A stretch of DNA of 38,280 nt from Candidatus Avispirillum sp. (GCA_045650355.1 JAZRRC010000172.1:1-38280), one strand, 5' to 3'. Positions 1 to 38,280 are shown, numbered from the stretch's first letter. Made by a program: numbers and translations. The notes: generated by a model from the sequence alone, not told the origin.

Positions 1-1047
1 AAGACCGTTTAATACGTCATTTTCTGTTGCTAAAATATATGGCTCTCTTGCGCCGTTCCAGTCAAATGAGGTATTGCGCATAGCCTCTGGGAAGTCGCAG
101 TTAGGATAGAAGTCTGTCCATTGTCTTTGACCCTGGAAGCCTGCGCAAATTGCGTTGTGGCCAACCATTTCCTCTTCGCAGCCCTTTGGTAGATTTGGGT
201 TACCGTTCATTAAGTCCTTGATAATACAAGCCATCTTAACAACAAACTCAAATTGCTCTTCCTTTTCCTTGTCGGAGATTTGCAAATCAACAGGGTTTTT
301 ATCAAAGCCCATTACGCATTTTTCCTTTGCCCATTTAAGAGCCTTATTAAATTCAGCCTCGTCATAGATGCCCTCAGACATTCTTCTGATAACCTCAACC
401 TCGTCAACTGACTCAACTCTCATACCGAGATATTCCTCGATAAATGTAGGGTCGATGATAGAGCCAGCGATACCCATACAAATAGAGCCGATTTGGAGGT
501 AAGACTTACCTCTCATTGTAGCCGCCGCAATAGCTGCACGACCAAATCTCAAAAGCTTTTCCTCAACGTCAGCAGGGATAGATGTGTCTGTTGCATCCTG
601 TACGTCGTGACCGTAAATGCCGAACGCAGGTAAACCCTTCTGTGCGTGGGAAGCAAGAACCGCTGCAAGATATACAGCGCCAGGTCTTTCTGTACCGTTG
701 AATCCCCAAACGCACTTTATTGTCATAGGGTCCATATCCATTGTTTCAGAGCCGTAGCACCAGCAAGGTGTAACTGTCAATGTGATATCAACGCCCTCTT
801 TCTTAAACTTTGCTGCGCAAGCCGCTGCTTCTGCAACTCTACCGATAGTAGTGTCTGCAATAACAACCTTTACTGGCTCACCGTTTGAATATTTAAGATT
901 CTCCTCAAAAAGCTTAGCTGCCGCCTTTGCCATGTTCATTGTCTGAACCTCGAGGGACTCACGAACCTTGAGAACACCGCGGCGGCCGTCGATAGTGGGT
1001 CTGATACCGATTACGGGATATGCGCCCACAAGTCTGTTTTCTGCCAT
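1..1047 (-). CDS. fucI: L-fucose isomerase (3' part runs off the left edge)
   Basis: Not in the ORF track. Manual minus-strand translation from ATG at 1047 gives [24 protein letters not shown]...[13 protein letters not shown]...[15 protein letters not shown], hallmark FucI motifs. GAAAGGA RBS upstream. Confidence 0.95.
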
Positions 1048-1087
1048 AATTATCTGATTCCTTTCAAATGCATATTTGGTTAGTTTA

Positions 1088-1116
1088 ATGATACCACAAT
1101 TTGCACAATAATTCAA
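1088..1116 (-). promoter_or_regulatory. Putative sigmaA promoter for fucI
   Basis: Minus strand TTGAAT-17 bp-TATCAT with TG extended -10. Confidence 0.55.
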
Positions 1117-1174
1117 GAAGGCGTGCTGTTTTTTTGGTATAACTAAAAAACTTTTTTTGTTCACATTTTACCTC

Positions 1175-1203
1175 TTGAAAACCACTGTCAAAATAGATAA
1201 AAT
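1175..1203 (+). promoter_or_regulatory. Putative sigmaA promoter for thioesterase
   Basis: TTGAAA-17 bp-TAAAAT. Confidence 0.55.
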
Positions 1204-1250
1204 AACAATGTAACTTTTATACATTTGTACCGACACGAAACGGAGACACT

Positions 1251-1973
1251 ATGAAGTGGACAGGAAATTACAAGGTCAACAATCACGATACAGACCTTAA
1301 CAATATAGTCAGCCTTACGGGAATTCTCAGATATATGCAGGACGCAGCAAACTGCCAGATGAAGGCAGAGGGTCCCTCCTACGATGAGCTTTTCTCAAGA
1401 GGCCTTGCCTTTGTTCTCAGCAGAATCAAGGTGAGCGTTTATCATCCCATATATGCACACGATGAGATCGAGGTTTCCACATGGGCCTGCGAATCAAGCG
1501 GCGTTTCCTTCAACCGCTGCTACTCCATCAAGAAAAACGGCGAGATCATGGCAGAGGCATATTCCATCTGGGCGCTGGTTGATACCAATGCTCACAAGCT
1601 TATCCGTGTCAGCGATTTTGAGGGAGACTACAGTCAGGATGCTCCTGTTGAGCTTGATATGGCAAAGAGATTCAGACTTCCCGCAGATATCAATCTCACT
1701 CTCGTTGGCGAAAGATGCGTTGAATATCAGGACGTTGATATTAACCGTCATATCAACAACACCCGCTACGGAGATATCCTTTGCGGATACGTTCCCGAGA
1801 TAACAGGAAACAGAGTTATCCAGTTTGAGATCAATTATATTTCCGAAGCTCCCCTCGGAGAGACTATCAAGGTCTATATGGCAAAGGGCGACGAAGGCAC
1901 ATACTTCTTCCGCACAGTACGCGACGGAGGAAAAACAAACATCGAAGCGGAAATGATGATAGAGAATATTTGA
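1251..1973 (+). CDS. Acyl-ACP thioesterase (double hot-dog fold)
   Basis: YMQDAA and DVDINRHINN motifs, 240 aa, GGAG RBS. Confidence 0.9.
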   Translation: MKWTGNYKVNNHDTDLNNIVSLTGILRYMQDAANCQMKAEGPSYDELFSRGLAFVLSRIKVSVYHPIYAHDEIEVSTWACESSGVSFNRCYSIKKNGEIMAEAYSIWALVDTNAHKLIRVSDFEGDYSQDAPVELDMAKRFRLPADINLTLVGERCVEYQDVDINRHINNTRYGDILCGYVPEITGNRVIQFEINYISEAPLGETIKVYMAKGDEGTYFFRTVRDGGKTNIEAEMMIENI

Positions 1974-1974
1974 G

Positions 1975-2010
1975 AGCAGTCAAGGCATAAGCCTTGACTG
2001 CTTTTTATTT
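1975..2010 (+). terminator. Rho-independent terminator
   Basis: AGCAGTCAAGGC-ataa-GCCTTGACTGCT followed by a T-tract. Confidence 0.85.
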
Positions 2011-2013
2011 TTC

Positions 2014-2205
2014 GCAGAAACTTTTTTGTAAAAAAGTTTCTGCAACTTCAAAAAACTTTACCTAATTGAAGTTTTCGTCCACCTTTTTCAAAAGGTGGCG
2101 CAGTCAAGGGTGCGGAGCCCTTGTCGCCCCTCGCAAGGGGCGAAATCCTTTTGCCTTCCTGGATTCCAAAGGGCACCTTTGGTCGCCCTCCGCTTGAGGG
2201 CGAAA
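2014..2205. repeat. Intergenic multi-palindrome (REP-like) element, copy 1
   Basis: Chain of hairpins: GCAGAAACTTTTTT-gt-AAAAAAGTTTCTGC, CCACCTTTT-tc-AAAAGGTGG, TCGCCCCT-cgca-AGGGGCGA, CCAAAGG-gca-CCTTTGG, TCGCCCTC-cgctt-GAGGGCGA. Core 2069-2145 recurs at 9271-9347. Confidence 0.8.
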
Positions 2206-2324
2206 TTATTAATGGTCTGCACCCAACAAAAACTTGATAACAAGAAACACAAAAACATCTATTGCTACCAATCGGGGAACCTCCATTTTTATTTCATTAA
2301 ATCATATAATAATTCCCCAAATCC

Positions 2325-2353
2325 TTGAAATTCGTAAAGCATTGTAGTATAAT
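2325..2353 (+). promoter_or_regulatory. sigmaA promoter of the cell-envelope cluster
   Basis: TTGAAA-17 bp-TATAAT. Confidence 0.7.
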
Positions 2354-2392
2354 ACACTATGTATAGTTGTGCACGGAAAGGAGGTTTGTACC

Positions 2393-4165
2393 GTGAAAAA
2401 CAAAAGGTCTCGGCTTTGGCCTGCAAGGTTTGTTGCAGACAAGCTGCGTTCCCTTGATTTCGCCTTTTGCCGACTCTATGATAACAGTCTTTTTTCTCAC
2501 TTTTCGTCAACGCTTCGTCGGAAATTTATGACTCTTTCCACAAGAGTTGCAGGCGTATTCTTTTTTACATTCGGTATATATTCCTTCCTCATTGCATTCC
2601 TGATGAAGCTCTTTTCCGAAAGGAGCGCAGATCCTTCCTCCCTATACGGAGGAGCTGCCATGATCGTTGCATGTATTCCCCTTCTCTTTTCCAAGGGCAA
2701 TATTTCAACTATCCTTACTGACAGTGCATTCGGCGGCGTTATCTGCTACTATCTTAACATCAGAAAAGAAACGCTTGATACCTCGACCCACACAGGGCAC
2801 TTAAGTATTGCATTTGTTCTCGGTGTTATTGCGGGAGGCTCAACGGTAGTATTCCCCTTATCCTATATAGTTTTTGCAATGCTCCTGGTTCTGACCTTTG
2901 CGGTTATCCTCTCCCTTCCCGAGGCGGGAATCACTCTGATGACCGTGCTGCTCTTTGTTACGGGAATCGAGCTGCAATACGTTATTCTCGGTGCAACCGC
3001 AATATCCTACGTATTTAAGCTTATTCGCAGAAAAAGAAGATTATCGTTCAAAAAAACCGATGCGGTGCTTGTTATCTTTGCGCTTTGTGCTCTCTTCGGC
3101 GTAATCGTTGCCGACGGCGAGGATACAGGTATCTCTGCTTTGAAATATTCCCTGCTTCTTATAGCTTATTTTCTCTGTATCTGCCTTGTTCGGGAAAGAG
3201 AAAAGCTTCTTAAGGTGCTTTATGCAGCTATAATGTCTGCGGGCATTATCAGCTCATTCTATATTTGTGCAAGAGCTCTTCGCGCACTTGTCAGCACAGG
3301 CTTTTTGGTTGAGCCTGACTATCTTTACAATGTAGCTTGCGCTTTGCCCGCCATTGAAAGCGGCTTCGCCCCCTTTGCCTTTGCAGTTCTTACTCCTCTT
3401 TGCTGTGCCTTTATCATAAAGGCAAGCTCAGACGGATACAGATTCACATCCTGTCTCTGCCTTGCATCAATGCTTGGCTATCTCCTTCTTTCAGGAGAGC
3501 TTGCATTTGCTCTTGCAGGCGCTGTTGCAACAACCTTCTTCCTTTTCGTTACAGGATCAAGATGGGTCTACGTTTCTATCAGCGCTGTACTTGGCGGCTC
3601 GGTCATCCTCGCTTTTTCAGGCTCCTTCGGAGACAGAATATACAGATACGTTATGTCAAGCCTCTCCGATGCCTTCAATCAGGCAAGAGATATGTCCTAC
3701 ATCTCCAGCAATACCTTCTCAAGAGAGTATGCGCTGTGGGGTCACGGATTCAACGGCTTTGAGGATACCGGCTCAAACTTCTATTATTCCCTCGTTTCAC
3801 ACCTCGGAATTGCCGGATTTGTTATCCTCTGTGTTTTCGTGCTTTTCGTTTTAGCAGAGGCGACGGTCATTACAATAAAAACATATCGCACCTCTCAGTG
3901 CGATGAGGCAATGAGCAGATTCCCCTCTATAGGCTCCCCTGCAGAAACAAGAGCCTGCACCCTTGCTCTTTCCTGCTCGATTATCGTTTGTATTATCTGC
4001 GCAACGTTTTGTAACTTCTTCACAAATCCGTCTACTTATCTTATGTTCTTCATGCTGTGTGCATTCTGCGCCGCTTATGCACGAAGCGCAAAGGATGAGA
4101 TAGGCAATGCAGAGGGCGCGCTTTCCTGTAACCAGTCAAGCGACCGCTATCTGACTAAGCTCTGA
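2393..4165 (+). CDS. Polytopic membrane protein, O-antigen ligase/Wzy-like
   Basis: Many TM segments. C-terminal WGHGFNGF...NFYYSLVSHLGIAG resembles the Wzy_C loop. Context with TagO and LCP. GTG start at 2393 after AAGGAGG. Confidence 0.6.
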   Translation: MKNKRSRLWPARFVADKLRSLDFAFCRLYDNSLFSHFSSTLRRKFMTLSTRVAGVFFFTFGIYSFLIAFLMKLFSERSADPSSLYGGAAMIVACIPLLFSKGNISTILTDSAFGGVICYYLNIRKETLDTSTHTGHLSIAFVLGVIAGGSTVVFPLSYIVFAMLLVLTFAVILSLPEAGITLMTVLLFVTGIELQYVILGATAISYVFKLIRRKRRLSFKKTDAVLVIFALCALFGVIVADGEDTGISALKYSLLLIAYFLCICLVREREKLLKVLYAAIMSAGIISSFYICARALRALVSTGFLVEPDYLYNVACALPAIESGFAPFAFAVLTPLCCAFIIKASSDGYRFTSCLCLASMLGYLLLSGELAFALAGAVATTFFLFVTGSRWVYVSISAVLGGSVILAFSGSFGDRIYRYVMSSLSDAFNQARDMSYISSNTFSREYALWGHGFNGFEDTGSNFYYSLVSHLGIAGFVILCVFVLFVLAEATVITIKTYRTSQCDEAMSRFPSIGSPAETRACTLALSCSIIVCIICATFCNFFTNPSTYLMFFMLCAFCAAYARSAKDEIGNAEGALSCNQSSDRYLTKL

Positions 4166-4178
4166 TATACGCAAAGGA

Positions 4179-4664
4179 GTGATAAAATTGAACACAAAAA
4201 ACAAAAAGAAAATAAATATAGTTGACGTCATTATCCTGACGGCACTGGTTGTAGCAATCATCTGCGCCGGCTTTACCATAGTAAAGGGACTGGGCTCCTT
4301 CGGTGAGCGAGTATCCATCAGCTATACTGTTGCCGTCGACCCCATTGACAGCGACTTCGTTTCAAAGGTAAGCGTAGGCGACGGACTTTACGATTTTGCA
4401 ACTGCCGACCGTATCGGAACCGTCAGCGCAGTTTCAGACGGACAGGCTTACCGCAAGTCCTACAGCGAGGGCTCAGACCCCCGCGGCAGCGCTATTGAAG
4501 GCATGAGCGTGCTTTATATCACGCTGACAGCTGAAGCCACAAAGACGGATACCGGATATTCCATAGGAAATACCCTCCTGGGCATCGGTCGTGAAATCGA
4601 AATGAGATTCCCGGGTCTTTACTGCATCGGAGAATGCGTAAGGATCGAAAGAATCGAAGAATAA
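4179..4664 (+). CDS. DUF4330-like membrane-anchored protein
   Basis: Basic N-terminus plus NIVDVII TM anchor and beta-rich body. Paralog of 5943-6440. Confidence 0.6.
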   Translation: MIKLNTKNKKKINIVDVIILTALVVAIICAGFTIVKGLGSFGERVSISYTVAVDPIDSDFVSKVSVGDGLYDFATADRIGTVSAVSDGQAYRKSYSEGSDPRGSAIEGMSVLYITLTAEATKTDTGYSIGNTLLGIGREIEMRFPGLYCIGECVRIERIEE

Positions 4665-4668
4665 ATGA

Positions 4669-5928
4669 TTGGAGAATATTATGGAAATCACCTCTCTTAT
4701 AACCAATGAACTGACCACGATAATTACCTCACTTATTATCGCCATCGTTGCAGTTGCCTGTGCGGCGCTTGTTTCCTACACAACAACCCCTCCCGTCAGA
4801 CTTCTTGCATTCAGAATCGGAGCTATTGATATTCCCACAGATGCAAGACGTATGCACAAAAAGCCTATCCCCCGTATCGGCGGTCTTGCTATCTTTGCCG
4901 GATTCCTTGTTGCAACCCTCGTATTCTGCGAGCCCTCCTCCCAACTTTTCGCTATCTGGATCGGAGGCGGAATCCTTATTATTCTCGGAATCCTTGACGA
5001 TATTTTCCGCCTTCCCGCTCTTATAAAGCTGGTGGTTCAGCTTTGCGTTGCAGGTATTGCAGTTTCATTCGGTATTCTTATCGAGCATATCACACTCTTC
5101 GGTGCTCATATCGAATTCGGATATTTCTCCATTCCCATCACAATGCTCTGGATAGTAGGCCTTTCAAACGCCATCAACCTTATCGACGGTCTTGACGGTC
5201 TTTCCTGCGGTATCTCCGCTATCACCTCCTTCTCCATCTTTATGGTTATGCTCATCACAGGTGACTATACAGCGGCGCTTATCACAGCTATCCTTACAGG
5301 CTCCTGCCTCGGATTCTTGCCCTACAACAAGAACCCTGCCAAGATATTCATGGGCGACACAGGTGCGCTGTTCCTCGGATATACTCTTTCCATCATTTCC
5401 GTACAGGGACTCTTCAAGCTCCATACAATGCTTTCCTTCCTTGTACCTCTCTCAATTTTTGCACTTCCCATTTTCGATACACTTATCGCAATCATCCGCC
5501 GTGTTCTCCACGGCCAGAGCCCCTTCCATCCCGACCGCGGCCATTTCCACCACAAGCTGGTAGACATGGGCTTCACTCACAAGGAAGCTGTTAAGATTCT
5601 TTATGCTATCTCCGGTCTTATGGGTCTCGTTGCAGCAACCTATACCGAGGCAATGTTCCAGGAATCTGTAACAAGAATCTGGAAGACAGTTGTTCTCTTT
5701 GTTGCAGCAATCTTCATCCTCATTCTCATCTTCATCTGCATGAAGAAGCCCAGCACACGTATCCTTTCAGGTCTTGCAGAGCATGTAAGCGAGATCAGAC
5801 TCGAGGCTGAAAAGCAGGAGCGAGAGGCAAAGGAAAAGGCTGAGGCTGAGGCTGAAGCACTTGAAAAGGCTGCATTCGCCGAAAAGAAAAAGAAAGCAAA
5901 AAAAGACAAGAAAAACGCTGATAAATAA
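4669..5928 (+). CDS. Undecaprenyl-phosphate GlcNAc-1-phosphate transferase (TagO/WecA, GT4/MraY family)
   Basis: PRIGGLAIF, GILDD, NAINLIDGLDGL, IFMGDTGA and DRGHFHH motifs. Start may be ATG 4681. Confidence 0.92.
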   Translation: MENIMEITSLITNELTTIITSLIIAIVAVACAALVSYTTTPPVRLLAFRIGAIDIPTDARRMHKKPIPRIGGLAIFAGFLVATLVFCEPSSQLFAIWIGGGILIILGILDDIFRLPALIKLVVQLCVAGIAVSFGILIEHITLFGAHIEFGYFSIPITMLWIVGLSNAINLIDGLDGLSCGISAITSFSIFMVMLITGDYTAALITAILTGSCLGFLPYNKNPAKIFMGDTGALFLGYTLSIISVQGLFKLHTMLSFLVPLSIFALPIFDTLIAIIRRVLHGQSPFHPDRGHFHHKLVDMGFTHKEAVKILYAISGLMGLVAATYTEAMFQESVTRIWKTVVLFVAAIFILILIFICMKKPSTRILSGLAEHVSEIRLEAEKQEREAKEKAEAEAEALEKAAFAEKKKKAKKDKKNADK

Positions 5929-5942
5929 CAGCCTGAATAAAT

Positions 5943-6440
5943 ATGAATAAAAAAGAAGAAATTAAAAACAAGAAAAAGATCGCCGCAGTTGACGTGATGA
6001 TAGCCGTCCTCATTGTTCTTTGCATTGCAGGACTTATTATCCGTATCGCTGTGGGCGACAGCGGTCTTTTCTCAGGCGGCAAGGGTGAGTATATCGTTTC
6101 CTACGTCGTTCGGGGAGAGGACGATGAATACAGTCCCTATTTTTCAGAGGGACGTGAGTTCTTCCTTGAAAGCGGTGAAAGCTTCGGCACTCTTATTGCA
6201 GACGCAGAGCTCCCCCCCGCAGAGGTATATGAGGAAACTCCCACAGGAGAGCTTAAGCTTTATTATGCTACAGACGGCATGGTAGACTTCAAGGGCACTG
6301 TCCTTGTGAAGGGCACCATGACAGACTCAGGCTTCCTTCTCAATTCAAACACATATATCGCCCCCAATATGACTATTACAGTTGCAAGCTCAGACATCAC
6401 AGTTGAGCTTCTTATCACCGACATTACAAAGGCCCAGTAA
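5943..6440 (+). CDS. DUF4330-like membrane-anchored protein
   Basis: Same layout as 4179-4664 (KKKIAAVDVMI TM, ISY.V, T..G(Y/F)). Confidence 0.55.
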   Translation: MNKKEEIKNKKKIAAVDVMIAVLIVLCIAGLIIRIAVGDSGLFSGGKGEYIVSYVVRGEDDEYSPYFSEGREFFLESGESFGTLIADAELPPAEVYEETPTGELKLYYATDGMVDFKGTVLVKGTMTDSGFLLNSNTYIAPNMTITVASSDITVELLITDITKAQ

Positions 6441-6474
6441 AAAGACCTTTGGCATAAGAAAGGTTGGTATTTTA

Positions 6475-7614
6475 TTGAACAATCTTAAAAATTTCGGAAT
6501 AGTTTTTGCAGTTTCCTTCGTTGTTCTCGGTATTATCGCAATATTTGCCTGCGGCTACGTGGCAGATACCGTTGCGGGAATCTTTACCGATGACGGAGAC
6601 GACCTTGATGCAATTCTGACTCCTGCTGAAACAACGGGAATAGGAAACGACGGCGAGGACGACAGACTTACAAAAAAGCTTAACGGCGAAAGCTTCACAT
6701 GGCTTATGATAGTCTCCGACTACCGCCCGAATGTTTTTGACAACTACTATCCTCAGTCTGAAAAGGACGTTGACAAGCTGAAGGAGGACTTCGGTATCCT
6801 CGACGACGAATACAGACTTATTGAGGCTACAAACATCGTTGTTATCCGTGCTGACGTCAAGACCCGTGAATACGTTGTCATGACTATCCCCACAGAAACA
6901 AGGATAGACACCCCCTCCGGCAAGATTACTCTTGGCGAGGTTTACGGTATCAGCGGCGCCGAGACCCTCTCAAAGGAAGTCGGCAGCATGACCGGTCTTA
7001 ACGTTGACTACTACTCAGTTATCCACTCCACAGAGCTTCCTACCGTTGCAAATACTGTGGGAAGCATTCAGTGCAATATCCCCGTTGACATTGCCTTTGA
7101 CGGAAAGAACTATGTGACAGCCCCTGAGGAGGTCACAACAGACAAGTCCGATGCTAAGGAAACAACAGCGAAAAAGGATAAGGACAAGGATAAAGATAAA
7201 AAGGACGAGACCACAGAGGCTGAGACAACCTATGTAAAGGAGCTTGACCGTGCTGCAAGCGTAAACCTTGCAAAAAAGCTTACGGCTGCCCTCCTTTACT
7301 ATGATGATACCGACGGTATTGACGACGAGATGCTTATTCTCCAGAGCTTTGCCAACGGACTTATGGTAAACCTCTCAGGAAAATCTGACGGAGACCTTAC
7401 CTCAGCATTCACAAGCATCAACAAAAAGCTTGTGAGCACAAACATTACAAAGGACGACGTTCTGGCTCATACCGAGGTTATCCGCGGCTACAGCTGGTTC
7501 AAGATCCAGACACTCACTTACCCCGGAAAGTATATTCCCGGAAGAGCCGGAAGAGAAGGCTACTACAATCCCGATATTGACGCGGCTATCAGCTTCTTTG
7601 CTGACTACCGCTGA
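6475..7614 (+). CDS. LCP (LytR-CpsA-Psr) family protein, degenerate
   Basis: N-terminal TM, FTWLMI, VMTIP, TGLNVDYY and VGSIQCNIPVDI match the LCP fold. TTG start at 6475 after GAAAGG. Confidence 0.7.
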   Translation: MNNLKNFGIVFAVSFVVLGIIAIFACGYVADTVAGIFTDDGDDLDAILTPAETTGIGNDGEDDRLTKKLNGESFTWLMIVSDYRPNVFDNYYPQSEKDVDKLKEDFGILDDEYRLIEATNIVVIRADVKTREYVVMTIPTETRIDTPSGKITLGEVYGISGAETLSKEVGSMTGLNVDYYSVIHSTELPTVANTVGSIQCNIPVDIAFDGKNYVTAPEEVTTDKSDAKETTAKKDKDKDKDKKDETTEAETTYVKELDRAASVNLAKKLTAALLYYDDTDGIDDEMLILQSFANGLMVNLSGKSDGDLTSAFTSINKKLVSTNITKDDVLAHTEVIRGYSWFKIQTLTYPGKYIPGRAGREGYYNPDIDAAISFFADYR

Positions 7615-7651
7615 ATAATATAAGTTATAAACCGAAAGGACAATAAATATC

Positions 7652-9058
7652 ATGGCAAGAATGAAAAACACAGACAAGACGATGGATAAGATCGTCGCAC
7701 TTTGCAAGGGCCGCGGCTTCGTATACGCAGGCAGTGAAATCTACGGCGGTCTCGCAAACTCCTGGGACTACGGCCCCCTCGGCGTTGAGTTCAAGAACAA
7801 CGTAAAGAAGGCTTGGTGGAAGAAGTTCGTTCAGGAATCCAAGTACAACGTAGGTCTCGATGCAGGTATCCTTATGAACCCCCGCACATGGGTTGCATCC
7901 GGACACGTAGTTAACTTTAACGACCCCCTTATCGACTGCCACTCCTGTAAGATGCGTCACCGCGCTGACAAGCTCATCGAGGACTGGAACGCAGAGAACG
8001 GCGTTGATATGGTAGTTGAGGCTCTCTCCAACGAGGAGATGACAGCATACATCCGCGAGCATTCCATCCCCTGCCCCGGCTGCGGCAAGTCTGACTTTAC
8101 AGATATCCGTAAGTTCAACATGATGTTCAAGACATTCCAGGGCGTTACAGAGGACTCTTCCACAGAGCTTTACCTCCGTCCCGAGACTGCTCAGGGTATC
8201 TTCGTTAACTTCAAAAACGTTCAGAGAACAACAAGAAAGAAGGTTCCCTTCGGCGTTTGCCAGGTAGGTAAGTCCTTCAGAAACGAGATCACTCCCGGTA
8301 ACTTCACATTCAGAACAAGAGAGTTTGAGCAGATGGAGCTTGAGTTCTACTGCAAGCCCGGCACAGACCTTGAATGGTTCAACTACTGGAAGGAGTACTG
8401 CCACAAGTGGCTCCTCGACCTCGGCATGAGAGAGGAAAACCTCAAGCTCCGTGACCACGAGGAGGCTGAGCTTTTCCACTACTCCAAGGCAACAACAGAC
8501 TTCGAGTTCCTCTTCCCCTTCGGATGGGGCGAGCTCTGGGGTATTGCTGACAGAACAGACTTCGACCTTAAGTCTCACCAGAATGAGTCCGGCGAGTCTA
8601 TGGAATACTTCGATCCCGAAACAAACGAAAAGTATATCCCCTACGTTGTAGAGCCCTCCCTCGGTGCTGACCGTGTTGCTCTCGCATTCCTTATCGAGGC
8701 TTACGACGAAGAGGTTGTAGACGAGGCTAAGAACGACGTTCGTGTTGTTCTCCACCTCCATCCCGCACTTGCTCCTATCAAGGCAGCAGTTCTTCCCCTC
8801 TCCAAGAAGCTCTCCGAGCAGGCTGAGGAGGTTTACTCTGAGCTTGCAAAGTACTACAGAGTTGACTTCGACGAAACTGGCTCTATCGGTAAGCGCTACC
8901 GCCGTCAGGACGAGATCGGTACTCCCTACTGCATTACATACGACTTCGATTCTATCGAGGACGGCTGCGTAACAGTTCGTGAGCGTGACTCCATGGAGCA
9001 GGTACGTCTCCCCATTTCCGAGCTCAAGGCATACCTCGACGAGAAGCTTTACTTCTAA
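7652..9058 (+). CDS. glyQS: Glycine--tRNA ligase (homodimeric type)
   Basis: [62 protein letters not shown]. Confidence 0.98.
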
Positions 9059-9069
9059 GAGAGTACGCT

Positions 9070-9347
9070 CGCTTTTTTGAAAAAAAGCTCCGCAAAAAAC
9101 TTTAAAAATCAGTTCAGCAGAACTTTACAGGCAAAAGTTGCGGTGCCTAGGCACCGCGGGCGCTTTAGCGCCCTGCCAACGCAGGAAAGCACACGAAAAT
9201 GAGCTCGTTCATTTTCGTGTCTTTCCCGTTAATGCGTTGGCTTTTGCCTTTCGCTATCTTTGTTAGCATAAAGTTTTCGTCAACCTTTTTCAAAAGGTTG
9301 CAGGTTGTTAGGGCAGAGCCCTGACTCGCACCTCGCAAGGTGCGAAA
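9070..9347. repeat. Intergenic multi-palindrome (REP-like) element, copy 2, with nested structured insert
   Basis: Shares the left module (TTTTTTG.AAAAAAG...CAAAAAACTTTA) and right core (AAGTTTTCGTC.ACCTTTTTCAAAAGGT.G...GAGCCCT...TCGC.CCTCGCAAGG.GCGAAA) with 2014-2145. Confidence 0.8.
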
Positions 9348-9380
9348 CACCTTAAATGTTCACAAGAAAGGAAAAGTATT

Positions 9381-10262
9381 ATGGAATTCATTATCTCTAA
9401 GGGCGAAACAGTCGCTAAATGCACATCCTGCGGTGGCGAGCTTATCTCCTTCGTTAAGGACGGTGCTGAGTACGTATGGTACGGCCATGCAGAGCACTGG
9501 AGCGGTCAGGCTCCCTGCCTCTTCCCCGTTGTTTGCAGACCTCTTGAGGACCGCGTTATCATCGACGGCACATCCTACCCCATGAAGAAGCACGGCTTTG
9601 CAAGAAAGGTAGAGTTTACTCCCGTTGAGGTTAAGCCCGACAGCGTTACTCTCCGTCTCACAGAAAGCGACGACACAAAGGCTATCTTCCCCTACGAGTT
9701 CAACCTCGATATCACTCACTCCGTTACTGAGGACGGCTTTACAACAGAGTATAAGGTAACAAACAAGTCCGATAAGGAAATGACATTCTGCATCGGCGGT
9801 CACCCCGGCTTCAACTGCCCCATTTTCGAGGGCGAGAAGTTTGAGGACTACTCTCTCGTATTCGACAACGCTGAGGGCGCTGTAGCTCACAACTGTGACC
9901 TCGACGCAGGCGGATATATGAGCTCCGATATGCCCGAGCTTGATTACATCAAGGACGGCAAGATGGACCTTATTTACGATCGCTTCGACTTCGACGCTGT
10001 TGTTGTTGAAAACCTCCCTGTTAAGAAGGTTAACCTCGTTAACCGCAACACAGGACACGGTGTTCGCTTCGAGTTCGATTCCTACGATGCAATCGGATTC
10101 TGGACTCCCATCAAGATGTCCTCTCCCTTCATCTGCCTCGAGCCCTGGAACGGTCTCCCCGGCGGTACAAACGAAACTCCCGACTTCAAGGATAAGAAGT
10201 ATGCAAAGACTATCGCTCCCGGCGAAAGCTTCGTAACATCTTATACTGCTACTGTAATCTGA
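9381..10262 (+). CDS. Aldose 1-epimerase family protein (LacX-like)
   Basis: W...AP.LFPVV, KHGFAR, IGGHPGF and FICLEPW motifs. Confidence 0.92.
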   Translation: MEFIISKGETVAKCTSCGGELISFVKDGAEYVWYGHAEHWSGQAPCLFPVVCRPLEDRVIIDGTSYPMKKHGFARKVEFTPVEVKPDSVTLRLTESDDTKAIFPYEFNLDITHSVTEDGFTTEYKVTNKSDKEMTFCIGGHPGFNCPIFEGEKFEDYSLVFDNAEGAVAHNCDLDAGGYMSSDMPELDYIKDGKMDLIYDRFDFDAVVVENLPVKKVNLVNRNTGHGVRFEFDSYDAIGFWTPIKMSSPFICLEPWNGLPGGTNETPDFKDKKYAKTIAPGESFVTSYTATVI

Positions 10263-11200
10263 TGAATCTTTGTAATCTTTCCACTGTCCGTGAGCTTCTT
10301 GATCGCTACGGTCTTGCCCCCAGAAAGGGCTTTGGACAGAACTTTCTCATAAACCCCGACGTTCCCGCCCGCATTGCGGGAAGCTCTGCCACAGGCTTTG
10401 ACTGCGGCTGGGGCGGCGCTGATTCCACAGCTCCCGAGGGAGTATGCGCTCTTGAAATCGGCCCCGGCATCGGCGCCATGACCCGAGAGCTTTCCTCTCT
10501 TTTTGAGAAGGTCCTTGCCGTTGAGATCGACCGCGGACTTATCCCTCTTCTCGGAGAAACCCTTGAGGACTGCGACAACGTCACCGTTATCAACGAGGAC
10601 TTTATGACCCTTTCCTTAAAGGATCTTCTTCGCGAGAATTTCGGCGAAAGCCCCGTTCGCATCTGCGCAAATCTTCCTTATTACATTACGTCTCCCATAC
10701 TCATGTCTGTGCTTGAGGCGTATAAGCCCTCCGAGCGCCCTCAGGTTGAGTCCATCACCGTTCTCGTGCAGAACGAGGTTGCAGACCGCCTTTGCGCTGA
10801 GGCAGGAACAAATGAGTACGGAGCCATCACTGCCGCAGTTAACCTTTGCGGAACTGCAAGAAAGCTCTTCACAGTTCCTGCGGGATGCTTCTATCCTGCA
10901 CCTAAGGTAACGAGCGCAGTTGTGCAGATCACCCTTCACAAAAACGGTGTTCGCGGCGCCTTTGATTCTCTCCCCGAGGATGACGAAGAGCTTGATAAGC
11001 TTATCGGATTTGCAAAGCGTCTTATCGCCGCTGCCTTTGCCCAGAGAAGAAAGACTCTCACAAATGCTCTTTCATCCGTTTGCCCGAAGGAAAAGACTGA
11101 GGCTGCCCTCGAGGCTCTCGGAATTCGTTCCGACATTCGTGGAGAAAAGCTTTCCGCCGCTGATTTCGTTGCCATTGCAAAGCACGTCAGAGCAATCTAA
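10262..11200 (+). CDS. rsmA: 16S rRNA adenine dimethyltransferase KsgA
   Basis: GQNFL, LEIGPGIG, VEID, ANLPYYIT, QRRKTL. TGATG overlap with the upstream gene. Confidence 0.96.
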   Translation: MNLCNLSTVRELLDRYGLAPRKGFGQNFLINPDVPARIAGSSATGFDCGWGGADSTAPEGVCALEIGPGIGAMTRELSSLFEKVLAVEIDRGLIPLLGETLEDCDNVTVINEDFMTLSLKDLLRENFGESPVRICANLPYYITSPILMSVLEAYKPSERPQVESITVLVQNEVADRLCAEAGTNEYGAITAAVNLCGTARKLFTVPAGCFYPAPKVTSAVVQITLHKNGVRGAFDSLPEDDEELDKLIGFAKRLIAAAFAQRRKTLTNALSSVCPKEKTEAALEALGIRSDIRGEKLSAADFVAIAKHVRAI

Positions 11201-11217
11201 TAAAGCTTGGTTTTTAT

Positions 11218-11706
11218 ATGAACAGATTTAATCTCTATTCCCGTACAGAGGAAGAAAAGACCCGCGATATAATAATGTATGAAAAGAAGGCTGAGGCAAG
11301 AGAAATTTGCGAGCTTTATGAAAAAAAGAAAAAGCGCGCAGACCTTGTGACTGTCATTGCGGCAGCAGCAATTGCCATTGGTGCATTCCCTCTTTTCTAT
11401 AATGCCTATGACAGCGAAAGCATCATCGGTATGATACTTGTTATCGCAGGAGCTGCAGCTCTTACCATTGTTGCAAGAATCATCGCAGGAGCAATCCTTG
11501 TCCGCTCCCTTGCCGTATTTCTAAAATGGGGCTCCCTTTGCGAAAAATGGAAGGATGCGAGAAAGGTAATGCACGACTACGAGGCAAAATTTGCCGATCA
11601 GACAGTTTTCGAGGAAGACTTGAAGAAGGCTGAAAAGCGCCTTATGGATGCCTGCGATACACTTATCGCCTATGCCAAAGAGCACGGCATCAAGCCCGAG
11701 CTCTGA
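11218..11706 (+). CDS. Hypothetical two-TM membrane protein
   Basis: 162-aa ORF in operon position, two hydrophobic helices. Confidence 0.7.
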   Translation: MNRFNLYSRTEEEKTRDIIMYEKKAEAREICELYEKKKKRADLVTVIAAAAIAIGAFPLFYNAYDSESIIGMILVIAGAAALTIVARIIAGAILVRSLAVFLKWGSLCEKWKDARKVMHDYEAKFADQTVFEEDLKKAEKRLMDACDTLIAYAKEHGIKPEL

Positions 11707-11715
11707 GGAGGCTGT

Positions 11716-12468
11716 ATGGAAGCTGTAGTTTTGACAGCCCTCGGAGTCGGTGCTTCAACTGTTTTCGGCTCTCTGCTGGGATTTCTTTTCAAAAAGATAT
11801 CACACCGCTTTTCCGATATCGTTCTTTCATTTGCTGCAGGAGTTATGCTTTCTGCCGCAGTGCTTGGACTCATCATTCCCTCCGTTGAATACGGCGGTAA
11901 ATACGGTATTATTATCACCGTTGCCGGCATTTTTGCAGGTGCGCTGTATCTTAACGTTATAGATAAGCTTGTGCCTCACCTTCATAAAATGGTAGGCTCC
12001 GATATCGAAGCGCATAACAACGCAAACCTTTCCAAGGTGCTTTTGTTCGTTATGGCAATTGCCATACATAATCTTCCCGAGGGTATTGCCGCAGGCGTCG
12101 GCTTCGGCTCGGGAGACACATCAAAGGCACTCCTTATCGCAGGAGGTATCGCTCTCCAGAATATCCCCGAGGGTATGGTCATTATAGGACCACTCCTCGC
12201 ATCGGGAGTGAGCGCAAAAAGAACCTTTCTTCTTGCAGCAGTGACCGGCCTTGTTGAGGTTGTGGGTACCTTTATCGGATATTTCGCCGTCAGCATAGCA
12301 TCATTCATTCTCCCCTTTGCTCTTGCATTTGCGGGAGGTACCATGCTGTACGTTATCAGCGATGAAATGATCCCCGAGACTCACGCCCACGGAAGTGAGC
12401 GAGGCGCAACCTATGCTCTCCTTATAGGCTTTTGCGTGATGCTCATCTGCGACACTCTTCTAGGATAA
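11716..12468 (+). CDS. ZIP family metal transporter (ZupT/GufA-like)
   Basis: FAAGVML, HNLPEG, QNIPEG, EMIPE motifs. Confidence 0.93.
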   Translation: MEAVVLTALGVGASTVFGSLLGFLFKKISHRFSDIVLSFAAGVMLSAAVLGLIIPSVEYGGKYGIIITVAGIFAGALYLNVIDKLVPHLHKMVGSDIEAHNNANLSKVLLFVMAIAIHNLPEGIAAGVGFGSGDTSKALLIAGGIALQNIPEGMVIIGPLLASGVSAKRTFLLAAVTGLVEVVGTFIGYFAVSIASFILPFALAFAGGTMLYVISDEMIPETHAHGSERGATYALLIGFCVMLICDTLLG

Positions 12469-12499
12469 AAAAAGAACCCCGATTCGGGGTTCTTTTTTT
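12467..12499. terminator. Bidirectional terminator
   Basis: A-tract, GAACCCCGA-t-TCGGGGTTC, T-tract between convergent genes. Confidence 0.85.
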
Positions 12500-13478
12500 A
12501 TCCTTTGACACAGTTATTTTCTATGCCCTCTTTGAGGTATCCTTTAATATTTTCAACCGTTGTCTCTGCAATATTGTCAAGTGCATCCTCGGTGAGAAAT
12601 GCCTGATGAGAGGTTACTATAACGTTTGGCATAGATATAAGTCTTGCCAGGATATCATCTGAAACGATGTGGTTTGAATAATCTTCAAAGAACAGCTCGT
12701 TTTCATCCTCGTATACGTCAAGACAAGCACCGCCTATGCGACGCTCTTTGATTGCCAAAAGAAGTGCGGCAGCATCAATAAGTCCGCCTCGTGAGGTGTT
12801 TATTATTATCGCTCTTTTCTTCATTTTAGAAATAGCCTCCCCGTCTATCATATGATAGGTCTCATCGTTGAGGGGGCAATGAAGGGAGATAATGTCAGAC
12901 TCTCTGAAAAGAGTATCGGTATCAACGTAGGAAACGTCGGGGATATCAGCAGGAAATTTATCGTGGGCTAGTATCTTCATTCCAAAGCCCTTGCAGATAT
13001 TTATAAAGCACCGACCTATCTTTCCGGTGCCAACAATACCAACGGTCTTTCCGTGAAGATCGTATCCCGTCATACCTTTTAGACTGAAATTAAAATCCCT
13101 CGTTCGGATATATGCCTTGTGTATCCTTCTGATTGAGGTGAGAAGCATCGCCATTGCGTGCTCGGCAACGGAATAGGGAGAATATGCTGGGACGTTGAAA
13201 ACGGGGATTCTGCCGTTCAGGTGCTTAAAATCCACGTTATTGAATCCTGCGCATCTGAGGGCGATATATTTGCATCCCTGCTCCAGGAGTATATCGATGA
13301 CGGGAGCAGACACAGTATCGTTTACAAAGACGCAAACGCCGTCAGAGCCCCTTGCCAGAGAGGCAGTATCCTCGGTCAGCTTCGTCTCGAAATACTTGAT
13401 TTTCAGCTCTGCCCGCTCAGCATAATAATCAAACGAGGGTTTATCGTATGTTTTGGCATCAAAAAATGCGATTTTCAT
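12498..13478 (-). CDS. ldhA: D-lactate dehydrogenase-like 2-hydroxyacid dehydrogenase
   Basis: LRCAGFNNVD, VPAYSP, GTGKIG, SLHCPL, INTSRGGLID, LDVYE, TSHQAF. ATG 13478 after AAGGAG. Confidence 0.9.
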   Translation of the reverse strand: MKIAFFDAKTYDKPSFDYYAERAELKIKYFETKLTEDTASLARGSDGVCVFVNDTVSAPVIDILLEQGCKYIALRCAGFNNVDFKHLNGRIPVFNVPAYSPYSVAEHAMAMLLTSIRRIHKAYIRTRDFNFSLKGMTGYDLHGKTVGIVGTGKIGRCFINICKGFGMKILAHDKFPADIPDVSYVDTDTLFRESDIISLHCPLNDETYHMIDGEAISKMKKRAIIINTSRGGLIDAAALLLAIKERRIGGACLDVYEDENELFFEDYSNHIVSDDILARLISMPNVIVTSHQAFLTEDALDNIAETTVENIKGYLKEGIENNCVKG

Positions 13479-13870
13479 GTTTTTGGCTCCTTTTTTAACG
13501 TGTTCCGTATTATATATGTTATCCCGAAAACTCCTTATAATACAGGGGGTGCGAGATTTATGCAAATGTAAAATATTGTTTTGAACCCGTGTTATTTATG
13601 CAACTGTCTAATTTATTGCCATTTCCCCCATTCACACTCGGTTTGAACAATAATTTTGCAAATAAACCGTGCAATTTGACAGCTGAAGGAGAATAATGTA
13701 AATACAAAAGAGCCGGAACGGCAAAGATTTTTTTCATCGGTAAACCAATTACGTTTTTATATTCACAAGGAACAGCTCTGTTGTTTAGAAAGTGCTCCTT
13801 TGGCTCCTGTTGGTATAACATTTTTTGTCGTTTTGCCTTTGTCCATTTTTGTTAAATGTTGTTTAATCTG

Positions 13871-13899
13871 TTGACTATCAATGTCGAATGTTATATAAT
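13871..13899 (+). promoter_or_regulatory. sigmaA promoter of the TIR operon
   Basis: TTGACT-17 bp-TATAAT. Confidence 0.75.
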
Positions 13900-13932
13900 A
13901 TTCATTATAATAATACATTCAAGGAGTATGAT

Positions 13933-15078
13933 TTGGCAAATTATTATACCTCTGAAGAAGTAACAAAAAAATCTTTTTTGTTTGTCAGCTATAATCACGA
14001 GAACAAGGAGCTTGTTACGGAAGTTATCGACTTTCTGTTAGATTCCGGTGTTCGTCTCTGGTACGATGCTGATCTGGGAATCGGTGACGAGTGGAACGAA
14101 TTCGCAGAAAAGCTTATAAAGCATCCGAATTGCAAGGGCATTATCTTTTTCAACAGTGTTGAATCCTTTAAAAGTCAGCCTATTTATCAGGAGCGTTGTT
14201 TTGCTCTTGAGAAAGTTGCAGCTTACAAAAAGGAAGGGCGCCATTTCCCCATTTTCCCCGTTAACATCGGTAAGCCCTCTACCCTTCGACTTATCAAAAG
14301 TATTTTCGACAGTCTTCCCGATAGCGAGAAGGAAATCGACCGTGTATTTCCTCTTGAATATCTCAAAAATATTTCAGAAATATTTAAAAGCAATACCATT
14401 TACTGCTATGCCGATCCTGACGACAAGGAAGGCTATATGCAGCGTTTAAATGATGCTATAGCAAAGACTGAGCCCTCAGTTATAGACAAGAGTGCTGTAG
14501 CAATGAAGGAGCTCAGGAGCAGCACCCCTGCCTCCAATCCCGATATCAGGCTGGGAATCTGCAAGGACAAGCTTACCTCTGCTTTACCCGATTACCTTCT
14601 TACAGCAAACAAAATAGTTGAGTATAAGGGAGCCCAGTACATTGTTGAGAACGGTAAAGCTTATTCAGTCAAGCCCATTGTGTGGCGTCCCCTCTACTGC
14701 CATAACGATACGTTCGTTCTTTTATCCGAAGAAATAGTTGATGTGCGCAACGGAGGAAAGGATCTTTCCGAGTGGCTGGAAACAAAATTCCTCACATCAT
14801 GCTTCACCGACGAGGAAAGAGCAAAAATCAGCAAGATCAGACTGCTCACCCCCACAGATATGACAAAAACAGAAAGCGAGACAGCTTTTGTTTTCCCGCC
14901 TTCCGAAGCAAATTCCGAATCCAACTGGTGGATAGATGCCATGGGAACCGGAGTTCTTCAGAAGATCATCAAAAAGAACGGCACAGTTTACAACAGCGGC
15001 TATAACTACCGTATCAAAAAGTGCGGTGTTCGCCCTGTTATTACAGTTCATAAAGATATTATATCCGACTTGGCATGA
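13933..15078 (+). CDS. TIR-domain protein with C-terminal DUF6273-like domain
   Basis: FLFVSYNHEN...LWYD..L..GDEW...IIFFNS.ESFKS..IYQE (TIR_2-like, Glu retained). C-terminal PIVWR..VLLSE..L.EWL..F..EE...WW...GVRPVI. TTG start after AAGGAG. Confidence 0.8.
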   Translation: MANYYTSEEVTKKSFLFVSYNHENKELVTEVIDFLLDSGVRLWYDADLGIGDEWNEFAEKLIKHPNCKGIIFFNSVESFKSQPIYQERCFALEKVAAYKKEGRHFPIFPVNIGKPSTLRLIKSIFDSLPDSEKEIDRVFPLEYLKNISEIFKSNTIYCYADPDDKEGYMQRLNDAIAKTEPSVIDKSAVAMKELRSSTPASNPDIRLGICKDKLTSALPDYLLTANKIVEYKGAQYIVENGKAYSVKPIVWRPLYCHNDTFVLLSEEIVDVRNGGKDLSEWLETKFLTSCFTDEERAKISKIRLLTPTDMTKTESETAFVFPPSEANSESNWWIDAMGTGVLQKIIKKNGTVYNSGYNYRIKKCGVRPVITVHKDIISDLA

Positions 15079-15126
15079 TACCCTTAGCTAAAAAATATTT
15101 ATCAATACATAACAAGGAGAATAATC

Positions 15127-17292
15127 ATGGCATCTGTTAGAAAAGCAAAGTACGGTTCCTTCCAGGACATCATCGACACCACCGCATCCGAGAAAAACGA
15201 TTCTATTTTTAACAACTACAAGCCCAAGGGCGAAATTGGCAAAGAGATTTTTAAAGAGCTTTATAAAAGATTCAATAACGATCCTGCACAGGGCGCTATA
15301 GGCTTTTATATGGACGATACCAAGGCTATCGGTCTTCTCTCCCAGTGCCAGTCTCTTCAGGCACTCCTTCTTTTAGCTTCCGATTTCGGTCTGACATTCG
15401 ACGATAAACGTATCGTATCAGATGATGAAGATAACCTCACCATCCGTGAAATCATGGACATCGTTATCGAAGATATCTTCAAAAGAATCAAAACAAAGGA
15501 AGATCACGTTTATCGCTTTGATGCTTCTCCCTACGAGACAAAGCTGTTCACCGTTGAACGCTCCAACATTGAAGCTATCACATGGGTTATCCCCTGCTTC
15601 CTTCAGGCTCTGAAGTACCACGCAACCATCGGTGAGACCTGTAAATGGGAGGAACAGCTCGTTGACGTTATTTCATACGGTCTCAGATATATCAATGACA
15701 GCTTTATCGACGGAGAGAGCGAGCTTGGTAAGTCAAACAAGCTTGAGATAGGCTGGAACTTCTCCAAGAAGTGCGAAGAGCCTTCTCTTTACTATACGTT
15801 TACCGTTTGTGAATGCTTCGTTGAGTTTTTCACAACCTTTGAAGATTACCTCACCTACAAAGAGGCTGAGCGTATACATAAGACCTACCCCGCAAAAAAT
15901 ATCCCCAAGCAGCTCAGAATCGCCAAGGAAGAGCACGATAAGGAATATGAAAGACTGAAGGCCGCAGGCGACCGAGGCTATGACCCCGATACAGGTAAAA
16001 AGCTTGCACAGTTTGACGAATACAACGAGCTCTTCCTCAGATATAAGGAGATCAACAACGGTATCGCTGATATTGACGGATCTATTTACGGTGAGCTTGA
16101 AGAAAAGTGCAAAATGGTTGCAAGAGAGATCTGGCGTCTCAGTAAAGAGCATCTCGCTGATGACTTTTACTATAACGACCTCAGTACAACCCTGACCGAG
16201 GCAGAAATCTCCATCTCCACCACAAGTGACGCACTCTTTAATACAGTTTACATCATCAACATCATGCTTGATGCAGGTATGGATGAAGAGCTGGAGCTTC
16301 TCAGATCTGTTGCCACAACTCAGGACGAAGCTTTCGAGCTGGAGCAGGAGTACAACAACCTTCTTGAATCCTGCCAGCTTGCTTCTCAGAAGGCTCTCCG
16401 TACATACGAAAAGCTCAAAAACGTAGGTAAAGAATATATCGTTGAGCAGTTCCTTGTCGGTTTCAACGAGAACTTCACTTTCCATAAGGACATCGTTCGA
16501 GAGCTCCGTAAGCGCCGTATGCGTGTATTTACCCTCATTCCTCTGCTTATCCGTACAAACAACGCCATCAGTGAGTACCTCATCAAATACCCTCAGGTAA
16601 ACATGAAGAAGTACCTCGGCTATATTCTTGACAACAGATTTGTTGAAAAGAATAAGGCTAAGTGGATCTGGGAAAATGACGGCTTCTTCAGTGCAAGTAA
16701 CTATTACTACGTTTCCGCTCTCGGTGAGTTCTACGCATACTATGAAAGATACGAAAGCGAATACATAGAAAACTATAACCAGAACGAGGCTCAGCGCAAG
16801 GCTATCATCGAAAAGAGAGACGAGCAGCTCAAAGCACCTACCGGTGAAATCGGTGTGCTTAAGAGAAAGCTTCAGGACAAGGAAAAGGAAATCGAACGTC
16901 TGAAGAAAGAAAAGGAAAGCATTGATACTCCCGTTGAGAATGCAGTTTCCTTGATCGTATCCCGTGAGATGTCCAAGCTGCTTCCCGAAATGCTTTGCAG
17001 CTTCATTGAAAGCTGCAGCGCAGGTCTTACAGTATCCGATATCGATGATACTCCCTGCACAGAGGAGCACAAGCATTTTTCCAATGCTGTCAGCCAGTTT
17101 ATGTTTGCACTTATGAGCAAATATATTTACGATACAGTTCGCTCTACAAAGCTTTCCAAGAGCGAAAATAAAGAAAACCATGAAGTACTCAGAGCAAACG
17201 TTCAGAAAGAGCTTATCCGTTGCCTGAGAAGCTATATTGCCGAAATCAGTAACAGCGATGAGGACAGAAGCTCTTTTTATAACCAGAACTAA
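15127..17292 (+). CDS. Hypothetical 721-aa acidic, mostly helical protein with coiled coil
   Basis: Long ORF, AAGGAG RBS, host-like codon usage, coiled coil (KRKLQDKEKEIERLKKEKE). Confidence 0.85.
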   Translation: MASVRKAKYGSFQDIIDTTASEKNDSIFNNYKPKGEIGKEIFKELYKRFNNDPAQGAIGFYMDDTKAIGLLSQCQSLQALLLLASDFGLTFDDKRIVSDDEDNLTIREIMDIVIEDIFKRIKTKEDHVYRFDASPYETKLFTVERSNIEAITWVIPCFLQALKYHATIGETCKWEEQLVDVISYGLRYINDSFIDGESELGKSNKLEIGWNFSKKCEEPSLYYTFTVCECFVEFFTTFEDYLTYKEAERIHKTYPAKNIPKQLRIAKEEHDKEYERLKAAGDRGYDPDTGKKLAQFDEYNELFLRYKEINNGIADIDGSIYGELEEKCKMVAREIWRLSKEHLADDFYYNDLSTTLTEAEISISTTSDALFNTVYIINIMLDAGMDEELELLRSVATTQDEAFELEQEYNNLLESCQLASQKALRTYEKLKNVGKEYIVEQFLVGFNENFTFHKDIVRELRKRRMRVFTLIPLLIRTNNAISEYLIKYPQVNMKKYLGYILDNRFVEKNKAKWIWENDGFFSASNYYYVSALGEFYAYYERYESEYIENYNQNEAQRKAIIEKRDEQLKAPTGEIGVLKRKLQDKEKEIERLKKEKESIDTPVENAVSLIVSREMSKLLPEMLCSFIESCSAGLTVSDIDDTPCTEEHKHFSNAVSQFMFALMSKYIYDTVRSTKLSKSENKENHEVLRANVQKELIRCLRSYIAEISNSDEDRSSFYNQN

Positions 17293-17307
17293 GGAGACCA
17301 TCTAAAG

Positions 17308-18237
17308 ATGAAGACAATTTCTTTCTTTTCCTATAAAGGCGGTGCGGGACGAAGCACACTTGCTTATAACATAATTCCCATTCTTGCAGCAGAGCATATC
17401 CAGCCCACAGCTGAATCCCCCATTATCGTTGTTGATACTGACGTTGACAGCTGCGGTATGTCTTACCTGCTCAAGGCAGAGAAAAAGGTTACCGATACAA
17501 ACTGCATCCAGCACCTTCTCGGCAACCCCTTTGATACTACCCCCACCTCCTCCGTTGCCACTCATCCCTTCCTTAGCCAGCTTATCCCCGTTGGTAATGC
17601 TTACGGCTATGAGGACAACGACGCTATCCTTCTTCTCCCTGCAAAGGACAACAAAAACATCGGTAAGGATGCCAAAAACAACTATGCTGAGTCCGGCGGA
17701 TTCTCTTACATGGAATCTCTTGAAAGCTTTCTTGAGGTTTGCGATGAGGTTTACGATATCCCCGCAGTTATTTTCGACTCTTCCGTTGGTAACACTGCCC
17801 TTGCAAACATCTCTAACGAAGCTGCAACTATCATTGTGTGCGTTATGCGTCCCACAATTCAGTTCGTAAACGGTACACGCCGCTATCTTCTCGGCGTTGA
17901 GAACGATGAAAAGATGTTCTCAAAGGGTAAGAACATTGTAGTTGTTCCCAACGTTATTCCCCAGAACGAGGTAGTTATCAACGGTCTTCGTTATCCCGAT
18001 GCCGCTATCAGTAAGATCAGAATCGATTTTTCAACCGATTTTGAGGACAGCATCATGCATGACTACCATTTTGACATGCTCGATCCTGATGAATTCGGTA
18101 TCCCCGCAGTAAACCGCTTCATGTGGCTTGAGGATGCACTCTATACTAAAAAAGAGCTTAACGAAAACGAACAGATAGCTCTTCAGCGATACAGAAAGCT
18201 TGCAGCTCTGCTTGACGATATCGACGCTGATTATTAA
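17308..18237 (+). CDS. ParA/MinD-like ATPase with variant Walker A (KGGAGRS)
   Basis: ISFFSYKGGAGRST, IVVDTD, VIFDSSVG, VVVPN. Confidence 0.85.
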   Translation: MKTISFFSYKGGAGRSTLAYNIIPILAAEHIQPTAESPIIVVDTDVDSCGMSYLLKAEKKVTDTNCIQHLLGNPFDTTPTSSVATHPFLSQLIPVGNAYGYEDNDAILLLPAKDNKNIGKDAKNNYAESGGFSYMESLESFLEVCDEVYDIPAVIFDSSVGNTALANISNEAATIIVCVMRPTIQFVNGTRRYLLGVENDEKMFSKGKNIVVVPNVIPQNEVVINGLRYPDAAISKIRIDFSTDFEDSIMHDYHFDMLDPDEFGIPAVNRFMWLEDALYTKKELNENEQIALQRYRKLAALLDDIDADY

Positions 18238-18255
18238 TTTCGGGAGGCCATCTCA

Positions 18256-20589
18256 ATGGTAGAAATATCTGTAACTGAAAAACAACAGTTAGCTAACAGA
18301 ATAGAGGGCATTGGCAAATTCTTTGAAAAAAACGTAAGCGATAATATGAAAAAATACATTCTCGGCGGCACAAAGGTTGCCAGATACGTTAAGCGTATCC
18401 CCGATTATGTTGTTTATATCAATAATATTATGTCTCTTGCGTTCATTTTTGCACACGGATGTCTCAGATGCGATACTGACAGCGAAGAGCCTGTGAGCAA
18501 AAACGTTACAAAGCAAAGCTCTATCCGTATTATAAACAGCCTTAACAAGGCTTACGTTCAGTACCCCGTCACATCTGAGCTTATTCAGTTCGTTCTTTCC
18601 GATATCCAGTTTGAAATGCTCCAGGGTACGGACAGCGAGCTTTACGAGGTATTTGAGCATCTCTGCCCCTTCAGCTCAAAGGAATTTACTCTCACCAAGT
18701 ATTACAAGCTTATCGCAGAATGGAAAGCTGCTCCCTCTCGTTTCAACACAAATTCAAACGATCTTGCGGGCATGTTCCAGAAGCTTTTGCAGAACATGGT
18801 GTTCATCAAGAACTATGATCTTGTTCGCGATGAGGACGGTAATTTCACCTTCTTTGAAAAAGAAGCGATGGAATTCGGTGATATGGGCAAATACAGCACA
18901 GTTCCCGCTTCACATATCATTTATTACGATCCTACCAAATCCCTTGATATGTTTTCTCTTTACAGCATTGAGAAAATCGAAGAGGATTCCTCAAAGCAGC
19001 TTGGACTCAGCTACATCTCCGGAGACGGATTTAAGACCCTTTCCTTCCGAGTATCGGAAGATCTTCCTGAGGATGAAAGCAGCTCTGCCAATTTCATCTG
19101 CTCTGATGCTGAAGAATATTACTATGAAATAATCGGTGAAGGTTGGACACCCGACACCGACGAAACCGACACAAAAAAAAACTCTAATTTTATAGACCAG
19201 GTCCATGCGATCAACTATAAATACATAAAAAACCTGGCTCTGGCCATCTCTGATGCCATCGGAGTCAATATGGGCTCCAAAAGAGCGCTTTATAAAGCAT
19301 ACCATTTCCGCCACAAGGACGTTTTCGAAAAGATAACCTCCCTTGCTGACGTAGAGGATATGAAGCTTGACTGGGACGGCATTATCGTTATGCTTCTCAT
19401 AGAATCAAGCCCTACAAGCGTTCTTGAAACACTTTTCCGTGCTGTTCCCCAAACCTTTATCACTATCGCCAGAAACCTTTGCAAGCGTATCGATAACCCT
19501 GATATGCCTATCTACGGTCTCAACGAAAAAGAGCTTGTGAAAAAGGTTAACGAAATAATCCAGTCCAAGCTCATTTTGGGAGAATCCAGCGGATTCGGTA
19601 AGATTCCCAGAGTCAAATCCGATGAGCGACTCTATGCTCATGCAGCATCGCAGCTCATCATTTCATCAATTTCATCTGCTCTGGAAAGCGATGCTATTGA
19701 AAAAACCATCTGCGCCGGCAATATTTACGACAACATTTCTCTTCTTAACAAGATGAAGTCGGATACGTCTGCCGAGCAAAAATGCAAATATGTCAGCATC
19801 ATTCTCGGAGAAACGTTCAGACATCTTATCTGCTTCTATACAGGCCTTCTCAGCTATGGCGAGATCAAAGCCAAATTTGATGCGGAATCCTGCAACAGCT
19901 GCTTCTCCGAATCAAAGATAGCGTTCTATCAGAAAAAGCTTCACAATGCTTTTATGAATGCTGCAAAAAATGAGGCTAAAGAGCTTAAGGGCTATAACCC
20001 TGCAGACCAGAAGGATATGATTACACTTCTTCACCGCTTTATCACTCTGTGCGAAAACTGCAGCTCTTCCTCTAAAACCAGAACAACCAATGGCCATAAG
20101 CTCTATGCTGCTCTTGGCAGACATGAGCTTCTGAACATCAATGAATTTAAGAACTACGCTCTTGGTTACGTAGAAACCCTTTCCGAAATTAACGAAAATA
20201 ACGTTAACAACTGGATCGCATTTGCTTTGGATGTATTAAAGTATCTCCGTTACGGCAGTTTCAAAAGCAAAACAGATTCTGCCTTCAATGCAGTTTATCC
20301 CTTTACCGCAGTTTATAACCGCGGTAACGAAAACTACGACGGATACAAAACCGTTACCTTTACTCTGTTTATAGACTCTGACAACGACGACAAAACAGAA
20401 AAAGAATACATCAACGTGCTTACTGAGTTTTCTTACAACCTGAGCAATGTTTTCTACTGCCTCCCCAATATCCTCCGTTCCAATAAGAAATGGTGGATAG
20501 ACCCCGTGCTCATCAATTTCAAAGACTTTAACGAGCTGTTCTCCGATGATGACGAAAAGGATAACAGCGACGATACTGCAGAGGAGTAA
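18256..20589 (+). CDS. Hypothetical 777-aa protein
   Basis: Long ORF, GGGAGG RBS, no recognised domain. Confidence 0.85.
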   Translation: MVEISVTEKQQLANRIEGIGKFFEKNVSDNMKKYILGGTKVARYVKRIPDYVVYINNIMSLAFIFAHGCLRCDTDSEEPVSKNVTKQSSIRIINSLNKAYVQYPVTSELIQFVLSDIQFEMLQGTDSELYEVFEHLCPFSSKEFTLTKYYKLIAEWKAAPSRFNTNSNDLAGMFQKLLQNMVFIKNYDLVRDEDGNFTFFEKEAMEFGDMGKYSTVPASHIIYYDPTKSLDMFSLYSIEKIEEDSSKQLGLSYISGDGFKTLSFRVSEDLPEDESSSANFICSDAEEYYYEIIGEGWTPDTDETDTKKNSNFIDQVHAINYKYIKNLALAISDAIGVNMGSKRALYKAYHFRHKDVFEKITSLADVEDMKLDWDGIIVMLLIESSPTSVLETLFRAVPQTFITIARNLCKRIDNPDMPIYGLNEKELVKKVNEIIQSKLILGESSGFGKIPRVKSDERLYAHAASQLIISSISSALESDAIEKTICAGNIYDNISLLNKMKSDTSAEQKCKYVSIILGETFRHLICFYTGLLSYGEIKAKFDAESCNSCFSESKIAFYQKKLHNAFMNAAKNEAKELKGYNPADQKDMITLLHRFITLCENCSSSSKTRTTNGHKLYAALGRHELLNINEFKNYALGYVETLSEINENNVNNWIAFALDVLKYLRYGSFKSKTDSAFNAVYPFTAVYNRGNENYDGYKTVTFTLFIDSDNDDKTEKEYINVLTEFSYNLSNVFYCLPNILRSNKKWWIDPVLINFKDFNELFSDDDEKDNSDDTAEE

Positions 20590-20596
20590 ACAAAAA

Positions 20597-21403
20597 ATGG
20601 TATCAAACCGACATTACATGCTGGACGCATACGGTTGCTTTGTGGAGCAATCAAACAGCATTATGGTAGTAAATGACCTGCTTGTTCAGTTGGCTACTGA
20701 TCTTGAAATGAAGCCGGTCATGCCTCCTTTTCTGATCCCTTTCTACTATTGCAATGACGCTGAGGACGTTGGAATCAGTGCGTTTTGTATCTGCGCAAAC
20801 GGCTCCCACATAACCATTCATACCTTCCCTTATCGCTCCTGCTATTTCGTTGATATTCTGACAGACCAGTTTTTCAGCGAATCAGAGGTTACAAACACTA
20901 TCCGCAACCAGCTTTATGCGAGCAACATAAGTACAAACGTTGTGGACAGAAGAGTTTTCGAGGGTATTGACGGTGCCATCGATACAGATAACGATTTCGG
21001 CCCTCATTACATGATTACGGTAGAAAACCTTGATGCTGACCTGGAAAGCATTTTCTCCTGGCTTGATACTATTGCGCCCAGCATTAACATGCAGGCAATT
21101 TCCCGCCCCTACGTTATCTACGACAATTCTACAAACCCCAATTACATCTCGGGTATTCTTGTTGTAGCGCAGAGCCATATCGCCTTCCATTACTCTATTC
21201 AGGAAAAGGTTGCGAATATTGACATATTCTCATGCAGCTTCCTTGAAAACGGAGCAATTGAATCTCTTATTCATCAGTCTTTCGGTGAAGAAATATCAAT
21301 CAATCTGTTTGCAAGAGGAAGTAAGCATAAGATCGAATGCCAGAAGCGCTCCAGACAAACTATAATAGAAAAGAATTCCGGCTGGCGAGATAATATTATG
21401 TGA
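20597..21403 (+). CDS. Tandem S-adenosylmethionine decarboxylase (SpeD-like) domain protein
   Basis: Two repeats: HYMLDAYGC...GISAF...GSHITIHTFP...VDILT and FGPHYMI...ISGILVVAQSHIAFH...DIFSC. ATG 20597 after GAGGAG. Confidence 0.8.
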   Translation: MVSNRHYMLDAYGCFVEQSNSIMVVNDLLVQLATDLEMKPVMPPFLIPFYYCNDAEDVGISAFCICANGSHITIHTFPYRSCYFVDILTDQFFSESEVTNTIRNQLYASNISTNVVDRRVFEGIDGAIDTDNDFGPHYMITVENLDADLESIFSWLDTIAPSINMQAISRPYVIYDNSTNPNYISGILVVAQSHIAFHYSIQEKVANIDIFSCSFLENGAIESLIHQSFGEEISINLFARGSKHKIECQKRSRQTIIEKNSGWRDNIM

Positions 21404-21407
21404 AAAT

Positions 21408-21455
21408 AAAAGCACAAAAAAAGGATGCAATTCTGCATCCTTTTTTTGTGCTTTT
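21408..21455. terminator. Bidirectional terminator
   Basis: AAAAGCACAAAAAAAGGATGCA-attc-TGCATCCTTTTTTTGTGCTTTT. Confidence 0.9.
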
Positions 21456-21460
21456 AAGCA

Positions 21461-23278
21461 TTAATCGTCGTCCTTTTCCTGCTCCTTGAGAGGAAGCTCA
21501 GCAAAGGGCACAAGGCAGTTGTGAAGCTTTGCAAGGTCATTTCTGCCTTCCTTTTCAACTGTACCTCCGTAGGAATATCCCTCGGAGCGCATATATGCAT
21601 TCCAGCGGCAGTGCTCAAGCTTTCTGATTGCCCAAAGCTCCTCCTGAGTTCTTTCGGAGGGATCCTTGTCAATTCCGGGAATTAAGCAAAGAGATTTCAT
21701 CCTTCTGTGAATTGCAGATGCAAGAGATGACTTGAAATTATAATCGAAGCGCCAGAAATCACTTTCATTGCCCCAGCGCATATGTCTCTGAAGGGCAACT
21801 GCCTCAACGTCGGATCCGAGAATTACTCTTTCGGAATATGATGTTCTGAGGTCACCGATAAAGTCTATATCATAGCTCTGCTGCTTAAAGTTTGTAACAC
21901 CAGTAAGAGCTTCTCTCTTTTCGGAATTATAAACTACGGAATGGATACGGGGAGCATATCCGAGACGGGCAAAAAGTGTGCGAAGCTTTACTGCTGTCGC
22001 TATATTCTTCTCATCATTGCCGAGGGCAACAAATACATACGTTATACGGGGGAGAGCTGCAACAGCATCGTCAAAGCTCTTTGTCTCAACGTCCACACCG
22101 GGATAGATATTGAGCTCATATTTTGCCTCACCGTCAATATCGAATCTTCCGTTGAAGCGGGGATCCATAAGCTCAGGGCAAAGAGAGGTGAATTTTTCGC
22201 AGGCATTCTTATCGCTGTCGAAGGCGTAAATTCTTGCCTCGTAGCCGTCCATCTGGCAGAACCAGGGAAGAGCCTTAGCCATCTCGCGACCGTGGTTACC
22301 CATACCAACAACAAGGGCAGATATCTGCTTTGTGCCCTTTTCATCCTCAACGGCACTGCAGAATATCTTCTCATATCCTTCCTCATAGAGAGTTCTTGTA
22401 ACGAGAGACTGAACCTCGTTTACACGGCGAACCTTGATCTTTACCTCTTTGGTGCCGTTCTCGGTTTCCTCATTAAAGGCATTTGTGAGAAGCATCTCAG
22501 ATTCGATCTGAGTTGAGAACAAATAAAGCTTTGTGTTCTCTCTGTATTTAAACTTTTCTATAAGCTTGAGGGCATGGTCAATGCTCTCGGACTGATCGTT
22601 TCCGATAGCGAAAAAGTTGAGCTCAGCATTTTTGCTGTGGAAGGAAAAGTCGATGGTTACGATATCCTTTTTGAAATAAATAGCACCGATCTCCTTAGCT
22701 CTTTCCAGAAGCTCGTAGCTTTCCTCCTCTTCCTTTTCAAAAACGTCTGTGAAAACGAAGATTCTGTTTTTCTTATCATTTTTGAAAAGGCTTTCCGCAA
22801 GAGAAATAGATCTTTCGTTAAGCTCGGAGAAAATAAATGCCTGAGATGTAAAATGTGTCAGGTATTTCTTATATGCGTTGATGTTCTTGAAAAAAGAAAG
22901 AACAAATCCGAAGGTCATAAGAGGCGCTACAACAAAAAGGAATGAGAAAAACAAAGTATATGCACGGGCCATTCCCTCGGAAAGGTCTGCCATATGGTTC
23001 GTTATAAACTCAAACTCACCGTCAACGATAAAGAGACGGATCATATTGTGTACTGCTATAAAAAACGTCTCAAAAGCGCCGCAGCCGCTGTCGCCGAATG
23101 CATCCATATAAACAGGAACAAACAAAAGCACAGCCGACACAACGATTCCCGCAGAAAAAATCTTTGCAGGATCAAGGAGGCGCCCTCTTCTGTATCTTGT
23201 TTTACTGCGAATTAATGCCGCAACAGAAGCTCCTGCAAGGCACACAGCTGCCAAAATAAAGAAAATCAACCAACTCAT
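21461..23278 (-). CDS. Membrane protein with RCK/TrkA-N-like domains and C-terminal RyR domain
   Basis: N-terminal TMs, Rossmann-like VVGMGNHG, and C-terminal LEHCRWNAYMRSEGYSYG...KLHNCLVPFAELPLKEQEKD typical of RyR repeats. Confidence 0.75.
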   Translation of the reverse strand: MSWLIFFILAAVCLAGASVAALIRSKTRYRRGRLLDPAKIFSAGIVVSAVLLFVPVYMDAFGDSGCGAFETFFIAVHNMIRLFIVDGEFEFITNHMADLSEGMARAYTLFFSFLFVVAPLMTFGFVLSFFKNINAYKKYLTHFTSQAFIFSELNERSISLAESLFKNDKKNRIFVFTDVFEKEEEESYELLERAKEIGAIYFKKDIVTIDFSFHSKNAELNFFAIGNDQSESIDHALKLIEKFKYRENTKLYLFSTQIESEMLLTNAFNEETENGTKEVKIKVRRVNEVQSLVTRTLYEEGYEKIFCSAVEDEKGTKQISALVVGMGNHGREMAKALPWFCQMDGYEARIYAFDSDKNACEKFTSLCPELMDPRFNGRFDIDGEAKYELNIYPGVDVETKSFDDAVAALPRITYVFVALGNDEKNIATAVKLRTLFARLGYAPRIHSVVYNSEKREALTGVTNFKQQSYDIDFIGDLRTSYSERVILGSDVEAVALQRHMRWGNESDFWRFDYNFKSSLASAIHRRMKSLCLIPGIDKDPSERTQEELWAIRKLEHCRWNAYMRSEGYSYGGTVEKEGRNDLAKLHNCLVPFAELPLKEQEKDDD

Positions 23279-23397
23279 AATTTCTTGCCTTCTTTCCGGT
23301 TTCAAAAGGTGCTGATCACCCATTTTTATAAGTTTATTTTATCACAAAAAGATATTCTTCGCAAGGGTATGTGTAATATTTACAAATTAATTAAATC

Positions 23398-23426
23398 TTG
23401 ACATAAAAATTACAGTAGATTATAAT
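23398..23426 (+). promoter_or_regulatory. Consensus sigmaA promoter
   Basis: TTGACA-17 bp-TATAAT, perfect consensus. Confidence 0.85.
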
Positions 23427-23462
23427 TAAAAAAACACTAATACAAAAAGGATTGGTAATATT

Positions 23463-24377
23463 ATGGAAAACAAGAAAATTCCCGTTATTCTGGATACCGA
23501 TATCGGCGGCGATATTGACGACTCCTGGGCGCTTGCCCTCCTTCTCCGCTGCCCCGAGCTTGATACAAAGCTCGTTGTTACCGCACTTGAGGGCGGCTCT
23601 GACCCCTATGCAAGAGCAAAGATAACAGCAAAGCAGATCGCAAACAGCGGCTACTCCATTCCCGTAGGCTCCGGTATTCCCGTTGAGTCCGAGAGCACAA
23701 CGATGGGCGGCTGGGCTGAGGATTTCGATCTTGACAGCTACTCCGCTCCCTTCTATAAGGACGGCATTCAGGCAATGATCGATACAGTTATGGCATCTGA
23801 GGAGACTGTTACCATCATCTGCATCGGCCCTCTCACAAACATCGCAGAGGCGCTCCGCCGCGAGCCCCGTATTGCAGAGAAGGCAAAGATACTTGCGGTT
23901 ATGGGCTCCATCTACAACGGACACAGCCTTGACTTTATTGCAAAGGCATCAGACTACAATGTCCGCGCAGATATCCCCGCAGCAAGAGCAGTTTTTGCCG
24001 CTCCCTGGGATATTACAATTGCTCCTCTTGATATTACAGCCCACCTTGTTGTAGGCGATGATAACTATCAGCATATTCTCTACAAGCGCGACAGCGACCC
24101 CGTTTGCGGCACAGTTCTTTCTGCATTTGACACGTGGATGGTGGAGCACAACTGCACGTATTATAAGACCCATACAACCTCCCTCTACGATACTGCCGCA
24201 ATTTATATGGCAGTTACGGGAGATTATAACGTGATCGTTGAGGACCATATGCTCTCCATCGACGACGGCGGATATACAAACGATGACGAGGGCGGTCGTC
24301 TTGTTCACTGCGCAGTTTATTGGAAATACAAGGATATTTTCTATAAGTTTGTAACAGACAGACTTTGCAACAGATAA
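23463..24377 (+). CDS. Nucleoside hydrolase (IU-NH family)
   Basis: ILDTDIGGDIDD, IGPLTNIA, MGS, YNVRAD, PLDIT, LYD. Confidence 0.9.
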   Translation: MENKKIPVILDTDIGGDIDDSWALALLLRCPELDTKLVVTALEGGSDPYARAKITAKQIANSGYSIPVGSGIPVESESTTMGGWAEDFDLDSYSAPFYKDGIQAMIDTVMASEETVTIICIGPLTNIAEALRREPRIAEKAKILAVMGSIYNGHSLDFIAKASDYNVRADIPAARAVFAAPWDITIAPLDITAHLVVGDDNYQHILYKRDSDPVCGTVLSAFDTWMVEHNCTYYKTHTTSLYDTAAIYMAVTGDYNVIVEDHMLSIDDGGYTNDDEGGRLVHCAVYWKYKDIFYKFVTDRLCNR

Positions 24378-24378
24378 A

Positions 24379-25209
24379 ATGAAAAAGCTAATTATCATTG
24401 CGGCATCTGTCCTTGCAGCAGCGGCTGCTGTTGCAACTCTGATAATAATATTGCTGTTAAGCTCAAAAAACACAGAAGAGAAATATTTATATTGCGCTGA
24501 ATGTAAGGATGAATGCGAGTATAGCTGCAATTCCAACTGTGTGAATGAGAACGGTATTTGTATGTGCAATCTCAGCTTTTGGGACAGTCAGCGTATATCT
24601 GTATTTGATATCGGAGAAATTAACTTCGACAGCCACAAAGCTCCTGAAAATATCGATAACAGCACACGTTTTTACAGCTACGATGACCTCTATTCCGTTT
24701 ACGTTGTCATCGCAAAGAATCTTATAAAAAAAGACCGACTGTCAAAGGCGGAAATCATAGAAACTGCTGATTTTTATAAAAAGCTTTTGTTTTCGTTGGA
24801 AAATTATGAAGCTTCGGACTCCTCCTCGAAAACAGCGGAGTTGCCCGAAATGCAGGAGCTGTACGATGATATGCAAAAGGACGTCATAGAGCTGCTCTAC
24901 AACAACAATATCATTCGCTTCCCCAAACACACCGATAAAAATTCGGCAGGCTTTTTCATTGAAAATCTGCTCATATATACAGAGGGCTCCCTCAGTGAGT
25001 TGAAAATCATCAAAAAATCAGAAGACACCCTGTACGTCCTTTCCGACGACGGTCAGCTGTTCTTTTCCGAAAAAATATCCGATTCCGAAGGAATCACGGG
25101 ATACACCGAGTTTTATCCAAACACGGATGAATCATATTTGAAATATTCTGATCAGGCCATCTCGGTTATGGATTTAGAAACACCTATCCCTCTTTACAAA
25201 AAGAACTGA
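24379..25209 (+). CDS. Membrane-anchored Cys-rich hypothetical protein
   Basis: N-terminal TM, CAECKDECEYSCNSNC...CMC. Paralog of the next gene. Confidence 0.75.
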   Translation: MKKLIIIAASVLAAAAAVATLIIILLLSSKNTEEKYLYCAECKDECEYSCNSNCVNENGICMCNLSFWDSQRISVFDIGEINFDSHKAPENIDNSTRFYSYDDLYSVYVVIAKNLIKKDRLSKAEIIETADFYKKLLFSLENYEASDSSSKTAELPEMQELYDDMQKDVIELLYNNNIIRFPKHTDKNSAGFFIENLLIYTEGSLSELKIIKKSEDTLYVLSDDGQLFFSEKISDSEGITGYTEFYPNTDESYLKYSDQAISVMDLETPIPLYKKN

Positions 25210-25239
25210 CAGCCGTTATTAAAGCCACATAAATATGCT

Positions 25240-26190
25240 ATGAAAAAGATAAATATCATAATTATCATTGTAATAGGTATAGCTCTTGCTTTGGGAATTA
25301 CATTATTTGCGCTTATGCACTTTGGAAGCCCTGAGATTCAATCGCAGATAATTGATACATTTTATAAAAACGTCACCGAGATTACACATGATTCCATCAC
25401 AGTCAAGCTTAAGGATGGTCACAATTACGATTTAAGCGGCAAAAAATACGAATTGTGTCCCTACTGCGACTGTTGTGAGGAGGGAATGTGCGACTGGCAT
25501 TGCGAAGCGTCCGGCGATTCATCCTGCGGCTGCTTCAACAGCAGTCTTTCTCTGTTTGACGTAGCAATCTTTACCTTCCCCGAAACGATTCCCATAGATG
25601 AGGTATATCACGATTCAATCCATTTCAACAAAGAGGATATTTTCCCCGTCTACGTTCACATTGCCAAAAAGCTTACCGACAAGGAAAGCCTCACTGACAA
25701 AGAAGTGCTTGAGATTGCAAACTATTTTAAAAAGCTTAGCGAATCAATTAATATTTATCAGCAAGCAGACGATGAATTTATTGACGGATTGCCTGAAATG
25801 CCCGAGCTTTACGGAGATATGAGCAGTGACATACAAATGCTTTTGTATAACCGCAAGATCATTGTGGATCTGTCTTTTATCAACGAGGATACCACACATC
25901 TTTTTATAGAGAACTGTCTGCGCATGACAGGCGCTTGTCCTTTAGATCAGCTGAGTGTTGTGTGCATTGAGGATTCCCCTGAAAGTCTTTCCTATTATGC
26001 TTTTTCCGACAAAGGATACTGTTATTTTAATCTCAGCATATCTTTTGACAATACGTACTGGTCTTCATGCTCAAGCTTCTCTCCAACTCTCACACCTCTC
26101 TTTACTGAACAACAGATTTCAAAAATGCTTGAAATGGCTGTTAATATTACCGACGCAAGCTCTGAAATCCCAACGTATATTGCTGATTAG
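25240..26190 (+). CDS. Membrane-anchored Cys-rich hypothetical protein
   Basis: N-terminal TM, CPYCDCCEEGMCDWHC...CGC. Shares VYV.IAK.L and LPEM.ELY.DM..D...LLYN with the previous gene. Confidence 0.75.
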   Translation: MKKINIIIIIVIGIALALGITLFALMHFGSPEIQSQIIDTFYKNVTEITHDSITVKLKDGHNYDLSGKKYELCPYCDCCEEGMCDWHCEASGDSSCGCFNSSLSLFDVAIFTFPETIPIDEVYHDSIHFNKEDIFPVYVHIAKKLTDKESLTDKEVLEIANYFKKLSESINIYQQADDEFIDGLPEMPELYGDMSSDIQMLLYNRKIIVDLSFINEDTTHLFIENCLRMTGACPLDQLSVVCIEDSPESLSYYAFSDKGYCYFNLSISFDNTYWSSCSSFSPTLTPLFTEQQISKMLEMAVNITDASSEIPTYIAD

Positions 26191-26193
26191 TTT

Positions 26194-26233
26194 AATCCCC
26201 TGTCACGCCATGATGCCGTGACAGGGGATTTTT
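26194..26233 (+). terminator. Rho-independent terminator
   Basis: AATCCCCTGTCACG...CGTGACAGGGGATT followed by Ts. Confidence 0.85.
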
Positions 26234-26310
26234 CATTGCCATAAAGCACTTTTTTAAAAAAGATTGTCTTTTCTGTCTGTATCTTCAAAAAAACTTAACA
26301 TCAAACCGTG

Positions 26311-26339
26311 TTGACCCACAACGGGTTTTATGATAAACT
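26311..26339 (+). promoter_or_regulatory. Putative uvrB promoter
   Basis: TTGACC-17 bp-TAAACT with TG extended -10. Confidence 0.55.
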
Positions 26340-26382
26340 TGTTTTATAAAAAATGAAGCGAAAGCTGAGGAAAGGAACAGAT

Positions 26383-28380
26383 ATGGATAAATTCAAGCTT
26401 GTTTCAGAATACAAGCCAACGGGCGACCAGCCTGCGGCTATTGATAAGCTCTCAGCAGGCATTGAGGCAGGCGAGAGATTTCAGACTCTTATGGGCGTTA
26501 CAGGCTCGGGTAAGACCTTTACCATGGCAAATATTATCGCAAACGTAAACCGCCCCACCCTTGTTCTTGCCCATAATAAGACCCTTGCAGCTCAGCTTTG
26601 CTCGGAGTTTCGTGAGTTTTTCCCCGAAAACGCTGTTGAATATTTCGTTTCCTACTACCACTACTATCAGCCCGAGGCATACGTGCCCGGAAAGGATATG
26701 TATATCGAAAAGGACTCCTCCATAAACGATGAGATCGACAAGCTTCGCCACAGCGCAACAAGCTCTCTTTTTGAGCGACGTGACGTTATTATCGTTGCCA
26801 GCGTTTCCTGCATTTTCTCTCTCGGTCCTCCCGAGGAGTACTCCTCTCAGGTAACGGCTCTTCGCCCCGGTATGCAGATGGACCGTGACGAGCTTGCAAG
26901 AAAGCTTATCTCCGTCAGCTACAACAGAAACGATATGAGCTTTCAGCGAGGCACCTTCCGTATGAAAGGCGACACCCTTGAGGTATTCCCCTCAAACGAA
27001 AACTCAAGAGGTATCCGAGTTGAATTTTTCGGTGATGAGATCGACCGTGTTTGCGTTATCGATGCTCTCAAGGGCACAGTTATTCAGTCTGTCAGCTATG
27101 CGCCCATATACCCTGCCAACCACTACGTTCTCACTGACGAGCATAAGGAAAAGGCATTCGAGGAGATCGAGCGTGAGCTTTGCGAAAGAATCGAATATTT
27201 CGAAAGTCAGGGAAAGCTTATCGAGGCGCAGAGAATTGCAGAGCGCACCCGCTACGATATGGAAATGCTCCGTGAGGTAGGCTTCTGCTCCGGTATTGAA
27301 AACTATTCAAGAGTTTTCGCAGGTCGTGCTCCCGGCTCTACCCCCTACACTCTTCTTGACTATTTCCCCAAGGATTATCTCCTCCTGGTTGACGAGTCCC
27401 ACGTGACTCTCCCTCAGGTTCGCGGAATGTTCGGCGGCGACCGTGCAAGAAAGAAAAACCTTATTGACTACGGCTTCCGCCTTCCCTCGGCATACGATAA
27501 CCGCCCTCTCAATTTTTCTGAGTTCGAAGGAAAGATCAATCAGATCATTGCCGTTTCCGCAACCCCCGGAGATTATGAAAAGGAAAACTCATCACAGATA
27601 GTTGAGCAGATCATCCGTCCCACGGGACTTCTTGACCCCGAAATCGAGGTGCGCCCCGTTGAAACTCAGGTTGATGACGTTCTCGGTGAGATCAGAATAC
27701 GTGTTGAAAAGGGAGAGCGAGTTCTCGTTACCACTCTCACAAAGAAAATGGCTGAGGACCTTTCCGAATATCTTGACTCTCAGGGCGTTAAGGTAAAATA
27801 TATCCACCACGCCATTGAAACAATGGAGCGAACGGAGCTCCTTCGTGATCTTCGTCTCGGTGTTTACGACGTTCTCGTCGGAATCAACCTTCTTCGCGAG
27901 GGTATCGACCTTCCCGAGGTTACCCTTGTTGCCATTCTCGATGCTGATAAGGAGGGCTTCCTTCGAAGTGAGTCATCTCTTATCCAGACTATCGGACGTG
28001 CCGCACGAAACGTTGGCGGTAAGGTTATTATGTATGCCGATACGATAACGGGATCAATGAAGGCGGCAATAACGGAAACTAACCGCCGCCGTGAGATACA
28101 GAACCGCTACAACGAGGAGCACGGCATCACTCCGAAGACTATCAAGAAAAAGGTGGGCGACCTTATCCGCATAGGCTCTGACAAGACAGGACGAGGCGAC
28201 AGGAAAAAGGAAAGCCGTGCCGAGGAGATCGAGCGCCTGAGAAAGGAAATGAAGGAGGCGGCGGCAAAGCTTCAGTTCGAGGAAGCGGCATTCCTGCGTG
28301 ACAGGATTCGCACTCTGGAAACCACGAAAGATGCCGACCCACCTGCACCGAAGAAAACGCCTTCAAGGAGAAAAAAATAA
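26383..28380 (+). CDS. uvrB: Excinuclease ABC subunit B
   Basis: [34 protein letters not shown]-terminal UVR domain. ATG 26383 after AAAGGA. Confidence 0.98.
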
Positions 28381-28454
28381 CCTGAAGCGGTTTTCCATTC
28401 TGTGGCAGACGGCTGCAAAAAACTTGCCACAGTAATCCCGAAATATACGCTTAT

Positions 28455-28490
28455 AAAAAGGGCTGTTGCAGATACTGCAACAGCCCCTTA
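28455..28490. terminator. Terminator between uvrB and the convergent gene
   Basis: GGGCTGTTGCAG-ata-CTGCAACAGCCC with an A-tract on the left. Confidence 0.75.
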
Positions 28491-28523
28491 ATTTTAATTT
28501 TATGTTTTACTGATATTTGACAG

Positions 28524-28745
28524 TTAGCTGTTAAACGCCCAAATGAGGAAAATCACAAAGGCTCCGACGATAACCGCCATTAAAATCCAGAATGCCTTGG
28601 GATTTTTCATGTTCAGATCCATGAGAAACTGGCTAAAGATGCCCTCAAGTCCGTTTTTTTCCGTATGGAACATAAAGGAGCCGCACTTAGGGCACATGGG
28701 GGTGGAATCAGCTACGTTCTTTCCGCATTTTGCACAGGTTTTCAT
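28524..28745 (-). CDS. Small zinc-ribbon plus TM protein
   Basis: CAKCG...CPKCG and C-terminal hydrophobic helix, AAAGGAG RBS. Confidence 0.8.
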   Translation of the reverse strand: MKTCAKCGKNVADSTPMCPKCGSFMFHTEKNGLEGIFSQFLMDLNMKNPKAFWILMAVIVGAFVIFLIWAFNS

Positions 28746-29150
28746 ATTATTTCTCCTTTCGCTATACCTCTCATCACTTCTTCATGCTTTCCTCACGAGC
28801 AGTTACTCAGCGGAGAAATAACCGCCACACAAGGATAACAAAAGCAACACTTCGGGAACCTTTTGGGTTATATCTTTTCTGTTTTCTTTTTAGCCCTTAT
28901 TCGGGATTTTTTTACAGTATATCATAAATAATGCTTATAATCAATAAGCAATCCTTTAAAGGTGTTTAATGCTTTTGTAAGATGAATAAAAGCTATAGAT
29001 AAATACCCGTGCTGCAGGCAAACCGCAAAAAACGCCGCACATCACGACAAAGAGACTGTATCTTGCCCGTTTGTAATATCGAGATACAGGCGCAATATAA
29101 AAGTTATGTGCGAGTAGGTTATAAAGGCGAAAAAGAGGGGCAAAATATCC

Positions 29151-29179
29151 TTGACAAAAGACACACTCTCGTATAAAAT
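29151..29179 (+). promoter_or_regulatory. sigmaA promoter
   Basis: TTGACA-17 bp-TAAAAT. Confidence 0.75.
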
Positions 29180-29217
29180 AGTAATAGATTACTATACTAA
29201 GTAAAGGAGACAATACA

Positions 29218-29532
29218 ATGGCTGAGAATGAAATCTTCGAGGAAGAGTTTTTCGTATATACTCTCACAGATGATGAAGGTAACGAAAACGAATATGAGCT
29301 TCTCGCTACAACAGAGCTCGATGGCAAGACATATTGCGCACTCATCCCCTACTCTGAGGATGGCGATGAGTCTGAGGAATACATCGTTCTTCGCGTAGAG
29401 AAGAGCGAGGATAATCCTGAGGAAGAGATCTTCGTTACCATCGAAGACGATGAGGAGTTCGATCGCGTTGCTGATATCTTTGACGATCAGTTCGCTGATA
29501 TCGACTACGACATTGGAGCTGACGAGGAATAA
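29218..29532 (+). CDS. DUF1292 (YrzB-like) acidic protein
   Basis: TLTDDEGNE.EYE...Y.ALIP...IEDDEEFD.V. Confidence 0.9.
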   Translation: MAENEIFEEEFFVYTLTDDEGNENEYELLATTELDGKTYCALIPYSEDGDESEEYIVLRVEKSEDNPEEEIFVTIEDDEEFDRVADIFDDQFADIDYDIGADEE

Positions 29533-29554
29533 GCGAAAAGCTTAAAAATCTTCA

Positions 29555-29765
29555 AAAATGCCTGCAGTGTGCGTGAAAAGGCATCGTAATTAAACCCACA
29601 ATTGATTAAAGGAGTTCAACTTCTCGGTAGGTATGCAGGCCTCCCGCCCGCCTCTCTTTTGACAGGCGAAGCGGATGTTGGAAGCACAAAGCCGAGAGGC
29701 CGAGAACGCCGCCTTGCTTATGCAGGGTTTTTAATTACCGCTTTACACGGCATCGCGGGCTATTT
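29555..29765 (+). ncRNA. ssrS: Probable 6S RNA
   Basis: About 210-nt rod. 5' GCCTGCAGTGTGCGTG pairs with 3' CACGGCATCGCGGGC, GTAATTAAACCC with GGGTTTTTAATTAC, CTCGG with CCGAG, around a central bubble. Terminal motifs resemble clostridial 6S. Followed by a terminator. Confidence 0.7.
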
Positions 29766-29770
29766 AACTT

Positions 29771-29807
29771 AAAACAAAAAGCACCCTTTATGGGTGCTTT
29801 TTGTTTT
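29771..29807. terminator. Bidirectional terminator
   Basis: AAAACAAAAAGCACCC-tttat-GGGTGCTTTTTGTTTT. Confidence 0.88.
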
Positions 29808-29827
29808 ACTGATGAGAACGTAACTTT

Positions 29828-30925
29828 TTATTTTGTGGCAACGTTGCGTACCTTTTCAATGCCGTCAAGCCCGTTCCATACCTGACCTGCTGCTACGATT
29901 GTGCCGTCCTCCTTAAGACCTACTGTGAGAATATCGCTTGCATAAACTGCGACGATGTTCTTCCAATCGGATACGTCGCACTGACCGTAGCCGTTGCCAC
30001 CTGTGGCAACAACAGTTCCGTCAGAGCGAAGTCCTACAGTGTGATAGCTTCCTGTTGCGATGGCAACGATATCAGTCCACTCTGTAACGTCACCCCGTCC
30101 GTCCTCGTTCTGACCCACGGCAACAACTGTTCCGTCTGCTTTGAGACCGATCACGTGATTGTAAACAAGTGTATCAACATCTACAATGTCTGTCCACTCT
30201 TCAATTCCCGTATAGTACTTATCATAATTTTTGCTTATGGGGTCGGCTGCCACAGTTCCGTCATCTTTAAGGAATATTGCATAGGCTGCGTTGCACTCAA
30301 TGCTCTTTACTCCCGAATATACAGGAGTAGACTTTGATCTGACGTACACGTCACCGTTGGAATCAAGGCCCCAAAGATAGTCTCCGCATCCTGCGATGCT
30401 GACGATATCCTTCCATCCCTCAACAGGATAAGCACTTGAGCTTTCCGTTGTCATAACAACGGTGCCGTCTGATTTAAGGCCGAATGACTGCTTGAGACCT
30501 GCGTGGATCGCAACAATATCCTTCCATTCACTGGTGTTTCTCTGTCCGTTAGAGCCGTTGCCTGTTGAAACTACGGTGCCGTCAGACTTAAGACCAAGAG
30601 CATGATTTCCTCCGGCAGAAACTGCAATTATATCATCCCAGTGGCTGACGTCAAGATTTGTTGCAATAGTGTTTCCGCCGATAGCAAATGCCTTACCGTC
30701 TTCTGTTCTTGCGACAATAATATCGTCACTTACTGAAACGGAATCGATTTTGCCGCGAAATACCTCTTTGGGCTCTTCCTTTTCGCTTTCCTTTGAGGAA
30801 TCATCCTTATCGTGCCCGATAATCGCATCATTTCCGTTATCACTCTTTTCGGAGCCGCACCCCGCAAATGCGCATGCAAGAGTGGCGATTACAAGAAAAA
30901 GAGCTATAATTTTAGTGAGCTTCAT
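29828..30925 (-). CDS. RCC1/BLIP-II-like beta-propeller lipoprotein
   Basis: Lipobox FAGC and repeated W.DIVAI..G..H..GLKSDGTVV..G units. Confidence 0.88.
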   Translation of the reverse strand: MKLTKIIALFLVIATLACAFAGCGSEKSDNGNDAIIGHDKDDSSKESEKEEPKEVFRGKIDSVSVSDDIIVARTEDGKAFAIGGNTIATNLDVSHWDDIIAVSAGGNHALGLKSDGTVVSTGNGSNGQRNTSEWKDIVAIHAGLKQSFGLKSDGTVVMTTESSSAYPVEGWKDIVSIAGCGDYLWGLDSNGDVYVRSKSTPVYSGVKSIECNAAYAIFLKDDGTVAADPISKNYDKYYTGIEEWTDIVDVDTLVYNHVIGLKADGTVVAVGQNEDGRGDVTEWTDIVAIATGSYHTVGLRSDGTVVATGGNGYGQCDVSDWKNIVAVYASDILTVGLKEDGTIVAAGQVWNGLDGIEKVRNVATK

Positions 30926-31116
30926 AATCCACCTCTTATAAAATTTATTGATTTAATTATAACATATTTAAAATAACTGTCAATACAGGACACTCGACCG
31001 GATTGTACCGTTTTCCCTTTGCTATATCTTACCACACGCCAAATATGAAAGCAAACAAAACAATTAAAAAACGGGACAAATGCACTGTTTTGGGTAAAAA
31101 AGGACCTATATATGAA

Positions 31117-31144
31117 TTGACCTGATGGGAAGCTGTGATATAAT
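31117..31144 (+). promoter_or_regulatory. Putative sigmaA promoter
   Basis: TTGACC-16 bp-TATAAT with TG extended -10. Confidence 0.6.
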
Positions 31145-31176
31145 GTTCTTGTAAAACACCGCTTCGGAGGTTTAAA

Positions 31177-32349
31177 ATGAAATACCCAAAGCTGAAAAAC
31201 GCACTGCTTTGCAGAATACTCGTGTACGTCGTAATAATCGGAGTGGCATTACTGCCCACAGTGGCAGTGCTTTTAATAAAGCCGATCCCCGATTTCATAA
31301 AGGTTTTCACATTTCTTGCGTCATGCGTAGGACTTCTCACCTATCTCTTTAAAAACTTCATTCTCCTTATGGGACTTGATATGGAGTTTGCAGCGCTTCA
31401 TTGCCATAACAACGCAAGAACAAAATTCTCACTAAAAAAGAGATTTTCAAAGGAAAAGGCAAAAAAGAAAATAAAGAAATTCGGAAAAGGCTATTCTCCT
31501 GTCGCAATCTCTCCGCAGCCGGAAATTCTTTCCTATAAATTCTGTTCTCCCGTCACCGTATATACGAAGGGTATTGAAAAGGTGCTCATTTCATACGACG
31601 TAGAGTATCTTGATAAAAGCCTTTTTGACATGATCTGCTCCTCAGCTTATGCAAATTCAAAATCCCTTATAGGCAAGAAAAAAGCCTTGTTTCTTGATAA
31701 AGAGCAAAAGAAATCTCCCCTTAACCGTGTCACCGTAGTATTTATATTTTCAAAACGAGTAGAGGAAAAGCTTCGCAGCAATCTCCATCAGACAGTATGT
31801 AAAAACAACGCCGATGGAGAGTACATTTCATTTCTTCCTTGCGTTATAGACCTTGAAAAGGGCGAATGCACCTTTAACAGTCTGTGCGATCCTTATCTCG
31901 GCTTCGGGTATCCCATAACAAACAGAGGCGTGCGCCTGATTAAAAGAATTATATTTAACGGAAAGCTCCCTCTTTCAAATAACGAAAACCGCCTTAAACC
32001 CTTAAAAGACATTGATCTTGAAGAAAGCCTCTGGCATCACTGGGCACAGCTTAGCGGCCTGTTGAAAGAAGAAAACAAAAAAGAGAAAAAGCTCTTTCAA
32101 TCAATGTCCCACGGTGAACTAATAAAAAAGGATGATTACATATATGTAAAATGGCATGACCGTGGCGTATGGCTTTACTTTGAAATTTGCGAAGAAACGA
32201 AAAACGCAAAGATTGATAACGACGATTACTGGTACTATCCCAAATCAAACCCTATAGCAAAGAAGACCCTTAAACAAATAAGAGAAGTAATTTGCAATTA
32301 TTTTGCAGATCTTGGATACACGGTAGAATTCGTATCCTTTGACGACTGA
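31177..32349 (+). CDS. Hypothetical protein with two N-terminal TMs and basic soluble domain
   Basis: 390-aa ORF, GGAGG RBS. Confidence 0.75.
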   Translation: MKYPKLKNALLCRILVYVVIIGVALLPTVAVLLIKPIPDFIKVFTFLASCVGLLTYLFKNFILLMGLDMEFAALHCHNNARTKFSLKKRFSKEKAKKKIKKFGKGYSPVAISPQPEILSYKFCSPVTVYTKGIEKVLISYDVEYLDKSLFDMICSSAYANSKSLIGKKKALFLDKEQKKSPLNRVTVVFIFSKRVEEKLRSNLHQTVCKNNADGEYISFLPCVIDLEKGECTFNSLCDPYLGFGYPITNRGVRLIKRIIFNGKLPLSNNENRLKPLKDIDLEESLWHHWAQLSGLLKEENKKEKKLFQSMSHGELIKKDDYIYVKWHDRGVWLYFEICEETKNAKIDNDDYWYYPKSNPIAKKTLKQIREVICNYFADLGYTVEFVSFDD

Positions 32350-32402
32350 TATCTGAGTATACTTCGAGAGCCTTCGGGAATCATAATCCAAAAAGGATAT
32401 TT

Positions 32403-33149
32403 ATGTTCGGGTATTATTTTTCAAGAGATTATATATGGTTTTTAGCTGCCATTGCAGTTCTGGCAATTATTTCTGCCGCCGCAAGCTCTAAGGTGAAAAA
32501 GACCTTCAGACAGTACGACACAGTCCTCACTCGCGCATCCCTCACGGGGGCCGAGGTTGCCTTGCGGCTTCTTCGCGCCGAGGGTGTGACGGATATAAAA
32601 ATCGGCAAGGTTCAGGGGGAGCTTTCCGATCATTATCACCCGAAGAATGCAGTTGTGAATCTTTCCGAATCCACCTACGATTCAAAAAGCATCTCCGCTG
32701 CCGCAGTTTGTGCCCACGAAATAGGCCACGTTATGCAAAACAAAAAAGGATTTTTCCTATACAACGTGAGAACTTCTCTCGTGCCCGTTGTTAATTTCGG
32801 CTCCCGCCTTGCTTTTCCCTTAGTTCTCGTGGGACTTCTCCTCGATACCTTCACTCGCCTCTCCGATCCCGATACGGGCTTTTATATCGCAATGACAGGT
32901 GTTATTCTTTACGGCTCTTCCCTGCTTTTCTCCCTCGTCACCCTCCCCGTGGAGCTTGATGCCAGCAAAAGAGCTGTAAAAATGCTTCTTGAAAACCGCA
33001 TCATAGCAAAAGATGAGGCCCCTGCCGCAAGAAAGGTGCTGAGCGCCGCCGCCATGACCTATCTTGTTTCTACCCTTGCTTCTGTTGTCTATTTTCTGCG
33101 TTTTCTTTTCCTTGTGCTCCGACTGTTCGGAAGAAGGAATACAAGGTAG
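32403..33149 (+). CDS. Membrane zinc metallopeptidase (YugP-like)
   Basis: LSDHYHP, AHEIGH, VTLPVELDASKRA, AAAMTY. Confidence 0.9.
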   Translation: MFGYYFSRDYIWFLAAIAVLAIISAAASSKVKKTFRQYDTVLTRASLTGAEVALRLLRAEGVTDIKIGKVQGELSDHYHPKNAVVNLSESTYDSKSISAAAVCAHEIGHVMQNKKGFFLYNVRTSLVPVVNFGSRLAFPLVLVGLLLDTFTRLSDPDTGFYIAMTGVILYGSSLLFSLVTLPVELDASKRAVKMLLENRIIAKDEAPAARKVLSAAAMTYLVSTLASVVYFLRFLFLVLRLFGRRNTR

Positions 33150-33245
33150 CAGAATTGCCGCATAACCTAAAAAACAACACCAGCCGATAAATCGGAGTTT
33201 GAAATGGAAATGAACTTGGTATATCGAATGCTGCACGAAACAAAA

Positions 33246-33493
33246 GCCTCCCCTTCTCAGCGCGAAGAGCTGTGAGGGGGAGGTGGCATCGGTGCAGGGG
33301 AATGAAGGAATAAAGTGCTCTTAGGCACCGATGACGGAAGGGGTGTCTTATCTGCACGAGAGCTATCCGACGGTTATAGTTGAACTGTCATTTAACAGGG
33401 CATGAAATATTAAGTTTGGTTCTCGTGCTGATATGCAACCCTTCCACCGCAAGCGGTCCCCCTCCCCTTCACAGCGAGCTGAGAGGGGGAGGC
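33246..33493. repeat. Inverted pair of palindromic repeats (REPIN/MITE-like)
   Basis: Terminal IR GCCTCCCCTTCTCAGC versus GCTGAGAGGGGGAGGC (15/16). Inner arms GCTGTGAGGGGGAGG/CCTCCCCTTCACAGC and GGAAGGG/CCCTTCC. Confidence 0.75.
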
Positions 33494-33551
33494 AGTATTT
33501 CTGAGCCTTTAGTTTTCCTCTTCTAATTCCGATTTATCGCTCAATTTAAAT

Positions 33552-33590
33552 AGAAGAAGGCTGTCGCAAATTGCGACAGCCTTCTTCTTT
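33552..33590. terminator. Terminator
   Basis: AGAAGAAGGCTGTCGCAA-a-TTGCGACAGCCTTCTTCT. Confidence 0.8.
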
Positions 33591-34686
33591 ATATATCGTT
33601 TCTCTGTGCTGTTTTGGTTTCCTCGGGAAGGTCGCAAAGGCGCTCTTCTTTTGAGGGAAACTTCGGAAAAGGCTTTGTCGGGAGGGTCTGATACCAGAAG
33701 GCAGTGGAGCAGTAATCGTCGCTGCGGTCGTAGTAGCAAACGTCATCATCACCGCCTGCGGCAGGGTATGCTACGAAATTCTCTCCGAGAGCTGCAGCAG
33801 CCTCTGCTCGGTCACCGTATCCCATCTGCATGATGGTCACACGGATAGACTTATTGAAATATATGGGGTCCGCCACGTGCCAGCGATAGAAGGAATACAT
33901 CTTATTTTCGCTGTCACAAACGGTGCAACCCTGATAGGGTGTGGTGCATTCACAAAGTCCCCAGGCACAGCCCACGTAGTCCTCAGTACCTGTGCCGCAG
34001 ATTGTGGGGTTCTCCTCGCCGTCAAAATACATCTTTATCTCGCCCTCGCCCCACCACTGCTGAGGCAGGCAAACGCTTCGCACGCCAAGCACCGTTCCGA
34101 GATATCTGCCCTTGCCCTCTATTCCGTCAAGAATAGTATAATCCTCGTGGAAGGGATGGCAGTTTGATCGCCTGAACTGCGCATGGAAATATCCGAGATT
34201 CTCGGGATGCTCGTCCCCAAGGGTGTAGTCCACTTGATAGAAAAGAACGGAAAAGGTTCTGTCCGAATCGTTCTCAACGGTGATTTTCGCCCTTTTCTTA
34301 AAAGGCATAGGTATCCACGAATTCAATCCGTTCGAGCATTGTACAGTTACAAGCTCTGATGAGAACTGACGGTATCTTGCATGGGCAACGCCGAAAAAAT
34401 CACCTACAGGCGCTTCAACGCTGGGAGTCTCCTGCCCGTCCCAATACATTCTTATAACAAGACCTCGGTAAAGGTCGGGATGGTATGGGGGAAATGTGAG
34501 CCATATATGGCGCACAGTGCCGCTTCCTTCAACGTCGAGAAGGGTCACTACCTGTGAGGGCTTCACCCATTCAACACAGGGCGATCCCTTATGACCGCCT
34601 CCGCGGACACCGCCCATGGATCGCTCTCCAAGAGGATTTTCAGCATTAGCCGCACGGCTATCGATATTTTTAAGTTCGTAGAGCAT
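33589..34686 (-). CDS. DUF2961 / GH172-like glycoside hydrolase
   Basis: HIWLT, MYWDG...PSVEAPVGDFFG, PMPF, WWGEGE, GTGTEDY, YRWH..DPI, STAFWYQ. ATG 34686 after AGAGG. Confidence 0.88.
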   Translation of the reverse strand: MLYELKNIDSRAANAENPLGERSMGGVRGGGHKGSPCVEWVKPSQVVTLLDVEGSGTVRHIWLTFPPYHPDLYRGLVIRMYWDGQETPSVEAPVGDFFGVAHARYRQFSSELVTVQCSNGLNSWIPMPFKKRAKITVENDSDRTFSVLFYQVDYTLGDEHPENLGYFHAQFRRSNCHPFHEDYTILDGIEGKGRYLGTVLGVRSVCLPQQWWGEGEIKMYFDGEENPTICGTGTEDYVGCAWGLCECTTPYQGCTVCDSENKMYSFYRWHVADPIYFNKSIRVTIMQMGYGDRAEAAAALGENFVAYPAAGGDDDVCYYDRSDDYCSTAFWYQTLPTKPFPKFPSKEERLCDLPEETKTAQRNDI

Positions 34687-34699
34687 AACAAACCGCCTC

Positions 34700-35158
34700 T
34701 TAAATAAATGATATAACCTCAAAATAAAGTCCAAGCAGAAGCAAAGGGATTCCGATCACGTAGCATATCTTTTCCTCCGATTTTCTGTCCTTGCCCGAAT
34801 CCTTTACCATATAGTGCATGATTATCATAAAAGCCACAGGCAAGCAAGCGGGGAAAAATAAGATTGTGGAAACGCCGCCGCTTATAACGAATCTGAAAGC
34901 ATCCACTACCACCAGATCTAAAAACAAAACCACAGAAGTGAAAATAAGCATTTTCTTCATGCTTGCCTGTATTTCGTTTTTGAAGCATTTTTGCAAGCAC
35001 TTTACTATAAGCAAAACGCAAAGTGTCCGCATATAGGCATGGAGGATCGTGCTGACTGCAAACGCCTCCGTTATCATATACAGAACACCGAGTACGACAA
35101 TTATTACAACACTTGCAATAAGCGCCGCGGTTATTATAACTCTTTTTTTGTTTGTCAT
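34700..35158 (-). CDS. Hypothetical membrane protein
   Basis: About five hydrophobic helices, AAGGAG RBS. Confidence 0.7.
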   Translation of the reverse strand: MTNKKRVIITAALIASVVIIVVLGVLYMITEAFAVSTILHAYMRTLCVLLIVKCLQKCFKNEIQASMKKMLIFTSVVLFLDLVVVDAFRFVISGGVSTILFFPACLPVAFMIIMHYMVKDSGKDRKSEEKICYVIGIPLLLLGLYFEVISFI

Positions 35159-35247
35159 AGCAGGTCTCCTTTTGTCACAAAAGTTATAAAAATCCTTTAT
35201 ATGCTCCTTTGCACCGAAGCAATAGCTCGCATAGCTTTGGTTACCTC

Positions 35248-35799
35248 TTATTTTTTATAAATATCTACGGTTGCGCCCTTTTCTCTGAGAAAATTCAGAA
35301 ATTCTTCGCGCTGATCCATTGATTCAAATGAAGCAAAAGTCAAAATATATGCCATTACGTTGTTTATGTGAATATAGATCACCGTATCATCCACAACACT
35401 CACCTTCTCAATAGCGCTGTACTTTACCTCTGTTCTGTTGTCGGAGGTTGTTTCTACGAAATTATCGTCATAAAACTCCATAACGGCGCTTTCGGAATAT
35501 CCGGGCTTTCCTGCCTTCTTCATTTTTTTGATCTGCCCCTTGAGGGTTGAAGAAAACATAGGCTTAAAAAAGAGCTGGAAAACAACGAGTATTAAAAGAG
35601 TGGGAATAATACCAATAAACGCTTCCTTGGAAAATCCGCCGCTGAATAAAGAAACAAGGGCGAAAATTGCGAGAATCGCCGCAATAATGATTCTATATGT
35701 TAATATCTGCTTTTTGCCGTAAGGCGACCTGAACATCCAGAAGGTGTTGAAATCAAGATAATCCTTCTCCGTTACGTTTAAGTTGAATTGGTATTTCAT
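35248..35799 (-). CDS. YcxB-like membrane protein
   Basis: Two TMs followed by a beta-rich PH-like C-terminus (EVKYSAIEKV...IYI...AYIL...F...FL). Confidence 0.75.
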   Translation of the reverse strand: MKYQFNLNVTEKDYLDFNTFWMFRSPYGKKQILTYRIIIAAILAIFALVSLFSGGFSKEAFIGIIPTLLILVVFQLFFKPMFSSTLKGQIKKMKKAGKPGYSESAVMEFYDDNFVETTSDNRTEVKYSAIEKVSVVDDTVIYIHINNVMAYILTFASFESMDQREEFLNFLREKGATVDIYKK

Positions 35800-35911
35800 A
35801 TTTATCTCCTATAAGTGTTTTTTACATTATATCATATTGACGATTTAAGCGCAAGAAAAAGTAATATGAAAGGAGCCGTTACACACAGGTAACAGCTCCC
35901 TCGACCTGAAC

Positions 35912-36139
35912 TCAGTCTCTTGCGTAGCCGATATTCTTTCCCTTGGCAGGGTCAAATGTGAGGTTGCAGATGGATGCAACCAGACCGTAGATACCAAATG
36001 TAATTATGGGAAGGAAGAAATATGCCACAGTTCTGCAGGTATAGCCCTCGGGCTTAAGCTCTGTATGGTTGATAATAATGCTTCCGATCCATCCGAGGAA
36101 GAATGTGAGCAAAAATCTTACGAGATTTCCGTTTGCCAT
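35912..36139 (-). CDS. Small two-TM membrane protein
   Basis: FFLGWIG and ITFGIY helices, AAAGGAG RBS, own promoter. Confidence 0.75.
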   Translation of the reverse strand: MANGNLVRFLLTFFLGWIGSIIINHTELKPEGYTCRTVAYFFLPIITFGIYGLVASICNLTFDPAKGKNIGYARD

Positions 36140-36198
36140 TTTTGTTTCTCCTTTCTTATCAGCTGAAAGGACAAAAAGTCTGTCCTTTCGACAATCCT

Positions 36199-36227
36199 AT
36201 TTTATCCTACTTTATCCTAGTTGTCAA
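36199..36227 (-). promoter_or_regulatory. sigmaA promoter overlapped by 10-bp direct repeats
   Basis: Minus strand TTGACA-17 bp-TAAAAT. (TTT)ATCCTA repeats at 36191-36220. Confidence 0.7.
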
Positions 36228-36303
36228 TATTATATAGTATTTTATCTTATAATATTTTTATAGAAGTTTTCAAATTATAAGACAAGAAAGGATCGGTTAC
36301 ACT

Positions 36304-36465
36304 ATGAAGCCCTTGAAAGAGAAGATCAGCATAACGATCGATAACGATATTTTGAAGTTTCTGAAAGAACAGGCCGAGTTTGACGACCGCTCGCTTTCAC
36401 AGTATATCAATATTGTATTAAAGCAACACGTAAAGCATTTTGAAGACGAAAAAAACAAGCCGTGA
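36304..36465 (+). CDS. Ribbon-helix-helix (CopG-like) small protein, 53 aa
   Basis: Not in the ORF track. MKPLKEKISITIDNDILKFLKEQAEFDDRSLSQYINIVLKQHVKHFEDEKNKP, with beta strand ISITID and RSLSQYIN helix. GAAAGGA RBS. Confidence 0.82.
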   Translation: MKPLKEKISITIDNDILKFLKEQAEFDDRSLSQYINIVLKQHVKHFEDEKNKP

Positions 36466-36483
36466 AATTTCACGGCTTGTTTT
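36452..36483. terminator. Bidirectional terminator
   Basis: AAAACAAGCCGTGAAA/TTTCACGGCTTGTTTT. Confidence 0.8.
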
Positions 36484-36484
36484 C

Positions 36485-37177
36485 TTATTTTCCTTCATTC
36501 CAGCGCTTAGCAAGGGAGTGGTCCGAGACCTTTAATTCTTCAAGACCTGCATTCAACCAATAGCTCCACTGAAACTTTTTCTTCGTAAATCCACTCATAC
36601 GCAAATCAATATACGAAGTGTAAAAATAATACTCATCTGACGTTATATAAACGTAATCGCACAATTTATCGTCTTTCAATTTGCTTATAAAAAACTCTGA
36701 GGCAGAACCCTCTTCATCTCTGAAGAATCCCAAAAGGAAATATTCATCCGTCGCCTCGCAATATTCGATTGCACAAAGCATCAACTTCTCATCATCGCCC
36801 AATATACGTCGCTTCAAGGAAAAATTCTCGGTATCGTAGATAGACAGTGCCGTTCTGCAATCGTGAACGTGACGCTCTATACTGTAAAGCTCTGCTCCGT
36901 CGGGAGAAAAGCAGAAGTTATCACCCTGAGAGTCTACCTTTGAATATCTGAACTTTTTAATCAACGCAGGCGGTTCAAAGGAATATACCGCCATCCTGCC
37001 CTCCGTAGTTTTAACTACAAAAATATCACCTCGAGGGGAAATTACGGCATCATAGGCATAAGGGAGGTCCTTGAATCTTGCAAGCTCGTTTCCGCTTTTG
37101 TCGTAAACGTACACGGTCTGACCCGTGCATCCGATATTATATTTCTCGTTACCTATAAAGCTCCAGAAGCTTGGCAT
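36485..37177 (-). CDS. Hypothetical protein with WD40-like beta-propeller fragments
   Basis: ISPRGD and FSPDG motifs, AAGGAGG RBS. Confidence 0.7.
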   Translation of the reverse strand: MPSFWSFIGNEKYNIGCTGQTVYVYDKSGNELARFKDLPYAYDAVISPRGDIFVVKTTEGRMAVYSFEPPALIKKFRYSKVDSQGDNFCFSPDGAELYSIERHVHDCRTALSIYDTENFSLKRRILGDDEKLMLCAIEYCEATDEYFLLGFFRDEEGSASEFFISKLKDDKLCDYVYITSDEYYFYTSYIDLRMSGFTKKKFQWSYWLNAGLEELKVSDHSLAKRWNEGK

Positions 37178-37381
37178 AGTATAACCCTCCTTAAAATTAC
37201 TTATTTATCCGTGATACAGATCAAACATATTTTGAAAAAACTTCTACATATCGGGAACCGAACGTGACAGATGTGATCTTCGAAAACGGTATTTCAAGAA
37301 GGTCCTCCTGCCACAAAACTGTACGTACCGCAGCGCCTTTTTCTCATTATAGCATAATATCGGTAGCGGGACAAGGGACAC

Positions 37382-37508
37382 AAATGAAATCGTGCTGACG
37401 CAGATAAAATCAAATCCGTCCCCCACCAGACGAAGTCGGATTTCATCACGCAATTGATTTCATCCATTGAAGATGGATTTATCCCGTCCGCAAGAACGGA
37501 TTTAGTTG
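37382..37508. repeat. Intergenic GATTT-motif repeat/hairpin element
   Basis: Repeated GGATTT/GATTTCATC and inverse GAAATC/AAATCC units flanking small hairpins. Confidence 0.55.
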
Positions 37509-37514
37509 AAAAAG

Positions 37515-37544
37515 AAAAAGTCACACTTCCGTGTGACTTTTTTT
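37515..37544. terminator. Terminator
   Basis: AAAAAGTCACAC-ttcc-GTGTGACTTTTT. Confidence 0.75.
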
Positions 37545-37597
37545 CTGTCTCTCGTGTCCGAAAAAGAACTGGTCAAAAAACGAGGATTTAATCACTA

Positions 37598-38152
37598 TTA
37601 TTCCAAAGAAAAATGATATTCAATAAATTCGTTCATTTTCTTAATTTCATTTGTGTTTGTTTCACAAATATAATCAAGGTCTGGGGCATATATCCATAAA
37701 TATGCAATTTCAAACTTTTCATCTGAAATGCCAACCAGTCCAAAGTTTTTAGGATAAACTGTATCTTCAAATTTTGCTACCTTGAAATCAAATCCTGCAG
37801 CGGAAAACGCCTCAATAGGAATTGTATAAACGGTATCATCCCAATCAGGTTTTTGCGGTTCACCAAGATATGTGTATGCAGTTTCAAGGCGCTCCTTTTC
37901 TTTTGAAAAATTTTCTTCATCATAGCTTACAATCAACCGCATTGAATATTCTGGGAAAATGCTTTCATCTTTTCTAGAAAAATAACTTATTTCTGTATAT
38001 TTGCCAATATTCTCTAAATTAGGCATAAATAAACTTGCGCAATAATTTTCTATGTCGGCCGCATAATTTTCAATATTACTATCAGTTTTAACACAAGAAG
38101 AAAGTGTTATCATTATAATCAGAATAAGCATTATGGCTAAGAATTTTTTCAT
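37598..38152 (-). CDS. Putative lipoprotein
   Basis: MKKFLAIMLILIIMITLSSC lipobox, ATG 38152. Confidence 0.78.
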   Translation of the reverse strand: MKKFLAIMLILIIMITLSSCVKTDSNIENYAADIENYCASLFMPNLENIGKYTEISYFSRKDESIFPEYSMRLIVSYDEENFSKEKERLETAYTYLGEPQKPDWDDTVYTIPIEAFSAAGFDFKVAKFEDTVYPKNFGLVGISDEKFEIAYLWIYAPDLDYICETNTNEIKKMNEFIEYHFSLE

Positions 38153-38206
38153 ATAATCACCACCCTGAGTGTATTGTATCACAAAAGCGGCAGAGGGGCA
38201 AGATGT

Positions 38207-38280
38207 TAGTGATATTTTTGCTAATGCAAAAGTGATATTATATTCGCCCCTTAAACTCGCGAAGCGAATACCACTCGGCG
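38207..38280. repeat. AGTGATATT-motif repeat element (truncated by the window edge)
   Basis: AGTGATATT twice around a TTTTGC/GCAAAA hairpin, and inverse-like AATACCACT near the edge. Confidence 0.45.

Follow-up and report, generated by a model that had tools for sequence, protein, structure and literature searches.

A five-gene operon of Candidatus Avispirillum sp. that probably represents an APE-type conflict system

What kind of system is encoded by five closely spaced genes, one with a TIR domain, one resembling ParA and one resembling S-adenosylmethionine (SAM) decarboxylases, in Candidatus Avispirillum sp. (GCA_045650355.1, JAZRRC010000172.1)? The stretch of DNA analyzed, called the window here, is 38,280 nt long, and the genes, designated A to E, lie within positions 13871 to 21455. 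A first-pass annotation had proposed that they form a discrete operon encoding an undescribed conflict or signalling module, in which the products of genes B and D were labelled unknown.

An ORF scan finds the five genes co-oriented and tightly packed on the + strand, preceded by a near-consensus promoter and closed by a hairpin terminator. The sigma-70-like promoter (TTGACT-17-TATAAT, 13871..13899, + strand) matches 11 of 12 consensus positions and is the top-scoring of 22 promoter-like sites in 13400-21800, compared with 15.6 +/- 4.2 sites in shuffles; transcription would begin near 13906. The intergenic gaps are 48 nt (A-B), 15 nt (B-C), 18 nt (C-D) and, given a gene E start at ATG 20597, 7 nt (D-E). 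An RBS-like AAGGAG, GGGAGG or GAGGAG is found 6-11 nt upstream of every start. The terminator (21409..21454, listed without a strand and assigned by the scan to the - strand) has a 20-bp stem with 7 GC pairs. Since its GC-rich inner stem stands between a preceding A-run and a following T-run, it can terminate both the operon and the convergently transcribed gene at 21461-23323. The promoter, the spacing, an RBS for each gene and the closing terminator had all been claimed in the first-pass annotation and are confirmed, as is the discrete operon itself, which also recurs as a set elsewhere.

A single scan of GTDB species genomes with the gene C alignment gave 72 loci, which come from gut Bacillota MAGs. 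Genes B and C adjoin in 71 of these 72, and of the 71 loci with any match, 38 carry genes A to E complete and in identical order; the co-conservation that the first-pass annotation had wished to see checked is thus present. The identity of A, B, D and E tracks that of gene C (Spearman 0.89-0.97, a descriptive value only). Three sister architectures can be distinguished, differing in their terminal genes (E, GNAT, deiminase) around a constant B-C core; they correspond to three supported ParA clades (98/98, 100/100 and 99/94) with mixed host taxonomy. The GNAT is encoded separately or as a fusion with D, and the form with a deiminase has a truncated D (c7).

The cassette is accessory and patchily distributed. 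A sample of 150 further genomes of the same order yielded gene B once; it was found in 0 of 7 genomes of the same family, and searches of 72,556 plasmid and 50,697 phage records did not recover it. Flanking genes differ at every related locus, and those of the window (LDH-like, ZIP, nucleoside hydrolase) recur at 0 of the 72 loci. The operon is unremarkable in composition, with 43.1% GC where the genome has 46.0% (12th percentile among 158 genome windows of equal size) and a tetranucleotide distance at the 86th percentile. None of the 20 flanking ORFs scanned in the window is an integrase or transposase, in agreement with the first-pass annotation; its suggestion of long residence is made doubtful by the rarity of gene B in the order and by the changing flanks. 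A PADLOC-DB v2.0.0 search, another check it had proposed, gave no system-level match, and component models matched weakly. Nor did 108 proteins flanking the cassette at 33 loci show any enrichment of known defence genes: of their 96 Pfam families, the 25 most frequent are ordinary metabolic, transport and regulatory ones, with the exception of TIR_2 (2 proteins).

The constant core consists of genes B and C. The AlphaFold2 model of the gene B product (15127..17292, + strand; 721 aa; pLDDT 88.8) replaces its unknown label with a toroid resembling the thioester domain (TED): an (alpha/alpha)6 toroid at residues ~10-545 with long C-terminal helices at 522-709 (522-569, 574-598, 604-634 and 678-709), a stretch rich in K and E. 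Pfam, NCBIfam and PADLOC profile searches give no family for this protein. In VIA-align comparisons it aligns over 273-294 residues with the thioester domains of complement C4 (1hzf, Z 19.7), A2M and TEP1 (7s62 and 2pn5, 19.1), and CD109 (8s3o, 19.0); that of C3 (8cem) reaches 18.5. Other toroids score nearly as high, 1-2 Z units apart at most (GH76 18.9, squalene cyclase 17.9; GH76 mannanases, AGE epimerases and squalene cyclases together 17-19), so the kinship to TEDs is not exclusive; the sequence itself matches neither the GH76 nor the AGE family. The first toroid helix starts at the invariant G69 of a G69-x-L-S72-Q-C motif. Position 72, a candidate counterpart of the TED cysteine, is occupied by Ser in 33 of 38 sequences, by Thr in one and by Cys in two, and Cys74, two residues further on, is present in 21 of the 38.

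Gene C (17308..18237, + strand) was identified as a ParA/MinD-like ATPase by motif alignment and by profile matches to AAA_31, ParA and NF047398, all of them weak. Its Walker A motif, KGGAGRS, bears out the earlier description of a variant ParA: all 17 aligned homologues have KGGAGR, with K10 and R15, and the DxDxD motif (43-47) and D157 do not vary among them either. An invariant S48-C49-G50 follows DxDxD, and P94-V95-G96 lies further downstream. A canonical ParA/MinD was rejected, since the second Lys of KGGxGK[ST] is Arg in all 17 and the ParA models of Pfam and NCBIfam give scores far under their cut-offs. The NCBIfam family NF047398 ('KGGVGR-motif variant AAA ATPase') was also rejected, with 56-58 bits against a curated cut-off of 90; with this model, ParA proteins of the ordinary kind reach 40-52 bits in other genomes, and true members occur in only 2 of 300 genomes.

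The remaining three genes encode likely enzymes and a possible adaptor. Gene A (13933..15078, + strand) has an N-terminal TIR domain and a beta-rich C-terminal domain. The TIR assignment made earlier is upheld by a Pfam TIR_2 match (residues 32-130, E 1.4e-10) and by Glu102 (numbered from ATG 13888), which all 32 homologues share; TIR chains are the only PDB matches to the gene A profile. The C-terminal region around WWI...GVRPVI matches DUF6273 weakly (E 0.011). The ORF is open from ATG 13888, and because the promoter overlaps this first ATG, the in-frame TTG at 13933 is the more likely start; it stands six nt past AAGGAG (13921-13926) and agrees with the N-termini of the homologues.

Gene D (18256..20589, + strand) encodes a multidomain protein of 777 aa. 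Its structure model (pLDDT 78.6) comprises, in order, a helical N-terminus, a beta region at 187-282, a helical bundle at ~320-417, a further helical region and a beta region at 683-754. Residues 320-417 match Death, DED, PYD or CARD domains in at least 20 of 50 VIA-align entries, at Z 4.6-5.7, a range in which the tool cautions of a mere common helical arrangement. The alignments span 74-86 residues of targets that are 85-110 residues long, and the bacterial death-like domain 8ss1 scores Z 4.8. Foldseek against the PDB gave no match at E <= 0.001. With Z values this weak, gene D appears to carry a Death-fold-like domain, which would take the place of its former label.

Gene E (20597..21403, + strand) had been described as a tandem SAM-decarboxylase-like protein, and Pfam AdoMet_dc does match it in two stretches (E 4.8e-23). 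A longer in-frame start, ATG 20546, would overlap gene D. The product is a fused, pseudo-dimeric AdoMetDC-like pyruvoyl enzyme with a single conserved pyruvoyl serine across its two halves: the C-terminal half has A-[QE]-S-H-I..H-Y and D.FSC in 23 of 23 sequences, with Ser193, His194 and Cys213 invariant, and many homologues have Gly at the serine position of the N-terminal half. The protein scores 60.7 bits with the NCBIfam equivalog TIGR03330, under its cut-off of 75.65, so SAM is a candidate substrate only.

These features fit a class of system that has been predicted by comparative genomics in a single preprint. Li, Burroughs & Aravind (bioRxiv 10.64898/2026.10.19.760177, 22 Oct 2026) define the Alpha-Alpha toroid-ParA-Effector (APE) system by the conserved gene grouping of a ParA, an uncharacterised toroid protein and a variable effector. 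[quoted passage not shown] In the ConB2 clade of ParA, the Walker A Lys is replaced by Arg and a PG motif lies downstream of sensor-1. The subtype with a bDLD6 effector, in which a central Death-like domain has an SH3-fold on its N-terminal side and an OB-fold on its C-terminal side, is accompanied by an upstream TIR-lectin, GNAT fusions, a deiminase or an AdoMet decarboxylase, and an enzyme of the gene E type is read as a SAM-depleting effector. On this account, the operon is probably an APE system, a computationally defined kind, of the subtype that combines a Death-like-domain protein with an upstream TIR fusion and an AdoMet-decarboxylase-like enzyme. The co-occurrence of the five genes and their fit to the APE definition support a conflict system, as had been proposed, as the best reading; since the preprint lists this gene combination as a subtype, the claim that it is undescribed is not supported.

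A working scheme can be drawn from the preprint's model and from the gene order, domain identities, catalytic-type residues, co-inheritance and patchiness observed here. We infer that B and C would form a constant sensor/switch pair, with B as a complement-TED-like toroid with a long charged helical tail and C as a ParA-type, ATP-dependent dimerising switch with its Walker A Arg. The pair may recognise or coat an invading element, and D may oligomerise through its Death-like domain and so link the switch to the enzymes. The TIR of A, with its invariant putative catalytic Glu, would consume or convert NAD+. E would be a pyruvoyl decarboxylase that processes itself, has one active site in each fused pseudo-dimer and removes SAM or another amino-acid-type substrate. 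In the end the infected cell would enter metabolic arrest, or the invader would be blocked.

The agmatine-deiminase-like partner of the sister forms hints at amine or polyamine chemistry. In a variant that we consider possible, if unlikely, the AdoMetDC-like E, the agmatine-deiminase-like protein and the GNAT would act on one class of small amines and not as interchangeable killers; either E would supply an amine that the TIR links to ADP-ribose to form a signal, or the system would remodel polyamines on which the invader depends. All three variable-position enzymes come from families that include enzymes of polyamine metabolism: AdoMet_dc in E, the GNAT, and the full-length AguA-like protein of architecture T2 (PAD_porph E 1.3e-88; 318.7 bits with TIGR03380, cut-off 381.8). 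The T2 deiminase-like and decarboxylase-like genes are in one operon, so a two-step pathway fits better than redundant toxins, and some gene E homologues are named 'S-adenosylmethionine/arginine decarboxylase-like' by JGI. However, the GNAT is generic, with RimI as its best match and the spermidine acetyltransferase model PaiA at only E 1e-4; the cassette has no spermidine synthase or other polyamine gene; and the preprint takes E as a SAM-depleting effector. We regard as distinctly unlikely the joint proposal that the toroid forms a covalent Ser-Gln-type ester tagging the invader within the cell, as a ParA-driven complement-like opsonin, and that an amine/polyamine arm of decarboxylase, agmatine-deiminase-like enzyme and GNAT may feed a TIR-made ADP-ribose conjugate signal or remove the polyamines required by phage DNA. 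If true, these would be two chemistries that bacterial immunity has yet to be shown to use.

A non-immune origin was also considered. An accessory metabolic or biosynthetic operon, making for example a modified polyamine or a nucleotide-derived metabolite with the ParA-like protein and the toroid as enzyme or scaffold, would agree with the mainly housekeeping flanks free of mobile-element genes, the host-like composition and the frequency of (alpha/alpha)6 toroids among enzymes (GH76, AGE epimerases and terpene cyclases, for example). We find it improbable: conflict systems typically show such traits as a TIR with a conserved Glu, a Death-fold-like domain and terminal enzymes that are swapped in modular fashion while the core stays constant, the distribution is very patchy (1 of 150 genomes), and gene B has no sequence match to GH76 or AGE. 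Least probable is a selfish addiction-type cassette, in which the toxicity of TIR and decarboxylase would be restrained by the other proteins and persistence would come from post-segregational killing and not defence, for although the unit spreads horizontally among unrelated gut Bacillota and bears potentially toxic enzymes, gene B is absent from the plasmid and phage records searched, no recombinase is nearby in the window, and five large genes are atypical of a toxin-antitoxin module.

The operon was also compared with other known systems. For the SCO2521-SCO2525 cassette, the SCO2524 clusters nearest to gene B reach 0.77 in an Atlas feature search, a score that the tool counts as no more than a lead, and the SCO2524-family HMM NF040567 has no match in the genome at E <= 10. 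With Thoeris the operon shares a TIR protein with a conserved Glu, a multigene layout and a weak PADLOC ThsB match (E 4.9e-4), but its TIR is fused to another domain and its core is ParA plus toroid; Thoeris identity was rejected, there being no ThsA-type effector (SIR2 or Macro with SLOG) in the five proteins or the neighbour. Gene E resembles class 1 SpeD/SpeH (PF02675) in fold family, in its A-E-S-H-type self-cleavage motif and in the downstream Cys, whereas it has two copies in one chain, Ser in the second only, Gln instead of Glu preceding the Ser in the window, and no spermidine synthase partner in the cassette. Gene B shares the (alpha/alpha)6 toroid with the thioester domains of complement C3/C4 and alpha-2-macroglobulin, but G69-x-L-S72-Q-C replaces the CGEQ thioester motif, and the protein is intracellular, with no signal peptide noted.

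With the APE system, the likeness extends to the adjacent B-C pair with variable terminal genes, the toroid with its long C-terminal helices and the Walker A Arg of ConB2. With the bDLD6 subtype it extends to the upstream TIR fusion and AdoMetDC gene, to the deiminase form and GNAT fusions of the relatives and, with weak scores, to the Death-fold-like centre of D. There is no decisive difference; gene C has no literal PG dipeptide of the kind given for ConB2. The description, in the text available, is silent on the tandem pseudo-dimer of gene E with its one pyruvoyl Ser and on the truncated D of the deiminase form. The operon thus appears to be a further example of a predicted kind of immune system, to which the present analysis adds the three sister architectures, the single pyruvoyl Ser and the agmatine-deiminase-like partner.

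The five genes A to E constitute a real, well-delimited operon on the forward strand of the window, which is the complete 38,280-base contig (C172) of a 2.05 Mb metagenome-assembled genome (230 contigs, 86% complete). Gene A, coding for a TIR fusion, spans 13888-15078 when read from its first ATG. It is followed by B (15127-17292, a toroid protein), C (17308-18237, a ParA-like ATPase), D (18256-20589, a protein with a Death-fold-like region) and E, a tandem AdoMetDC-like protein that starts at 20546 or 20597 and ends at 21403. Successive genes are separated by 48, 15 and 18 nt, and then by 7 nt if E begins at ATG 20597; an RBS-like AAGGAG, GGGAGG or GAGGAG lies upstream of every start. The top promoter site of the region, TTGACT-17-TATAAT at 13871-13899, matches at 11 of 12 positions. 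Since this promoter overlaps the first ATG of A, the likely start of A was placed at the in-frame TTG 13933, which lies six bases past an AAGGAG and also fits the N-termini of homologues. A hairpin terminator at 21409-21454, with a 20-pair stem, an A-run on the 5' side and a T-run on the 3' side, ends both the operon and the convergent gene at 21461-23323. The ORFs, promoter, RBSs and terminator of the discrete operon proposed in the first-pass annotation were thus all recovered, with identical gaps. The composition of the operon is not distinctive: its GC content is 43.1%, as against 46.0% for the genome, and its tetranucleotide distance ranks at percentile 86 among 158 windows. No sequencing run, and none of RNA, was listed as covering 13800-21500. 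A 522-aa antisense ORF within gene B (15733-17301, minus strand) is in all likelihood just a shadow frame of that gene.

The genes flanking the operon are ordinary ones, among them a class II aaRS-like gene, aldose epimerase, rRNA adenine dimethylase, ZIP, D-2-hydroxyacid dehydrogenase, nucleoside hydrolase and UvrB. The 20 flanking ORFs of the window that were scanned include neither an integrase nor a transposase, in agreement with the earlier reading. The convergent gene (21461-23323, minus strand) encodes a 620-aa protein with hydrophobic N-terminal helices and weak TrkA_N and RyR-domain matches. Its homologues adjoin the cassette in two of the 72 loci, directly after E in L055 (28% identity) and upstream in L024 (47%); the gene may either accompany the cassette recurrently or be an accessory gene in its own right. 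An RCC1-repeat protein (RCC1_2, E 1.2e-30) is encoded at 29828-30925 on the minus strand.

A profile search with C of species-representative genomes yielded 72 loci, all but one of them in gut Bacillota MAGs. By tblastn, B adjoins C in 71 of these loci, and of the 71 loci that gave a match, 38 share the order A-B-C-D-E, so that the five genes do co-occur in other genomes; the three other flanking genes of the window were found in none of the loci. Clustering of ORFs distinguished three architectures. ORF picking missed C in 11 of 73 sources (L020, L024, L027, L028, L030, L053, L054, L058, L059, L061 and L073), which were left out of the architecture list and the ParA tree; tblastn finds cassette genes in all of them except L073. 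The window-like architecture, T1, occurs in 32 of the 62 sources with C called. T2 (9 sources) has the order TIR (about 600 aa), agmatine-deiminase-like protein, B, C, a 230-aa protein and E. The deiminase-like protein matches PAD_porph (E 1.3e-88) and scores 318.7 bits on TIGR03380, for which the cut-off is 381.8; hhalign identifies the 230-aa protein as a homologue of the first ~260 residues of D (probability 98.5%, E 3.7e-15). T3 (13 sources) consists of A-B-C-D plus a GNAT that is either separate or fused to D (about 960 aa). In the ParA tree T1, T2 and T3 are three supported clades (supports 98/98, 100/100 and 99/94), with host families mixed in each.

Several individual loci depart from these patterns or carry additional genes. 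L044 is a hybrid (agmatine-deiminase-like protein, B, C, full-length D and E) in which tblastn detected no TIR gene, and its ParA is a long branch within the T2 clade. A large protein (cluster c16, ~690-730 aa) with a weak AAA_5 match and no PADLOC match is found next to the cassette in L036, L051 and L055, three loci with nothing else to relate them; in L055 it comes after the RyR-domain protein. Another large protein (cluster c13, ~680-790 aa) adjoins T3-type cassettes in L042, L043 and L067, and its L043 member has no PADLOC match. In L068, six small ORFs that are paralogues of one another lie in succession downstream of the T3 cassette (9719-12541; 77-142 aa, cluster c9).

The family of B comprises 361 representatives (E ≤ 0.001) among 1.84 billion cluster representatives, and those of E and C comprise 330 and 160 clusters. 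In a sample of 150 other genomes of the same order B was found in just one, and it was found in none of 7 genomes of the same family; tblastn gave no match to it in phage and plasmid collections.

Profile comparisons with the PDB returned only TIR chains for A and nothing meaningful for B, C or D. The N-terminus of A matches TIR_2 (E 1.4e-10), and Glu102, numbered from ATG 13888, is unchanged in 32 of 32 homologues; by its position in the motif, it is presumably the catalytic Glu of TIR NADases. The C-terminal part of A is beta-rich, has a weak DUF6273 match and ends in WWI...GVRPVI. E consists of two AdoMetDC-like halves within a single chain. Its C-terminal half carries A-[Q/E]-S-H-I..H-Y and D.FSC motifs (Ser193, His194 and Cys213), which are kept in 23 of 23 homologues and align with the AESH cleavage site and the Cys of the Aquifex AdoMetDC 2iii. 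Because these residues are retained there, while the equivalent Ser of the N-terminal half is replaced by Gly in many homologues, E resembles a pseudo-dimer that has just one pyruvoyl site. Judged by these residues, both the TIR (Glu) and the decarboxylase (Ser/His/Cys) look catalytically competent.

C is ParA/MinD-like, with the Walker A motif KGGAGR[ST] in 17 of 17 sequences, and retains the signature Lys10, the DxDxD motif and the Walker B Asp157. Its score on NCBIfam NF047398 is 56-58 bits (cut-off 90). Ordinary ParA proteins score 40-52 bits, so little less that the 'KGGVGR family' label was not applied; a literature search on 'KGGVGR' found no relevant paper.

No sequence family was found for B. 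In its AlphaFold2 model (pLDDT 88.8), an (α/α)6 toroid takes up residues about 10-545, and residues 522-709 are long helices. The best matches of the toroid are complement-type thioester domains (TEDs), namely those of C4 (Z 19.7), α2-macroglobulin and TEP1 (19.1), CD109 (19.0) and C3 (18.5); GH76, AGE epimerases and squalene cyclase follow closely with Z values of 17-19. Ser72, which follows the invariant Gly69 where the first toroid helix begins, is Ser in 33 of 38 sequences. It may be the 'conserved serine or threonine' mentioned in a preprint on Alpha-Alpha toroid-ParA-Effector (APE) systems (bioRxiv 10.64898/2026.10.19.760177). A complex prediction for C with B residues 545-721 scored 0.02 (mark 0.32), which counts neither for nor against pairing. 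An Atlas lead (0.77) from B to the SCO2521-25 cassette was dropped; NF040567 has no match in the genome, and no functional paper on the SCO2521-25 genes was found in the literature.

For the model of D (pLDDT 78.6), Foldseek found nothing in the PDB at E ≤ 0.001. Residues 320-417 aligned to Death, DED, PYD or CARD domains in at least 20 of the best 50 VIA matches (Z 4.6-5.7), a bacterial death-like domain being among the matches; these Z values are weak. The model has beta-rich segments at 187-282 and 683-754. A Cas8c-like assignment, suggested by Atlas clusters at 0.79, had no other support and was rejected.

The preprint authors propose that the toroid-ParA pair would act as a primary sensor or barrier, that the enzymes would provide a second-line, cell-death-type response, and that AdoMetDC would deplete AdoMet. 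We consider it fairly probable that the operon is a conflict system working broadly in this way, although we infer every step; to that extent the conflict-system interpretation of the first-pass annotation stands. Several observations weigh against a defence role. APE systems have been predicted by computation only, no defence-island signal was seen in the first 25 of 96 Pfam families among the 108 flanking proteins scanned (of 245 computed), the Death-fold scores are low, and the toroid resembles TEDs and a number of enzyme families alike. The variable positions are occupied by an AdoMetDC homologue, a near-AguA protein and a GNAT, of which the first two occur together in T2. This suggests that the variable-position enzymes carry out amine or polyamine chemistry rather than serving as interchangeable toxins.

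If the APE model is correct, these systems would unite, under the control of a ParA switch, three modules otherwise known from the innate immunity of animals: the thioester-domain fold of complement type, the Death fold as a module for oligomerisation, and the TIR enzyme. They would add a metabolite-destroying pyruvoyl enzyme with a putative role in defence. The window and 71 related loci with the B-C core offer a five-gene version that is compact, well delimited and easy to target by mutation (at TIR Glu102, ParA Lys10 and Arg15, toroid Ser72 and decarboxylase Ser193), which makes the hypotheses of the preprint directly testable. The value of the operon is as a clean test case, with an extra hint of amine or polyamine chemistry.

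Searches of PADLOC-DB v2.0.0 gave weak single-domain matches only (bSEFIR, 5e-6; ThsB, 4.9e-4; and, for C, PDC-M28B, 2.5e-6) and no match for B, D or E. A literature search on adenosylmethionine decarboxylase, anti-phage and TIR led only to the HEC-07 preprint, whose architecture is unrelated. A search on toroid, ParA, thioester domain and anti-phage led to the APE preprint; judged by title and abstract, such a system is described in none of the nine other papers listed out of 28 matches. As outlined there, a ParA of the ConB2 clade is associated with a variable effector; one effector type has a central bacterial Death-like domain (bDLD6) between helical domains, an SH3 fold towards the N-terminus and an OB fold towards the C-terminus, and is sometimes fused to TIR or GNAT. 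Compared with this outline, the operon agrees point by point in fold, motif and neighbourhood. The 'PG' motif of ConB2 is literally absent from C, and the lectin fold of A and the SH3 and OB folds of D are putative here. The earlier view of the operon as undescribed was reasonable against catalogues up to 2023, but the operon fits the computed definition of APE systems as the preprint outlines it, and is a fresh instance of a computationally predicted kind rather than its first description.
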